A stretch of 63,324 nucleotides of DNA, the filler included, from Acidimicrobiia bacterium (GTDB lineage: Bacteria > Actinomycetota > Acidimicrobiia > Spongiisociales > CAZKJJ01), in NCBI GenBank assembly GCA_046759765.1. It is 20 parts of 20 records of this genome, joined end to end, with 100 filler letters (N's around TTAATTAATTAA, not from the genome) between each part and the next. Parts side by side here need not be neighbours in the genome. Positions count along the whole stretch, not along the records: positions 32,829 to 35,893 come from JBHICV010000234.1; 19 more parts are not named here. One strand, given 5' to 3'. The notes beneath the pieces are model-generated. The model saw nothing but the letters and a program-made list of their open reading frames with translations, searched no databases and was not told the DNA's origin. Every line of letters begins with the position of its first letter. Positions within the stretch are counted from its first letter, which is position 1. Shown in pieces: positions 1 to 63,324 of the stretch. Both the position numbers and the translations under genes were made by a program.

Positions 1-2
1 AC

Positions 3-335
3 CACTACCAGCGCTGGTGGACGCACGAACTGGGTCTGCCATGGGAGCCCGAGAGCCGGCAGTTGTACGAAAGACTCTCGCCCTTCAACGAGGTCGAGAA
101 CGTCGTAACACCCACCCTCATTCTGGGTGGCGAGAAAGACTGGAACGTGCCCATCATCAACTCGGAGCAGCTCTTTCTGGCGCTCAAGATGCTGGGGGTA
201 CCCACCGAGCTCGTGGTCTACCCGGACGAGTCTCACGGCATCGACACCCCGTCGCACGCCAAGGACCTCTACGAGCGCTACCTGGCCTGGTTCGGTCGGT
301 ATCTCAAGGGAGAGACCACGGCCAGGGCCAACTGA
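3..335 (+). CDS. S9 family (prolyl oligopeptidase/acylaminoacyl) peptidase, C-terminal part
   Basis: TPTLILGGEKDWNVP (catalytic Asp) and VVYPDESHGI (catalytic His); cut by the window start. Confidence 0.9.
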   Translation, partial: HYQRWWTHELGLPWEPESRQLYERLSPFNEVENVVTPTLILGGEKDWNVPIINSEQLFLALKMLGVPTELVVYPDESHGIDTPSHAKDLYERYLAWFGRYLKGETTARAN

Positions 336-408
336 AGATTGCCGCGGCCGTTGCGGCGGGCTGAATCGGGCTACAGCGAGACGCGCAGATCCGGAGGTGG
401 ATCACGGC

Positions 409-1848
409 ATGAACCGACCCTTCGCGACATTTTCCGTTCTCATCAGCTTCGTCACCCTCACTTCGGCGCAGACAGCGGCAGCGAGTCAGGCCAAGAAGAA
501 GGCCGTCGCCAGCATCGATCGCCAGGCTTCCCAGATGACCCGGATGGCCGATCAGGTCTGGGCGTTCGCCGAGACGGCTCTGCGGGAGACCCGTTCCGCC
601 GCTCTCCTCGCCGACTACGCCGAAGCCCAGGGATTCGAGGTCGAGCGCGGGGTCGCGCAGATGCCCACCGCCTTCGTGGCGAGCTACGGCAGCGGCCCGC
701 CGGTCATCGGCATCATGGGCGAGTACGACGCGCTGCCGGGACTCTCGCAGAAGCCTCAGCCCCGCCAGGAGGCCTTCGAGGAAGGGGCCCCGGGACATGG
801 CTGCGGGCACAACCTGTTCGGCCCTGCGAGCCTGGCCGCAGCCGTCGCCGTCAAGGAGCTGATCGCCGCGGGTGATCTCCAGGGTACGGTGCGGTTCTAC
901 GGCACACCCGCCGAGGAGGATGTCGGAGGCAAGCTCTACATGATTCGAGCGGGCCTGTTCGACGATGTGGATGTGGCCCTGGCCTGGCATCCGGACGACG
1001 AGATCTCCGCCGACACCGAGGGCAGCCAGGCGCTGGTGGATTTCGTGGTGGAGTTCCGGGGAAGGACGGCCCACGCCGCCCTCGACCCCTGGAACGCTCG
1101 CAGCGCCCTCGACGGAGTCGAGATCTTCACCCACGCGATCAATCTGATGCGCGAGCACGTGCGACCCACCGTTCGGATGCATTACGTGGTGGCCGAGGGA
1201 GGCAACGTCCCCAACGTCGTTCCCGACTACGCCAAGCTCTGGTGCTGGGTCCGAGATAGCGAGCATACGGGTGTCGATGGCCTGCTGGAGCGGGTGCGAG
1301 CTGCCGCCGCGGGAGCGGCTCTTGCCTCCGGTACCGAGAGCACCTTCACGATCCAGACCGGGGACTACGAGATGCTGGTCAACATGGAGGGGGCCAAGCT
1401 CATCCATGACAACCTCACATGGTTGGGGCCGTTGGAGTTCAGCGAGAAGGAACAGGAGTTCGCGCGAGAGATCCAGCGCGTTACCGGGGTCGAGCCCGTG
1501 GGCCTGAAGGGTGAGATCGAGCCCCTGGATCTGGAGCCCGGACCACCCGAGGGCGGCTCCTCCGATGTGGCCGACGTCAGCTGGAAGGTCCCCACCCTCC
1601 ATCTGTCGGTGACCACCGCAGCGTACGAGGCACCCTGGCATGCGTGGCCGGTCGTAGCCGCTGGCGGAATGTCCATCGGACACAAGGGAATGGTCTACGC
1701 TGCGAAGGCGCTCGCAGCCACGATGGTGGACCTCTACGAGAATCCGGAGCAGCTGGCTGCCGTCGTGCAGGAGTTCGAGAAGAAGACCGACGGCTTCGAG
1801 GTCGAGCTCTACATCCCGGTTGGGCCGCCACCGGTTCCGACGGACTGA
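409..1848 (+). CDS. M20 family amidohydrolase (AbgB-like) with signal peptide
   Basis: GEYDALPGL, GHGCGHNL, GTPAEE, AWHP and APWHAW motifs; GGAGG RBS upstream of ATG 409. Confidence 0.9.
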   Translation: MNRPFATFSVLISFVTLTSAQTAAASQAKKKAVASIDRQASQMTRMADQVWAFAETALRETRSAALLADYAEAQGFEVERGVAQMPTAFVASYGSGPPVIGIMGEYDALPGLSQKPQPRQEAFEEGAPGHGCGHNLFGPASLAAAVAVKELIAAGDLQGTVRFYGTPAEEDVGGKLYMIRAGLFDDVDVALAWHPDDEISADTEGSQALVDFVVEFRGRTAHAALDPWNARSALDGVEIFTHAINLMREHVRPTVRMHYVVAEGGNVPNVVPDYAKLWCWVRDSEHTGVDGLLERVRAAAAGAALASGTESTFTIQTGDYEMLVNMEGAKLIHDNLTWLGPLEFSEKEQEFAREIQRVTGVEPVGLKGEIEPLDLEPGPPEGGSSDVADVSWKVPTLHLSVTTAAYEAPWHAWPVVAAGGMSIGHKGMVYAAKALAATMVDLYENPEQLAAVVQEFEKKTDGFEVELYIPVGPPPVPTD

Positions 1849-1866
1849 GGTGACGTGGTCTCGAGG

Positions 1867-3003
1867 ATGGCTCACTTCGCACTGCGTGCATGCAGGAGGC
1901 TCCCATCGCTCGTCCTTGGCTGCTCCGTGCTGCTGTGGGGCTGCGCGAAGGCTCCCACGAAGCCCTCGATCGGCGTCGATGCGCTGCTTTCCGAGGCTCG
2001 AACCGAGACGGCGCCCGGCGCGGCCCTGATCGTCATCCGCTTCCTGGTCGGCGTCTCTCAGGCGCCGATCTTCCCCGTCATGACCGGTGGAATGATCTCG
2101 AACTGGTTTCCGGTCTCGGCATGGGGGTTGCCCAACGGCCTGTCGAGTACGGGACTGACCCTGGGAGCCGCCGCCACCGGTCCCGTGATCGTCTGGTTGA
2201 TGGCGAGTGTCGGCTGGCGGGGATCCTTCGTCGCGACCGCCCCGGTGGCATTCCTGCTCGCCGGTGTCTGGTGGTGGTACACGAGGGATCATCCCGGGCA
2301 GCACCGGAGGGTCGCCCAGAGCGAGCTCGATCTGATCGAGGCTGGCCGGCCGTCTCCGGAGGCGGCAGCAAGAGAGAAGGGTATCTGGAAGGCGGCGCTC
2401 AAGAACCGGGAGATCCTCCTGCTCACGGCGAGCTACTTCTGCATGAACTATGTCTTCTATCTCTTCTTCAACTGGTTCTTCTACTATCTCGTCGAGGTTC
2501 GCGGTTTCGAAGCTCAGCAAGCGGCCTCGCTGACCGCAGCCCAGTGGATCATCGGTGCCGTGGGAGCGACGCTCGGCGGTCTGCTGTGCGATCGGACGAT
2601 GCGACGCTTCGGGCTGAGGCGAGGCGCGCGCGTCTTGCCGGTCGTCGGACTCGTGGTCTCGGCAGGGCTTCTCGCGGCCGGCGCCTGGGCGACGAATCCC
2701 GTCGTCGCCGTCGTCCTCCTGGCCGGTTGCTTCGGCTTCAACCAGATCACCGAGGCGAGCTTCTGGGCCACGACGATCGCCGTAGCCGGCAGGCACGCGT
2801 CCTCCGCCGCAGGCGTCTTGAACACGGGTGGCAATCTGGTGGGCTTCGTTGGCGCACTGCTGGTGCCGGTGACCGCGGACGCTCTGGGATGGTCGTGGGC
2901 TATCGCGAGCGGCGCCCTGGTGGCACTGGTCGGAGCCGCGCTGTGGCTCTGGATCCGGGGTGACCGACCAATGGCTGTCGCCGGGAGTCTCCCACCGGAG
3001 TAG
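1867..3003 (+). CDS. MFS transporter (anion:cation symporter-like) lacking its first TM helices, fused to a foreign lipoprotein N-terminus
   Basis: RFLVGVSQAPIFP..NWFP and AAGVLNTGGNLVG are MFS motifs; the first ~50 aa carry a lipobox (LWGC) and resemble a serine-hydrolase start. Confidence 0.75.
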   Translation: MAHFALRACRRLPSLVLGCSVLLWGCAKAPTKPSIGVDALLSEARTETAPGAALIVIRFLVGVSQAPIFPVMTGGMISNWFPVSAWGLPNGLSSTGLTLGAAATGPVIVWLMASVGWRGSFVATAPVAFLLAGVWWWYTRDHPGQHRRVAQSELDLIEAGRPSPEAAAREKGIWKAALKNREILLLTASYFCMNYVFYLFFNWFFYYLVEVRGFEAQQAASLTAAQWIIGAVGATLGGLLCDRTMRRFGLRRGARVLPVVGLVVSAGLLAAGAWATNPVVAVVLLAGCFGFNQITEASFWATTIAVAGRHASSAAGVLNTGGNLVGFVGALLVPVTADALGWSWAIASGALVALVGAALWLWIRGDRPMAVAGSLPPE

Positions 3004-3299
3004 GTTCGTCGAATAGCAGCTGGCCGAAGGCCTCGAACTCCTCGTCCACCAGCGCGCCGGTGTCGTCGTCGCTGTCCCACACCACCAGGTACTCGTCGGC
3101 AGTGCCGTCCTAGACCACGTCCGGGGGGAAGGCTTGGAAGCTGGAGTTTCCGTCGGGGCCCATGTCGCTGATGCGGAAGTCGTTGGCACCGATCTCGGAC
3201 GCGACGTCCTGAGCGGATGCGCCGAGAGGAGAGAAGAGGACAAGAGTTGCGAAGGTTCCGGCGCACGCGGCCCGCCGGCTCGCCGAGGCCCATGAAGAT
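3004..3299 (-). pseudogene. Remnant of a secreted repeat protein
   Basis: Signal-like ..ATLVLFSPLGASAQD then EIGANDFRISDMGPDGN..PDVV*DGTADEYLVVWDSDDDTGALVDEEFEAFGQ; in-frame TAG at 3110-3112. Confidence 0.6.
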
Positions 3300-3399
3300 N
3301 NNNNNNNNNNNNNNNNNNNNNNNNNNNNNNNNNNNNNNNNNNNTTAATTAATTAANNNNNNNNNNNNNNNNNNNNNNNNNNNNNNNNNNNNNNNNNNNN
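3300..3399. other. Artificial contig spacer (first of 19)
   Basis: N-run + TTAATTAATTAA (stops in all six frames) + N-run. It recurs at about 6696, 10085, 13436, 16738, 19969, 23173, 26363, 29552, 32729, 35894, 38989, 42082, 45154, 48222, 51257, 54283, 57301 and 60318. Confidence 0.99.
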
Positions 3400-4095
3400 C
3401 GGTCTGCGGACGGTCGCCGCGAGCAGATCATCGCCGCCAACGTGGATAAACTGGCCGCCGTATTCTCGGTCGCCGAGCCCGAGCCGGACTACGAGCTGCT
3501 CGACCGCTTTCTGTTGCTCGCGGAGTCGAACGAGATTCCGGTTTTCCTCGTCGTCAACAAGCTCGACCTGTCGTGCTTGGAATCGGCAAGTGAAGGTTTC
3601 GGAATTTACGAGGCCGCCGGTTATGAGGTGGTGTACACGAGCGCCGTCCAGGGTCTGGGCGTCGACAGCCTGTGCGAGCGACTAGCGGATCACATCACCT
3701 TGTTCGTCGGGCCGTCGGGCGTTGGGAAGTCTAGCCTGCTCAACGCGGCGCAGCCCGGCCTCGGGATCCGGGTCGGCGAGGTCAGCCGCGCGCTGCAGGC
3801 GGGGAGACACACGACCGTGGCGGCCTCGCTGCACCCACTCGACGTAGGCGGTTACGTCGTCGACACGCCGGGGCTCAGGCAGCTCCGGTTTTGGGAGGTT
3901 GAGCATCGCGATCTGGGCTGGTGCTTCCCGGAGTTTCGGGCGCACATGGGTGAGTGCCGATTTCCCGATTGTGCGCACGATAAGGAGCCGGATTGTGCGA
4001 TACGCCAGGCGGTGGACGCCGGGAGCATCGCGCCATCACGTTACAAGAGCTACCTGACGATTCGCCGGGAAAGCGAGGCTGCACAGAGCTACTGA
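3400..4095 (+). CDS. rsgA: Ribosome small subunit-dependent GTPase A (5' partial)
   Basis: Circularly permuted GTPase order NKLD, GPSGVGKSS, GRHTT, DTPG, plus Zn finger CRFPDCAH..EPDCA. Confidence 0.95.
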   Translation, partial: RSADGRREQIIAANVDKLAAVFSVAEPEPDYELLDRFLLLAESNEIPVFLVVNKLDLSCLESASEGFGIYEAAGYEVVYTSAVQGLGVDSLCERLADHITLFVGPSGVGKSSLLNAAQPGLGIRVGEVSRALQAGRHTTVAASLHPLDVGGYVVDTPGLRQLRFWEVEHRDLGWCFPEFRAHMGECRFPDCAHDKEPDCAIRQAVDAGSIAPSRYKSYLTIRRESEAAQSY

Positions 4096-4353
4096 ATGGT
4101 GTCCCGGACGTCGCGCAGGGCTTGCAGCACGGGTATCGAATCCAGCTTCTCCGGGTCGAGCTCCTCCCAGAGCACCTTCGGGAGGTTGAATGGTTAGTGA
4201 CGGGACGCCGGGTGGACCGTCTCGCTCCATGTCGCGCAACCCTCTGCAGGATGGGGTGGGGACTCTCGAGCGGACTGCGAAGCCGGGAAGGCCGCCGCCG
4301 CCCAGCACTGTACGCCTCGTCATCACCGCGGCGGAGCACTCTAGGAGCAGAAG

Positions 4354-4965
4354 GTGGCGACCGAGTCAACCCTCGAGAGGATAGCGCTGGAACTGAAGCG
4401 CCGCACCCCGCGCCGGGCCGGGCCTGGTTCGTTCGATGAGGAAGCGGCGGTCAGCCTGATACTGAGGCCGGCGGGTTTCGGGTTCCAGTTTCTCGCCATC
4501 AGACGTGCGGAGAGCGAGCGCGACCCCTGGTCCGGCCATATGGCGCTCCCCGGTGGTCGGCGTGACCCGGCAGACGCGAGCCTCTGGGCCACGGCGATTC
4601 GGGAGACGCGCGAGGAGGTGGGCCTCGACCTAGCGTCGGCCGGCCGGCTGCTCGGGGAGCTCAACGTCGTTCAGCCGACGAGTCGGCAGATTCCGTCCAT
4701 CGCGATCACGCCGTTCGTCGTGGCGGTATCGCGCGATTCGACGCCGATAGAGGGCCCCGAGGTAGAGCGCGCGATTTGGGTCCCGGTGGACGCGCTTTTC
4801 GAGCAGAGATACCAGAGCAATCTCAGGCTGGCCCAGGTGCCCGACAGGGAGTTCGCGGCTATCGATTATGAAGGGTATGTGATCTGGGGGCTGACGCTAT
4901 CGATTCTCGGTCAGCTAGTGGAAGTTCTCAGTCGGGTCGGCTATGCGGACCGGGACCAGGCGTGA
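4354..4965 (+). CDS. Nudix hydrolase, CoA pyrophosphatase type
   Basis: WSGHMALPGG..TAIRETREEVGL Nudix box and IWGLT. Confidence 0.9.
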   Translation: MATESTLERIALELKRRTPRRAGPGSFDEEAAVSLILRPAGFGFQFLAIRRAESERDPWSGHMALPGGRRDPADASLWATAIRETREEVGLDLASAGRLLGELNVVQPTSRQIPSIAITPFVVAVSRDSTPIEGPEVERAIWVPVDALFEQRYQSNLRLAQVPDREFAAIDYEGYVIWGLTLSILGQLVEVLSRVGYADRDQA

Positions 4966-4981
4966 GGACGCGCCACTTCAG

Positions 4982-6049
4982 TCAGCGCGTGCTCTCGACC
5001 CAGTCGGCGATGAAGATGTTGGTTTCCCCGGGCTCCGCCTGGTTTCGGTTGGAGGCCCAGACCAGCTTGCTTCCGTCGGCGTTGAACATGGGGAAAGCGT
5101 CGAAATCGGGGTGGAACGTGAGCCGTTCGAGGCCGGTACCGTCGATGCTGACCGCGTAGAGGTCGAAGTTTCTGCCCGCCGGATCGTGCATGTTGGACGC
5201 GAAGATCACGCGCTCGCCGTCGGGGAAGAAATAGGGAGCGAAGTTGGCGGCCTGGTTGTTCGTAAGCTGCCGGACATTGGAGCCGTCGGCATCCATCACG
5301 AAGATCTGAGTTCCAAAAGGCCGAACCAGGCCCTGGCCTAGCAACCGTCGGTAGTCGGATTTCTGTTCTGCCGTCTGCGGGTAAACGGCCCGGTAGACGA
5401 TACGGCGCCCGTCGTAGGAGAAGAACGCCCCGCCGTCGTAGCCCAACTGGCTGGTCAAGCGTCGAACGTTCGAGCCGTCGGCGTCCATCACGTAGATGTC
5501 CAGGTCGCCGTCGCGTACCGATGTGAAGACGATCTGGCTTCCGTCACGAGAGATCGTAGACTCGGCATCGTAGCCGGGTGTAGATGTAAGCTGGGTGAGG
5601 TTCGAGCCATCGCTGTCGGCGGTGAAAACGTCATAGGACGGGTAGACCGCCCAGACGTATCCCTGAGAGAAATCCGGCCGCGGTGGACAGATCGGGTCGA
5701 CGTGATGCGTGGAGGAGTAGAGGATTCGCTTGCCCACGGGGTAGAAGTACGAGCACGTCGTCCGGCCTTTCCCTGTGCTGACGCGCCTGAGCTCCTCACC
5801 GGAGACGGTCATGGTGAAGATCTGGTCGCACTCGTACTCGTCGCGAGTGGACTGGAAGATCAGATAGCGATCGTCGGCGGAGAAGTAAGCTTCCGCGTTC
5901 TGACCTCCGAAGGTGAGCTGCCTCAGATTTTGCAGGTGGACTTCGTTCAGTTCTCCGAGGTCTGGCGGTCTTTCGGCACCAGGTGTGCAGGCGAGGCCTC
6001 CGGCGATCGTTGAGCCGATTATCAGGGCGGTGTAGGTGAGGCGGCTCAC
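4982..6049 (-). CDS. TolB-like/PD40 beta-propeller lipoprotein
   Basis: Lipobox GLAC; repeated YVMDADGSNVRRLT/RQLT; GQNAEAYFS. Confidence 0.88.
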   Translation of the reverse strand: MSRLTYTALIIGSTIAGGLACTPGAERPPDLGELNEVHLQNLRQLTFGGQNAEAYFSADDRYLIFQSTRDEYECDQIFTMTVSGEELRRVSTGKGRTTCSYFYPVGKRILYSSTHHVDPICPPRPDFSQGYVWAVYPSYDVFTADSDGSNLTQLTSTPGYDAESTISRDGSQIVFTSVRDGDLDIYVMDADGSNVRRLTSQLGYDGGAFFSYDGRRIVYRAVYPQTAEQKSDYRRLLGQGLVRPFGTQIFVMDADGSNVRQLTNNQAANFAPYFFPDGERVIFASNMHDPAGRNFDLYAVSIDGTGLERLTFHPDFDAFPMFNADGSKLVWASNRNQAEPGETNIFIADWVESTR

Positions 6050-6333
6050 GGATCGGCGGGGCCTAGAGTCTCCTTGATGACCTTCTCGATCTCGGGAACG
6101 AGGTCTTCCCAGGATGCTGAGGGTGACTTCGTGACGGTGACGAAGTCCTCGGCGAGCAGCAGGGATTCGACCCCCTCGATGGTGAAGAGCACTGTGGCGA
6201 GCGGGTCGTCGACGGCTGATGCGGCATCGAAGTAGGGGTTGCTGCCTCCGCCCTCAACCAAGGTGCGGTCCACGGTGAACTTGGCGGCGTCGGGGTTTGG
6301 GGTTCCCTGAACGGTCACTGTCGGTTCCGGCAT
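6046..6333 (-). CDS. NifU/Nfu N-terminal domain protein
   Basis: TPNPDAAKF, LFTIEGVESLLLAEDFVTVTK..W. Confidence 0.85.
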   Translation of the reverse strand: MPEPTVTVQGTPNPDAAKFTVDRTLVEGGGSNPYFDAASAVDDPLATVLFTIEGVESLLLAEDFVTVTKSPSASWEDLVPEIEKVIKETLGPADP

Positions 6334-6403
6334 CACATCTCCTCCGGCGACCAGGACCGGCGATCGTTCCCCGGCCTGGCTTGAGAGGCGGGAACTTAAT
6401 CAG

Positions 6404-6695
6404 TCAGAGGCGAGCGAGACAATCCTCGAGAACACCCAGGGCGAAGTCCAATTGTTCCTTGGTGATGGTCAGCGGAGGGGTAAGAGATATGACGTTCCCC
6501 GCCCGGCCGCTGGCCAGCAGTATGACGCCCTGCTTGAGAGCAGCCACAGCGATCTGTCTGGCCGAGTCCGCGTCGGGCTCCATTGGGTGGTCAGGTCTGA
6601 CCAGCTCGACCCCCAAGAGGAGGCCGCGGCCGCGGATGTCACCGATCACGGGGAACCGATCCTTCATCTTGCCAAGCCGACGGAGCGTGTGCTCG
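6404..6695 (-). CDS. Class III aminotransferase, C-terminal part
   Basis: IGDIRGRGLLLGVEL and GNVISLTPPLTI; cut at the contig end. Confidence 0.88.
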
Positions 6696-6795
6696 NNNNN
6701 NNNNNNNNNNNNNNNNNNNNNNNNNNNNNNNNNNNNNNNTTAATTAATTAANNNNNNNNNNNNNNNNNNNNNNNNNNNNNNNNNNNNNNNNNNNN

Positions 6796-7785
6796 CTTCG
6801 CCACGACGCGCCTTGCCTGCTCCTCGTTGACCTCGATGACGCCCTTGAGCAGCGCAAAGTCGTAGCCGCTGGCATCAGCGATGGCGACCAGGGCACGGGT
6901 GTCCTTGGGGAGGCATGAGCCTCCGTAGCCCGGACCGGGATCGAGGAAGTGAAACCCGATGCGCCGGTCGTATCCCATTCCGAGGAGCACGTCCCTGATG
7001 TCTGCCCCAACCGCCTCACAGAGGTTGGCCATGGCGTTGGCAAACGTGATTCGGGTGGCTAGATAGGCGTTGGATCCGTACTTGATCATCTCGCTGGATA
7101 TCGGATCGGTCACCACCACCGGGGCGTCGAGGGCCTTGTACAGCTCAATCATCACCTCGACGGCCCCTTTGTCTTCGGTTCCCAAAACGATCCGATCAGG
7201 GTGTAGGAAATCCGCCACGGCGTGTCCCTCCCGGAGGAACTCGGGGTTGCTCAGGACCGTTGCCTTGGCGCCCAAGCCGTCGAGCTCCTCTTGGAACCTC
7301 CTTGTTGATCCCACAGGGACGGTCGACTTCATCACCACCAGCGCGCCCTCCGAAAGGTGCGGACCGATCTCGGAGATGACGCTCTCCATGGTCGTCAGGT
7401 CGGCTTCGCCGTTGGCACCTTGCGGGGTGGGGACAGCGATGAACACAACATCTGCCCCGTCCACTGCCTCAGCGTTGGACGCGTGGAAACTCAACGAACC
7501 GGCCTCGAGCCCGTCACGAACGAGGCGGTCGAGATCCGGCTCGAAAATCGGCACGTAGCCGCCCTGGAGCTGGCGCACTCTCTCGGCAGACGCCTCGCCG
7601 ACTCGAACGGAATGGCCCAGCGTCGCCAGCCCGGCGCCTGTCACCAAACCGACGTGTCCAGCTCCAATGACGGCCACATCGATACGCTCCCCAGTCTTAG
7701 ACCCTTGCTTGCGGTTACGCGATGCCGCGCCTGTGTCCTCAGCGACAGAGATGCCCTTTTGCTGAGTTGCTCGAATGCTCCCCAC
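6796..7785 (-). CDS. ugd: UDP-glucose 6-dehydrogenase (3' partial)
   Basis: GAGHVG Rossmann motif, KSTVPVG, SNPEFLREG and GYGGSCLPKD (catalytic Cys). Confidence 0.93.
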
Positions 7786-7858
7786 GTGCCTCGTCCCGCC
7801 AACGGCTATGCGCCACGAAATCGAAAATCGACTCTAGTCACTGAGAGGCGCCGTAGCT

Positions 7859-7970
7859 ACTCTGAGTTTTCGCGTTACTGACAGAGTTCTTGGACACCCT
7901 GAGTGGGCGGAATCGACCCCGGACCGCAGGAAACCCCGGGCGGTTCATCGCTACCATCAACACACAGAGT
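7859..7970. promoter_or_regulatory. Three BldD-box-like cores ACnCwGAGT
   Basis: ACTCTGAGT 7859-7867, ACCCTGAGT 7896-7904 and ACACAGAGT 7962-7970, lying between ugd and bldD; they match the core of the Streptomyces BldD consensus. Confidence 0.55.
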
Positions 7971-8035
7971 GCGTTCCTTTGAGTGGGAAGTGACGGCAGG
8001 GGGAATTGTGGCTGAGGCGAAAGGGCGGGCCGGGG

Positions 8036-8512
8036 ATGACCCCGAGCTATAACGAGCTGGTCGGATCCCGGCTCCGATCGATTCGCAAGCAGCGCGGGCT
8101 GTCGCTACAGGGCGTACAGCGTCTCTCCCAAGGGGAGTTCAAGGCAGCCGTCGTCGGGTCCTACGAGCGGGGGGAACGCACCCTCTCCCTGCCCCGCCTC
8201 CAGCGCCTCGCCGCCTTTCTCCAGGTCCCCATCACTCAGTTCCTCCCCCAAGACGACCCCGAGGAAACCACCATCACCTCCCTGCCCAGCGGTGGGGTGA
8301 CCATCGACCTCAACCAGCTCGAGAACCTCACCGGTCCGGAAGCCGACCTCTTCGACCGCTTTCTCCGGTCGATCCAGATGATGCGTCAGGACTTCAAAGG
8401 CCGGGTGCTCACCATCCGTCGTGACGACCTGCGCCTGCTGGCCCTGCTGCTCGAGCAGAGTGAGGAGATGTCCAGTCAGCGTCTGGATGACGGAAGACGT
8501 CAACCTTTGTGA
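8036..8512 (+). CDS. bldD: BldD-like XRE transcriptional regulator
   Basis: N-terminal GLSLQGV..FKAAVVGSYERGER and C-terminal RQD-x8-RRDD c-di-GMP motif. Confidence 0.88.
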   Translation: MTPSYNELVGSRLRSIRKQRGLSLQGVQRLSQGEFKAAVVGSYERGERTLSLPRLQRLAAFLQVPITQFLPQDDPEETTITSLPSGGVTIDLNQLENLTGPEADLFDRFLRSIQMMRQDFKGRVLTIRRDDLRLLALLLEQSEEMSSQRLDDGRRQPL

Positions 8513-8870
8513 GACAGGTTGATCAGGTGTTTGCTGTGTCGGGGGTGTCCTCCCTGGGCTGTTTGATCCACGCCGGGCCGGGGAGCGGCGGCGGGCCGGG
8601 TGGTCTACGCACGAACCGTTCGGGGTGGCCGGCGCAGGCGGCCCCGAGGATGGTTGCTCGTCGGACCTGGATCGCTTCGGCTGGGCCGTAGTGGACCTCG
8701 GCGGGGGCGCGGAACCCGATCCCCGAGTGGCTGCGCTGGTCGTTGTACCAGTCGAAGAACCGGATACAGAAAGCGTGGGCGTCTCCTAATGAGCTGAACC
8801 GTGCGGGAAACTCGAGCCAGTACTTGAGCGTCTTGAGCTGGGCTTCGCTGTAGGGTTGTCGTTGGAGACG
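8491..8870 (-). mobile_element. IS3-family-like transposase 3' remnant with element end
   Basis: VSND/NPYSEAQLKTLKY..FFDWYNDQRSHSGIG..HPERFVRRPP..AWI, frameshifted; terminal TGTCTCACAAAGGTTGACGTCTTCCG. Confidence 0.75.
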
Positions 8871-9283
8871 CCTTCGCCACCGCCGCGGAATGGGTCGACC
8901 GGCTCGCCACCGCCCACGCCGGAGACCGTCTCCACGACGAGCTCCGCCGGCTCGGCCGCTACCCCCTCCTGGTCATCGACGAAGTCGGATACATCCCCTT
9001 CGAAGCCGAAGCCGCCAACCTCTTCTTCCAGCTCATCTCGTCCCGCTACGAGCGAGCCTCGGTCATCGTCACCTCCAACAAGCCGTTCGGACGCTGGGGC
9101 GAAGTCTTCGGCGACCCGGTGGTAGCCGCCGCCATGATCGACCGGCTCGTCCACCACGCGAAGTCGTCTCCCTCAAAGGAGACAGCTACCGGCTCAAAGA
9201 CCGCGACCTCGGGAGCGTGCCAACCGACAACACGGAGTGACCAACCACCCGGCCGGGGGGTCAATTTTCAGGCGGTGTTGACA
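8870..9283 (+). mobile_element. istB: IS21-family remnant: 3' half of istB plus right end
   Basis: LLVIDEVGYIPF..ANLFFQLISSRYERASVIVTSNKPFGRWGEVFGD..AMIDRLVHHA/EVVSLKGDSYRLK, frameshifted; ends GGGGTCAATTTTCAGGCGGTGTTGACA. Confidence 0.88.
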
Positions 9284-9360
9284 CTTCGGCTGCCGAGGGG
9301 GACGTTCACGCCGTACAGCCCAGGCACGAAGACGTACTTCATCTTCTTCACCAAGGGCCG
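9284..9360 (+). pseudogene. Short fragment of a type I R-M methyltransferase (HsdM)
   Basis: LRLPRGTFTPYSPGTKTYFIFFTKG resembles the HsdM LRLPxGxF..xK.N..FFTKG segment. Confidence 0.6.
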
Positions 9361-10084
9361 TCAAAGGCGCCATCTCACGCGCTGCATCCACCACTTCCTG
9401 GCAGCTCGGCGCAACGTTGTCGTGCCCCTCGTCCTATTTCTCCGCTGAAGGCGCAGCACGGGTTTGTAGAGCCCGTAGTGCTTCAGACGGGAAAGGGTCA
9501 AGTTCCGGAAGTTGAAACTGCCGGGCAGGCTCTGTTGGTAAGTCCCAACATCTGCCTCCAGCGATGGGCCATACTCTCGCCGATAGGATTCGAACAGTTC
9601 CTGCTTCACCCAGTCGAACAGTTGAATGTCCGCCTGCTGGGCTTCGACCAGCAGCTGCCGCGTGCTCTCTGTTGAGAGCAGACGGTCCTTGATAGCGTTG
9701 TTGCGCGCCACGTTTACGCGCTTGTAGGAGATGTCCAGCTCGTTGACTCGGAGGCCTTTCAACAAGACCATCGATTCATCAAAATACTCAGACAAGCCGA
9801 CGAACATGTCCTTCTCTTTGATCAGGCGTATGGCTTCATTGACATCATCTCCACCGCTGATCTGTTTCGTATGGCGGTTCCGTACCCAATCTTGCTGAAT
9901 CCAGTCTTCAAAGACGAGGTCCTTCTTGCCCGATATCTGCACCTTGTATTGAAAGCGAGATGCGCACGCCTTGATAGGATCGCGCATGAGTGTGAGATAC
10001 TCGAGACCGGTGTCGACCTCCGCCAAGTCCGTATAACCCGTGACACGATGTCCGGCAACGCTCCTCAACTTGGGATAGAGCGTT
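9361..10084 (-). CDS. Sulfotransferase family protein (5' partial)
   Basis: GH..YLTLMRDPIKACASRFQY (3'-phosphate-binding RDP motif), FVGLSEYFDES, DIQLF; lower GC than its neighbours. Confidence 0.7.
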
Positions 10085-10184
10085 NNNNNNNNNNNNNNNN
10101 NNNNNNNNNNNNNNNNNNNNNNNNNNNNTTAATTAATTAANNNNNNNNNNNNNNNNNNNNNNNNNNNNNNNNNNNNNNNNNNNN

Positions 10185-11128
10185 ACATTCCGGTGGTCGA
10201 TACCAAGGGCTGGCGGCTCAGCGTCGGTGGAAGGGTGCGCCGCGAGCTTTCGGTGACCCTCGACGACATCCGCTTACGACCGAGGCGCAGTCTCGCCGTC
10301 ACCATGGAATGCGCCGGCAATGGACGGGCCCTGCTCACACCCCGTCCCATCAGCCAGCCCTGGCTGCTGGAGGCAGTCAGCACGGCGGAGTGGACGGGCA
10401 CGCCTCTGCGCCATCTGCTCGAAGAAGCAGCTCTCCTCGACGGTGCTGTCGAGGTGCTGTTCACAGGACTCGACCGGGGCATCGAGGGTGGGGTCGAGCA
10501 GACCTACCAGCGAAGCCTTCCCGTCGAAGAGGCGATGCGCGAGGAGGTGCTGCTCGCCTATGAGATCAACGGCCAGCCCCTTCCGCCCCAGCACGGCTTC
10601 CCGCTCCGCCTCGTGGTCCCGGGCTGGTACGGCATGACCAACGTGAAGTGGCTGGACGCGATCACTGTGCTCGAGCGGCCGTTCGATGGGCACCAGCAGG
10701 CGGTCGCCTACCGGTTCCGCTCGACAGACGACGACGTCGTCGGCGTCCCGGTGACCCGGATGGCGCCCCGAGCGCTGATGGTGCCTCCGGGGATCCCCGA
10801 TTTCATGACTCGGCGACGCTTCATCGAGATGGCCTCGGTCACGATCCAAGGTCGCGCCTGGTCAGGCTCGGCGCAGGTCACCCGGGTCGAGTTCAGCGCG
10901 GATCGTGGAGCGACGTGGAGCGACACCGAGCTCGGTAAGCAGGTCTCGCCGTGGGCCTGGTGCCCATGGTCGTATACCTGGGAGCCGCCCGGGCCCGGGG
11001 AGTACGACCTGGCCTGTCGAGCCACGGACGGTGCCGGAAACGAGCAACCCCTTGACCCGCCTTGGAACGTCGGCGGCTACGCCAACAACTCCCCCCAGTC
11101 GATACCCGTCACCGTGCGGGAAGCCTGA
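10185..11128 (+). CDS. Sulfite oxidase family molybdoenzyme (5' partial)
   Basis: TMECAGNGR (Mo-Cys), HGFPLRLVVPGWYGMTNVKWL, CRATDGAGNEQP. Confidence 0.92.
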
Positions 11129-11153
11129 GCGGGCTCGTCCACCGTCCTCTTGG

Positions 11154-11933
11154 TCAGGCGGTGGGCCCGAGTGACCGAGCGATCATGAGCGCCCGGTCGA
11201 GATCCACCGATGCCTCGATGCGGTACGTGACGCCATCCTCTTCCCATAGCAAGGTGTTGGCGGCGAGTCGGGTGGAGTCCGTGAGGACTGTGCCGTCGGG
11301 GTCGAGATAGGCGATGCGGTGCGGCTCCCCGCTGATCCAGAAGCCCTCGTTGCCTCTTACCACCACTGGGTCCAGCGTCGTGCCCGTCGAGGCCACCTTG
11401 AGCAGCGCATCGCTGTCGAGCCGGGCTCGGAACTGGGTGAGAAGCGCCCCGACCTCGGTTCCCTCGGAAGTCTCCGACAGCTCACCATCCGCGGCGTAGA
11501 CCAAGTAGACGAGCCCCCCCTGCGGCAAGGTCGCGAGGCGCACCTCATCGGGATCTCCCAGGTCGGCTGGGACGAGAATCGGAAACTCGACCTGTGCCTG
11601 TGCCTCGGCCAGCGTGGTCCGCTCACCCAAATCGACATCGGTGGGACCGACCTCGGGGAACCGCTCGTCGTCCAGGCTGATGCGCACTCCCTCGATACCC
11701 AAGAGATCCGCGACGGCCTCTCTGACCGGTGCTAAGGCAAGCCCCACCGCCACGGCGATGATCAAGGCCGCCGCAGCGGCGAGGCCAACGCCGAGGCGAC
11801 GCCGAAGGAAGCCGCGGCCCGCTGATTCCTCCTCGAGCAGGGCACGGACCCGAGCGGCCAGCTCTGGCGCCTCCGGATCGGCGATGTGTTCGGCGAGATC
11901 CTTGAGTCGCCGCTCCAGATTCCGTTCATCCAC
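11154..11933 (-). CDS. Putative membrane-bound anti-sigma factor
   Basis: Overlaps the ECF stop; short cytoplasmic N-terminus, one TM helix and an extracytoplasmic domain. Confidence 0.65.
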   Translation of the reverse strand: MDERNLERRLKDLAEHIADPEAPELAARVRALLEEESAGRGFLRRRLGVGLAAAAALIIAVAVGLALAPVREAVADLLGIEGVRISLDDERFPEVGPTDVDLGERTTLAEAQAQVEFPILVPADLGDPDEVRLATLPQGGLVYLVYAADGELSETSEGTEVGALLTQFRARLDSDALLKVASTGTTLDPVVVRGNEGFWISGEPHRIAYLDPDGTVLTDSTRLAANTLLWEEDGVTYRIEASVDLDRALMIARSLGPTA

Positions 11934-12513
11934 GATGGCCCTGCCCTTCGCTTGGCGGTTCGGCCAGGCCCACATCACGGCGAAGACGGCTCAGCGCTCG
12001 TGACAATCGGGACTTGACGGTCCCTTGGGGGATGCTCAACACGGTGGCCGCTTCGGCCTCAGACAGTCCCAGAAAATAGGAACAAGCCACCACGACCCGC
12101 AGCTTCTCGGGGAGCCGATTCACTGCCCCGAGCAGCAGCTCCCGCTCCTCCGAGGCCAAGACCGCCGACTCTGGAGACGGGGCCGCGTCTCCAGAGCCAC
12201 GGTGCTCTCTCAGCGTCATCTCGCGGCGACTGCGCCGGCTCTGTGAGCGTCGCCGGTTCTTGGCCTCGTTGGCCACGATGCGCAGCAGCCACGGTCGGAA
12301 GGGTGCGCCCTCGCGGAAGCGATCGAGGGACGAGTAGGCCTTCACCAACGCCTCCTGGGTAGTGTCGGCGGCTTCAGGTGCCGATCCAGTGATGACATAG
12401 GCCAGCCGGTGCGCCGCCTGCTGGTGTATCCGGACCAGCGATTCGAACGCATCCAGATCACCTTCCTTGGCCCGTCGGGCGAGCTCCTCGTCTCCCAGTG
12501 GTCGGCCCTCCAC
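11926..12513 (-). CDS. ECF RNA polymerase sigma factor
   Basis: AADTTQEAL..FRPWLLRIVAN (region 2); GLSEAEAATVLSIPQGTVKSRLSRA (region 4). Confidence 0.93.
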   Translation of the reverse strand: MEGRPLGDEELARRAKEGDLDAFESLVRIHQQAAHRLAYVITGSAPEAADTTQEALVKAYSSLDRFREGAPFRPWLLRIVANEAKNRRRSQSRRSRREMTLREHRGSGDAAPSPESAVLASEERELLLGAVNRLPEKLRVVVACSYFLGLSEAEAATVLSIPQGTVKSRLSRALSRLRRDVGLAEPPSEGQGHRG

Positions 12514-12525
12514 TTGGTGGTCTTT

Positions 12526-12551
12526 CAGACGGCATCATGGCGGACGGTCCC
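12526..12551 (-). promoter_or_regulatory. Putative ECF promoter GGGAC-N16-GTCT
   Basis: Lies about 13 nt before the sigma start; same spacing as the motif at 13193-13218. Confidence 0.45.
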
Positions 12552-12583
12552 CTCGGCAGCCTGGCGTTCCTGACCGACGACCG

Positions 12584-13168
12584 TCAGACTGTGAGGGGTC
12601 GCCTGCGAGCTCTCACGAGAACCGCCACCACGACTGTCAGCGCGATAGCGATGGCCGCCACGGTCAACGAGATACCGCTGGCGAAGCCGGCGATTCCTCC
12701 GTCCTCGGCTCCGAGCGAGAAGCCGATGGACTCCAGGGCAGCGCTCAGGTCGGTGTCGGCGCGAAACCAGCCGCCGAAGGTCCGGTTGACTTCGCTAGTC
12801 GGGTCTCCGCCGAGTCGCTGTCCGGGTGCGACATAGGTGACCGGCCCGTCCTCGGCCAGCGGATAGATGTCCTGGCGAACGGGTTCCGCGAAGCCGAGAT
12901 CCCACAGCAGCGACAACCTGGGACCGAGGTCACCCGACGGAGGATCGGCCATGAGAATGCCGGGGTCGGTACGGAAGATCGCCGAGTACACATGGGCGCT
13001 CTCGGCGAGGTTTTGGAGGGCGCTCTCTGCCGTGTCCGTGAGTGTCTGGACGGTGCCGTCCTCGGCTTCCACGGTCACCTCGATGGCCCCTTTGGCGAGT
13101 GCCGACGACGGGATGGCGACCAGCACGGCAGCCAATCCGACCGACACGGTGAGACGCAAAGCTCTCAT
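12584..13168 (-). CDS. Secreted protein with C-terminal membrane anchor
   Basis: Signal peptide ending ALA-KG; C-terminal TM followed by RARRR; GAGGAGG RBS. Confidence 0.75.
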   Translation of the reverse strand: MRALRLTVSVGLAAVLVAIPSSALAKGAIEVTVEAEDGTVQTLTDTAESALQNLAESAHVYSAIFRTDPGILMADPPSGDLGPRLSLLWDLGFAEPVRQDIYPLAEDGPVTYVAPGQRLGGDPTSEVNRTFGGWFRADTDLSAALESIGFSLGAEDGGIAGFASGISLTVAAIAIALTVVVAVLVRARRRPLTV

Positions 13169-13192
13169 GGCAACCTCCTCATCACCCTTCCA

Positions 13193-13218
13193 TACACCGC
13201 AGGGTCACCCAGGGTTCC
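13193..13218 (-). promoter_or_regulatory. Putative ECF promoter GGAAC-N16-GTGT
   Basis: About 25 nt upstream of ATG 13168. Confidence 0.45.
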
Positions 13219-13262
13219 GTGTTTCTCCCCGACCTTCAGGTGAGTCAGGCGATCCCAGCACT

Positions 13263-13435
13263 CACGTTCCGGGTCCAGGGCCATGCTCCCGGCTTGTTGG
13301 GTCGGCCCGGAGAGCTTCGAGATGATCCGTGAGATGGTCCAGCGTGGTGCGGGCGGTCTGAGCGTGGCGACCTTCGATCCTGTGGTCGCTGAAACGAGCT
13401 TCGACGAACAGATCGGTGAGGGTGGCGAGCTCCCT
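13263..13435 (-). CDS. DUF4129-like protein, C-terminal part
   Basis: LATLTDLFVEARFSDHRI in a minus frame not listed in the ORF track. Confidence 0.6.
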
Positions 13436-13741
13436 NNNNNNNNNNNNNNNNNNNNNNNNNNNNNNNNNNNNNNNNNNNNTTAATTAATTAANNNNNNNNN
13501 NNNNNNNNNNNNNNNNNNNNNNNNNNNNNNNNNNNGAAGGCGAGCGGTTTGACGGAGTGGTTATCCTCGTTGAACGGTCAGCGAAAGTGTGAGGTGTGCT
13601 TAGCTCGTTGAAATGCAACAAATAGGTGGTCGCTGAGTTGTGAGCGGCAAAGGGGACACACGCCGATCGTATGAACGAGCGCCGAGGCGACGGGGGTGCT
13701 ACGAATCCTGCGAGTCGGAATGAAAGTTGTGTCGAGGAGGA

Positions 13742-14629
13742 GCTGCCGCTCTCAATACGGCCTTTCTCAACGATGGGGCTTTCGTCTTTCTGCCCAAGAA
13801 CACTTTGATCGAGGATCCAATCCACCTCCTTTTTCTCTCCACGGCCGGCGCGGAGGCGGGCGTCTCGCATCCTCGGAATCTCATTCTCGCCGAGGCCGGG
13901 AGCCAGGCAAGGATCGTCGAGAGCTATGCCGGAGCCGACGGGGACGTCTATTTCACCAATGCGGTCACCGAGGTCGTGATGGGGGAAAGCGCCAATGTCG
14001 ATCACTATAAGCTCCAGCGCGAGAGCCGGCAGGCGTTCCACTTCGCCACCTAGCAGTTCCATCAGGAGCGGAGCGCGGCCGTCTCCACGCACTCCATCTC
14101 CCTGGGGGGTGGGTTGGTTCGAAACGACATCAATGCCGTACTGGATGGCGACGGCGGGGACCTCATCCTCAATGGGCTCTACGTGGTGGAGGGTAGGCAA
14201 CACGTGGATCACCATACCGTGATCGACCATGCCAAGCCCCACTGTACGAGTCGGGAGCTGTACAAAGGCATCTTGAGCGAACAATCCCGTGCCGTCTTCA
14301 ACGGCCGCATCATCGTACGCCCGGACGCCCAGAAGACCGACGCCAAGCAGACCAACAAGAACCTTCTGCTCTCCGACGAGGCGCTGGTCAATACCAATCC
14401 CCAGCTCGAGATCAACGCCGACGACGTCAAGTGTGCCCACGGGGCGACGATCGGTCAGCTAGACGCCGATGTTCTCTTCTACCTTCGCTCCCGGGGCATC
14501 GATCTCGAGACGGCGCGACATCTCTTAACTTACGGATTCATGAGTGATATCAGCGGGCGGATCCAGATCGGTGCGATCCGCTCCGAGCTGGAAAGAGTCC
14601 TCTTTGCCAGCTTGCCACCCGGTAAGTAA
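13742..14629 (+). pseudogene. sufD: Fe-S assembly protein SufD, 5'-truncated with in-frame TAG
   Basis: ALNTAF.DGAFV, SRAVFNGRI, PQLEINADDVKCAHGATIGQLD, FYLRSRGI; TAG at 14051-14053; sequence upstream of ~13742 is not SufD-like. Confidence 0.85.
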
Positions 14630-14650
14630 AGACAGGTAAGGAATCGTGTC

Positions 14651-15919
14651 ATGAGTGTTACCAGCGATTCGTCGGTCACCCATCCGGTCGCGGCGAGAAA
14701 GCCCTACGACGTCTACCGCATCCGGGAGGACTTCCCGATTCTGAAACAGCAGGTTCGAGGCAAGCCCCTCGTCTACTTGGACAGCGCCGCCAGCTCACAG
14801 AAGCCGAAAAGAGTCCTTGACGCCATCACCCGGCTCTACTCGGAGGATTATTCGAACGTCCATCGCGGCGTACACGAGCTCAGCCAGCGGTCGACCAAGG
14901 CCTACGAAGACGCCCGGCTGAAGGTCCGGCGTTTCATCAACGCCGCCAGCGAGAGGGAGATTATCTTCGTCCGCGGCACCACCGAGGCCATCAATCTGGT
15001 AGCCCATACATTTGGACGAGAAGAAGTCCGGGCCGGAGACGAGGTGCTCATCACGACCATGGAGCACCATTCCAACATCGTTCCTTGGCAGATTCTCTGC
15101 GAGGAAAAGGGTGCTCATCTGCGGGTCGCTCCTATCAATGACCGGGGCGAGCTGATCATGGAGGAGCTCGAGAAGCTCCTGAGCCCCAAGACCAAGTTGG
15201 TGGCGATGGCTCATGTATCGAACGCGCTGGGGACCATCAACCCGGTGCGTGAGGTCATCGGCATGGCGCACGCGCAGAACATCCCCGTTCTTCTCGATGC
15301 CGCCCAGGCGGTACCGCACCTGCCGATCGACGTGAGGGAGCTGGACGTTGATTTCTTCGCTTTCTCGAGCCATAAGATGTTCGGGCCTTCCGGAGTGGGC
15401 GTTCTCTACGGAAAAGAGGCGCTTCTAGACGCGATGCCTCCCTACCAGGGCGGGGGAGACATGATCAGCTCCGTCACCTTCGAGAAGACGACCTACAACC
15501 GGCTTCCCTACAAGTTCGAGGCGGGAACGCCGAATATTGCGGACGTCGTGGGCTTGGGTGTAGCCATCGACTACCTCGACGAGATCGGGATGGATGCCAT
15601 CGGTCCTTACGAGCACGAGCTGCTGACCTATGGTACTGAGGCGCTTTCGGAAATCCCCGGGCTCACCATCGTGGGACAGGCCAGAGAAAAGGCCGCCGTC
15701 CTTTCGTTCGCCTTGAAGGGAATTCATCCTCACGACGTCGGCACGATCCTGGACCAGGACGGGATTGCCGTGCGGACCGGGCACCACTGCGCGCAGCCGG
15801 TCATGGAGAGGTTCGGACTTCCTGCCACCGCGCGTGCATCGCTGGCCCTCTACAATACGAAGGAGGAGATCGATCTCCTGGTCGAGGGAATCCACAAGGT
15901 CATCGAGGTGTTTCATTGA
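14651..15919 (+). CDS. sufS: Cysteine desulfurase SufS
   Basis: YLDSAASSQKP, FSSHKMFGP (PLP Lys), VRTGHHCAQP. Confidence 0.96.
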   Translation: MSVTSDSSVTHPVAARKPYDVYRIREDFPILKQQVRGKPLVYLDSAASSQKPKRVLDAITRLYSEDYSNVHRGVHELSQRSTKAYEDARLKVRRFINAASEREIIFVRGTTEAINLVAHTFGREEVRAGDEVLITTMEHHSNIVPWQILCEEKGAHLRVAPINDRGELIMEELEKLLSPKTKLVAMAHVSNALGTINPVREVIGMAHAQNIPVLLDAAQAVPHLPIDVRELDVDFFAFSSHKMFGPSGVGVLYGKEALLDAMPPYQGGGDMISSVTFEKTTYNRLPYKFEAGTPNIADVVGLGVAIDYLDEIGMDAIGPYEHELLTYGTEALSEIPGLTIVGQAREKAAVLSFALKGIHPHDVGTILDQDGIAVRTGHHCAQPVMERFGLPATARASLALYNTKEEIDLLVEGIHKVIEVFH

Positions 15920-16371
15920 TGGAGGGACTTCGTGAGCTCTATCAGGAAGTCATCCTGGACCACAGCAAGAAGCCTCGGAACTTTCGCGAGATAGACAACG
16001 CCGAGCACAAGGCCAAGGGTCACAACCCGCTGTGCGGCGACAAGATTAGCGTCTTCGTGACCCTGAAAGAGGGAAAGATCCAGGACATCGGCTTCCAGGG
16101 AGCCGGTTGTGCCATCTCGACGGCATCGGCTTCCATGATGACGGAAAGCCTGAAAGGGAAGACGATGGCGGAGGCGGAGGCTCTCTTCGGGCGCTTCCAT
16201 GACCTGGTTACCGGGAAGCTCGAGTCGGGGGAGGGGACCGACGAGCTCGGGAAGCTGGCGGTCTTCGCCGGGGTTCAGGAGTTTCCGATTCGCGTCAAGT
16301 GCGCGACACTGGCCTGGCACACTTTGCGTGCCGCGGTCGAGAACCGCAAAGAGGCAGTATCGACGGAGTAA
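15919..16371 (+). CDS. sufU: SUF system NifU-family protein
   Basis: LYQEVILDH, NPLCGD, GCAISTAS, RVKCATLAW. Confidence 0.95.
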   Translation: MEGLRELYQEVILDHSKKPRNFREIDNAEHKAKGHNPLCGDKISVFVTLKEGKIQDIGFQGAGCAISTASASMMTESLKGKTMAEAEALFGRFHDLVTGKLESGEGTDELGKLAVFAGVQEFPIRVKCATLAWHTLRAAVENRKEAVSTE

Positions 16372-16376
16372 CGAAC

Positions 16377-16736
16377 ATGACCGACACGAACGATCGTAAG
16401 CCGACGAGCCCGGCCAGCGAGGGCGCCGGAGCGCAGGACCTCAAGAGCAAAGTCATCGAGGTCCTGGAGACCTGCTACGACCCCGAGATCCCGGTGAATA
16501 TCTACGAATTGGGACTCATCTACGACATCGACGTCGCGCCGTCGGGGGCGGTGGCCATTCGCATGACTCTGACCTCGCCCGCCTGCCCGGTGGCCGGCTC
16601 GCTCCCTCCAGAAGTAGAGTCCAAGGTGGGCAACATCGAGGGCGTGAGCTCCGCCAAGGTGGACGTCGTCTGGGAACCTCCCTGGACGCCGGAGAAGATG
16701 AGCGAGGCGGCCCGACTTCAGCTCGGGATGTTCTGA
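16377..16736 (+). CDS. sufT: SUF Fe-S assembly protein (DUF59/SufT)
   Basis: DPEIPVNIYELGLIY, MTLTSPACP, PPWTPEKMSE. Confidence 0.92.
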   Translation: MTDTNDRKPTSPASEGAGAQDLKSKVIEVLETCYDPEIPVNIYELGLIYDIDVAPSGAVAIRMTLTSPACPVAGSLPPEVESKVGNIEGVSSAKVDVVWEPPWTPEKMSEAARLQLGMF

Positions 16737-16837
16737 ANNNNNNNNNNNNNNNNNNNNNNNNNNNNNNNNNNNNNNNNNNNNTTAATTAATTAANNNNNNN
16801 NNNNNNNNNNNNNNNNNNNNNNNNNNNNNNNNNNNNN

Positions 16838-18272
16838 CATAGATGGGTTCTGGCCAGACGAACAACAGGAGACATCCTAACGAGGTGATGACGAGCGCGA
16901 TCACGCACGGAAGGGGAGCCTCCCTGATGGCCGTTGCTGCTTCCGGTTGTGGGGGATTTTTGAAAAACGCGCGCACGGGAATAGGCAACAAGTAGGCCAC
17001 ATTGAGGAGTGCGCTTATGAGCAAGATCGCGAGCAGGAGAACTTGCCCCGCCTCCAGGGTTCCAAGGGCGAGGTACCACTTGCTCCACATGCCCCCCATC
17101 GGGGGCAATCCAATCACACTAAGACTGCCAATGAGGAAGGCAACCATGGTGATCGGCATGGTCTTCCCTAACCCATCCATTTGGCTAACCTCGGTCTTAT
17201 GAGTAGCCACCGCGACGGCTCCCGCGCAGAAGAAGAGCGTGATCTTGCCGAAGGCATGCATGGTGATGTGCATGCCGCTTCCGACAACACCCCAAGCGTT
17301 CGCCAGCAAGGCGCCGAGGATGACATAGGAGAGCTGACTGATGGTGGAATAGGCAAGCCTGGCCTTCAGGTTGTCTTGTCTCATGGCAACCAAGGAGCCG
17401 ACCAGAATCGTGATTCCGGCGAGATACATGAGCCACTGACGCGCGCCGAGATTCGAGAGGACATCGAAGCCAAAGAGATACACTGACACCTTTAGAATTG
17501 TGAAGACCCCAGCCTTCACCACCGCGACGGCATGGAGGAGGGCGCTGACCGGCGTTGGCGCCACCATCGCAGCGGGAAGCCAGCGATGAAACGGCATCAG
17601 CGCCGCTTTGCCGATGCCCAGGACGTACAAGGCAAAGAGGAGTCCCATGACGGGCGGTGACGCCTTCCCTTGCAGCAGACCGCCAAGGGTGAAGTCGAGT
17701 GTGCCGGCCAGCACCCATGTCCAGATAATGGCCAGCAGTTGGAGCCCGATCGAGGTGCCAAGTAAGAACCCCAAATAGACTCTGCCTGCACGTCTCGCCC
17801 CCTTCGTGCCGAGATGCGTGACTAGAGGGTAGGTCGAAAGCGTCAGCACTTCGTAGAACACGAACAGCGTCACCATGTTGGCGGCGAAGGCCACACCCAT
17901 GGTGCTTGCGAGCGCGATGGCAAAGTACAGGTAAAAGCGGGTCTGATGTCGATCGTGGTGCCCACGCATGTACCCGATCGAATAGATCGAAGTGACGATC
18001 CATAAAAAGCTGGCAGTCAATCCGAAGAGCAGACCGAGTGGTTCAACCTCGAGCGCGATGGAGAGATCCGGCAGCGGTGTCGCGAGGACGGCCGCGGGCC
18101 TCACGCCGCTCAGGACCGCTGGCAGGAGCGAAACCACCAGGCTGAACAGCAGCACAGCGGTGATGAGCGTGACCGTCTCCCTGACGTTGGGATGCCGGTG
18201 TGACAATCCGATCAGGATGGCGCCGACGAGGGGGACAAGAGGCGCGAGCAGGACGATCGTGTCGGGAGTCAC
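16838..18272 (-). CDS. mrpD: Mrp/Mnh cation:H+ antiporter subunit D-family paralog (3' partial)
   Basis: GKAALMPFHRWLPAAMVAPTPVSALLHAVAVVKAG, LAYSTISQL. Confidence 0.88.
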
Positions 18273-19750
18273 GGTGTGGTACCTAAGAGATAGTCAGCTG
18301 CCTGGCCTGCCACACCGATGCTGAGAGAAGTATCAAAGCCGAAATAGATCGTGAGACCGATCGGCGCCCACGTTGGAATGAGCATGCTGAGCGGGGCCTC
18401 TTGGACTGCGGCCTTATCCTTGCGCAACGGCCGGAAATAGGCGGCCTCGATCACCCGCCAGATGTAGATGACTGCAAGTAGAGAGCCAATCAAGACAACC
18501 GCAGCCACAGGCCACCATCCATGCTCAATCGCTGCAAGGACCAAGTACCATTTACTGATAAAGCCCACGGTCAACGGGATGCCGATCAGACTCAAGCCGC
18601 CCACCACGAAGGCCGCCATGGTCCAAGGCATCTGTTTCCCGATCCCTTCGAGGTCGCTGATGCGGGCGGAGCCCGCTCGAAGCACGAGGCACCCCATGAC
18701 GAGGAACAGCCCACCCTTCGTCATGGCGTGATTGAACAGGTGAACGATACCCGCTGTCAGTCCTGTGACCGAGGCAAAGCTGATCCCCAAGACGATATAA
18801 CCGATCTGGGCCACGCTGGAGTAGGCCAGCAGGCGTTTAACATCGTTCTGGAAGATCGCCACGCTGGATGCGGCCAATACCCCCAGGACTGCCAGGGCCA
18901 TCAGGATTTCGCCGAACGGCAGACTTTCAAAAATCATCGTGGCGCCGAAGACCGTGAAGAAAAATCGGAGGAGGATATAGACCGCGACCTTCGTCGCCGT
19001 GGCGGCGAGAAAGGCAGTGACGACTGACGGGGCGTAGGCGTAAGCATTGGGGAGCCACAGGTGCAACGGGAACAGCGCCAACTTCAAGCCGGCCCCGACC
19101 GTGAGAAAGGCGAAGGCAGCGCGAACCGTCCTGGTATCGGCCACCGGCGGGACCCGGTTCGCCAGGTCGGCCATGTTGAGCGTGCCGGTCATCATATAGA
19201 GGAGCCCCACGCCAATCAGGATAAAGGTGGCGCCGATCGTTCCCATGACAAGGTATCGGTAGGCGGCGGTGAGCGCCCGTCGGTCCTTCCCCAGACTGAT
19301 CAAGATATAGGACGACAGCGATGAGATCTCCAGGAACACAAAGAGGTTGAAGGCGTCGCCGGTGATCGTGATTCCCAGCAGACCGGCAAGGCAGAGGAGG
19401 TACGCGGTGTAGAAGAGCGGGATTCGGTCGGTTGGGATTTCCCGCCTGACGCTGGTCCGGGCGAATGGCAGGACAACCGCACCGATGCCAGCGACAATCA
19501 GAAGGAGGAACCCATTGAGGACGTCGATGCGATATTCTATCCCCCAGGGCGCGGCCCAATTGCCCATGGCGTAGGAGATCGTGCCGGAGGCCAGAACCTG
19601 GTCGAGCAACGCGGCGGCGATGCCCAGCGTGCTCCAGCTCACCAGCAGCGCGAAGCCCCAGACGAGCCCGCTGTGGTGCAATAGCAGACAGGCCGGGGCG
19701 GCTATCAGGGGAACGACGACTTGTAAGGCAGGCAGGTGGGCGGCGATCAC
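18269..19750 (-). CDS. mrpD: Mrp/Mnh antiporter subunit D
   Basis: DAFNLFVFLEIS, KLALFPLHLWLPNAY, KRLLAYSSVAQIGY. Confidence 0.92.
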   Translation of the reverse strand: MIAAHLPALQVVVPLIAAPACLLLHHSGLVWGFALLVSWSTLGIAAALLDQVLASGTISYAMGNWAAPWGIEYRIDVLNGFLLLIVAGIGAVVLPFARTSVRREIPTDRIPLFYTAYLLCLAGLLGITITGDAFNLFVFLEISSLSSYILISLGKDRRALTAAYRYLVMGTIGATFILIGVGLLYMMTGTLNMADLANRVPPVADTRTVRAAFAFLTVGAGLKLALFPLHLWLPNAYAYAPSVVTAFLAATATKVAVYILLRFFFTVFGATMIFESLPFGEILMALAVLGVLAASSVAIFQNDVKRLLAYSSVAQIGYIVLGISFASVTGLTAGIVHLFNHAMTKGGLFLVMGCLVLRAGSARISDLEGIGKQMPWTMAAFVVGGLSLIGIPLTVGFISKWYLVLAAIEHGWWPVAAVVLIGSLLAVIYIWRVIEAAYFRPLRKDKAAVQEAPLSMLIPTWAPIGLTIYFGFDTSLSIGVAGQAADYLLGTTP

Positions 19751-19968
19751 GGCTCCTCGTCCTGATCGAGAATCTCGTCTTCCTCCACGGTGTCGTAAGC
19801 TTCCCGGATGCGAACTACCAGAGCCAACCCAAGCGCGCTGGTGGCCACACCGACCACGATCGCCGTGAGAATCAGGACATGAGGAAGCGGGTTGGAATAG
19901 AGGGTCAGGCCTTCGGCGATGATCGGGGCGGTACCCCCTTCAACCTTGCTCATGCTGATATAGAGGAT
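19747..19968 (-). CDS. mrpC: Mrp/Mnh antiporter subunit C (5' partial)
   Basis: NPLPHVLILTAIVVG. Confidence 0.92.
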   Translation of the reverse strand: MLYISMSKVEGGTAPIIAEGLTLYSNPLPHVLILTAIVVGVATSALGLALVVRIREAYDTVEEDEILDQDEEP

Positions 19969-20068
19969 NNNNNNNNNNNNNNNNNNNNNNNNNNNNNNNN
20001 NNNNNNNNNNNNTTAATTAATTAANNNNNNNNNNNNNNNNNNNNNNNNNNNNNNNNNNNNNNNNNNNN

Positions 20069-20337
20069 GGATCGGGATGCAGGTACTCGAGGCCGTAGTC
20101 GTCGAGATGCAGCTCGTTGTCGCGGAGCGTCGGGCTGGCCTGAATCAAGTTGTGGGCGGTGGAGCAGGTGTCGTGGAGGAACCCGGGAAGGGTGAGTTCA
20201 TCGGTGGCGGTGTTTCCGCCAATCTGCTGCTGAGCTTCCAGCACCAGGACTCGTAATCCGGCTTTGGCCAGATAAGCGGAGGCCACCAGGCTGTTGTGCC
20301 CCGCTCCGGCTACGACGATGTCGTAGGTGTCACTCAT
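20069..20337 (-). CDS. Phytoene desaturase-family FAD oxidoreductase, N-terminus
   Basis: GAGHNSLV..LAKAGLRVLVLE..IGG..LTLPGFLHD. Confidence 0.85.
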
Positions 20338-20352
20338 CGGTGGCGGTGAGCT

Positions 20353-21393
20353 TCACGAAGACGTAGAACTGACAGGCGGAGGCGCGGTCGACCCCCTCAC
20401 CACCAGCGCCGGCGTCAGCCTGATTGCCTCCGAACTCCGGTTCGGGTCCGTCAGGACTTCGAGCATCAGCTGGGCGGCGCGCCATCCGATCTCGTAGTGG
20501 GGAACTCGCACGGTGGTCAATGGTGGATCGAGCCGGTCGGCGAATCGCATGTCGTTGTATCCGGTGACGGAAATGTCGGAACCGACCGCCATCCCGGCGG
20601 CCGTCATCGCGTCGTAGCAACCAACCGCGATAAGGTCGTTCGCGGCAACGACGGCCGTGAAGTCCCTCTCGCGGGTCAACAGCTCCCTGGCGGCGGCGGC
20701 GCCGGCCTCTTCGGTGAATCGATCCGCGAACGCGATCAGGTCGGATCCCGGCTGCACTCCCCAGGCCTCGGTCCAGGACAGGAAGCTCTGATACCGCTCC
20801 AGCCCGGTCGATACGAATTGCGGGCCGGCAACGTGAGCGATCCTCTGGTGACCGAGCTCTATGAGGTGGCTGACGATGCTGTGCATGCCTGCGCTGTCAT
20901 CGGCCGTTACAGATGACACCGATTCGTCGTCGGTGGTTCGGTTCACCAGTACGACGGGCGTGCCCCTCTCACGGATCTCCGCGATCAAAGGATCGTTGCG
21001 TAGGGCAGTGGCGAGCACCAGTCCGTCGACGCGGCGGCTGAGCATTGCCAGCACCGCAGAGCGTTCCTTGGCCATGTCGTTGTCCGTGTTGGCGAGAAGC
21101 AGCGTGTATCCGGAGTCTCCCAGGTAGTCCTCGACGGCTCTGACAATTGGCGGGAACAGCGGATTCATGAGATCGGGGAGCAGCATCCCGATCGTGAACG
21201 TCGTATTCGTCTTGAGTCCTCGAGCAAGCGAGTTCGCCTGGTACCCGAGCTCATCGGCAGCTTGCAGGATCCTGGTTTTCGTTTGCAGATTGACGAGCGC
21301 TTCAGTGCTCGGATTCAGTGCCCGCGACGCAGTCGATGGGTGAACCCCCGCCCGCGCCGCCACCTCTCGCAGCGTAGGAGCACGGCTTTTCAT
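20353..21393 (-). CDS. LacI family transcriptional regulator
   Basis: TLREVAARAGVHPSTASRAL; DISVTGYND..PPLTTV. Confidence 0.95.
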   Translation of the reverse strand: MKSRAPTLREVAARAGVHPSTASRALNPSTEALVNLQTKTRILQAADELGYQANSLARGLKTNTTFTIGMLLPDLMNPLFPPIVRAVEDYLGDSGYTLLLANTDNDMAKERSAVLAMLSRRVDGLVLATALRNDPLIAEIRERGTPVVLVNRTTDDESVSSVTADDSAGMHSIVSHLIELGHQRIAHVAGPQFVSTGLERYQSFLSWTEAWGVQPGSDLIAFADRFTEEAGAAAARELLTRERDFTAVVAANDLIAVGCYDAMTAAGMAVGSDISVTGYNDMRFADRLDPPLTTVRVPHYEIGWRAAQLMLEVLTDPNRSSEAIRLTPALVVRGSTAPPPVSSTSS

Positions 21394-21464
21394 TGCACTC
21401 GATTGTAGGTCGCTGCCTTGAGCCCCCTGCCCGGGACGGGTCGAGCGTTGTGGAACCGATTCCG
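21394..21464. promoter_or_regulatory. Two LacI-type operator palindromes
   Basis: TGCACTCGATTGTA 21394-21407 (abuts the lacI start) and TGGAACCGATTCCG 21451-21464; both are centred on CG. Confidence 0.55.
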
Positions 21465-21474
21465 GCACGTGGGT

Positions 21475-23172
21475 TCAAGTGCGGGCCTGGCGGATCGCCT
21501 CCCATATACGACTGGGTCGTAGTGGCATGGCGATCTCGGTGACGCCGAACGGCGTCAGAGCATCCAGGACGGCGTTCACCACCGCCGGCGGCGCGCCGAT
21601 GCACCCTGCCTCCCCCGTTCCCTTGACGCCCAGTGGGTTCGATGGTGCCGGCGACACCAGGCGATCCGTCTCGAAGGGTGGAACGTCGGCAGCGGCGGGA
21701 AGCTTGTAGTCGAGAAGTGAGGCGGTGGAGAGCTGGCCGTCGTCGGAGTACTCGATGCCCTCGAGGAGGGCCTGTCCCAAGCCCTGGGTCAGAGAGCCGT
21801 GAACCTGCCCTTCGACGATCATCGGATTCAGAACGTTCCCACAGTCGTCGACGGCTATGAAGCGAAGCAGCTTCGGGGTTCCCGTCTCGAGCTCGATCTC
21901 CACGACAGCGACGTGCGCTCCGTAGGGAAAGGTCTGTTTGCCGGGGACGAACATCTCCTCGGAACTGAGGTCTATGTGGTTGTCCCGCGCATAGGCCGCC
22001 ACCTGGGCCAGTGACAACTCGGAGCCGGGCACGCCCGAGACCGAGAATTGGCCGGCCGACAGTATGAGATCGGTGGGTGCGACCTCCAGCATCTCAGAAG
22101 CCGTGTCCCTTGCCTGGTCGCGGACCTCGACCGCCATGCGCCAGGCGGCGGAGGCTCCGGCCTGCGCAGAGCGGCTCCCGAAGGTTCCGAATCCATCGGA
22201 GACCTCGGCCGTGTCGCCGGCGACTACTTCGATCTGCGCGAGGTCGACCGAGAAGACGTCTGCCACGACCTGGGCCCAAACCGTCTCGTGTCCTTGGCCG
22301 GACGAAGTCGATCCGGTGCGAACCGAGATCGATCCCGATTCCAGGAGGGAGACCTTGGCGTACTCACCAGAATCGACCGGTCCTCCGGCGCGCTCGATAA
22401 ACGCCCCGATGCCGAGCCCAATCGGATTGGCTCCTCGCTCGAGTCGTTCGCGTTGCTCGCGCCGAACTTCGCTCTCACCGACGAGCTCGAGCGCTCGTGC
22501 GAGAGCGGCTGCGTAGTCGCCGCTGTCGTACAGCACCCCCGACGGCGCCTCGTAGGGAAGTTGGTCCTTGCCGATGAAATTGCGTGCGCGAACGACCGCC
22601 GGATCGATGCCGGCGGCCCGGGCGAAGGCGTCCACCGCTCTCTCGATCGAGAAGGCAGCCTCCGGCCTGCCGGCGCCACGGTATGAGCCTGTCGGCGCCC
22701 GGTTGGTGACGACGGTAGTGATCTCGACGCGGACATCTTCGATGTCGTAGAGGCCGGAAACCGTCAGATGGGAGAGGGTCGGAATGAGCGCCCCGTTGTG
22801 GGGATAGGCGCCGGCGTCGCCGAGTATCTCGACCTTTGCTCGCCGGATGCGGCCCGTCTCGTCGCCCGCGAGTTCGACCCGGTGGAACTGTCCCCTCCCA
22901 TGGGTTCCCGAGAGGAAATGCTCCCGGCGTCTCTCCACCCACATGACCGGCCGCCCGATGCTGCGCGATGCTGCGGCTGTGATGAGGTATTCCGGGAAGA
23001 ACATCCCCTTCAGTCCGAACGCGCCGCCGACGTCCGGCACGACGACGCGGACACCCTCGATCCCCAGCATCGTCTCGAGCTGATCCTTGAGACGATGTGG
23101 CGCTTGGTGGCTACAGGTGATCTTGAGGGCGCCGTCCTCCGGCTCGCAAAGGATCGCAAGTCCTTCTATTGG
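21475..23172 (-). CDS. Xanthine dehydrogenase-family Mo-binding subunit (form II CoxL-like, 5' partial)
   Basis: VGGAFG.K, SYRGAGRPE, GQGHET, VEGQVHG, GVKGTGE. Confidence 0.92.
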   Translation of the reverse strand, partial: PIEGLAILCEPEDGALKITCSHQAPHRLKDQLETMLGIEGVRVVVPDVGGAFGLKGMFFPEYLITAAASRSIGRPVMWVERRREHFLSGTHGRGQFHRVELAGDETGRIRRAKVEILGDAGAYPHNGALIPTLSHLTVSGLYDIEDVRVEITTVVTNRAPTGSYRGAGRPEAAFSIERAVDAFARAAGIDPAVVRARNFIGKDQLPYEAPSGVLYDSGDYAAALARALELVGESEVRREQRERLERGANPIGLGIGAFIERAGGPVDSGEYAKVSLLESGSISVRTGSTSSGQGHETVWAQVVADVFSVDLAQIEVVAGDTAEVSDGFGTFGSRSAQAGASAAWRMAVEVRDQARDTASEMLEVAPTDLILSAGQFSVSGVPGSELSLAQVAAYARDNHIDLSSEEMFVPGKQTFPYGAHVAVVEIELETGTPKLLRFIAVDDCGNVLNPMIVEGQVHGSLTQGLGQALLEGIEYSDDGQLSTASLLDYKLPAAADVPPFETDRLVSPAPSNPLGVKGTGEAGCIGAPPAVVNAVLDALTPFGVTEIAMPLRPSRIWEAIRQART

Positions 23173-23663
23173 NNNNNNNNNNNNNNNNNNNNNNNNNNNN
23201 NNNNNNNNNNNNNNNNTTAATTAATTAANNNNNNNNNNNNNNNNNNNNNNNNNNNNNNNNNNNNNNNNNNNNGTCTGGCCTTCGTTGTTGTCCTCGCTGT
23301 TCATGTCTTCGAGGCTACCGAGAGGAAAGTTTGCCCGCTGTCGTCATGTGCAGCCACGCGTCAGAATCTCCGTTGTCGGAATTCAGGAGCGTGATTCAGG
23401 GCGCTCGCAGCCACTGAGCTAGCCCATATGTGCCTATATGGGCGGCTGTATTCGTTGGGGAATTGCCGCTGTTGGGGAAAGAGTCCGCTCTCCTCAGGTT
23501 TCGGCCGGGTCCTTCGCAGTTCCGGGACGAGCACGGGGAGCGGCTGCTGGGGAGGGGAGAGCCGAGACAGAAGGCACGTCTGGTAGTGCAGGAGGGACGC
23601 GTAGCCGCTGGAGTGGGATCAGGCAGTGCGGCCTCGAGGCCCGCACCAGGTAACCCACCGTCG

Positions 23664-25238
23664 TTATAGGCCCCCGGGGTCGCCGTCGCGCCGCGGGTTG
23701 GTGAAGCGGAGCCCGACGTTCTCCAAAGGTCCGAACAAGTATTCGCCCTCGGGCTCGATTCCTTGTTCTACCCATCGCGTGAGGTCGGCCATCGCTGTCT
23801 CGATCTCGGCGGGGCTGACCTCGCAGTGGCCAGGGGCGCGTATGGCTCGTTGCACGAGGTGGCTGCCGTCGCCGGCCGCTTCAGCCAGCCTGCGGAAACT
23901 CTGCATGGCGGTGATCGGTATCAGTCCGTCTCCCGTCGTGTGAAGCATGATTAGCGGCACGGATACTTCGCCTGTCAAGCGCGAAGGGTCGCTCTCCCGG
24001 GGTTCTCGATCGATTCGTACCACTCGCGCGTTCAACTCGTCCGCGGTCATTTCCAAAGCCGGGACCCAAGGATATGAGAAGCCGATGTTGGTGAACTCGC
24101 CTGATGCCACAGTCCAGCTGGCGGCATCGAAGTTGGAGTCGAAGAACTCGGAGAAGCCTTCATGCCGGAACGGTCGCGGGCCTCCCGTGATGGCTGTCAT
24201 CAGTTCCTCAAACCGCCACCAGGCGGCCGGGTTCATCCTGAGGGTGGGAATGATCCTGTTCCTGGTCAAGACCTCCAGGGAGGGAGCAGCGTCGAACTCG
24301 ATCTGGCTGACACCGGCCCCGTATGCGGCCAGCGCCAGGTAGTGACCGAAGAAATCCCCGTCCTCCTGACCCACCACGCTGCACACGGCCAGTGCGCCAT
24401 CAAAGCGGGCAGGAAAGAGCTGCTGAGAGAGGAGAGTGACCCCTCCTCCCATGGAAGAGCCGGCGATGTAGGTGAACTCCGGCTCGCCGAACTCCTCGAT
24501 GAAGAAGTCGTGCAGGTTCGCCGCATCCTCGGCGAATCGCATTGGATCAAACCCGTTGGTGCTGAACGAGGTGGCGGCCCAGGCATACCCGTTGCGGATC
24601 AGGTACTCGCTCATGGGAGGCGGAGATACGCTCAGACCCAGCGCGTATGCCTTGAAGCCGTTCCCCCAGATGAAGAGACTGCCGTTCCAGTCGTCGGGCA
24701 CTTCGATCTGATAGAGAGCGCCTTCCAGCTCACCCCAGAACCCGCGGGCTCCGTCCATCGGAGCGAAGGATTGGACGGTACGGAGATACAGGTACGGCGA
24801 GTCGAGCGCCACTTGGCTTTGCTCGTCGAGGTCATAAGTCACGGCGGTGATCGTTCCGACATCGGTTCTGACTTCGACGGTGCCGGTCAGCGTCGGACCA
24901 TGCGTTTCCAGGACAAAAGCTCCGCTCAGTACACCATCACCCACAACCCGATCGGTGATCTCCAGAACCCACCCGTTCGCAATGGCCTGCATGGTGGCGG
25001 CCACCGCCTCAGTCGGACCCTCAGCGGGGGACCAGGTCAGGGGCCTAAGTGAGTACGAGACATCGTCGCCGAAAACAGAGAAAAGCGTCGACATGTCTCC
25101 GGCATTGAAAGCCTCAACGTAGGCGTCAACCACGACCTGCGGGACCGTCGCCGGCAGCCGGGTGCCGGCTACATCCGCTCCCGACGTGCAGGACGAGACC
25201 GCCAAGACCAACACAACGGCAAAACAGAGGCGTCGCAT
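23664..25238 (-). CDS. Lipoprotein: SnoaL/NTF2-like domain plus alpha/beta hydrolase
   Basis: Lipobox VSSC; AYVEAFNAGD; GSSMGG nucleophile; HTTGDGL; APGHC. Confidence 0.78.
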   Translation of the reverse strand: MRRLCFAVVLVLAVSSCTSGADVAGTRLPATVPQVVVDAYVEAFNAGDMSTLFSVFGDDVSYSLRPLTWSPAEGPTEAVAATMQAIANGWVLEITDRVVGDGVLSGAFVLETHGPTLTGTVEVRTDVGTITAVTYDLDEQSQVALDSPYLYLRTVQSFAPMDGARGFWGELEGALYQIEVPDDWNGSLFIWGNGFKAYALGLSVSPPPMSEYLIRNGYAWAATSFSTNGFDPMRFAEDAANLHDFFIEEFGEPEFTYIAGSSMGGGVTLLSQQLFPARFDGALAVCSVVGQEDGDFFGHYLALAAYGAGVSQIEFDAAPSLEVLTRNRIIPTLRMNPAAWWRFEELMTAITGGPRPFRHEGFSEFFDSNFDAASWTVASGEFTNIGFSYPWVPALEMTADELNARVVRIDREPRESDPSRLTGEVSVPLIMLHTTGDGLIPITAMQSFRRLAEAAGDGSHLVQRAIRAPGHCEVSPAEIETAMADLTRWVEQGIEPEGEYLFGPLENVGLRFTNPRRDGDPGGL

Positions 25239-25242
25239 TAGA

Positions 25243-25863
25243 TCAGCCTCTCTGCATTTCCTCGATGCTCTCCTCATCGAGCGTGATCGTCATCCGAGAG
25301 ATCTTCCCCTCCTCGACCACGACCTCGATCGTGGCCGTGTAGAGGTGCCCTGGCACCTCGAGAGAGTGAGCTCCCCGGACCGTGTTGGCTTCGACCACCG
25401 GATCGGAGAGCGTGATCAACCGTTCACCCGGGCTGGTGATCTCCGCAAGTTGCTCGGCCAGCACCTCGTCCTTCCCCACGTACGGTCCAAAGGCGATCCC
25501 GGGGAAGGAGAGCACGATGTCGTCCGCGAACAGATCGGCCAGCGCAGCTCCATCCCTGGCGTTGTACGCCTCGTAGTAACGAGCGGCCACGACCATGGGG
25601 CTGCTACCCGAGGCGACGCTCGAGGAATCACCGAGCAGCCCCGAAAGCGCCGCTACTCCACCCATCACAATGAGGAGGGCCGCCGCTGCCGCGACTCCAA
25701 TGACCCAGCCGCGCCGGGGACGTGCCTTCTCTTCCTGGCGAACGGTGGTCACGGCCTGGGTCTCGATCTCCCCCTCGATCACCTCGTCTGCCTCGAAGGT
25801 GGGAAGGGTCGAGTCCAAGAAGGATGCGTAGCTATGGATCTGCCGCTCAAGATCGGTGCTCAT
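25243..25863 (-). CDS. Putative anti-sigma factor with extracytoplasmic SnoaL/NTF2-like domain
   Basis: ATGA-coupled to the sigma gene; one TM helix; RYYEAYNARD..LFADD. Confidence 0.68.
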   Translation of the reverse strand: MSTDLERQIHSYASFLDSTLPTFEADEVIEGEIETQAVTTVRQEEKARPRRGWVIGVAAAAALLIVMGGVAALSGLLGDSSSVASGSSPMVVAARYYEAYNARDGAALADLFADDIVLSFPGIAFGPYVGKDEVLAEQLAEITSPGERLITLSDPVVEANTVRGAHSLEVPGHLYTATIEVVVEEGKISRMTITLDEESIEEMQRG

Positions 25864-26327
25864 TTCTCTGTCCTCATAGTCCGCCTCAACTTGGCCATTC
25901 CCCGCTCGAGATGCTTCTGCACCGTGGGCACCGATGTGCCCGACCACTCCGCGACCTCTTTGTGGGTCCAGCGATAGCCATGAATCAGCAGCACCGCGAG
26001 TCGCTGCCTTTCGGACAGTCGGGCCAGCGCCGCCGGCAACCCGGGCTCGATCCAACGGGCCTCGTCACGGGCCTCGGGAAGAGCCGGGAACTTGACCTGT
26101 CGCCTTTGACTGGCCCGAGCCTTGTTCCGACCGACCCCCCACAGGTAGCCGCCCGGGTTGTCCATAGCCTGAATCCGCTCCCAGTGCTCCCAACCATGAG
26201 CCAGTGCCTCAGCTGTCGCCTCCAGCCCGATCTCACGCCCGAATGCCGCGACCAGAGCATGTTTCAGGCCCGGCTCCGTATCTTTCACGAAAAGAGTGAA
26301 AGACTCGATGAGGGTTTCAGTGGCCAT
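25860..26327 (-). CDS. ECF sigma factor (actinobacterial SigE-like)
   Basis: WEHWERIQAMDNPGGYL; LSERQRLAVLL..HKEVAE..TVQKHLERG. Confidence 0.85.
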   Translation of the reverse strand: MATETLIESFTLFVKDTEPGLKHALVAAFGREIGLEATAEALAHGWEHWERIQAMDNPGGYLWGVGRNKARASQRRQVKFPALPEARDEARWIEPGLPAALARLSERQRLAVLLIHGYRWTHKEVAEWSGTSVPTVQKHLERGMAKLRRTMRTEK

Positions 26328-26462
26328 CCGCATTCCCCGCGCGGCACTCATATATATATTGCNNNNNNNNNNNNNNNNNNNNNNNNNNNNNNNNNNNNNN
26401 NNNNNNTTAATTAATTAANNNNNNNNNNNNNNNNNNNNNNNNNNNNNNNNNNNNNNNNNNNN

Positions 26463-26719
26463 GGAAGCTCAAACTGGCAAATCAAGACGCGACAGGCCTG
26501 GGGGATGGAGAAACCGGCTGTGGAGGAGCCGGCAGCGAGAGCCAGCGCCAGATTGGTGACCAGGAGGGATTTGCCCACTTTGGGTTCGCCACCGACAAAA
26601 AGAATCCCCTGCTGAGGCAAAAGGCTGGGCTCGACCAGAGCGGGTTTTGGCGGGGGCGGGTGGACGAGCAGTTGTCGCAAAGAAACGACGCCGGCCGGGC
26701 AAGCCTCGGGTTCACTCAC
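26463..26719 (-). CDS. AAA_25/RepA-like RecA-fold ATPase, N-terminus
   Basis: LVEPSLLPQQGILFVGGEPKVGKS..LALALA..RVLICQFEL. Confidence 0.8.
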
Positions 26720-26726
26720 GGGGTGT

Positions 26727-27524
26727 TCACAGCGTCTGCTGGGCGGCTTCGAGCAGGATCGGCTCATCGACGAGCGAAGCCTTTTGTTCAGCGGCGATTT
26801 TCAACGCCGCCCGGGCGACGGCATTGACTCGGCGGAGAATGCCTTTGGTGGCCTGATAGAGTCCCTGGCGAGCGGTCTCGTCAAACAAGGGTTCTCGGAC
26901 ACCGGCGGCTTTGAGTTGGTGACTCACATATTGATCGAGCTCGTCCCGGGACAGCCCCTCGAGGTGATAGTGAACGCTGATTCTTTGTCGGAGCGATTCA
27001 TGCAGTTGAAGCGAAAGGCTCCGTCGGAGTAAGGGTTGACCGAGCAGGAGCAGGCTCAGATAGGGGCAAGAATCCATCTCGAAGTTCAGCAACAAGGGAA
27101 GCTGTTGTAGAGCGGCATGAGACAAAAGCTGGGCTTCATCGAGCACCAGAAGGGGGTGGAGCTTTTTGGAAAGATTGAGCCGGACGACGGCTTCTTCGAT
27201 CTGGCGGGCGAGATCGCCCCGTCGATGAGCCGGCTGCAGATCCAACTCGAAGGCCAGTTGCCGCAGCAGGTCGAGTGCGGAGCCGGAGCTGTAATGGATG
27301 TAGAGGATCTTGTAAAGGTTGGGATTGAGGGCGGAGGTGAACATTCGGGCGGCGGTGGATTTTCCGGAGCCGACTTCACCGGTCAGTAGTCCCACGGCTC
27401 GGTGTTCGACGAGAAACTGTAGTCGGGTTTGGAGCTGACTCCAGCCCTGGGAGGCGAACAGTTGTTTGGGGTCTGGGTCGAGGGGAAAAGGATTTTTTTT
27501 GAAACCGAAGTAGGCTTCGAACAT
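26727..27524 (-). CDS. ExeA-like AAA ATPase (transposition helper)
   Basis: YFGFKKNPF, GEVGSGKS, LVLDEAQ, LRQRI, TKGILRRVN. Confidence 0.9.
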   Translation of the reverse strand: MFEAYFGFKKNPFPLDPDPKQLFASQGWSQLQTRLQFLVEHRAVGLLTGEVGSGKSTAARMFTSALNPNLYKILYIHYSSGSALDLLRQLAFELDLQPAHRRGDLARQIEEAVVRLNLSKKLHPLLVLDEAQLLSHAALQQLPLLLNFEMDSCPYLSLLLLGQPLLRRSLSLQLHESLRQRISVHYHLEGLSRDELDQYVSHQLKAAGVREPLFDETARQGLYQATKGILRRVNAVARAALKIAAEQKASLVDEPILLEAAQQTL

Positions 27525-27548
27525 GTCGCGACTCCTTGAAAAAAAACA

Positions 27549-28748
27549 TCAGAGGTTGGTCCGCACCGGGCGAGCGGTCGCCTGGAACTGTCCCTCGAAG
27601 TAAACGTCGACCTGCGAGATATCGTTGGGGTCGAACCGGACTTCGATGGTTTGCCCTGCCAGATGCCCGGGAGCTTCGTAGAACCGCTTGTGGAGAAGGA
27701 AAGTGCAGTCTCGACGCACACGGCGGTTGAGGCGATAAAAGAACACGCGACGCCAGTCGGTGTGAGGAGGCAATTGACGAATATGCTCGATATCTTGCTG
27801 CCACCGACGCAAGGGAGTGGTTTGAACGCCACTGTGAGTGGCGAGGTGGTAGACGGATTCGAGCCAGTGATGCAGTCGGGAGTTGAGCTCCTCGAGGCGA
27901 AGCGGTGAGTTTGTCTCGAGCGGGGCGAGAAACTGCTGTCGCACGGTCCTAAAGAAGCGTTCTATTTTTCCGCGACCCTGAGGTTGATAGGGAGGGGTGT
28001 GGATCACCAGCATGCCGAGCGAAGCGGCAATGCGGCTGAGTTGGTGCGAGCGGTACACCTTGGCGTTATCGACATATAAGCGAATCGGGACACCTCGAGC
28101 GGCAATCGCCTGGCGGAGACAATCGAGCAGAGCGTCGAGTCCCTGGTGCGGATAGAACTGGGCATGGGGGACGAGCCGGCTGGCATCATCCAGCACGGCA
28201 TAGAGGAAACACTGAAGCCTTCCTCCTCCCTCTCGCTGCACATAGGGTCCGTAGAGCATGTCGGACTGCCAGAGCTGGTTCGCGTAGAGAGCTTCGAACT
28301 TCCTGTATGTCGTGGAGCGGAGCAGCTGCCGCTCGGTCAGTCCGTGCTTTTTGAGGAATCGATACAACGAGGTGGGCGACACCGGTGCCACCCCTTCCGG
28401 GGAGGCATCGGTGAGCTGCTTCAACACGGCGGTGCCGCTCAGATGAGGATTGTGTCGTTTGAGCCGTTCGATGTGTTGGGCTAACTCGGCGTTGATGGCC
28501 CGAGTGCGGCCGCGGTCGCAACGGGGTTTGGGAGCTAAAGCCTCGATGCCGTCGAGCCGGTAGCGCACAGCCCAATCCAGCAAGGTATCCACGGAGATGG
28601 ATCTCCGGTTGGAAAAAGGAAAGTCGTACTCATGCTGTGCGATTTGTCGAGCTCTCCGGGTCAGCTCTCCTCGAGGTAAAGGCTCGATGACCAAGGGGGC
28701 AATGAGACCGTAACGGAAAAGGGCGATTTTTTCTGATTTCGAATCCAT
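27549..28748 (-). CDS. DDE transposase/integrase (rve core plus Mu-like C-terminal domain)
   Basis: ALFRYGLIAP, LWQSD, LYVDNA, GKIERFF; C-terminal RRVRRD..FYEAP..IEVRFDP. Confidence 0.92.
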   Translation of the reverse strand: MDSKSEKIALFRYGLIAPLVIEPLPRGELTRRARQIAQHEYDFPFSNRRSISVDTLLDWAVRYRLDGIEALAPKPRCDRGRTRAINAELAQHIERLKRHNPHLSGTAVLKQLTDASPEGVAPVSPTSLYRFLKKHGLTERQLLRSTTYRKFEALYANQLWQSDMLYGPYVQREGGGRLQCFLYAVLDDASRLVPHAQFYPHQGLDALLDCLRQAIAARGVPIRLYVDNAKVYRSHQLSRIAASLGMLVIHTPPYQPQGRGKIERFFRTVRQQFLAPLETNSPLRLEELNSRLHHWLESVYHLATHSGVQTTPLRRWQQDIEHIRQLPPHTDWRRVFFYRLNRRVRRDCTFLLHKRFYEAPGHLAGQTIEVRFDPNDISQVDVYFEGQFQATARPVRTNL

Positions 28749-28821
28749 GTCCCGTTCCTCCTGAGCCCCAAGCGTAGCGAGTCCGAAACGGGTGAGGAAT
28801 ACAAGAGCTGTGTGTTTTTGC

Positions 28822-29427
28822 TCAGGCGGGAGCCGAGCCCGCTCGGAACGAGACGCCAACACCGTCGGGAGCGAGAAAATCGGGCCAACCCAACAGGTGA
28901 ATGCGCAATTGGGAGAAAACGAATCGGTGTGCTTCGACCCAGCCCACCGTTTCCAGCATCTGAACGGCTCGGACGACGAAGCGACGAGCGTCGGTCGGCG
29001 CCGTCAGGGCGGCCAGGGCGGCCGATAAGATTTCGGCTTGCGCGGCGAATCGGCGGGCCCATTGCTGGCCCCGCTGGTAGGGCATCTCAGGCTGAGCCGC
29101 CGCTTCGGCTGACGCGCACCACGATTGGCCCTCCAGGAATCGGGCCCTGAGAAACCGACCGACCACCGGGACACTGAATCGCAGATACGGCAAGGCCAAC
29201 TCCGGTAAAAGCGACACGGTGCGCCAGCAACATAGGCAAAGGTAACGTCGGATGGCGATGATTCCATCAAAGACCCTATCGCTGAGGGTTCGGTAGTAAA
29301 AACCGTGTGCCCTCAATTTCTGCTTTGCCTGGCAAAGCGGACAGTGACCGGGACGAAAGGCATCGGGATCGCCGAGTTGTTCCTTGTATTCCTGGATCGA
29401 ACCGGAGAAGGGGTGTAGGATTTGCAT
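28822..29427 (-). CDS. DUF6431-like Zn-ribbon protein
   Basis: CPLC..HGFYYR..IRRYLCLCC.RTVSLLPELALPYLRFS. Confidence 0.8.
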   Translation of the reverse strand: MQILHPFSGSIQEYKEQLGDPDAFRPGHCPLCQAKQKLRAHGFYYRTLSDRVFDGIIAIRRYLCLCCWRTVSLLPELALPYLRFSVPVVGRFLRARFLEGQSWCASAEAAAQPEMPYQRGQQWARRFAAQAEILSAALAALTAPTDARRFVVRAVQMLETVGWVEAHRFVFSQLRIHLLGWPDFLAPDGVGVSFRAGSAPA

Positions 29428-29651
29428 TGGACCTGCCAATTGGGTCTGGGGAGGGGCCATAGGATCGCCTACCAACGAACGCTGTGGACCCCTCCTACTC
29501 ACACCCCGTCATTCTCACAAAAACCGATGGATAGGGATACTCGAGGGATAANNNNNNNNNNNNNNNNNNNNNNNNNNNNNNNNNNNNNNNNNNNNTTAAT
29601 TAATTAANNNNNNNNNNNNNNNNNNNNNNNNNNNNNNNNNNNNNNNNNNNN

Positions 29652-30220
29652 ACTACGGGCGCGTCCTCAAGGTTGTCCCGGAACCCGTAGAGGATCCCCA
29701 TCGTCCCGACGGCCAAGATGTCGTCGCCTTCCGTGTCGAGGACGATCTGGGGCAGGTCCTCGGTCGCCTGGCCGATGACCACCTGACCTCTCAGCGTCAG
29801 ATCGAAGGTGGTGAAGTGGCAGCCGCACGGTCCCAGGACGGCATGCGTGGGATTGAACTTGCCTTTGAGCGGGCAGCCCATGTGCGTGCAGTCGGTCCCG
29901 AAGGCCACGATATCGAGATCGGGGCCTACCCCGCCTGCAGCAGTCCGGTCGAGACGGAACAGCGAAGCCGGTGATAACTCGGTGGGATACGCGAAGTCGA
30001 CCACGTCGCCGACTCGAAGCTGAGAGAGGGATGCCACCCGTAGGCGCGGGTAGAGCGTCACCTGGGCTGGTACCAGAGTCGTTGTCCCAGGACCTGTCGT
30101 TGGCGCCGAGACGCCTTCTTGGTCGCGGCTCAGCAGTGCGATGGGCAGGATGACACCCGCCGCCGCGATCGCACCGGAAGCGGCGCCTAGGGCAAGGAAC
30201 TCCCTACGAGTCATGGCCAT
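29652..30220 (-). CDS. aioB: Arsenite oxidase small (Rieske) subunit
   Basis: Tat motif TRREFL; FAYP; GGVGPDLDIVAF..CTHMGCP; CGCHFTTFD; GQATEDLPQIVL; LYGFRDNL. Confidence 0.88.
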
Positions 30221-30350
30221 CTCAACGTCCTGGGTCGTGCGTGGGTGCAGAGGATCGGGCCAGCCAGGACTATACCGTAGGGTCCAAGGTCGCTCTTCGG
30301 TTGCCGGACGCCCCTGGCGAGAGATACCAGTAGCCTGTTCAATCTCCTCC

Positions 30351-30845
30351 ATGGTGGATCAAAGTGTTCTAGAGATGGCGGAGCCCGAGGCCGAGCAGGA
30401 GGGCATCGGCAGGCTGGGTTTCTGGTCGCTGGGCGCGGCGGCGGGCTTCTTTCTCACCTTTTGGGTGGGGCTCATTGTTCTCCTGAGCATGTCGGGACCC
30501 GACACGAGCGGCGCGGCCGTCACGCCAGGCTCCGGCGGAGACTCACCCCCCTCTTCCACCGACGCGGTAACGGTGACCGCCACCGAGTTCGCACTCGATC
30601 CCGTACCCCCTCAGTTGGCGAGCGGTGAGCTGACCTTCGTACTCCGAAACGAGGGAGCCGTGTTCCACAACCTCGAGATTCTGACTCAGGGCGGTGAGCT
30701 GGTCTCGAACTTTCTCCTGGAGGCTGACAGCAATGAGGAGGACACCGGGTCTACCACGCTTCCTGCCGGTGGGTACCTGCTGATCTGCTCAGTGCCCGGT
30801 CACCGGGAGGCCGGCATGGAGGCGACTCTGACAATCACGGGTTGA
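30351..30845 (+). CDS. Membrane-anchored cupredoxin (type 1 Cu)
   Basis: N-terminal TM; HNL and ICSVPGHREAGM give the His/Cys/His/Met ligand set. Confidence 0.87.
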   Translation: MVDQSVLEMAEPEAEQEGIGRLGFWSLGAAAGFFLTFWVGLIVLLSMSGPDTSGAAVTPGSGGDSPPSSTDAVTVTATEFALDPVPPQLASGELTFVLRNEGAVFHNLEILTQGGELVSNFLLEADSNEEDTGSTTLPAGGYLLICSVPGHREAGMEATLTITG

Positions 30846-30915
30846 GTCAACAGCTGCTGCCCGGGGCCGTACCCCTTTACTGTGGTCTGTCGGTTACTTC
30901 GGTGGCAGGTGACGA

Positions 30916-31116
30916 ATGTGTAAGCGCCACGAATACCAACAGGCCGAAGCCGGCCACCGGCTTTCATCCTTCAAGTGCGATTCGTGCGGCCATCTCCTTA
31001 TCCACGATCGGGACCAAGGACTCCACGACCCCTTCACCCCGATAGACCTGAGGATCGCCGATGTTTGGATGCGCGCCCTGGTATCCGGCGGGGGCGGCCT
31101 CCTCGGTTCCGTCTAG
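30916..31116 (+). CDS. Small putative metal-binding protein
   Basis: MCKRH..CDSCGH; AGGTGA RBS; follows a putative ECF promoter at 30870-30897. Confidence 0.4.
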   Translation: MCKRHEYQQAEAGHRLSSFKCDSCGHLLIHDRDQGLHDPFTPIDLRIADVWMRALVSGGGGLLGSV

Positions 31117-31171
31117 GGATCGCACCCAGTCCAGGTGGATAGCCGGATGGTCGGCGACGGGCATCCTCTCT

Positions 31172-31205
31172 ACTGAGTGAGTTACAGCACTGAGTGAGTT
31201 ACAGC
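31172..31205 (+). repeat. Perfect 17-bp tandem duplication ACTGAGTGAGTTACAGC
   Basis: Copies at 31172-31188 and 31189-31205. Confidence 0.95.
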
Positions 31206-31234
31206 TTGGTGCAGCCGAAACCGATGAAACCTAA

Positions 31235-31816
31235 GTGCTCGGAGATGAATTCTCCTCGGTCCTGCTCGGAGCCCAGGCCGGCGCCGAGTGGGCATGGACC
31301 CGCCTATATCAGGACCTCTCGCCCCAACTGCTCGGCTATCTCCGGTCACGAGGGGGCAACGAACCGGAGGATCTCCTCGGCGATCTGTGGTTGCAGGTAG
31401 CTCGCAACATCGCGGGGTTTTCAGGAGATGAGCGTGACTTCCGAGCGTGGATCTTCACCGTCGCTTACCACCGCTTAGTCGATGAGCGTCGTTATCGCGG
31501 CAGGCGGCCCAGTCTGCCCATGGCTGAGGTTCCAGTGGACGCTGTAACGCCCGAATATGCCGAAAGCCACGCTCTCGAGTCCATTGCCGCCGAGGAGATC
31601 AAGCATCTTCTCGAGCAGCTGACGCAACAGCAGCGCGACGTGCTCACGCTGCGGATCTTGGCTGGCATGACGATCCCCGAGATAAGCAAGGCCATGGGAA
31701 AGAAGGTCGGTGCGGTTAAGCAGCTCCAGAGACGCGCCGTCAGAGCGCTGGTAAGGCTTTCTGAGGAAGAGGGCATACCCCTCGAGGCACTTCGGTCGGT
31801 TACGAGGGTGGCATGA
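31235..31816 (+). CDS. ECF sigma factor
   Basis: EPEDLLGDLW..FRAWIFTVAYHRLVDERR; LTQQQRDVL..GAVKQLQRRA. Confidence 0.92.
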   Translation: MLGDEFSSVLLGAQAGAEWAWTRLYQDLSPQLLGYLRSRGGNEPEDLLGDLWLQVARNIAGFSGDERDFRAWIFTVAYHRLVDERRYRGRRPSLPMAEVPVDAVTPEYAESHALESIAAEEIKHLLEQLTQQQRDVLTLRILAGMTIPEISKAMGKKVGAVKQLQRRAVRALVRLSEEEGIPLEALRSVTRVA

Positions 31817-32526
31817 AGCCCAGAGTGAAGCCCGTGTTCGCATCGGATATTGATATCGACGCGCTCCTCGCTTCACTGATGGAGGAGTGGCCGCTCCTCC
31901 TATCCGAGCCAGTGCCTCCCAAAGTGGCTCGGGCCCATATAGCGAAGGCGGCCGCCGCCACGGCGCTTAGCGTCCCTCGTTCGGCGGTGGCCCCTTCCGC
32001 TCGGCCACCCCTGCGAGCTCGGTGGCGAAGAAGGTTCGTCTTGGCGACCGTCACATCGACTTTCGTGGGTCAATTGCTGATCGGAACGGCCGCAGTCGCC
32101 GCCGTCGGAGCAGGAGCGGCCGCCGCCGGAGTGTTGCCCTCGCCGCTCCAGTCGGCTGTTTCGGAGCTGGCCGGCGAAGTCGGTCTTGTTCTTCCGTCCG
32201 GCACCGAATCGGCCACGCCCGCCGATCCTGGTGAGCCCGGACAAGGCGCAACGCCGGCTTCGCCTGCCGTTCCGCCTGGTCGGACGGATACGACAGCTGA
32301 TCCACAGCAGTCTGGTCTTGTCCGGCAGCCCGTAACGCCGCCTGGGCTCGGCGAGTTCGCTGACCTTCGGGAGGCTGTGGAGGCCATCCGGGCAGATCGA
32401 TTCGCGGGCAACGGCCCGGAGGCGACTTCGGGTCCGCCTGAGACTCTGTCGGGTCCGCCTGAGACTCTGTCGGGTGCGCCTGAGACTGTGCCGGGTCCGC
32501 CTGAGACTGTGCCGGGTCCGCCCTGA
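31813..32526 (+). CDS. Putative anti-sigma factor with Pro-rich tail
   Basis: ATGA overlap with the sigma gene; TM region GAAAAGVLPSPLQ; low-complexity tail. Confidence 0.65.
   Translation: MKPRVKPVFASDIDIDALLASLMEEWPLLLSEPVPPKVARAHIAKAAAATALSVPRSAVAPSARPPLRARWRRRFVLATVTSTFVGQLLIGTAAVAAVGAGAAAAGVLPSPLQSAVSELAGEVGLVLPSGTESATPADPGEPGQGATPASPAVPPGRTDTTADPQQSGLVRQPVTPPGLGEFADLREAVEAIRADRFAGNGPEATSGPPETLSGPPETLSGAPETVPGPPETVPGPP
32428..32523 (+). repeat. 21-bp coding tandem repeat, about 4.5 copies (SGPPETL/PGPPETV)
   Basis: Unit (t/c)cgggtccgcctgagact(c/g)tg. Confidence 0.95.
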
Positions 32527-32827
32527 TGGCGTTCACCGACGCAGCTAGCCATCTACGCCGCCGCGCCGGACCGGAGGGAGATGTGCTAGCCATGAGGCTC
32601 GGTCCGATAGCTTTTTGACGGTGAGTCGAGAGCAAATTGCCGGCTGGCTCATTGCTCTGGCCGGATTGGTCGTGCTGGTCGTGTCCGCCTTTGCCGATCA
32701 GCTCGGAATGGGCGACGAAGCCTTCACCNNNNNNNNNNNNNNNNNNNNNNNNNNNNNNNNNNNNNNNNNNNNTTAATTAATTAANNNNNNNNNNNNNNNN
32801 NNNNNNNNNNNNNNNNNNNNNNNNNNN

Positions 32828-33695
32828 NGTTACCCGTATCGGTCCTAGGCTCCCCCGGCAGACGTAATCGGTCCCGCCACCGGCCTCTGGATCTGAGCTT
32901 GGGCTTTGGGTCGGGCAGTCGACGACGCACTCGGTCGTACACCTTCTTCTGAAGGGCCAACAGAGCCTTTTGGCGCTCGAAACCACTAGCTTTCCCGGCG
33001 ATCCCACCAGCTTCCTCCTGGACTTCAGGAGCACACCATTCCTCTTCAATGAGCCCCATAAAGTCGATTTCGCCCTTCTGGTAACGCTCAACAGCCCTCC
33101 GCTTTCGCTCTGAGCGGTTAGCCTTAGCCTTTACGATCAGGCCTGTGAGGGCATGGGGCCGAAATGCCCCGAGCCGTGAAAAGGTCTGCATATGCTTCAG
33201 GGTCTGCCAGGCCTGACTGAACGAGGCGTGCAGAAGGTTGTCACTGACCATTGGGCCGAAGATTCGAACCTCGACCCTCAACCAAGGAGTGTAGGTATCC
33301 TCGCCGTCGTACCACGTCAAGCCCGCCTCGTAGGGGAGCCGGGGGAGAGACTTGTTGGCCGGCACCCACCTGCCGGTGCCTTGGCCACGGCTGTCCATCT
33401 CCTCAACTGCAATCCTCCTTCTGATTCGTTCGAAATCAGTGCTCCCGTCTTCGCGGAAGTAGTCGCAGTAGAAACAGTCCTCCCAGTACTCCAGAAGGTT
33501 CGGTGGCAAGTTCAGACGGCGTAGTTCAGCTTCAGCCGTCGGTCGCACTCGATTGCTGTAGTGGGCTTCGATCCAGGCGACAGCCCTTTCCACCGGCCAG
33601 CGCGGATCATAATCCAATTCCTTCCTGCTCTTGCTGATCGACTCGTGCCACTCGGGCCAGAGATGAAGTGCTCGCTCGAAGGTCTCCCGTTCCAT
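32828..33695 (-). CDS. Hypothetical protein divergent from the mom module (3' end at contig edge)
   Basis: Long open frame with GGAGAGGA RBS; no family recognised. Confidence 0.65.
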
Positions 33696-33892
33696 GTGTG
33701 TCCTCTCCTGCCAAATTATAGGCAACTTTTACGACTAGTGCTTCCCCCCCTTCGAATCGTAGTCGCGTGTGTTATACACGAAGTTGGGGCCTTGAGGAAG
33801 GCTGCTGACGGTGACCGAAGGGAATCTGTTGGAAGCCCAACGCCAAGAGCTAGACAGGGAGACCGGAGGAGAGAGGCATCTCAGACCGGCAC

Positions 33893-34615
33893 ATGGACTA
33901 TGGGGAGCAAGGACAGGAAGCTGGCGCCGGTAGTGTAGGGGTAGCACGGCCCGAAGGCCCTCGGGTAAGGGGCGGTTCGACTCCGACCTCGGCGCTCTAT
34001 CAACTGAAGGTCAGATCTCTGCCGCTTCGCATAGCAAAGGCGCTTCTCGAGAGGCATCACTACCTGAAGTCGATGCCGGGAGGAACGCAGCTAGCCCTTG
34101 GAGTCTTCGTGGGCGCACTACTGCAGGGTGTGCTGACGCTCGGCGTGGGACCGCCGCTGGTATTCAGGCTTGTCGATGGCGCCGGCCCCCGCGACTGCGC
34201 GACGCTTTCGCGCTTCTGGCTGTCGGAGGCACTTCCCCTAAACTCCGAGAGCAGGGTCCTCGGCGTAGTCCTGCGCGCATTGAGGCGACACACTTCACTC
34301 AAGTTCCTGGTCTCCTACGCGGACCCGGCCATGGGGCACCGTGGGGGAATATATCAGGCCACAGGCTGGCTCTACACTGGACTGTCTGAGGCGTCGACTT
34401 TGATTGACCTTGGTGACGGAGTGGCCCGGCATTCTCGGACGGTGGGCCACGCGTTTGGCACCCACTCGATCAGGCACTTTGAGGCACACGACGTTCCGGT
34501 GCGGACCGTCCAACAGGAGCCGAAGCACCGGTACGTGTACTTCATCGACTCGTCGTGGCGAGAGCGCCTAACCGCGCCGGTGTTGCCCTACCCGAAGGAA
34601 GGCGGGGCGCTATGA
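33893..34615 (+). CDS. mom: Mom-family adenine-modification (GNAT-fold) protein
   Basis: HHYLKS, TLSRFWLS..NSESRVL, LVSYADPAMGHRGGIYQATGWLYTG, KHRYVYF, LPYPK. Confidence 0.88.
   Translation: MDYGEQGQEAGAGSVGVARPEGPRVRGGSTPTSALYQLKVRSLPLRIAKALLERHHYLKSMPGGTQLALGVFVGALLQGVLTLGVGPPLVFRLVDGAGPRDCATLSRFWLSEALPLNSESRVLGVVLRALRRHTSLKFLVSYADPAMGHRGGIYQATGWLYTGLSEASTLIDLGDGVARHSRTVGHAFGTHSIRHFEAHDVPVRTVQQEPKHRYVYFIDSSWRERLTAPVLPYPKEGGAL
33924..33996 (+). ncRNA. tRNA-like cloverleaf embedded in the mom 5' coding region
   Basis: Acceptor GCGCCGG/TCGGCGC; TA; D arm GTGT-AGGGGTA-GCAC; GCCCGA-AGGCCC-TCGGGT; T arm GGCGG-TTCGACT-CCG(A)CC. Confidence 0.75.
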
Positions 34616-35250
34616 GAATCGTTGAGATAGCCGTCAGCCAGCTAGTAGCGGCGCGGTGGAACCCGAACCACATGGACGCCCGGATGCTGGCACGACTGCA
34701 GGAGAGTATCTCTCGGTTTGGCGTCGTCGAGAATCTGGTGGCTAGACCCACAGGAAATGGACTTTACGAGGTGCTCTCCGGCAACCAGCGGCTACAGATC
34801 CTGCGAGAGCTCGGTCACCAGATCATTCCGTGTCTGGTTGTGGACCTGGACGATACCCAGGCTCGACTCCTTGCCCAAGCTCTAAACCGGATAGAGGGCG
34901 AAGACGACTTGGGCCTCAAGGCGGAACTAGTGCGCAACGTGCTGAAAGCGGTTCCGCAGACCGATCTCCTTTCGCTGCTACCCGAGACGAAAGATAGCCT
35001 AGAGGCCCTGGTGAGCCTCGGCGAGGCCGACCTGACTGAGCATCTTCGCAATTGGGAGAGAACCCGAGGGGCGAGGCTGCACACACTCCAGCTCCGTCTG
35101 ACCGACACTCAACTCCGTATCGTGCAGCGAGCCCTGGAGATGGCGATGTGCTCACAGACCGCGATGGATGCAGATGGCCAAAACAGGAGGAGCAGGGCGA
35201 TCACGGACATCTGCAGAGCCTATCTGAGCAAGGCGGAGAGAACCAGATGA
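34612..35250 (+). CDS. ParB/Srx N-terminal domain protein
   Basis: WNPN..LQESISRFGVVENLVAR..YEVLSGNQRL..LN. Confidence 0.88.
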   Translation: MRIVEIAVSQLVAARWNPNHMDARMLARLQESISRFGVVENLVARPTGNGLYEVLSGNQRLQILRELGHQIIPCLVVDLDDTQARLLAQALNRIEGEDDLGLKAELVRNVLKAVPQTDLLSLLPETKDSLEALVSLGEADLTEHLRNWERTRGARLHTLQLRLTDTQLRIVQRALEMAMCSQTAMDADGQNRRSRAITDICRAYLSKAERTR

Positions 35251-35465
35251 AGGAGGGCAACGCCTATAGGCGCACCTATAGGGACTCTGAGGTCCCCTGC
35301 ATCATATGCTGCGAACCTCTCGCCGTTGCCCTGGCGAGGGGACGGAAGTCAGGCAAGCCCTCGGTTATGCTCATCTGCCCCAACGACGGACGGCACTTCC
35401 GCGCATTTATCAACGACCGGGACTACGTGCGCCGCGTTGTGGATCTCCTGGAGGAGCGGCGGTGA
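35247..35465 (+). CDS. Small Cys/His (Zn-finger-like) protein
   Basis: CIICCE..CPNDGRHFRAFIND; coupled on both sides by ATGA/GTGA overlaps. Confidence 0.75.
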   Translation: MKEGNAYRRTYRDSEVPCIICCEPLAVALARGRKSGKPSVMLICPNDGRHFRAFINDRDYVRRVVDLLEERR

Positions 35466-35893
35466 GGGTTGCGCTTTACGCACGGGTGTCGACCTCCGAT
35501 AAGGATCAGGACCCGGAAACCCAACTGATCCCGCTTCGGCAGTTCGTTGGCCGCCAGGATGCGTTGGAGGTGCGCAAGGAGTACGTCGATCACGCCCCCG
35601 CGACCGACATGGTCCGTCGGACGGCCTGGCACGAACTCCTGGACGAAGCCGGCAAGCGGCAGTTCGACCTGGTGGTGGTCTGGCGGATGGATCGCGCGTT
35701 CCGGTCGGTGCTGGACGCGGCCACGACGCTGGAGCGGCTGAGAGCCTGGGGCGTCGGACTCCGCTCATACTCGGAGCCCTGGCTAGACACTACCAGCCCC
35801 TTCGGCGAGGCGCTCTACTACATCACGGTGGCATATGCCCAGTTGGAGCGTGGGATCCTCCGGGAGCGGGTTAAGGCTGGAATGGACCGAGCT
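35462..35893 (+). CDS. Serine recombinase (resolvase/PinR-like), 3' partial
   Basis: LYARVST..Q..Q; VVVWRMDRAFRS; AQLERGILRERVKAG. Confidence 0.93.
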
Positions 35894-35993
35894 NNNNNNN
35901 NNNNNNNNNNNNNNNNNNNNNNNNNNNNNNNNNNNNNTTAATTAATTAANNNNNNNNNNNNNNNNNNNNNNNNNNNNNNNNNNNNNNNNNNNN

Positions 35994-37519
35994 GCCTCGC
36001 CGACCGTCTTCATCTCCATGAACAAACGCAAGTAGTCAGGCCCGCCGGCCTTGGCGTTCGAGCCCGACATGTTGAAGCCCCCGAAGGGCTGGCGCCACAC
36101 CAGCGCTCCTGTGATCTTCCGGTTGACGTAAAGGTTGCCGACATGGAAGTCGCGGCGAGCCCTCTCGATCCGGTCGCCGTCCTCAGAGAAGATCCCTCCC
36201 GTGAGGGCATATTCGGTTCCGTTGGCGATTTCGAGGGCATTATCGAAGTCCCGAGCCGAGATCACCGAAAGGACCGGCCCGAATATCTCATGCTGGGCCA
36301 GGCGTGAGTCCGGATCGACTCCGGCAAAGATGGTCGGCTCTATGTAGTAGCCGGCATCCCATGGGCGCCTTCCCCCGATAACGAGGTCCGCCTGCTCCTT
36401 GCCCTTCTCAATCTCAGACCAGATGGCGTCATACTGGGTCTTCGAGATCACCGCGTTCACCGCGTAGTTGTCCTCGGCTGGACCCACCTCGAGAGCCGCC
36501 GCTTTCTCGACCACCCGATCGAGAAGCTCGTCCTGCACCTCCTCGACGACGATCAACCTCGAGCACGCAGAGCACTTCTGGCCCTGGAAGCCGAAAGCCG
36601 ACGTCACTACTCCCGTGGCCGCAGCATCGAGGTCCGCGGTCTCGTCGACCACGATCGCGTCCTTGCCGCCCATCTCCATGTAGGCCCGCTTCAACCAGCG
36701 CTGACCGGCGTGAACCTTGGCGGCGCGTTCGGAGATTCGGAGGCCAACTTCCTTGGAGCCTGTGAAGTTGACGAATCGGGTCGAGGGGTGATCGACCAGC
36801 GTGTCGCCAATGACCGCTCCACCCCCCGGTACCAGGTTCACGACTCCCGGCGGGAATCCGGCCTCTTGGACCGCGTCCATGAAGGCACCGGCAATCAGCG
36901 GGGTGTTCGAGGCGGGCTTCAACACGACTGTGTTTCCGGCGGCCACCGGGCCGATGGTCAGGCCGGTCAGGATCGCCAGCGGGAAATTCCAAGGCGGGAT
37001 CGCTACGCCGGCTCCGATCGGGATGAGAAACGATGTGTCGGTGTCGGTCGGCTGGTAGGGCTGAGCCAGGTCTATCGCCTGGCTGGCGTAGTACTCGCAG
37101 AAGTCGATCGCCTCGGCCGTGTCGGCGTCCGCCTCAATCCAGTTCTTGCCTGCTTCGAGGGTCATCAGAGAGGAGAAGTGGTGCTTGTAGGTCCGGAGCA
37201 CGCCGGCCAGTCGAAGCACATATGCGGCACGATCGTGGGCATCGAGCCTGGACCACTCTCCGAATGCCTGCCACCCGGCCTCGAGGGCGGCTTCGGCATG
37301 CCGCGGCTCGGCCGCGGCCGAAGTGCCGATGACCTCGTTCGGCGCGCAGGGGTTGATACTCCGGATCTCCTCTGCCGTCTCGACCTCCTCACCGCCGATC
37401 ACCAGCTTCATGTGTTGGTCGAGCTGGCCGCGATGATCGGCGATGGCTTCCCGATAGGCCTTCTCCTGATCGGAGTCCGTGAAGTCGGTCAAAGGCTCGT
37501 TGGCAAACTCGTTCGGCAT
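35994..37519 (-). CDS. pruA: 1-pyrroline-5-carboxylate dehydrogenase (3' end clipped)
   Basis: FANEP, EAIDFCEYY, PPWNFP, FTGSKEVG, EMGGK, FQGQKCSACSR, KAGGPDYL. Confidence 0.93.
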
Positions 37520-37591
37520 TGGGTCTCCTGGGCTTCTTAGGACCGATATTACGTCGCCGGCGGCCACCTCGGATCGGGGGGAAGCCAGCAG

Positions 37592-38788
37592 CTAGGAATC
37601 AGTTCCATACCACTCGAAGTGGCCGGGATCCGGTTTGAGCCAGTCCTTGCCGGAGGTGATGCCGGCCTCGGTCATCGCATCGATGAGCCGGGGTTCGGTA
37701 GGAGAGCCCGGCCCGTTTACGGGGTTCCCGAAGTTGATGTCGGCGGCCACTCCCCAGGCGTGGCGTGAAAGGTCGCGTCGTCCGGCGATGAAGCGGGGAT
37801 TCCAACAGCCGAGGAAAGCGCCCGAGTCGATCACGTGTGCCAGACCCGCGGCCTCCAACTGGGTCATCACTCGCTCCAACATGTCGGCGAAGTCGCGGTG
37901 ACAGGAAGCCGTACCGAGGAGCGAGAGCTCCCGGGTGACGATGTTCGAGTCGACCCAGACCGGGTCTATCTCAATGCGGGTACCGTCACCAGGGCGGAGA
38001 GCGAACTCGCCGAACCGCAGTTTGATATCGACCTGGGAGCGAACGGCATCGGCATGGCGGAAGACCGTGGTGCCGTCCTCGGATCGCACTCGGACTGGCT
38101 CTGCGACGACCTCGACCAAGGCGCGCTCGAGATCCTCTCGAGTTCCCGCATAGCGGACGATCGCGTACCGAGGAACGTTTGCGCCCAAGTCAGCCCCACC
38201 CGGGCTCGTGGTAACAAGCTCGGCGGCGCCTACCCATCGGTCGGCCACGACTCCGACGACCCGGAGCTCGATCCCTTCTGCCAAGCCAATTGTGGCTCCG
38301 CTACCCAGACGCCGCAGCTCGGCCGAGGACTCAGTCAGCAGCACCTCATCGGAGGACATTCCGGCCAGCAGGTCCGCGACGTCCGGAGGGACGAAAGGAC
38401 GATGAGCCTCTGGGTCGATCCATTGCAGCTCGACCGGATACCAGAATCCCTCCGGCGCCTGGTCGACCGGCTTCCCGTCCGACTCCCTCGTCTCGGTGAT
38501 GGGAGCGTTACCCGCCCAAACAACAGAAACCGCGTCCACGCCAGGCAGCTCCTCGAGGATCTCTTCGAAGCCGTCCGGAAGGCGGGCGGACGTCCACACG
38601 AGAAACCAGCTCCCTCGGGCGACCGTGGTAGAGGGTTGACTAGCAACGACCGAGGTCACCGACTCGATCGCCTGCATAGTCACGGAGGTGGTGCCTTCAA
38701 AAGAGCTGTCGCCCTTGCATGCCGCCGCCAGCACTGCGAGATGAGCGATCAAAAGAACTCGACTCCGAATCCGTCGACCTCCCGTCAT
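37592..38788 (-). CDS. Lipoprotein with C-terminal M15 (D,D-carboxypeptidase-like) peptidase domain
   Basis: Lipobox AAAC; CWNPR..SRHAWGVAADIN..DPGHFE. Confidence 0.85.
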   Translation of the reverse strand: MTGGRRIRSRVLLIAHLAVLAAACKGDSSFEGTTSVTMQAIESVTSVVASQPSTTVARGSWFLVWTSARLPDGFEEILEELPGVDAVSVVWAGNAPITETRESDGKPVDQAPEGFWYPVELQWIDPEAHRPFVPPDVADLLAGMSSDEVLLTESSAELRRLGSGATIGLAEGIELRVVGVVADRWVGAAELVTTSPGGADLGANVPRYAIVRYAGTREDLERALVEVVAEPVRVRSEDGTTVFRHADAVRSQVDIKLRFGEFALRPGDGTRIEIDPVWVDSNIVTRELSLLGTASCHRDFADMLERVMTQLEAAGLAHVIDSGAFLGCWNPRFIAGRRDLSRHAWGVAADINFGNPVNGPGSPTEPRLIDAMTEAGITSGKDWLKPDPGHFEWYGTDS

Positions 38789-38906
38789 AGAACGCCGGTC
38801 GGGCCGCCGATCAGCCCGTCGCTAGTCTCCCTTAAGTCCATTCTCGTGACGCCTACTGGTCGTATAGACACTTAAACGTCATAAGAACGGTGAGAGAGAG
38901 GAGCGC

Positions 38907-38988
38907 ATGCAGAAGGCCTACACGCGGTTAACTGATCCTCTGGTCCGGGAAAACGGATCACTGCGGAAAGCAGGCTGGGACGAGGCTC
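38907..38988 (+). CDS. Molybdopterin oxidoreductase (FDH-alpha-like) N-terminal fragment
   Basis: RLTDPLVRENGSLRKAGWDEA with GAGGAG RBS; cut at the contig end. Confidence 0.65.
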
Positions 38989-39088
38989 NNNNNNNNNNNN
39001 NNNNNNNNNNNNNNNNNNNNNNNNNNNNNNNNTTAATTAATTAANNNNNNNNNNNNNNNNNNNNNNNNNNNNNNNNNNNNNNNNNNNN

Positions 39089-39572
39089 TTTCGGCGATGG
39101 CTCGGGTGATGGCTTGGCGGATCCACCAGGTGGCGTAGGTAGAGAACTTGAAGCCCTTGCGCCAGTCGAACTTCTCAACCGCGCGGATCAGACCAAGGTT
39201 GCCTTCCTGGATCAGATCGAGGAGCTCCACACCTGAGGCGCTCGTGTATTTGCGAGCGTTGGCCACGACCAGCCTCAAGTTGGCCGCCAAGAACTCTTCC
39301 TTGGCGTGGCGGCCAGCTCGGGCCCGGCCTTGTAGCTTCCCGCGGTCGGACGGCGAGTAGCTGTCCCTTGAGGCGAGGAGTTCTTCGGCTTCGAGGCCGG
39401 CTTCTATGGTCTGGGCGAGCCGGGTCTCATCGTCGGCAGTGAGTAGGTCGTATCGGGAGATCTCCTCCAGGTACTGGCCTACCAGGTCGCTGGGTGGACG
39501 TTCATCGTCGGTGTTCTCCAGTCGGCGTGGTCCTCGGTCCGAGTGGAGCCGAGTAGGAACAGTGCTCTTCAC
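39089..39572 (-). CDS. Sigma-70 factor, RpoD/SigA family without region 1.1 (3' partial)
   Basis: [51 protein letters not shown]. Confidence 0.93.
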
Positions 39573-39591
39573 CGCGCTTTACCAGCTGGGG

Positions 39592-39837
39592 TCAGGGTTC
39601 GAGGAAGATGCATTCGCCGGGACATTCCTCGGCGGATTCGATCGTGATGTCTTCCTGACCGACAGGCACTACGGCCAGGCCTTGTGAGCCTTGTGGGTTT
39701 CCTTCCGCCTCGGCGAAGATCTTGTCACCCTCGCGCACGTAGGCGAGCCCGTCGTCCAGGAGTACGAATACGTCCGGGGCAATCTCCTCACAGAGCCCGT
39801 CTCCGGTGCAAAGATCTTGATCTATCCAAACCCTCAT
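39592..39837 (-). CDS. Single-cluster ferredoxin (CxxDxxC..CP)
   Basis: DQDLCTGDGLCEEIAPDVF..EECPGECI. Confidence 0.93.
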   Translation of the reverse strand: MRVWIDQDLCTGDGLCEEIAPDVFVLLDDGLAYVREGDKIFAEAEGNPQGSQGLAVVPVGQEDITIESAEECPGECIFLEP

Positions 39838-39930
39838 CTCTCACCCGCTTTATGCCGCCGTATGGCCGAATATCCATCCCCGCTAATTCAGAGCTGGTCA
39901 GGCCGCCGAGTTGGTCTCACCTCACCCCAC

Positions 39931-39958
39931 AATTTACACTATAGTCGTAGTATTAATT
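39931..39958. promoter_or_regulatory. Palindromic operator AATTTACACTA-N6-TAGTATTAATT
   Basis: Both 11-nt arms are identical to 50001-50028, while the spacer and flanks differ. Confidence 0.75.
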
Positions 39959-40000
39959 GGTTATCGGAGTGACGGGCATCAAAGGTCTGAGACGGCAGCT

Positions 40001-41413
40001 ATGACTTCCAAGGTTGATATCGATCTCGGGGCATACGAGCTCGGCTGGCATGACGACGTCGATTACGTCTTCAAGCCCAAGAAGGGCCTCTCGGAGGAGA
40101 TCATCCGCGAGATGTCGCTGATGAAGGGCGAGCCCGACTGGATGCTCCAATTCCGGCTAAAGGCCTATCAGCGGTTCATGCGCAAGCCGATCCCGACCTG
40201 GGGAGGCGGCGGCAAGCTCACCGAGATCGACTTCGACAACATCTACTACTACATCAAGCCGACTGAGTCCCAGGCCAAGGACTGGGACATGGTCCCCGAC
40301 TCCATCAAGGACACCTACGAGAAGCTCGGGATCCCGGAGGCCGAGCGCAAGTTCCTGGCGGGCGTTACAGCTCAGTACGAGAGCGAGGTGGTGTACCACC
40401 GGAACCGGGAGGATCTGGAGGAGATGGGCGTCCTCTTCATGGACACCGACACCGCCGTCCGGGAGCATCCGGATCTGGTCAAGGAGTACTTCGGGACGGT
40501 GATCCCGCCCAACGACAACAAGTTCGCCGCCCTCAACTCGGCGGTTTGGAGCGGCGGGTCGTTCATCTACGTGCCGCCGGGCGTGCACGTCTCCCAGCCG
40601 CTCCAGGCTTATTTCCGGATCAACTCCGAGAACATGGGCCAATTCGAGCGGACTCTGATCATCGTCGACGAGGACGCCTACGTGCACTACGTCGAAGGAT
40701 GCAGCGCCCCCGTTTACACCACCGACTCGCTCCACTCGGCGGTGGTCGAGATCATCGTCAAGCCCGGGGCACGTTGCCGCTACACGACCATCCAGAACTG
40801 GTCAACCAACGTCTTCAACCTGGTCACCAAGCGGGCCGCGGCCTACCGCGACGCCACCATGGAGTGGATCGACGGCAATGTCGGATCACGACTGACCATG
40901 AAGTACCCAGCCGTCTGGCTGATGGAACCCGGCGCCCACGGCGAAGTCCTCTCCATCGCCTACGCCGGTGAGGGAATGCACCAGGACGCCGGCGCCAAGA
41001 TGGTCCACGCGGCTCCGAGGACCACCTCGACGATCGTTTCCAAATCGATCTCCCGGGCGGGAGGGCGAGCAGGGTATCGAGGTCTCGTGCGGGTCGAGCC
41101 GGGCGCCGAAGAAACCCGGTCCTTCGTCCGCTGCGATGCACTCATACTCGATGACGAGTCGCGGTCCGACACCTATCCGTACATGGAAATCGAGGAGTCT
41201 GATGCCCAGATCGGCCATGAGGCCACCGTCTCCAAGGTCGGTGAGGACCAGCTCTTCTACCTGATGAGTCGGGGTCTGTCCGAGGACGAAGCGACCTCGA
41301 TGATCGTGGCCGGCTTCATCGAGCCGATCGTCCGCGAGCTTCCCATGGAGTACGCAGTCGAGCTGAACCGGCTGGTGGAGCTAAACATGGCCGAAGCCGG
41401 AGCAGTCGGCTGA
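40001..41413 (+). CDS. sufB: Fe-S assembly protein SufB
   Basis: [51 protein letters not shown]. Confidence 0.97.
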
Positions 41414-41421
41414 AGACAGCG

Positions 41422-41919
41422 ATGGGAGTGATCGAGCGGTTCGGCGTCCCCAAGCCGGTCAGCTGGCTGCTCAACTGGTCGCGAAAGTACTCCCTCTGGG
41501 TCTTTCAGTTCGGCCTCGCCTGCTGCGCCATTGAGATGATGGCGGCCTCCAGTCCCCGCTATGACTTCATGCGCTTCGGGGTGATCCCTTTCCCCGCTTC
41601 GCCCCGCCAGGCCGACCTGATGGTGGTGGCCGGAACCGTAACCGACAAGATGGCGCCGGCGATCCGTCGTCTCTACGACCAGATGCCCGATCCCAAGTAC
41701 GTGATCTCGATGGGATCGTGCAGCAACTGCGGGGGTCCTTACTGGGACTCATATTCGGTGACCAAAGGCGTTGACCAGGTGATACCAGTCGATGTCTACG
41801 TGCCCGGATGCCCTCCCCGCCCCGAAGCGTTGCTCGATGGCATCGTGCTGCTGCAGAGGAAAATCCAAGGTGAAGACGTTCGCGAGAAGTGGTCACAGCC
41901 ACAGCTGGAACCGGTGTGA
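41422..41919 (+). CDS. nuoB: NADH-quinone oxidoreductase subunit B-family protein
   Basis: [32 protein letters not shown]. Confidence 0.94.
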
Positions 41920-42181
41920 CGAAAAATTGATCGGAAGCTAAGGACAAGCGATGAGAGATTCGAACCGCGAGCCAAAGCGATCAGAGCGAAAAGCCCTGGA
42001 CTGTTGGATCCACGGAGTCGCTCATCTGGTCGCAGAGTTTGGTGAGAAGGAGGCCCTAAACCTTATGGCTCCGGTGGTTGTNNNNNNNNNNNNNNNNNNN
42101 NNNNNNNNNNNNNNNNNNNNNNNNNTTAATTAATTAANNNNNNNNNNNNNNNNNNNNNNNNNNNNNNNNNNNNNNNNNNNN

Positions 42182-42639
42182 AGGGGACCCACCGGGGCCT
42201 CTTCCTCGACGAGGTCATCCAACGCCTTGTCGGCCACCTCAGGCGGGATCAGGTCCTGATTGGTCAACCATTCGATGGCGCGCCCCCGCATCCTCCGGTC
42301 GTGAAAGGCGAACCATTCCTGTCGCAACTCCGGGAATTCGAACAGGGTGTCCTTGAAGCGACGAAATGCGCCACGACCCTGCAACGCCCGAATCAGCAAG
42401 TCGGCTGCCCGGCCGTCACGAACCAAGGCCGTGAAGTCCACCATGTCCTGGTAGGCATCGCTCGAGTCGACCGGCTCCACGAACACGAGATTCCGCGACT
42501 CGAACTCCTCGGGGTCATCGTCAACCGAGCAGTACTCCAGCGAACCCGTCACAGGATCGAGCCACCACGACGACTCGTAGGAATGGTCCTCGAGCGCCAG
42601 GACCAAGTCTTCCAGATCGATGGACGATAGGTCGAGCAT
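42182..42639 (-). CDS. UPF0158 family protein (3' partial)
   Basis: AYQDMVDF..ALQGRGAFRRFKDTL..EWFAF..AIEWL; AAGGAG RBS. Confidence 0.85.
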
Positions 42640-42779
42640 CATCATCTCCTTTATCTCGCTCGACACCTGCAGCTTACCCCAGTCTGCTCGACCCACACGC
42701 CTCCGTGCCGGTATGGGGTGCCAGGGCCGAGAAGCTGAGGCGCTGATATCTAGTGGTCTGTGTGCCTGGATGTGGAGCG

Positions 42780-43285
42780 CTACGACGCTACTGCCAGGAC
42801 CTGCCACTCGTCGGGGATATCCTTGAGGCGGTCGGCTCCTCGATCCTCGAAACGGATGCCAGAGCCTGCGACGAGATCGCGCACCGTCCCCGTTACCAGT
42901 CCCTCGCCGGGTCCGGCCAAAGCGGCGACCCGGGCCGCGATGTTCACCGCCATGCCTGCTACGTCCTCGCCCCGCCTCTCTGTCTCGCCGGTGTGGAGGC
43001 CAGCGCGCAGCTCCAAACCCAGGTTCCGGGCATCCTCTAGGAGGGCGAGGGCGGCGGCGATGGCGCGGCCCGGTCCATCGAAGGTGGCGAGAATCCCGTC
43101 GCCTGTGTTCTTCACCCATCTGCCACTGTGGCGGACAACCTGCGCTTGGGCGACTCGGTCGTGTGCATGGAGGACCTCCGACCATCTTCGGTCGCCCAAC
43201 TCGCCAGCTTTGACCGTCGAGTCGACGATGTCGGTGAACATCACCGTGGCCAGGACTTGGTCCGCAGGTGGTGCCGGGATGTGAG
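42780..43285 (-). pseudogene. Class III adenylate/guanylate cyclase domain (LipJ-like) lacking its N-terminal part
   Basis: LATVMFTDIVDST, KNTGDG, RAGLHTGE, AVNIAARV; no convincing start or RBS. Confidence 0.7.
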
Positions 43286-43509
43286 GGAAATACAGGGGGT
43301 TTCGAAGGGTCTGGCACCTGGCCAGAAATGGCCTCTGAGCAGGGAGTCTGCCTTTCATCGATGTTCGTCGATTTGAACTGTTCCGTGACAAAACGCGTCC
43401 TATTCGCGTCCTGGGATCCGGCACCCGATGATCGCTTCGGGAGCTTCGGCTTTGGCGAAGGGCCGGATGCTCGCCGTCCTTCGGTGACGGTCCGGGGCAG
43501 AATGATGGT

Positions 43510-43896
43510 GTGACCCAAGACGAATTCGAGCTCATCACCACCGATCCGGCCATCTGCCACGGTCAGCCCACGATCGCTGGCACGAAGGTGCTGGTGAGCG
43601 TCGTCTCGGACTGCATGACAGCTGGCATGACTATCGAAGAGATCCTCGCCGAGTACCCATCCCCGACGGAAGAGGGGATCCGAGCTGCGGCCGCTTACGG
43701 CGCCGCGCTGGCGCGGGAAGAGCTGGTGGAGCGGGTGGGTTGCCCGGGCGTTCTCGGTCCTGAACCGGTTAAAGCAACCACGACCGGCCTCGAAGCTTCG
43801 ACTCCACCGAGCGGCCTGCGGCCGCCTGTCCGTTACTTGTGGCCTGTGGCCTGTTACCGCAGCGGCGCCGCTGGCGAGTACGGTCCAGCCCGGTGA
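43510..43896 (+). CDS. DUF433 antitoxin-like protein with aberrant C-terminal extension
   Basis: ITTDPAICHGQPTIAGT..GMTIEEILAEYP..IRAAAAY. Confidence 0.75.
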   Translation: MTQDEFELITTDPAICHGQPTIAGTKVLVSVVSDCMTAGMTIEEILAEYPSPTEEGIRAAAAYGAALAREELVERVGCPGVLGPEPVKATTTGLEASTPPSGLRPPVRYLWPVACYRSGAAGEYGPAR

Positions 43897-43945
43897 CGGT
43901 ATCGAAGCATCGACAACTGGTTTCCCGGACCTTCGCCTCCGTCCC

Positions 43946-45153
43946 ATGAGTGCCTCCGACCGGATCGACCTCCTCAGACGCCTCTACGGCGACGTCGCAG
44001 AACGGGTGGCCGTACAGGTGGAGGATCTGGTAACCCGCCATCGCCGCCAGGCCGCAGCGGCAGCGCAGTGGGACGAGACCGACGCCTGGCTCATCACATA
44101 CGCCGACCAGTTCCGAGAACCGCACACCCCGCCGCTCCAGACCCTGCGACGATTCATGACCCGCCACACGCCGTGGCTCACCGGTGTCCACGTCCTTCCC
44201 TTCTACCCATGGTCGAGCGACGACGGCTTCAGCGTCACCGACTACGCCAGCGTCGATCCTCGCTACGGCACATGGGACGACATCGAAGCCCTGGCGGCAG
44301 AACGTCGTCTCGTCGTCGACGCAGTGATCAACCACATGTCGGCACAGGGGGAGTGGTTTCGGAGATTCCTCGACGGCGGGGCTGAGTTCGCCGGGTTCTT
44401 CCGTACTGCCGATCCCTCAGCCGACCTCGGTGGCGTGGTCCGGCCCAGGACCACGCCGCTGCTCACCAGGTTCGACGGGGCCAGCGGGGAGCATTGGGTG
44501 TGGACCACGTTCTCCGCCGACCAAGTAGATCTCGACTATCGCAATCCCAGAGTCCTGCTGCGGATGCTCGACGTCCTACTGGGATATGCAAACCATGGAG
44601 CCGCTTGTCTACGTCTCGACGCCGTTGGATTCCTGTGGAAGGAGGAGGGCACCACCTCCACCCATCTCCCTCAAACCCATTGGGTGATCCAGCTGCTCCG
44701 CAGTTGCTTTGACGACACCTACTCCAACGTGTTGCTGCTCACCGAGGTGCACCTTCCCCATGCCGAGAACATGGCCTACTTCGGCGACGGCACCCGTTCT
44801 GAGGCCCAGCTTGTCTACCAGTTCGCCTTGCCTCCACTAGTACTGCACGCCGTCGGCATGAAGGACGCCTCGCCTCTCGTCCGCTGGGTAGCGTCGCTGG
44901 AGCCCCCGCCGAAAGGGACGACCTTCGTCAACTTCCTGGCTTCCCACGACGGCGTCGGAGTTCGCGCCGCTGAAGGCCTGATAGCGCCCGAGGCCATCGA
45001 TGCCCTCGCAGAGCGCTGCCGGGCGGCACGGGGTGAGGTGGGCATGCGCACCCTCCCGAACGGTTTGGAGGCTCCCTACGAGCTCAACTGCACCTGGTTC
45101 GATCTGGTAGGCCTCGGCTGCGACGAGGACGAAGCCGTGGCTCGGCACCTGGC
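43946..45153 (+). CDS. GH13_18 sugar phosphorylase (sucrose/glucosylglycerate phosphorylase-like), 3' partial
   Basis: LITYAD, VHVLPFYPWSSDDGF, WTTFSADQVDL, RLDAVGFLWK, FLASHDGVG, YELN. Confidence 0.9.
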
Positions 45154-45279
45154 NNNNNNNNNNNNNNNNNNNNNNNNNNNNNNNNNNNNNNNNNNNNTTA
45201 ATTAATTAANNNNNNNNNNNNNNNNNNNNNNNNNNNNNNNNNNNNNNNNNNNNTTTTTCACGGTACAGAGGCTGCGGCC

Positions 45280-48012
45280 ATGTCCCTCAATCCCGGCACC
45301 AAGCTGGGTCCCTATGAAATCCTGGCACCTCTCGGTGCAGGTGGCATGGGAGAGGTCTACCGCGCCAGGGACACGAAGCTTGGCCGTGAAGTCGCCATCA
45401 AAGTCCTGCCCGAAGCCTTCGCCCAGAACGAGGAACGCCTAGCCCGCTTCGAGCGAGAGGCCCGGCTCCTCGCATCACTGAATCATCCCAACATCGCCCA
45501 GATCCATGGCCTAGAGGAAAGCGCCGGTATTCGTGCGCTGGTGCTGGAGTTGGTCGAAGGGCCGACGCTGGCTGATCGCATCGCTGACGGTCCGATCCCA
45601 CTCGACGAAGCCCTGCCCATCGCCCGGCAGATCGCCGAAGCCCTGGAAGCCGCACACGAAGCAGGTGTCATCCACCGCGATCTGAAACCAGCCAACGTAA
45701 AGGTTAGAGAAGACGGCGCGGTGAAGGTGCTGGACTTCGGCCTGGCGAAGGTACTCCAGCATGAGCCCGAAGGAGATCCATCGGAGTCTCCGACGCTCAC
45801 GGGGGCCGCCACCAAGATGGGCGTGATCATGGGCACGGCGGCGTATATGTCTCCAGAGCAAGCCAAGGGCAAGCCGGTGGACCGACGCGCTGATATTTGG
45901 GCGTTCGCGGTGGTGCTCTACGAGATGTTGACTGGCATGAGGTTGTTCGCAGGCGACGATGTGTCCGACACTCTCGCGCTCGTGCTGACGAAGGAGGTTG
46001 ATTGGACGGCCCTGCCTAAGAACACCCCAGCGTCTCTCCGACACCTACTGCGACGCTGCTTGGAGCGAGATCCGAAGCAGCGGCTCCGAGACATTGGCGA
46101 GGCACGCATTGGAATCGACTTAGTCCTCAGATCGCCTGCCGGTGAACCCGCGCTAGAGACGTCGATCCCCGCTCAAAGGGCTAGTTGGCGACGGGCGGTA
46201 GCGATGGCCGCAGCTCTCGGCTTGGTGGCCGGGCTGGCCCTCGCCGGGGTTGTTTTTTGGGGCCGATCCAGTTCCGTGCCGTCACCCATTTCACGTTTCT
46301 CGATTGCGTTGCCGTTGGAGGCGACGAACACCACCATCTTCAACACCCACCCCACCTCGCTCTTGACGATCTCCCCCGATGGCTCGCACGTGGTACTCGT
46401 TGGCGGCCCATCTGAGTCGCTGTATAGCCGTGCGCTCGATGACCTCGAGCTGCGAAGAATCCCCGGGACCGAGGGCGCGAGGAACCCTTTCTTTTCGCCG
46501 GACGGGGAATCCGTAGCTTTCTTTACCTGGACCGGGGAGCTGAAGACGGTCTCGATAGAAGCGGATAGCCAACCCCAGACACTGCTACGAGGCATCTCGC
46601 TGGGCGCCTGGGCGTTCGGCAGCTGGGGGGACAATGACAGGATCGTCTTTTCTACTAGTGGCTCGGGCCTCCTTATCGTCTCGGCGGGCAATAGCAGCGT
46701 ACAAACCCTAACCGCGCCCACGGGCGAGGCCCACAACACGCCGCAGCTGCTGCCCGGATCCGAGGCGGTGCTGTTTTATGCCCAGCGAGCAGAGACCACA
46801 ACGATCAAGGTCCTAGGGCTCGACGAGAGCGAATCGATGCCGACCACGCTACTCGAGGACGCCAGCCACCCCCGTTACCTGGCTTCTGGGCACCTCCTCT
46901 TCGTGCGCGATGGTGGGCTGCTGGCTGTCGCTTTCGATCCGGTGGGGCTCGAGATTATCGGCTCCCCGGTCTCGATTCCCCTTGCCGTGACCTTCGATGC
47001 AGTCCGAGCCAACGATCCGGTGCCGCAGCTAGCCGTCTCACGCAACGGGACCCTCGTCTACGCTCCGGCCAAGGGAAAGCGGAGCCAGGAAAGCGAGTTG
47101 GTGTGGGTCGACCGCAACGGCAACATAGAAGTGATCGGCCAGGTCCCCTTGGGTCCCCCTTTTCTGCAACTCTCGAGCGACAACACACGACTGGCTTTGG
47201 AGTCCAGAGTGGGGCCAGAGGTTCATATCTCGATCTATGACATGGCCCGAGGCGTCATCGACACCCTGGTCACGAAGAAGAAGGAGCGGTACGTGGGCAT
47301 GCCAGTTTGGTTGCCACCCGACGACAACGACGTCGTCTTCTCTCATCCTGGCATCGTTGATGGCGTGATGGTCTCGAAGGGGGTGGACGGCAACGCATCC
47401 GAGGTGAAGTTGTTCGATGCCACCGGCGGTTGGCTGTATCCGTTCTCCTTCTCGAACGACGGGAAGCTCCTCGCCTACAATCTGTTCCGAAGCGAAACCT
47501 CGGGCGACATCGAGGTGTTCGAGCTCGGTGAGAACCAGGGTGAGGGACGAGTCAGATCTTTCCTTGCAACTCCCGCGGATGAGAACAGTCCGGCCTTCTC
47601 CCCCGACGGCCACTGGATCGCGTACGTCTCCAACGTGGACGGAACCTTCCAGGTCTACGTAAGCCGCTATCCATCCGGAGAGAACACCAGGCGAATCTCG
47701 CCCACTGGCGAAAACATTCGTGGACCGCTTTGGTCGCGGGACGGCAAGGAGGTCTTCTACCAGACCGAGCAGGGAAGGAAGCTCTGGGTGGTTCCCGTCG
47801 TGACAGAGCCCGAATTGGCCATCGGGGATGCGCAGATGCTCTTCGAAGGATCGTTCCTAGGTAGCGGCGACTCCGGGCACAGCTACGATGTGTCGCGCGA
47901 CGGCCAGCGCTTCTTGATGGTGCGTGTCGACGAGCAAGACCGGCGAGTCTCAGAGTTAGTCGTTGTGCAGAACTGGTTCGAGGAGTTGAAACAGCGCGTG
48001 CCGGTGAACTGA
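45280..48012 (+). CDS. Ser/Thr protein kinase with TM helix and TolB-like propeller
   Basis: GAGGMGEVY, HRDLKPAN, DFGLA, YMSPE; PD40-like repeats; terminal VVQNWFEELK. Confidence 0.95.
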   Translation: MSLNPGTKLGPYEILAPLGAGGMGEVYRARDTKLGREVAIKVLPEAFAQNEERLARFEREARLLASLNHPNIAQIHGLEESAGIRALVLELVEGPTLADRIADGPIPLDEALPIARQIAEALEAAHEAGVIHRDLKPANVKVREDGAVKVLDFGLAKVLQHEPEGDPSESPTLTGAATKMGVIMGTAAYMSPEQAKGKPVDRRADIWAFAVVLYEMLTGMRLFAGDDVSDTLALVLTKEVDWTALPKNTPASLRHLLRRCLERDPKQRLRDIGEARIGIDLVLRSPAGEPALETSIPAQRASWRRAVAMAAALGLVAGLALAGVVFWGRSSSVPSPISRFSIALPLEATNTTIFNTHPTSLLTISPDGSHVVLVGGPSESLYSRALDDLELRRIPGTEGARNPFFSPDGESVAFFTWTGELKTVSIEADSQPQTLLRGISLGAWAFGSWGDNDRIVFSTSGSGLLIVSAGNSSVQTLTAPTGEAHNTPQLLPGSEAVLFYAQRAETTTIKVLGLDESESMPTTLLEDASHPRYLASGHLLFVRDGGLLAVAFDPVGLEIIGSPVSIPLAVTFDAVRANDPVPQLAVSRNGTLVYAPAKGKRSQESELVWVDRNGNIEVIGQVPLGPPFLQLSSDNTRLALESRVGPEVHISIYDMARGVIDTLVTKKKERYVGMPVWLPPDDNDVVFSHPGIVDGVMVSKGVDGNASEVKLFDATGGWLYPFSFSNDGKLLAYNLFRSETSGDIEVFELGENQGEGRVRSFLATPADENSPAFSPDGHWIAYVSNVDGTFQVYVSRYPSGENTRRISPTGENIRGPLWSRDGKEVFYQTEQGRKLWVVPVVTEPELAIGDAQMLFEGSFLGSGDSGHSYDVSRDGQRFLMVRVDEQDRRVSELVVVQNWFEELKQRVPVN

Positions 48013-48019
48013 TGACTTT

Positions 48020-48102
48020 GACCCACGTTCTCGAAAGGCGAGGGCTCGTGGGTTGTCTCGATGTTGGAGAAGGGAGAGGTGGTCCGTATCCAGTATGATC
48101 AC
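48020..48102 (-). pseudogene. Truncated PIN/VapC toxin
   Basis: MIILDTDHLSLLQ start, GTGA-coupled to the upstream gene; similarity lost after about 25 aa. Confidence 0.6.
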
Positions 48103-48221
48103 GAATCGGTTTGCTTCCGGTCCTCCTCGCGGATGCGACGGCCCTCCTCGATGATCTCTTTCATGATCTCGTCACCGTCGAACATCCCAACGGTGCGACG
48201 CCAGTCTTTTCCTCTTGCTCG
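48099..48221 (-). CDS. Putative antitoxin, C-terminal part
   Basis: KDWRRTVGMFDGDEIMKEIIEEGRRIREED, directly upstream of the PIN fragment. Confidence 0.55.
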   Translation of the reverse strand, partial: RARGKDWRRTVGMFDGDEIMKEIIEEGRRIREEDRKQTDS

Positions 48222-48652
48222 NNNNNNNNNNNNNNNNNNNNNNNNNNNNNNNNNNNNNNNNNNNNTTAATTAATTAANNNNNNNNNNNNNNNNNNNNNNN
48301 NNNNNNNNNNNNNNNNNNNNNCGTCTACACGAGAACAGGTTGGCCCCGGCGGAGCTGGCCTCGTCAGCCGCTCAGAATGCCTGCGATTTCAGGGGATCGT
48401 TGCATCACCTTCGGCGAGAGTGAGGTGTCTCGCAGGAGGTGTGTGGTGCGACGGTTGTCGGAGTCGGAGAAGGGTGAGATCTGGGACCGGCAGTGCCAAT
48501 TCCGTCTGGGATGGCTGTCGTTCTGAGCGAGGAGCCTCGAAACTCTGTAGTCCTGGATCTCCGTGTTGTGAAAAGGTCAAGCTCGCGCGGCTTGGGCCTC
48601 AGCTACTGGTGGGCTTAGCGCTACGCAGCGGTAGTGCGGTGAGGTTCGAGGG

Positions 48653-49630
48653 TTACAGGAGATCGGCTTCGCGGAGGCCGAAGGAGGGATGGCGGAGGCG
48701 GCAGAGGGCGAGTTTTTCGAGTTGATGGATGCGTTCGGGGGTGACTCCGAACTGCTCGCCGATTTGGCCGAGGAGGTGGGGGATGCCGTCGTGGAATCCG
48801 TAGCGAAGGGCAAGGATTCTTCGTTCTCGCTCGGGCAGGCGACCGATGGCTTGTCGTAGCCTTTGGGAGATTTCGGCGACTCCGGCTTCGGTGGCCGGGT
48901 CGGTGGCGTCCTGGTCTTCGACCAAGTCGCCGAGGTAGGCGCCGTCTTCACCGACCGGCAGATCGAGGGAGACGGTGTCGGCGACTTGGAGGGCTAGCTC
49001 GACCTTGTCGACGGCTAGCCCGGATTGGTCGGCGATCTGCTCGGGGGTGGGGTCCTGTCCAGTAGCGGCCTCGATGCTGGCCTGGGTGGCTCGCACGGTT
49101 GCCAAGGCGTGGTAGAGGGGGACGGGTAGTCGGACGGTGCGGGACTTATCGGCGATGGCGTGGGTGATGGCTTGGCGGATCCACCACGTCGCGTAGGTGG
49201 AGAACTTGAAGCCTCTGTGCCAGTCGAACTTCTCGACCGCCCGGACCAGCCCGAGGTTGCCTTCCTGGATGAGGTCGAGCAGGTCGAGGTTGCAGCCGGT
49301 GCTGTACTTGCGGGCGTTGGCCACCACCAGCCGCAGGTTGGCGACCAGGAAGGCGTCTTTGGCCTCCCGGCCTCGGCACGCCAAGCGCTCGAGCTCCACT
49401 TTCTCTACTTCGGTCTGATACTGACGATTGTCGAGGCGCTGCTGGGCGTCTACGCCAGCTTCCATGGCCTGGGCGAGTTCGGCCTCGTCGGCGGCGGTCA
49501 GTAGCTCGTGGCGGGAGATCTCGACGAGGTATTGGCTCACCAGGTCGGTCCTCAGCGGTTGACGGTTGGCACGCAGAGACGCACCTCGGGAACCCGCGGG
49601 CGGAGGGGGGCGGGCGGTAACCGAGGTCAT
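48653..49630 (-). CDS. Sigma-70 factor, RpoD/SigA family without region 1.1
   Basis: Regions 1.2, 2 ([14 protein letters not shown]), 3 (VSLDLPVGE) and 4 (GVTPERIHQLE..RLRHP) are all present. Confidence 0.94.
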   Translation of the reverse strand: MTSVTARPPPPAGSRGASLRANRQPLRTDLVSQYLVEISRHELLTAADEAELAQAMEAGVDAQQRLDNRQYQTEVEKVELERLACRGREAKDAFLVANLRLVVANARKYSTGCNLDLLDLIQEGNLGLVRAVEKFDWHRGFKFSTYATWWIRQAITHAIADKSRTVRLPVPLYHALATVRATQASIEAATGQDPTPEQIADQSGLAVDKVELALQVADTVSLDLPVGEDGAYLGDLVEDQDATDPATEAGVAEISQRLRQAIGRLPERERRILALRYGFHDGIPHLLGQIGEQFGVTPERIHQLEKLALCRLRHPSFGLREADLL

Positions 49631-49660
49631 AGCTGCTGGATTCACCTGCTCGCTGGTGGC

Positions 49661-49906
49661 TTATGGTTCGATGAAGATGCACTCGCCGGGACATTCCTCG
49701 GCGGACTCGATGGTGATGTCCTCCTGGCCGGCCGGGACGACGGCCAAGCCCTGGGCGCCTTGGGGGTTGCCTTCAGCTTCGGCGTAGATCTTGTCTCCCT
49801 CCCGCACGTAATACAGACCATCGTCTCCGCCGACGAACACGTCGGGAGCGATCTCCTCACAGAGCCCGTCGCCGGTGCACAAATCCTGATCGATCCAAAC
49901 CCTCAT
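49661..49906 (-). CDS. Single-cluster ferredoxin
   Basis: 74/81 residues identical to 39592-39837. Confidence 0.93.
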   Translation of the reverse strand: MRVWIDQDLCTGDGLCEEIAPDVFVGGDDGLYYVREGDKIYAEAEGNPQGAQGLAVVPAGQEDITIESAEECPGECIFIEP

Positions 49907-50000
49907 CTCTCACCCGCTTATGCCGACCCGTGGCCCGATAGCTGTCCGTGCGACCTCAGAGCTGGCCTTCAAGCCGCGTGATTGGTCTCGTCCAGCACCC

Positions 50001-50028
50001 AATTTACACTACGGTTGTAGTATTAATT
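50001..50028. promoter_or_regulatory. Palindromic operator AATTTACACTA-N6-TAGTATTAATT (second copy)
   Basis: Arms identical to 39931-39958. Confidence 0.75.
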
Positions 50029-50070
50029 AATTGAGAGAGACGAAGCCTCGAGGGGGAGAGGACGGCAGGC

Positions 50071-51256
50071 ATGACCTCCACCGTTGACATCGATCTGGGC
50101 TCCTACCAGCTCGGTTGGAAGGATGAGGTCGACTACGTCTTCAAGCCGAAGAAGGGCCTGAACGAAGAGATCATCCGCGAGATATCCGCCATGAAGGGCG
50201 AGCCGGAGTGGATGCTGAACTTTCGGCTGAAGGCGTACCGGCGTTTCATGCGGAAGCCGGTCCCGACGTGGGGTGGCGGCGGCAAGCTCAGCGAGATCGA
50301 CTTCGACGACATCTACTACTACATCAAGCCGACCGAGTCCCAGGCCAAAGACTGGGACATGGTCCCGGAATCGATCAAGGACACCTACGAGAAGCTAGGT
50401 ATCCCTGAAGCCGAGCGAAAGTTCTTGGCGGGAGTTACGGCCCAATATGAGTCAGAGGTTGTTTACCACCGCAACCGCGAGGACCTCGAAGAGATGGGTG
50501 TCCTCTTTGCCGACACCGACACGGCGGTGCGCGAGCACCCCGACCTGGTCAAGGAGTACTTCGGAACGATCGTCCCGCCCAACGACAACAAGTTCGCGGC
50601 GCTCAACTCCGCGGTGTGGTCCGGTGGATCGTTCATCTACGTTCCCGAGGGCGTTCACGTCGAGCAGCCTCTGCAGGCCTACTTCCGGATCAACGCCGAG
50701 AACATGGGCCAGTTCGAACGGACGCTGATCATCGTCGACGAGGGCGCCTACGTTCATTACGTGGAGGGTTGCTCCGCTCCCGTTTACACGACGGACTCAC
50801 TGCACTCAGCGGTCGTAGAGATCATCGTCAAGCCGGGTGCCCGCTGCCGCTACACGACCATTCAGAACTGGTCGCCCAACGTCTTCAACTTGGTGACCAA
50901 GCGTGCCGCGGCCTATAGCGACGCGACGATGGAATGGATCGACGGGAACTTAGGGTCGCGCCTCACCATGAAGTACCCGTCCGTCTGGCTTATGGAGCCG
51001 GGTGCCCACGGCGAGGTTCTCTCGATCGCGTATGCGGGAGCAGGCCAGCACCAGGATGCCGGAGCGAAGATGGTCCACGCCGCACCCCATACCACGTCCA
51101 CCATCGTGTCGAAGTCGATCTCCAAGAACGGTGGTCGTGCCGGCTACCGCGGCCTCATCCGAGTCGAAGACGGATCGTCCCACACCAAGTCGTTCGTTCG
51201 CTGCGATGCGCTGATCCTCGACGACCAGTCCCGCTCGGATACCTACCCCTATATGG
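50071..51256 (+). CDS. sufB: Fe-S assembly protein SufB (3' partial)
   Basis: Same motifs as 40001-41413, with many synonymous differences. Confidence 0.96.
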
Positions 51257-51552
51257 NNNNNNNNNNNNNNNNNNNNNNNNNNNNNNNNNNNNNNNNNNNN
51301 TTAATTAATTAANNNNNNNNNNNNNNNNNNNNNNNNNNNNNNNNNNNNNNNNNNNNGGCACCTCGGAGCGCGGTCGCTAGATCCAATCGCGCGGGTCTCG
51401 AGTCGCCGATCGGCTTGAGTTGATGCTGCCGTGTGCAGGTGGGTTCGACAACGCTTCTGAGGCGTTGGCCAAAGTGGTGGCCGAGGCTGGTCCCTCCCCG
51501 GAGGTGGTCCTCGAGGCGACGTGGGGTCATGCGGCCAGGAAGCTCCGAGTCG

Positions 51553-51957
51553 CTAGTCCGAGTGCTCCATCAAGAGATAATGCTCGGCCTTGAAGAAGTC
51601 AGCATCTGGCTCGAAGCTAGGAACCAACTGATCGACCGCCTCCTGCTGAGAGACCAACCGTGGTGAGTCGAGCCGGAGCTCTTCCCCACCCACCCGGAGA
51701 GTGGCCGTACCGGCCACCAGGATGTTCCGCACCCAATCCGAACCAGGGCCATATCTCACGACGAGCACATAGCCTTCTTTGGTCGGATGAGCATCGAGCG
51801 GTGTTTGATAGACGGTGCCCGACGACCTTCCGACGTGAATGACCACCGGTCTCTTACCCTTTCTGACCTCTCTCGGGTTGAAGACACGCTTGTTGACCCT
51901 TGCTAGCCATCTCGGGTAGGGCACCCATCGACTCCTAAGCCTCGCGTACGGCTTCAC
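51553..51957 (-). CDS. Deazaflavin (F420)-dependent nitroreductase family protein
   Basis: HVGRSSGTVYQTPL..YGPGSDWVRNILVAG. Confidence 0.87.
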   Translation of the reverse strand: MKPYARLRSRWVPYPRWLARVNKRVFNPREVRKGKRPVVIHVGRSSGTVYQTPLDAHPTKEGYVLVVRYGPGSDWVRNILVAGTATLRVGGEELRLDSPRLVSQQEAVDQLVPSFEPDADFFKAEHYLLMEHSD

Positions 51958-52070
51958 GACAATGTAATGGCAGCCGCCTCGGAACCGCCCGCGGTTTCGG
52001 GGTGTCGCCTACCCTCTCATTGGCACCGCCCCTCCGGGGAGATGGGGAAACGGAAAGGAGCGAACAGACG

Positions 52071-52482
52071 ATGACGGGTGTTCTGATCAGTGAGGCGGGA
52101 ACCGGCGAGCGGCTCGGCCATGCATCTCTTCTGGTTGCCAACCCAGACCTCTATGTGGCCGAGTACTCGCTCGAACCCGGAACGGAGCCAGGCGAGCCGC
52201 ACTCCCACGAGCGACACACAGACTCGTTCTACGTGCTCGACGGGGAGCTCGAGTTCCAGATCGACAGGCGGGGCCGTTCAGGCGACCGCTGGGACGCTGG
52301 TCGTGGCCCCGCGAGGGGCCGTACACGCCTTCCCGGTCGCAATCGGCGGCCCGGCGCGGTTCCTGAACGTACACACGCCAGGCGGCTTCGAGCACTACAT
52401 GCGCGAGCTCGTCGCCATGCGTGAGCGGGGAGAGCGGCCCGAAGACGAGTTCCTGCGGTCGCACGACATCCACGAGGTCTGA
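52071..52482 (+). pseudogene. Cupin-domain protein with a frameshift near 52266
   Basis: PHSHERHTDSFYVLDGELEF continues in another frame as AGTLVVAPRGAVHAF..FLNVHTPGGFEHY. Confidence 0.8.
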
Positions 52483-52681
52483 CCCAATCATCTGTGACCT
52501 ACGAGAAACACCTCAACCCCGACCAATGACACCAACAGCGAGTCCCCCCACGCCGATCATCCAATCTGTTCGATAACGATCCGGTCGTCCAAGAGCGCAT
52601 AGCGGCACGTCCTGAGCGGGCTTTCCGTCGCAGGAGTAACTGCTTCGGTAAGGCGGACGCATGCTTCGCGATACTGGAGGG

Positions 52682-53230
52682 GTGAGTGCCACGGTACGGG
52701 TCTTTCTGTCGGTGGGGCTGATCGCAACCCTCGCGGGCTGCTCCGGAACCGACGAGTCGCGGCCGCCTGGCAGAGTCGGGGTGGCGTACGAGGTCGTTCT
52801 CCGTTGCGAGGACGTCATCGATCGGGTCGCCGATCCTCCGGCCGAGTACGGGATCGTCGCCGGGGTGATGGCGTTGCCAACCGGCGATGCCGCACCCCAT
52901 CCACTCCAGGCGAACGACACGAGAGGTCCAGATCCGGCGTCACGGTTCTTCGCCAAGACCGGTCTCCTGATCTGGCCGAAGCGCGAGTTCGCCGTGGTGG
53001 TTCCGGAGGATTACCACGACCGAGTTGCCATCGGGTGGGGCAGCCCGGGCACCGATACCCACAGGCTCATCGTCCCACCGTGCCCATCCGATGACGACGA
53101 GTGGCTGGTGTTTGCCGGAGGGATCAGCATTGCCAACCCCGAGTGCATCGAGCTCGAGGTCGATGACGGGACCGCCACCGAACGGTTCACCGTCGCCGTG
53201 GGAGAGCCGTGCCCAGGACAACAGCCGTAA
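52682..53230 (+). CDS. Hypothetical lipoprotein
   Basis: Lipobox LAGC; four further Cys residues. Confidence 0.7.
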   Translation: MSATVRVFLSVGLIATLAGCSGTDESRPPGRVGVAYEVVLRCEDVIDRVADPPAEYGIVAGVMALPTGDAAPHPLQANDTRGPDPASRFFAKTGLLIWPKREFAVVVPEDYHDRVAIGWGSPGTDTHRLIVPPCPSDDDEWLVFAGGISIANPECIELEVDDGTATERFTVAVGEPCPGQQP

Positions 53231-53512
53231 CTGTACGGTCAGAAGCTGCCCGCTCCGATCACTCAGTCTGGGCGATATCGCCCGCTTCACCGAATGCGAT
53301 AGATCGGCACATATCGAGCGGTCATCGGGTGCGCAGATTGCGGGGTGCTCTTACAGACAGGGACTCTAACTGCGGAGTCTCTCTTCTTGGAAGCTGATGC
53401 CCCGGCAGCGGCTCCAACAATCACGTATATTCCGAAAAGCGACCGCACCGACCTAGTTGGAAGGAGGATCGACCACGGTCGCGAGAGGTACCACGAACAA
53501 AGGAGGCTGGAA

Positions 53513-53914
53513 ATGTTGGGTGACAAGCTCGGTGAGGAAACCGGACAGATAACGAGCACGAAGGTGGTGTCGACCAATCCACCTACGACGGAAGTGTCCT
53601 TTCAGGCGAACGGACAGATATTGGGTGTCGAGACCAGCACAATCGCCACCTACACGAGCGTGATGCGCCCCGACGGCACCATCTACGGTGAGGGCGAGGG
53701 CCTGGTCCTGACCGCCGACGGAGAGGGCGCCAGCTGGAAGGGCAGCGGTGTCGGCGTCCTAACCGGTAAGGGCATGGGCGCCAAATACCGCGGAGCTATC
53801 TACTACTCCACGGAGTCGGAGAAGCTGAGCAAGCTCAACAGCATCGCCGCCGTGTTCGAGTACGAGGTGGATGCAGAGGGCAAAACGCATGGCATCATCT
53901 GGGAGTGGAGCTAG
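53513..53914 (+). CDS. Conserved hypothetical beta-rich protein
   Basis: AAGGAGG RBS; MLGDKLGEETG..RPDGTIYGEG..YRGAIYY..FEYEVD..WEW. Confidence 0.8.
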   Translation: MLGDKLGEETGQITSTKVVSTNPPTTEVSFQANGQILGVETSTIATYTSVMRPDGTIYGEGEGLVLTADGEGASWKGSGVGVLTGKGMGAKYRGAIYYSTESEKLSKLNSIAAVFEYEVDAEGKTHGIIWEWS

Positions 53915-54569
53915 CGGGTCTCGGGAGTCGTCTGACAGTGCGGGGTGAGATGATCCGATCGTAGGCGTTCGGGCGGGCCGGTGAGACAGGCCGAGCTTCC
54001 CGCTGCCTACCTCGACGCCAACGGCTGAACCTACGTCGACGGTTGCTGAGCGAGAACGTTTGTCACCGCGCGTTGACGGCCGTTTGAAAGTGGGCCGTTC
54101 GACGAGGCACGCTCCCGAGCGCGAAGCAACGTAGGAGTCATCGGCTGTCGGCAGGACGCTGCCCTCCACGGAACCGCCCGGTACGTCGAGCAACTGGCGG
54201 GCAGTCCGTGCGCCGGCGTTCTCACGGCGCACAGAACACCAATTCAGGAGCAGGAACGAGCAAACCCTCAGGGTGCTCTAGANNNNNNNNNNNNNNNNNN
54301 NNNNNNNNNNNNNNNNNNNNNNNNNNTTAATTAATTAANNNNNNNNNNNNNNNNNNNNNNNNNNNNNNNNNNNNNNNNNNNNGAACATCACGTGCGGGCG
54401 CGAAGGTCAAGGGCGGCTTCCGGTCCGAATGCCGGTTTCTGAGCGCACTTCCAGGCCGCCTAGCGAGGACGGTCGTGGTCGTTCTGTGCGCGTCTGCGAG
54501 CCGCGCCAGCGGTCTACCTCACCTGCTTGAGGTGCCTTTGGATGGCTTGCCTGGTAACCGCTTTTGAGG

Positions 54570-57218
54570 TCAGGTAGAGGTTGTCGAGTCCGTCGTGTGT
54601 GCAAGGAGTGCCGCTGCCGCGAGCTCGGTGGCGTCTTCGGGGAGGCTTTGTCTTCCTTCCTGGAAGTGGCGATCGAAGGTGGAGGCGCCTAGTTGCTGGT
54701 AGGCGTCAGCTGTGACTTGATCATGCCAGGCGCGCTCGAAGGGTCGTACTCCGGTTCCGATGTGCTCTTCCCGTAGCGCTTCGACGGAGCCGAGAAGTCG
54801 GGCGGCTCGCTCGGGGTGTCCCTCTTTGAGCGCCCACAGCGCTATGTGGTCGAGGCAGTGAGCGAGGCACTGTACGAAGCCGGCTTCCCGGTACTGGCCG
54901 ACCGCTTCCGTGAAGTGCGTTTGCGCCTGTTCCGTGCGCCCGGCGAAGTGGGCTCGGAGTCCGTAAGCCTCGGCGGCGTGGGCTTTTATGAGGGGTGCTC
55001 CGGTCTCCTCGCCCAGGCTCTCGAGTTGGGAGGCAAACCGCTCGGCGTTGGGCGGGTCCCCGCGCTGAAACTCCCAGAGGACCAGCGCCCACAGACTCCG
55101 GGTGAGACCGGTGGGATCCCAGATTGTCTGGAACGTCTTCAGGGCCGAGGTGAGAAGCCGAGGCACCCGTTCGGCATCGGTCTCCCACATAGCGGCAGCC
55201 AGATCGAGCTGGGCCCGGGCTCTGGCTGACGGATCGTCCACCGCCTCAAAGAGTTCCAGGCTCCGTTCTAAGACCGGCGCCGCAGCCCGGGCATCACCTT
55301 GGAATATCAGGAGCTCACCGCGGACGGCCAACGCCGGAGCCAGGATCTCCGGAGCGGATTCGCCCGCCGAGAGCAGCTCGTCAAGCCAGTATGCGCCTTC
55401 CCTCACCGCGCTGAGGATGAGAAACAGCTCGAGTGCTGTGAGCAGCCGCAGTCCGGTTTCGGGTTCTCCGTGTTCTAGGGAGCGTTCCAGTACGGCACGG
55501 ATGTCATCGAAGGTAGCGTTAATCCGGCCGAGCCAGAGTCGCATCTCGGGACCGACCATCCGCTTCGTCGCTTCCTCGGCGAAGTCAAGGACCCAACCAG
55601 TGTGCGCCTCCTCGATTCGGGGCAAGTCCCCAGATTCGGCTAGGCGGGTTCGGGCGTAATGGCGGATGGTGTCGAGCATCCGGTAGCGAACGTCGTCTTG
55701 GTCACGGACCACCGCCAGTAGCGATCTGTCGACCAGACCGGTAACCACATCCAGTATCTGATCTGCTTCGATATCGTCTGCGGCTGCCACCCGCTCGGCC
55801 GCCGACAGATCGAAGGAGCCGGCGAACACTCCCAGACGGGAGAAGACGACCTGTTCTGTCTTGTTGAGCAGGTCGTAGCTCCATCCCACTGTGGCTTCCA
55901 GAGTCTGCTGACGGGGAAGCGCAGTCCGACTTCCCCCCGACAGCACTGTCAAGCGGTCCTCCAACCGACCGGCGATGCTCTCGACAGAGAGGGAACGGAC
56001 CCGAGTTGCGGCAAGCTCGATGGCCAGCGGCAGGCCATCCACGCGGCGGCAGATAGCGACGACCGACGGAGCGGTTCTCTCGGACAGCTCGAAGCCAGGA
56101 TCGGCCGCACGGGCACGTTCGGCGAACAACATCACCGCCTCTGGAGGATTCCCAAGGCTTACTGAGTCGTCAGCTTCGGGGAGCATCATGGGCGGGACCT
56201 GCCAACTCACCTCTCCCGGGACGTTCAAGGGTTCGCGACTGGTGGCCAACACCCGCACTCCCGCGGCTGCTCCCAGCAGCGTGTCGGTGAGCTCGGCGGC
56301 GGCGTCGATCAGATGCTCACAGTTATCCAACACCAACAGCAGGTCCCGCCGTTCCAGGTAGCCGACCAGAGTTGCCATGGTGGGCTGTCCCGGCTGCTCG
56401 GGTACACCCAACGCGGCTCGTACCGCCTGCGGAACCAGCTCGGCATCAGCCAACCCCGCCAGCTCGGCCAGCCACACCCCATCGGGGTGCCGCTCGATCC
56501 GATCAGCGGCCACCTGGAGGGCCAGCCGGGTCTTCCCCACACCGCCGGGGCCCACCAACGTCACCAACCGCGAGGTGTCCACCACCTCCCGTATTTTTTC
56601 CCGCGTCTCTTCTCTGCCCAGGAACGACGACAACTGAACGGGGAGATTGTTGGGAGAGCCCTCCAGGGAATGCAGCGGCGGAAACTGGTCCGGTAGACCA
56701 TCGACGACCAACTGAGAGAGGTGCTCCGGATGCGCCAGATCCTTAAGCGAGTGGTCGCCCAAGTGTCGAAGGAAGACACCAGCAGGAAGCCTGTGCTCGA
56801 CGACCGTTGCGGTGGAGGCGGAAAGCACGACCTGCCCTCCGTGCGCGGCATCAGCCACCCGGGCAGCGCGATGCACATCGATACCCACATAGCTGTCACC
56901 CCCAAGGGTTCCCTCACCTGTATGGATACCCATGCGCACCCGCACCTCACCCTCCGGCGGCCAAGAATGGGCGGCTAGGGCCCGCTGAGCGGCCACCGCC
57001 GCCCGTACCGCATCCGGGGCAGAAGCGAACACCACGAAGAAACTGTCTCCCTCAGTGCTGACCTCGACTCCGTCAGCCTCCGCGATCGCCTGCCGGATCA
57101 GCCTCGAATGGATCTCCAGGAGGTCCTGGAACTCGTCACCGTGCCTCTGCAAGAGCCGAGTGGATCCCTCAATGTCGGTAAACAGGAACGTGACCGTTCC
57201 GGCTGGCAGTGCCCCCAT
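54570..57218 (-). CDS. Class III cyclase + STAND/NB-ARC ATPase + TPR protein
   Basis: TFLFTDIEGST, EGDSFF; GPGGVGKTRL, LVLDNCEHL, DGLPLAIELA. Confidence 0.92.
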   Translation of the reverse strand: MGALPAGTVTFLFTDIEGSTRLLQRHGDEFQDLLEIHSRLIRQAIAEADGVEVSTEGDSFFVVFASAPDAVRAAVAAQRALAAHSWPPEGEVRVRMGIHTGEGTLGGDSYVGIDVHRAARVADAAHGGQVVLSASTATVVEHRLPAGVFLRHLGDHSLKDLAHPEHLSQLVVDGLPDQFPPLHSLEGSPNNLPVQLSSFLGREETREKIREVVDTSRLVTLVGPGGVGKTRLALQVAADRIERHPDGVWLAELAGLADAELVPQAVRAALGVPEQPGQPTMATLVGYLERRDLLLVLDNCEHLIDAAAELTDTLLGAAAGVRVLATSREPLNVPGEVSWQVPPMMLPEADDSVSLGNPPEAVMLFAERARAADPGFELSERTAPSVVAICRRVDGLPLAIELAATRVRSLSVESIAGRLEDRLTVLSGGSRTALPRQQTLEATVGWSYDLLNKTEQVVFSRLGVFAGSFDLSAAERVAAADDIEADQILDVVTGLVDRSLLAVVRDQDDVRYRMLDTIRHYARTRLAESGDLPRIEEAHTGWVLDFAEEATKRMVGPEMRLWLGRINATFDDIRAVLERSLEHGEPETGLRLLTALELFLILSAVREGAYWLDELLSAGESAPEILAPALAVRGELLIFQGDARAAAPVLERSLELFEAVDDPSARARAQLDLAAAMWETDAERVPRLLTSALKTFQTIWDPTGLTRSLWALVLWEFQRGDPPNAERFASQLESLGEETGAPLIKAHAAEAYGLRAHFAGRTEQAQTHFTEAVGQYREAGFVQCLAHCLDHIALWALKEGHPERAARLLGSVEALREEHIGTGVRPFERAWHDQVTADAYQQLGASTFDRHFQEGRQSLPEDATELAAAALLAHTTDSTTST

Positions 57219-57400
57219 GTCACGGAATTTACCCCGGACCGTGTCGCTCATATCACCCACAATGAGCGATAACAATCGTGCGGTTTGTCAAGGTGGGCTG
57301 NNNNNNNNNNNNNNNNNNNNNNNNNNNNNNNNNNNNNNNNNNNNTTAATTAATTAANNNNNNNNNNNNNNNNNNNNNNNNNNNNNNNNNNNNNNNNNNNN

Positions 57401-58089
57401 CGGACGAGCGACGAGGGAAGGAGCTCGAGCCGCCGGCCGGCCAGCTCGCCGACGATGGACTCGCCCGTGATCTGCTGCCACAACGACTCGGTGGCGTTGT
57501 CCCACATCACCAGGTCGTTGTTCCGCAGCAGACCCGAGACCCCGAAGCGCAGCACCTGGCCGTTGAGGGTGCGCTCGAACACGATGGCGGTGTTGCACAG
57601 CGGGCAGTAGGTGACCACCAGTGGCTCGCCGGCTGCCACGTCGTTGACGATCTCGTGGCGGGTGAGGATCCGTAGTGGATAGAAGCGCCGAACGTTCTGG
57701 AAGTCGAGGAACAAGCCGGGCTCACGGTCGTCGAGCCACTGGTCGGCCGCGGTGACGCCCTCGAACTTGGGAGCGTCGATCGGCGGGATGGCGTCCCGAG
57801 GGTCGGTCACCGGGATCCCTTTGACCAGCTCACTCAAGTCTTCGATGGTCCTCCGAGTCCAGTCGGTGTTCCAAAGGGGTGCGAGCCGGGCCAGGGTGTC
57901 CGGTAGCTCGACTTGGGGATCAAAGATGAGGCGCGGTTCGTCGCCCTGGGACGGCACCGTCACAGTGGTCGTGGGGCCGGTTGCGCGCTGTTCGCTCTCT
58001 CCGTCGGAGCCGGAGACTGCGGTGACGATCAGGACTCCTGCGAGGACCGCGACGGCGGCGAGGAGAGCCAGGGCTCTCGCTGGCCTCAT
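57401..58089 (-). CDS. DUF3179 domain protein (3' partial)
   Basis: RDAIPPIDAP, HEIVND, TYCPLCNT, FGVSGLL..DLVMWD..TESLWQQ. Confidence 0.9.
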
Positions 58090-58277
58090 GCGTTGCTCCT
58101 TGGATCAGGTTGGGTGGTCTCCTGGAGGGCAACGCCAGCGCGGGCTCACGACGCGGTGCCTTTGTCACCGCGGCGACAATCTTTGTGCAACTGTGGGAAA
58201 GGTGAGGGGCTCTGCTCCCGCAGCGAAGGGCCGCAACGGGATAGCGTAAACCCCGGGCGACTATAGGATCACCCGGC

Positions 58278-58919
58278 GTGGCGCGCGGAAGACGTCAAGA
58301 GCGGGGATCGCGGCGGCCCAAGACCACGGCCGGCGACGAACGGGCCAGGCAGAAGAAGGCACGGCGCGAACAGGCCAAGCTTGAGAGGCTCAAGGCTCTG
58401 CGGCGCAAGCGGCTCCTCAGGCGGGTTCGCCTCGTCGGGGTGACCGTCGCAGCCGTAGCGGCCGCGGCTGCCGTCGCTTTCCTGCTGTTGCGCCCGTCGG
58501 AGGAGATCAAAGGCGTCGAACGCCCGCCCTACCAGGGGAGGCAGCACCTGTCCGCCGGTGCCGTGGGCAACTACGGCACCCCGACGCCGACCAGCGGTTC
58601 GCACTCGGTGTCGTCGGCGCGCTGCGGGATCTTTGCCACCCAGACGCCACCCGAGCTGGCGGTGCACTCTCTCGAGCACGGGGTAGTGGTCGTTTGGTAT
58701 CGGTCGGACCTCAAGGACGATCTGCTGCCGTCCCTGTCCGAGCTGGTCCGGCAGTGGGATTCGCATGTCATCGTCAGCCCGCACTCCGGTATCTCGGACC
58801 CGATCGTCGCCACGGCGTGGAACCGTCTGAAGCGATACGAACGGGTGGACGAAGGCTTGGAAGAGTTCATCGACGTCTACCGCCGACGCGGGCCTGAGTC
58901 GGTGAGGTGCGACCTCTGA
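58278..58919 (+). CDS. DUF3105 domain membrane protein
   Basis: TPTSGSH, VHSLEHGVVVVWY, VATAW. Confidence 0.88.
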   Translation: MARGRRQERGSRRPKTTAGDERARQKKARREQAKLERLKALRRKRLLRRVRLVGVTVAAVAAAAAVAFLLLRPSEEIKGVERPPYQGRQHLSAGAVGNYGTPTPTSGSHSVSSARCGIFATQTPPELAVHSLEHGVVVVWYRSDLKDDLLPSLSELVRQWDSHVIVSPHSGISDPIVATAWNRLKRYERVDEGLEEFIDVYRRRGPESVRCDL

Positions 58920-59025
58920 CTGGCGGGGGAGCTTCTGACTGGCTGGGGAGCTGGCGTGGTGTTGCTGAATCGTGAGCGGGAGTCGGCTGCGGAGGTCGGG
59001 ACCCTTCCGACGATCGGATCTCGAG

Positions 59026-59604
59026 TTATTGCTCCAGGGAGGCTTGAGCGTCAATCTCGATCCTGACCTGACGACTTACCAAATCGCCACCCTCTGCCAA
59101 CGCCACGTTCCAGTCGACGCCCCAGCCCTCTCGGTCGATCTCAACCTCAGCGGCGAACGCCGCTTTGGGTTTCCCCCCTGGGGGAATAAACACACCAAGG
59201 AAGTCGACATCGAGCCCAACCGACCGGGTAACCGCCCGGATCGTCAAGTCCCCGGTCACCTTCCAGCGATCTGCTTGAGCCTCCACCGAGGTACTGCGAA
59301 ATATGATCTTCGGGTAGTTCTCCACGTCGAGAAAGTCCGCGGACCGAAGGTGGTTGTCTCGGTCCTCGTTGTGAGTGGAGATGCTTGCCGCCACGAGCTC
59401 AACCTCGAGTAACGAATCCTCGGGCCGCTCCGCCACCGTGATGCTCCCCGACAGCCCGGCAAACCGGCCGCGCACCCTCGTCACTCCAAGGTGGCGGGCC
59501 ACGAACCATGCCGAGGTGTGAGCAGGATCGAGCACCCACTTCCCGGCAACTGGGAGCTCTCTCCCGTCAACCACTCGGGTCAAGTCGTGGTTCTCCTCAG
59601 GCAC
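59026..59604 (-). CDS. YceI family protein
   Basis: WVLDPAHT..VRGRF..RDNHLRSADFLD..GDLTIR. Confidence 0.93.
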   Translation of the reverse strand: MPEENHDLTRVVDGRELPVAGKWVLDPAHTSAWFVARHLGVTRVRGRFAGLSGSITVAERPEDSLLEVELVAASISTHNEDRDNHLRSADFLDVENYPKIIFRSTSVEAQADRWKVTGDLTIRAVTRSVGLDVDFLGVFIPPGGKPKAAFAAEVEIDREGWGVDWNVALAEGGDLVSRQVRIEIDAQASLEQ

Positions 59605-59716
59605 TTCTACCTCGGCCTGCGGCTCAAGCCAAGACCTCGTCGAGCTTCGCCCGAGAGGTCGCGTTGGGGAGCTGGTGCACTACGGTGCCGGCATCCGAGC
59701 TATCCCGAGTCGGTAC

Positions 59717-59977
59717 TTATCGGTCGGGCCGACGCTCCCGGGCGACGTTGACGGTGATGCGCCGTCCCTCGATTTCGGAATCGTTCAGCTCGGCTATCGC
59801 CTTCTGCGCTTCCTCGTCCGAGGCCATCTCCACGAAACCGAAACCCCGAGACCGTCCCAGCTCCCGGTCGGTGATGATCCGGGCGTCCACGACCTCACCG
59901 TAGGAGGCGAACAAGCTCTCGAGCTCGCCCGAGGTGGTTGAGAAGGGAAGATTGCCTACATACAGGTTGGTCGCCAC
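59717..59977 (-). CDS. RRM RNA-binding protein
   Basis: LYVGNL (RNP2) and RGFGFVEM (RNP1). Confidence 0.94.
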   Translation of the reverse strand: MATNLYVGNLPFSTTSGELESLFASYGEVVDARIITDRELGRSRGFGFVEMASDEEAQKAIAELNDSEIEGRRITVNVARERRPDR

Positions 59978-60168
59978 GTTCTGCTCCTGGTCCGAGCCCC
60001 GGCCACTCCATCGGCCTGGAGCCTCTCTTGCATCTGTCGAGTCCGCCTCCCTGCGGCCCGACAGTGTGCTGCCGGCCGCCACGTTAGCCGTGCCTGGCCG
60101 AAGTGTCGCTTCGGTTCCCGAACCGGGCTCACCCTTCGGCTCCCGTAACAAAGAAGGGCCTTGAACAG

Positions 60169-60253
60169 TGCGGGCGGCGGGACTCGAACCCACATGGGCG
60201 AAAAGCCCACCAGATCCTAAATCTGGCGCCTGTGCCAGTTCGGCTACGCCCGC
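60169..60253 (-). tRNA. tRNA-Leu(TAG)
   Basis: GCGGGCG..CCAGA-TTTAGGA-TCTGG, long variable arm, GGTTCGAGTCC. Confidence 0.95.
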
Positions 60254-60257
60254 GGCG

Positions 60258-60317
60258 TGGGTCGCCAGGGACTCGAACCCTGAACCTAATGATTAAGAGT
60301 CATTTGCTCTGCCAAAT
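60258..60317 (-). tRNA. tRNA-Lys(CTT), 5' end cut by the contig edge
   Basis: AATGA-CTCTTAA-TCATT; CAGGGTTCGAGTCCCTG. Confidence 0.92.
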
Positions 60318-60417
60318 NNNNNNNNNNNNNNNNNNNNNNNNNNNNNNNNNNNNNNNNNNNNTTAATTAATTAANNNNNNNNNNNNNNNNNNNNNNNNNNN
60401 NNNNNNNNNNNNNNNNN

Positions 60418-60637
60418 AAGAGCCGACCGTAACTTCGTTTCCTCCTTTGCCTCCTTCGCGGCCGGCAACGTCGTGATCTACGCGCTCGGCGTCTGGTGGC
60501 TGATGGTTTTCCTGGAGATGAACTTGGAAGAGGCGCTGGTGACCGGGCTGGTCCCCTTTATCGCCGGCGATCTACTCAAGATCCTCGGGGCGTCGGCCCT
60601 GCTGCCGGTCGCATGGAAGCTCCTCGGCGAGAGGTGA
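60418..60637 (+). CDS. bioY: Biotin transporter BioY, C-terminal part
   Basis: GNVVIYALGVWWL..GLVPFIAGDLLK. Confidence 0.85.
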
Positions 60638-60671
60638 TTCCTGATTGCTGACGGCTGATAGCTGATAGGTG

Positions 60672-61460
60672 CTAGCCGGCCCTCTCCGCCTCACCCAGAT
60701 AGGCCTGGATCACCGCCGGGTTCTCCTGCACGTCGGCCGGAAGGCCCTCGGCGATCTTGCTGCCGAAGTCGAGGACCATGACCCGGTCGGCGATATCCAT
60801 CACCAGACCCATGTCGTGGTCCACCAGGACGATCGAGATCCCGAGCTCCTCGCGGATGTCGAGGATGAAACGAGCCATGTCCTCGGTCTCCTCGAGGTTC
60901 ATTCCGGATACCGGCTCGTCGAGAAGAAGGAGACGGGGCTCCATCGCCAATGCGCGGCCGAGCTCGACCCGTTTCTGTATCCCGTAAGGCAGGAGAGCAA
61001 CAGGGTGTTTGCGCCATTGCTCTATCTCGAGGAAGTCGATGATGTCCTCGACTTTCTCACGGTTGGCGACCTCCTCACGCTTGGCCTTGCCTACGTATAC
61101 GGCTCCCGCCATCCAGCCACTGGTCATACGCATGTGGCGACCGGTCATCAAGTTCTGCAGAACGGTCATGTGTTCGAACAAAGCGATGTTCTGGAAGGTA
61201 CGAGCGATCCCCAGCTCGGCAATCCGATCGGGTCGCATACCGAGGATGCTGTCTCCTTCCCAACGGATGTCACCCTGCTGGGGCCGGTAGACACCGCTCA
61301 CACAGTTAAAGATCGAGGTCTTGCCGGCGCCGTTGGGACCGATGATCGAAAAGAGTTCGCCGTATTCCACCTGAAAGGAGACGCCGTCGATCGCTTTGAG
61401 CCCTTTGAACGAAAGGTGGATCTCGCCCACCTCTAACAAAACGCCGTCTAGCTCAACCAT
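60672..61460 (-). CDS. Branched-chain amino acid-type ABC ATPase (LivG-like)
   Basis: GPNGAGKT, ARTFQN, LLLDEP, ENPAVIQAYLG. Confidence 0.93.
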   Translation of the reverse strand: MVELDGVLLEVGEIHLSFKGLKAIDGVSFQVEYGELFSIIGPNGAGKTSIFNCVSGVYRPQQGDIRWEGDSILGMRPDRIAELGIARTFQNIALFEHMTVLQNLMTGRHMRMTSGWMAGAVYVGKAKREEVANREKVEDIIDFLEIEQWRKHPVALLPYGIQKRVELGRALAMEPRLLLLDEPVSGMNLEETEDMARFILDIREELGISIVLVDHDMGLVMDIADRVMVLDFGSKIAEGLPADVQENPAVIQAYLGEAERAG

Positions 61461-62239
61461 CGCTTGCGGCGCTTGTAGTGCTTGACATCCTTGAACGACT
61501 TCCTTTCCCCCTCGGCATGGAGCCCGAGATAGAACTCACGTACGTCCTCGTCCTTGAGGAGCTTCTCCGGGAGGCCGTCCATCACTACTTTGCCAGTTTC
61601 CATGATGTAGCCGTAGTCGGCGATGGACAGCGCCATGTTGGCATTCTGCTCGATAAGAAGCACGCTGGTCCCCGCCTGGTTGATTTCGACGATGATGTCG
61701 CGCATGAGCTGGACGAGCATGGGAGCAAGCCCAAGCGAGGGCTCGTCGAGGATGATCAACTTAGGCTCGGTCATGAGTGCCCGCCCGATCGCAAGCATTT
61801 GTTGTTCCCCTCCTGAGAGATAGCCAGCTGTGTCTCGGTGCCGGCTACGGAGGGGCGGGAAAAGCTCCATCACACGCTCGTATGCGGCTTTGACAGACGC
61901 CCGATCTGAGTTCGTGATCGCGCCTGTGATCAGGTTCTCATCCACCGACAGCTCGGCGAAGATGCGGCGACCTTCGAGCACCTGAGTGATGCCCATCTTG
62001 ACGATGGCGGACGGATTCTTTCCGTCGATCCTCTCGCCACCAAAGGAAACCATTCCCTTGGTGATGTCTCCTTCGTGCAGCGGAAGCAGCCCCGTGATCG
62101 CTCGCAGAGTCGTCGTTTTGCCCGCACCGTTGTTTCCCAGCAGCGCCACAATCTGCCCATCCGGAACCTCGAGGGAGAGTCCACGTAACACGAGGATCAC
62201 GTCGTTGTAGACGACCTCGAGGTTGGCGACTTTCAGCAT
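61448..62239 (-). CDS. Branched-chain amino acid-type ABC ATPase (LivF-like)
   Basis: GNNGAGKT, LSGGEQQMLAIGR, DEPSLGLAP. Confidence 0.93.
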   Translation of the reverse strand: MLKVANLEVVYNDVILVLRGLSLEVPDGQIVALLGNNGAGKTTTLRAITGLLPLHEGDITKGMVSFGGERIDGKNPSAIVKMGITQVLEGRRIFAELSVDENLITGAITNSDRASVKAAYERVMELFPPLRSRHRDTAGYLSGGEQQMLAIGRALMTEPKLIILDEPSLGLAPMLVQLMRDIIVEINQAGTSVLLIEQNANMALSIADYGYIMETGKVVMDGLPEKLLKDEDVREFYLGLHAEGERKSFKDVKHYKRRKRWLS

Positions 62240-62294
62240 GTTCCAACCATCGCGGTCCTGGCGGGGCGCAGTGCGCCCCGCCCTTAAGCCGTTT

Positions 62295-63324
62295 CTAGCC
62301 TGTGAAGCAAGGTGCCGAGAAGTCGTAGGCGGCCGCTACGTCCGACACGTAATCGAGCCCGAAGCCTGGCACGGGCACGGTTCCGGTGTGGCCGCCGGTC
62401 CCGAACGTTGCCTCGGGTGTGAACAGGCTGAGGTCTACGTCGTAGATCGCCGTGTTCCTGACCGCGAAGTCATTGGGGGTTCCGACATAGCCCTGGCTCG
62501 GAGCCAGACCACCGAAGTCAAAACCCTCGATGGACTGCCCGGCCGCCAGAATACCGGCCTGCGTCATGTCGCCCGAGTCGAAGGCGGCCTCGAGAACCTC
62601 CTTCATCATCTGCGCCTCCACCCAGCCACGAACGTAGTAATCGGCAAAGAAGAACCTCTCGTCTGGATAGGCCGCGGTGATCGTGTCGACCAGCTCCTGC
62701 ATACCCGGGACGTCCTGCCCCCAGGCGGCGAAGGTGCTGGGCCAGTAGTAAGCCGCGTCGAGAACGGGTGCTACCGCCGTCGTCAACAGGAAAGGCGCGT
62801 AGGTTGGAATGGATCCCGACCAGCGGGCCTGCAGGCCACCACCTGCCGCGGCGCCCATCAGGGCGGCCAGCTCGGTCGGGCCAGTAGTCACGTACACCCA
62901 ATCGGGCTGTGCCTCGATCAGAGCGGGAGCCAGCGTCGTGGGATCACCACCGGCCCGGATCGCAACCGCCTCGCCTTCCAGGTCGGCAACGATATCCACC
63001 CCAAGTTCGGTGGCGGCGTGCTTGGCCCCGAAAACGGAGTCCTGTCCGTACTCCCCTGCGAAGGACACGATGGCGAGCGTCCAGCCGGGCGCCGACATGT
63101 CGTTCATGAAGCTGACGGCATTCATCCCCTCAAAGCAGTAGTTGTAGCCCTGCTCCAGCGTGTTGTCGTCGAACGCCCAACCCGAATACCACGAGAGCGG
63201 GATGGCGAACATGTTGTCCGCCTCCAGCTCGTCGACGATCTGGGCAGTCTGAGGTGACCCGGTCGACTGACCGATCGCGGCCACCTCTCCTCGTAGCTCC
63301 AGATACTGCTGCTCATGGATCGCC
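62295..63324 (-). CDS. ABC substrate-binding protein (Leu/Ile/Val-like), 5' partial
   Basis: Long coding frame directly upstream of the livF/livG-like genes; GEYGQD segment. Confidence 0.8.
   Translation of the reverse strand, partial: AIHEQQYLELRGEVAAIGQSTGSPQTAQIVDELEADNMFAIPLSWYSGWAFDDNTLEQGYNYCFEGMNAVSFMNDMSAPGWTLAIVSFAGEYGQDSVFGAKHAATELGVDIVADLEGEAVAIRAGGDPTTLAPALIEAQPDWVYVTTGPTELAALMGAAAGGGLQARWSGSIPTYAPFLLTTAVAPVLDAAYYWPSTFAAWGQDVPGMQELVDTITAAYPDERFFFADYYVRGWVEAQMMKEVLEAAFDSGDMTQAGILAAGQSIEGFDFGGLAPSQGYVGTPNDFAVRNTAIYDVDLSLFTPEATFGTGGHTGTVPVPGFGLDYVSDVAAAYDFSAPCFTG

Follow-up and report, generated by a model that had tools for sequence, protein, structure and literature searches.

Why does the gene for a DNA-modifying enzyme carry a tRNA-like cloverleaf within its own reading frame? 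We addressed this question for a mom homologue from an Acidimicrobiia bacterium (GCA_046759765.1); the window referred to below is the whole stretch of DNA analyzed, 63,324 nucleotides in length. The element itself has been known since 2011, when McMurdie et al. (BMC Genomics 12:287; PMC3146451) described a 76-nt tRNA-like locus in the first 150 bp of mom. No function was assigned to it there, in agreement with the statement in the earlier note on a pseudo-tRNA in mom of the Dehalococcoides ssrA integration modules. How Mom works chemically became clear only later, with a 2023 preprint and a 2026 paper (Silva et al., Nat Commun 17:4787; PMC13219725). What is new here is the proposed link between the element and the Gly-tRNAGly chemistry of Mom: a full-text literature search found no paper connecting an embedded pseudo-tRNA with this chemistry, neither McMurdie et al. 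nor Silva et al. doing so, and the text of the latter makes no mention of Dehalococcoides, embedded or tRNA-like. On balance we consider it probable, with modest confidence, that the element is derived from tRNA-Gly, is processed and glycylated, and would serve as the dedicated, non-decoding glycine donor of Mom.

The element in the window

The element comprises 76 nt of the plus strand (33924..33999), from G1 to a terminal CUA at the place where its relatives have CCA. The 5′ strand of the 7-bp acceptor stem (33924..33930) pairs with 33989-33995, retaining G1:C72, C2:G71 and G3:C70 and ending in a G:U seventh pair, and is followed by T8-A9. The D arm (33933..33947, GTGT / AGGGGTA / GCAC) pairs 33933-36 with 33944-47 around a 7-nt loop; across the family, 98.9% of the cells of this arm are paired and two of its four pairs show double changes. 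The anticodon-like arm (33949..33966) can be drawn with a 6-bp stem (33949-54 with 33961-66) and the loop AGGCCC (33955-33960), or with a 5-bp stem and the 8-nt loop AAGGCCCT. The T arm (33971..33988, GGCGG / TTCGACT / CCG-A-CC) has a bulged A at 33986, and the last segment (33989..33999) consists of the acceptor 3′ strand, U73 at 33996 and CUA at 33997-33999 in place of CCA. All of these parts lie on the plus strand, and every cloverleaf feature listed in the earlier note (the stems, T8-A9, the AGGCCC loop, the T arm with its bulged A, and TCTA) is present in the sequence. Its statement that the same bases are read in frame within Mom was likewise correct: the element occupies nt 32-107 of the mom ORF (33893-34615) and encodes residues 11-36, AGSVGVARPEGPRVRGGSTPTSAL.

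This copy departs from a canonical tRNA in its anticodon-like loop (6 or 8 nt rather than 7, and lacking U33), in the bulged T stem and in the 3′ end, UCUA. Two of the tRNA-finder checks suggested in the earlier note returned nothing at the element: ARAGORN called no tRNA there when run on the window, and Rfam RF00005 gave no match at its gathering score, nor when 801 nt were searched with the cutoff relaxed to E<=10. We did not count these misses against the element, because its relatives were mostly missed too. ARAGORN called 12 of 48 related copies, assigning seven of them to tRNA-Gly (anticodon CCC, UCC or ACC), and of 20 copies scanned with the Rfam tRNA model only three reached the gathering score, leaving 17 below it. 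The family covariance model R1, built on 49 copies including that of the window, matched the window at the element and nowhere else (73.6 bits, E 5.9e-14). The minimum-energy fold of the window copy is a rod (-37.4 kcal/mol, z = -1.81), with the cloverleaf (-29.7 kcal/mol) lying 7.7 kcal/mol higher; among the relatives, the minimum-energy fold is a three-hairpin cloverleaf in 28 of 49. Taken alone, the window copy is thus a weak case, and it is the comparative evidence that places the element beyond chance.

Covariation and conservation among related loci

The same element occurs in 48 of 58 homologous loci and is absent from the other 10. In a structure alignment of 49 copies (47 distinct), standard pairs filled 98.1% of 960 pair cells, compared to 78.4 +/- 0.9% in shuffles, none of 500 of which reached the observed value; sliding the pairing partners lowered the proportion of paired cells to 34-49%. 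Changes on both sides of a pair were found at 13 of 21 pairs (162 cells). In the acceptor stem pairs 4:69 and 7:66 covary, and compensatory changes affect all five pairs tested in the anticodon arm and four of five in the T stem. RNAalifold, given the 49 copies, predicted the cloverleaf de novo, bulge included. The cloverleaf is real, its structure being established by covariation in the aligned sequences.

Conservation of individual positions is uneven. The first three acceptor pairs are GCG/CGC in 49/49 copies, as are U73 and a CC dinucleotide inside the anticodon hairpin loop. A UCCA 3′ end is found in 47/49, the exceptions being the window copy (UCUA) and L028 (UCCG), and the bulged A between positions 63 and 64 is also present in 47/49. 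C56 is invariant (49/49), position 55 is G in 17 copies and not U in 20, and only 31 copies retain U8; the deviations at positions 55 and 8 indicate a tertiary core that is not canonical. The anticodon loop is the least conserved part in both size and sequence, ranging from 3 to 10 nt across copies: the closed hairpin leaves a loop of 5 or 6 nt in 36/49 copies and is predicted at 3-6 nt in 44/49. Nine copies are 77 nt long.

The earlier note had proposed examining the 5′ ends of mom for covariation and had named conservation of the peptide alone as the competing explanation. Compensatory changes proved plentiful, and the peptide-only explanation fails, as conservation is weaker in the peptide than in the RNA. 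Across 44 coding sequences, amino-acid entropy was 1.81 bits within the element versus 1.27 in the rest of mom, whereas third-codon-position entropy was 1.06 versus 1.61 bits; given the majority residue, third-position entropy was 0.71 bits in the element and 1.71 in the rest (Mann-Whitney p = 1e-11). Conserved synonymous sites under a variable peptide point to selection on the RNA and not on the peptide.

A second, distant Mom clade has the element too (L054, 30% identity; 13/121 homologues by regular expression), and the overlap extends over Chloroflexota, MAGs labelled Bacillota and one Actinomycetota MAG. A quick Mom tree of 52 rows (45 with the element and 7 without), from which seven rows with a truncated Mom were dropped (L048, L051, L053 and L055-L058), requires five changes, and its starred branches force at least two. 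This suggests repeated loss of the element, with the order of events not given by a tree of such weak support.

The mom gene and its surroundings

The mom homologue (33893..34615, plus strand) encodes 240 aa, with Pfam domain PF25680 at residues 38-235 (E 8e-53); the structure of phage Mu Mom (PDB 8bv8) aligns to residues 37-235 (E 9e-18). With Mu residue numbers mapped from the delta-10 S124A crystal chain, the window protein has equivalents of H58, Y59, R111, S124, D149 and Y159, six of the seven proposed active-site residues; R151, essential in Mu, aligns to Ala146. AlphaFold2 predicted no secondary structure for residues 1-32 (pLDDT 44-58), an average pLDDT of 72 for residues 31-40, and a domain with pLDDT >90 from about residue 40 (10-residue block means). 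The ATG at 33893 is the sole in-frame ATG, GTG or TTG upstream of the element in the window; it lies 31 nt from the element and has no SD-like motif. Among the related loci the ORF is open across the element in 48/48 cases, G1 has an in-frame start no more than 9 nt away in 26/48, and an SD-like motif precedes the nearest start in 29/46.

Downstream on the plus strand are a ParB_N-domain gene of the integration module (34555..35250; PF02195, E 1e-10), homologues of which adjoin mom in 52/58 loci, and, as the last gene of the module, a small DsiA-like serine recombinase gene (35306..35941; Pfam Resolvase, E 1.8e-27) with homologues in 41/58 loci. A search of the window for a DsiB-like large recombinase and for tmRNA/ssrA found neither, so that the module here consists of mom, parB and the DsiA-like gene only and is truncated; a tmRNA lies downstream of the module in 20/58 related loci. 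The GC content of the window module is about 60%. A scan of positions 33400-36100 gave no promoter-like sites and three terminator-like sites, with 1.7 expected. We also considered whether the element could be an attachment-site copy, and rejected the idea: tmRNA 3′ ends from 17 loci align to it with local scores of only 6-10 over 45 nt. Given the truncated module and the loss of the encoded CCA, the window copy may be weakened, that is, less active or decaying.

Glycine identity and a proposed function

The determinants recognized by eubacterial GlyRS are described as G1:C72, C2:G71, U73, C35 and C36 (PMC10464925). All five have counterparts in the window, namely the two acceptor pairs, U73 and the GCC/CC of the loop, with the C35/C36 numbering uncertain in a loop that does not have 7 nt. 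As described by Silva et al. (PMC13219725), Mu Mom takes glycine from Gly-tRNAGly, accepting all three isoacceptors, rejecting Gly-tRNAAla and requiring the terminal riboadenosine; it glycylates adenine N6 in double-stranded DNA, and a rearrangement then yields N6-carbamoylmethyl-adenine. Since the cofactor of the enzyme family is a glycine-charged tRNA, a glycine carrier is probably encoded within the gene itself.

In the mechanism we propose, the mom transcript would fold into the cloverleaf, a structure supported by covariation, just past the start codon, and RNase P together with 3′ processing would free an RNA of about 76 nt. In the window copy, which does not encode CCA, the CCA-adding enzyme would have to complete the end. 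Host GlyRS would then glycylate the released RNA, as is proposed from the retention of G1:C72, C2:G71, U73 and C35/C36, and Mom made from the same gene would spend this Gly-tRNA on modifying adenine N6 in double-stranded DNA, a reaction demonstrated for Mu Mom. By analogy with the non-proteogenic tRNAGly that serves the Fem transferases of staphylococci, the closed-up anticodon loop and the bulged A would exclude the RNA from translation and make it a private carrier. EF-Tu specificity is set by pairs 49-65, 50-64 and 51-63 (PMC3239215), and the conserved bulged A falls inside these pairs. As a side effect, cutting at G1 would remove the start codon from the mom ORF; each transcript would then yield either a tRNA or Mom, which would keep the enzyme low. 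The fuller proposal, that the first ~25 codons of mom are a private non-decoding tRNA-Gly charged by host GlyRS and spent by Mom, with the RNase P cut setting the ratio of cofactor to enzyme, we put forward tentatively, as one that could readily prove wrong.

Several observations count against a glycine donor. Ten of the 58 loci lack the element, as do all four phage mom genes checked; the window copy ends in UCUA, has a cloverleaf 7.7 kcal/mol above its minimum, starts 31 nt away with no SD-like motif, and stands in a truncated module; the tertiary core is non-canonical, and R151 is replaced by Ala. Because ordinary host tRNAGly suffices for Mu Mom, there is no a priori need for a private tRNA. 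The tight anticodon hairpin might also hinder the reading of C35/C36 by GlyRS, and destruction of the mRNA by processing would be a cost of this arrangement.

Alternative explanations

The earlier note had favored a cis switch, or an RNase P/Z processing site, that limits Mom and the downstream recombinase. In such a case the cloverleaf would hide the first codons or be cut by RNase P/Z, restraining toxic Mom and the recombinases downstream, and the freed RNA would be jobless. Translation of Mu mom is controlled by RNA structure, many loci have the start within 9 nt of G1 (26/48) and SD-like motifs just upstream (29/46), and a stable fold at +4 would impede initiation. However, a plain hairpin would suffice for this purpose, and control in cis explains neither the invariant G1:C72, C2:G71, U73 and loop CC with the encoded UCCA (47/49) nor the specificity for glycine, the same amino acid that Mom transfers; the window start codon, moreover, is 31 nt away. 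We therefore regard it as an unlikely main function, while retaining processing by RNase P/Z as a step that would limit Mom translation as a side effect of glycine donation. A related explanation is that the tRNA-like fold is a substrate-mimicking operator, to which Mom, or GlyRS, binds so as to repress translation of the mom mRNA, as threonyl-tRNA synthetase does through such binding to its own thrS mRNA. The acceptor end adjoins the start codon in many loci, and Mu Mom reads features of tRNAGly, probably at the acceptor end, according to Silva et al. (PMC13219725). Mom requires a free terminal riboadenosine, however, and a CCA inside a longer RNA lacks one; no result of this analysis favors binding, making an operator quite improbable.

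An ordinary tRNA-Gly that supplements translation, its overlap with mom being mere genome economy, would account for the seven of 48 copies that ARAGORN types as tRNA-Gly with a 7-nt loop and for the three of 20 at the Rfam gathering score. We think this very unlikely, and the assertion in the earlier note that the element cannot decode is plausible: the anticodon hairpin is predicted closed to 3-6 nt in 44/49 copies (5 or 6 nt in 36/49), the window loop has 6 or 8 nt, U33 is absent from the copies inspected by eye, the T stem has its bulged A in 47/49, position 55 is not U in 20/49, and 17 of 20 copies fall below the Rfam tRNA threshold. tRNAs carried by mobile elements can counter tRNA-targeting defenses, and the earlier note had also raised a decoy for anticodon nucleases. 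For a decoy or spare against these or other such host defenses, however, the nuclease target, the anticodon loop, is the least conserved part (3 to 10 nt), whereas the acceptor end stays invariant; with the conserved GlyRS determinants and the encoded CCA also unexplained, such a function is highly improbable. That the element is a dead relic of insertion beside a tRNA-Gly gene, or an ssrA attachment-site copy, kept for its peptide, agrees with its always being translated (the ORF is open in 48/48) and yet is scarcely credible. Variability in the peptide exceeds that elsewhere in Mom, whereas synonymous sites are conserved more strongly; compensatory changes affect 13 of 21 pairs, the encoded peptide is predicted to be disordered, and tmRNA 3′ ends score only 6-10 against the element. 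As far as sequence can tell, the relic explanation is refuted by the covariation and codon-entropy results.

Significance and comparison with known systems

If the element is indeed a glycine donor for Mom, a 15-year-old oddity would be explained, and the few tRNAs set aside for non-ribosomal tasks would include one acting in DNA modification in addition to those of cell-wall synthesis. As a tRNA dedicated to modifying DNA it would be the first of its kind, with enzyme and RNA cofactor encoded in the same nucleotides and a built-in control of their ratio over a toxic activity; it would also be a rare case of a tRNA gene and a protein gene that overlap in frame on the same strand, maintained across deep divergence. 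The dual coding would offer a clean natural system for studying how RNA structure and reading frame are maintained together. A glycine donor of this kind would also provide independent evolutionary confirmation that Mom-family enzymes other than that of Mu use Gly-tRNAGly, and would predict N6-carbamoylmethyl-adenine in the DNA of organohalide-respiring Dehalococcoidia islands. That prediction bears on restriction survival during transfer of the islands that move vinyl-chloride reductase genes.

Phage Mu Mom belongs to the same Pfam family and shares six of seven proposed active-site residues with the window protein. However, Mu mom carries no tRNA and uses host tRNAGly, and the window protein has Ala at the R151 equivalent. 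Between the window Mom and its phage homologues, identity stays under 60%; among the 30 matches listed it is 27-38%. Mom homologues occur in 231 phage records, of which four were checked (pAEv1818, SD-13_S19, SfMu and Pita2); in this small sample no element was found, ARAGORN called nothing, and the best R1 score was 11.7 bits.

The modules of McMurdie et al. comprise dsiB, dsiA, recF, parB and mom beside ssrA with a direct repeat (PMC3146451). Their pseudo-tRNA, as published, resembles the window element in its length of about 76 nt within the first 150 bp of mom, in an NCC within a small anticodon loop, and in the adjoining parB and small serine recombinase genes. The window module differs in having no large integrase DsiB, RecF or ssrA junction, in its GC content of about 60%, and in CUA replacing CCA. 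Comparison with the original 16 copies was made through the published description, and the related loci come from one genome scan.

A functional parallel is provided by the non-proteogenic tRNAGly of staphylococci, which have low affinity for EF-Tu and are the favored substrates of FmhB (Rietmeyer et al. 2020; PMC7826273). As there described, the tRNAGly used by FmhB, FemA and FemB in Staphylococcus aureus is, like the proposed role of the mom element, a glycine tRNA that is dedicated to an aminoacyl transferase of the GNAT fold and deviates in its D and T regions. Unlike the mom element, these tRNAs are free-standing genes with normal anticodon loops, and their glycine goes to a peptidoglycan precursor instead of DNA; poor use by EF-Tu and the ribosome was demonstrated in S. 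aureus and would hold for the mom element by extension. The staphylococcal lineage is restricted to staphylococci, so the relation is one of analogy and not of membership.

Aminoacylatable tRNA-like structures in mRNAs and viral RNAs, and tmRNA, are further examples of a chargeable tRNA-shaped module within a longer RNA. Those structures either terminate an RNA at its 3′ end or belong to a dedicated RNA, whereas the mom element lies in frame within the 5′ part of the gene for the enzyme that would use it.

A tRNA-like element in the mom coding sequence

The mom homologue of the window (protein P0001, 240 aa; 33893-34615, + strand) contains, at residues 11-36, codons that can also be read as a 76-nt tRNA-Gly-like cloverleaf (33924-33999, +). 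Since the match to the Pfam Mom model PF25680 covers only residues 38-235 (E 8e-53), the element encodes an N-terminal extension ahead of the domain. By inspection, a 7-bp acceptor stem (33924-33930 with 33989-33995) encloses U8-A9, a D arm with a 4-bp stem and a 7-nt loop containing a G run, a third, anticodon-like stem of 6 bp with the loop AGGCCC (or, if 5 bp are counted, a loop of 8 nt), a variable region of 4 nt and a T arm (GGCGG/TTCGACT/CCG-A-CC) in which A33986 is bulged; the discriminator U is at 33996, with CUA next. Judged by itself, the window element is a weak case. ARAGORN made no call there, a search of 801 nt with the Rfam tRNA model gave no match at E<=10, and folding by minimum energy yields a rod of -37.4 kcal/mol (cloverleaf, -29.7 kcal/mol; z = -1.81). 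It is the relatives, through covariation and presence in 48 of 58 loci, that decide the matter; they confirm the tRNA-like cloverleaf that the earlier note had described inside mom. The element is a member of a family reported in 2011.

A protein search returned 1951 Mom homologues, and a simple regular expression recognised the element's 3' end, in translation, in 107 of the best 120. One scan of species-representative genomes yielded 58 related loci, mostly from Dehalococcoidia, SAR202 or other Chloroflexota MAGs, with four MAGs labelled Bacillota and one Solirubrobacterales MAG. The element occupies the same place and frame in 48 of these and is absent from L023, L035, L036, L037, L041, L045, L048, L050, L056 and L057. 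When a cloverleaf was drawn by hand on an alignment of 49 copies (A3; 47 distinct), 98.1% of 960 cells were standard pairs, a value reached by none of 500 shuffled alignments (78.4 +/- 0.9%); sliding the 3' partners by 1-3 columns left 34-49% paired. Both-sided changes occur in 13 of 21 pairs (162 cells), and RNAalifold, unaided, returned the same cloverleaf, bulge included. The window copy scores 73.6 bits against a family model whose source alignment contains that copy; the other copies score 59-90, just 4 of 48 being lower. At the tertiary pair 8:14 (A3 columns 8 and 14; window 33931 and 33937), the 47 distinct copies include 28 with U:A, 8 with G:G and 4 with A:U, which hints at covariation beyond secondary structure. 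One locus, L018, carries an intact element (774-849, 83 bits) and, 24 nt on, a degenerate copy (873-948, 33.9 bits) with which the mom ORF begins; the same doubled N-terminus is present in proteins P0038 and P0111 and suggests remnants of tandem or nested modules.

Selection on the RNA and translation through it

The codon comparison used 44 coding sequences and left out four that were truncated. Amino-acid variability was 1.81 bits in element codons vs. 1.27 bits in the rest of mom, and third-position variability was 1.06 vs. 1.61 bits. Conditioned on the majority residue, within families of at least four codons, third positions varied by 0.71 vs. 1.71 bits (Mann-Whitney p = 1e-11). AlphaFold2, supplied with 60 homologues, predicted residues 1-32 to be without secondary structure (pLDDT 44-58); as 10-residue block means, residues 31-40 reached 72 and the domain exceeded 90 from about residue 40. 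Because synonymous sites are conserved, the peptide is variable and its first 32 residues are predicted to be unstructured, selection acts on the RNA, with the encoded peptide a passenger. The earlier note would have counted a lack of compensatory changes, with the peptide accounting for the conservation, against its reading; with most pairs compensated and the peptide the more variable part, the outcome favours the element.

In the window and 47 loci analysed for reading frame, the frame is open across the element in all 48, and an in-frame ATG, GTG or TTG lies upstream in 46. The nearest such start is within 9 nt of G1 in 26 of 48, most commonly as ATG-N-G1 (n=14), and follows an SD-like motif in 29 of 46; in 11 of 48, the 75 nt past the element offer no alternative start. 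The open frame, the upstream starts and the SD-like motifs thus indicate that Mom is translated through the tRNA, the 5' leader of the pre-tRNA acting as ribosome-binding site. The window is atypical, its sole in-frame start lying 31 nt upstream with no SD-like motif.

Downstream of mom come a gene with a ParB_N domain (34555-35250) and one for a small serine recombinase (35306-35941) resembling DsiA of the Dehalococcoides ssrA-island integration modules, abutted at 35942 by an unrelated aldehyde dehydrogenase gene on the opposite strand. The window module comprises these three genes only and ends after the DsiA-like gene; neither a DsiB-like large recombinase nor a tmRNA was found in the window. 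In 20 related loci the opposite strand encodes a tmRNA 3-5 kb downstream. Lacking the ssrA junction and large recombinase of its relatives, the module (33893-35941 and flanks) is truncated, and this copy may be a stranded remnant, although its mom, parB and recombinase ORFs are intact. Directly upstream of mom is a 314-aa ORF (32781-33725, -) with no Pfam family; a homologue lies near mom in only one of 58 loci (L033, 46% identity), so the ORF is outside the conserved module. Elsewhere in the window, an 89-nt 'tRNA-Val (gac)' called by ARAGORN (55326-55414, -) is probably false, as Rfam gave no match on 55100-55650 even at E<=1; a tRNA-Leu (60168-60253) is confirmed by both programs.

Glycine identity and a second Mom clade

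All 49 copies have G1:C72, C2:G71, G3:C70, C56, U73 and a CC dinucleotide within the anticodon hairpin loop. The published eubacterial GlyRS determinants are G1:C72, C2:G71, C35, C36 and U73 (PMC10464925). The 3' end is UCCA, translated Leu-His/Gln, in all but the window (UCUA) and L028 (UCCG), that is in 47 of 49 copies, and a bulged A between positions 63 and 64 is likewise kept in 47. The predicted anticodon hairpin loop has 5 nt in 20 copies, 6 nt in 16, 3 nt in 7 and 7 nt in only 2; position 55 is G in 17 of 49 and C in 3, and U8 is present in 31. ARAGORN called 12 of 48 copies, seven as tRNA-Gly (CCC, UCC or ACC), one as Trp and four as undetermined, their 'anticodons' being 2 or 4 nt long, and just 3 of 20 copies scanned reached the Rfam tRNA threshold. 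Overall, the copies combine an invariant acceptor end of glycine type with a relaxed body.

The Mom of L054, from an Actinomycetota MAG, shares just 30% identity with that of the window and also starts with an embedded in-frame tRNA-Gly (580-655), which has a canonical D arm and passes the Rfam threshold. Among this protein and 120 homologues, a translated tRNA heads 13 of 121 by regular expression and three more (P0127, P0129, P0134) by eye; the remainder, most of the clade, begin directly with the domain. The clade members tied to a tRNA-headed start are P0121-P0134, P0141, P0145 and P0232. A rapidly built Mom tree with weak support, comprising 52 rows after removal of 7 truncated ones, needs five changes of element presence or absence, and its starred branches force at least two. 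With so distant a clade involved and several changes needed, the association of tRNA and Mom is old or recurrent, either of which fits a functional tie between enzyme and tRNA.

Possible function and relation to known systems

Silva et al. 2026 (PMC13219725) showed that Mu Mom uses Gly-tRNAGly to attach glycine to adenine N6 in dsDNA, after which an on-base rearrangement gives N6-carbamoylmethyl-adenine; the enzyme accepts all three E. coli isoacceptors, refuses Gly-tRNAAla and requires the terminal riboadenosine. From this biochemistry we infer, newly and testably, that the element is most likely Mom's own dedicated Gly-tRNA donor. A tRNA bearing the glycine identity set and CCA is conserved at the RNA level at a fixed place in mom, and the window Mom domain, aligned to PDB 8bv8 (delta-10 S124A crystal; Mu numbering is chain position plus 9), keeps equivalents of Mu H58, Y59, R111, S124, D149 and Y159. 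The equivalent of Mu R151, a residue essential in Mu (PMC13219725), is Ala146 (codon 34328-34330). The family consensus around it is YADPAQGH, with no Arg there and an invariant His149 nearby.

The RNA would be released by RNase P and 3' trimming, charged by GlyRS and used by Mom as glycine donor. It would be kept out of translation by its closed-up anticodon loop and by the bulged A, which falls inside the T-stem pairs read by EF-Tu (49-65, 50-64 and 51-63 set EF-Tu affinity; PMC3239215). By its geometry, RNase P cleavage would sever the start codon from the ORF, so tRNA production and Mom translation would compete for each transcript. The suggestion in the earlier note that processing limits Mom may survive in part, as a side effect of such cleavage. 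Against a dedicated donor, Mu Mom works without a private tRNA, 10 of the 58 loci lack the element, and it was not found in the four phage mom loci examined from among 231 phage records that contain a Mom homologue; the closed anticodon loop could also hinder GlyRS.

Our literature search, beyond whose reach lay most subscription papers, found no paper linking an embedded tRNA to Mom chemistry. The words 'Dehalococcoides', 'embedded' and 'tRNA-like' are absent from the text of Silva et al. and its 2023 preprint, and Karambelkar 2020 mentions glycyl-tRNA only in excluding glycyl-adenine as product. An RNA kept from translation has a precedent in S. aureus, whose non-proteogenic tRNAGly bind EF-Tu poorly and are preferred by FmhB (PMC7826273). 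The window element is of exactly the same kind as the 76-bp tRNA-like locus that McMurdie et al. 2011 (PMC3146451) placed in the first 150 bp of a Mom homologue in 16 Dehalococcoides ssrA-island integration modules and a marine fosmid; their account of the locus gives a tRNA-Gly-like fold whose 5-nt loop contains the anticodon 'DCC', and assigns the locus no function. Comparative evidence for RNA-level selection and glycine identity now extends over a much wider sample than in that description.
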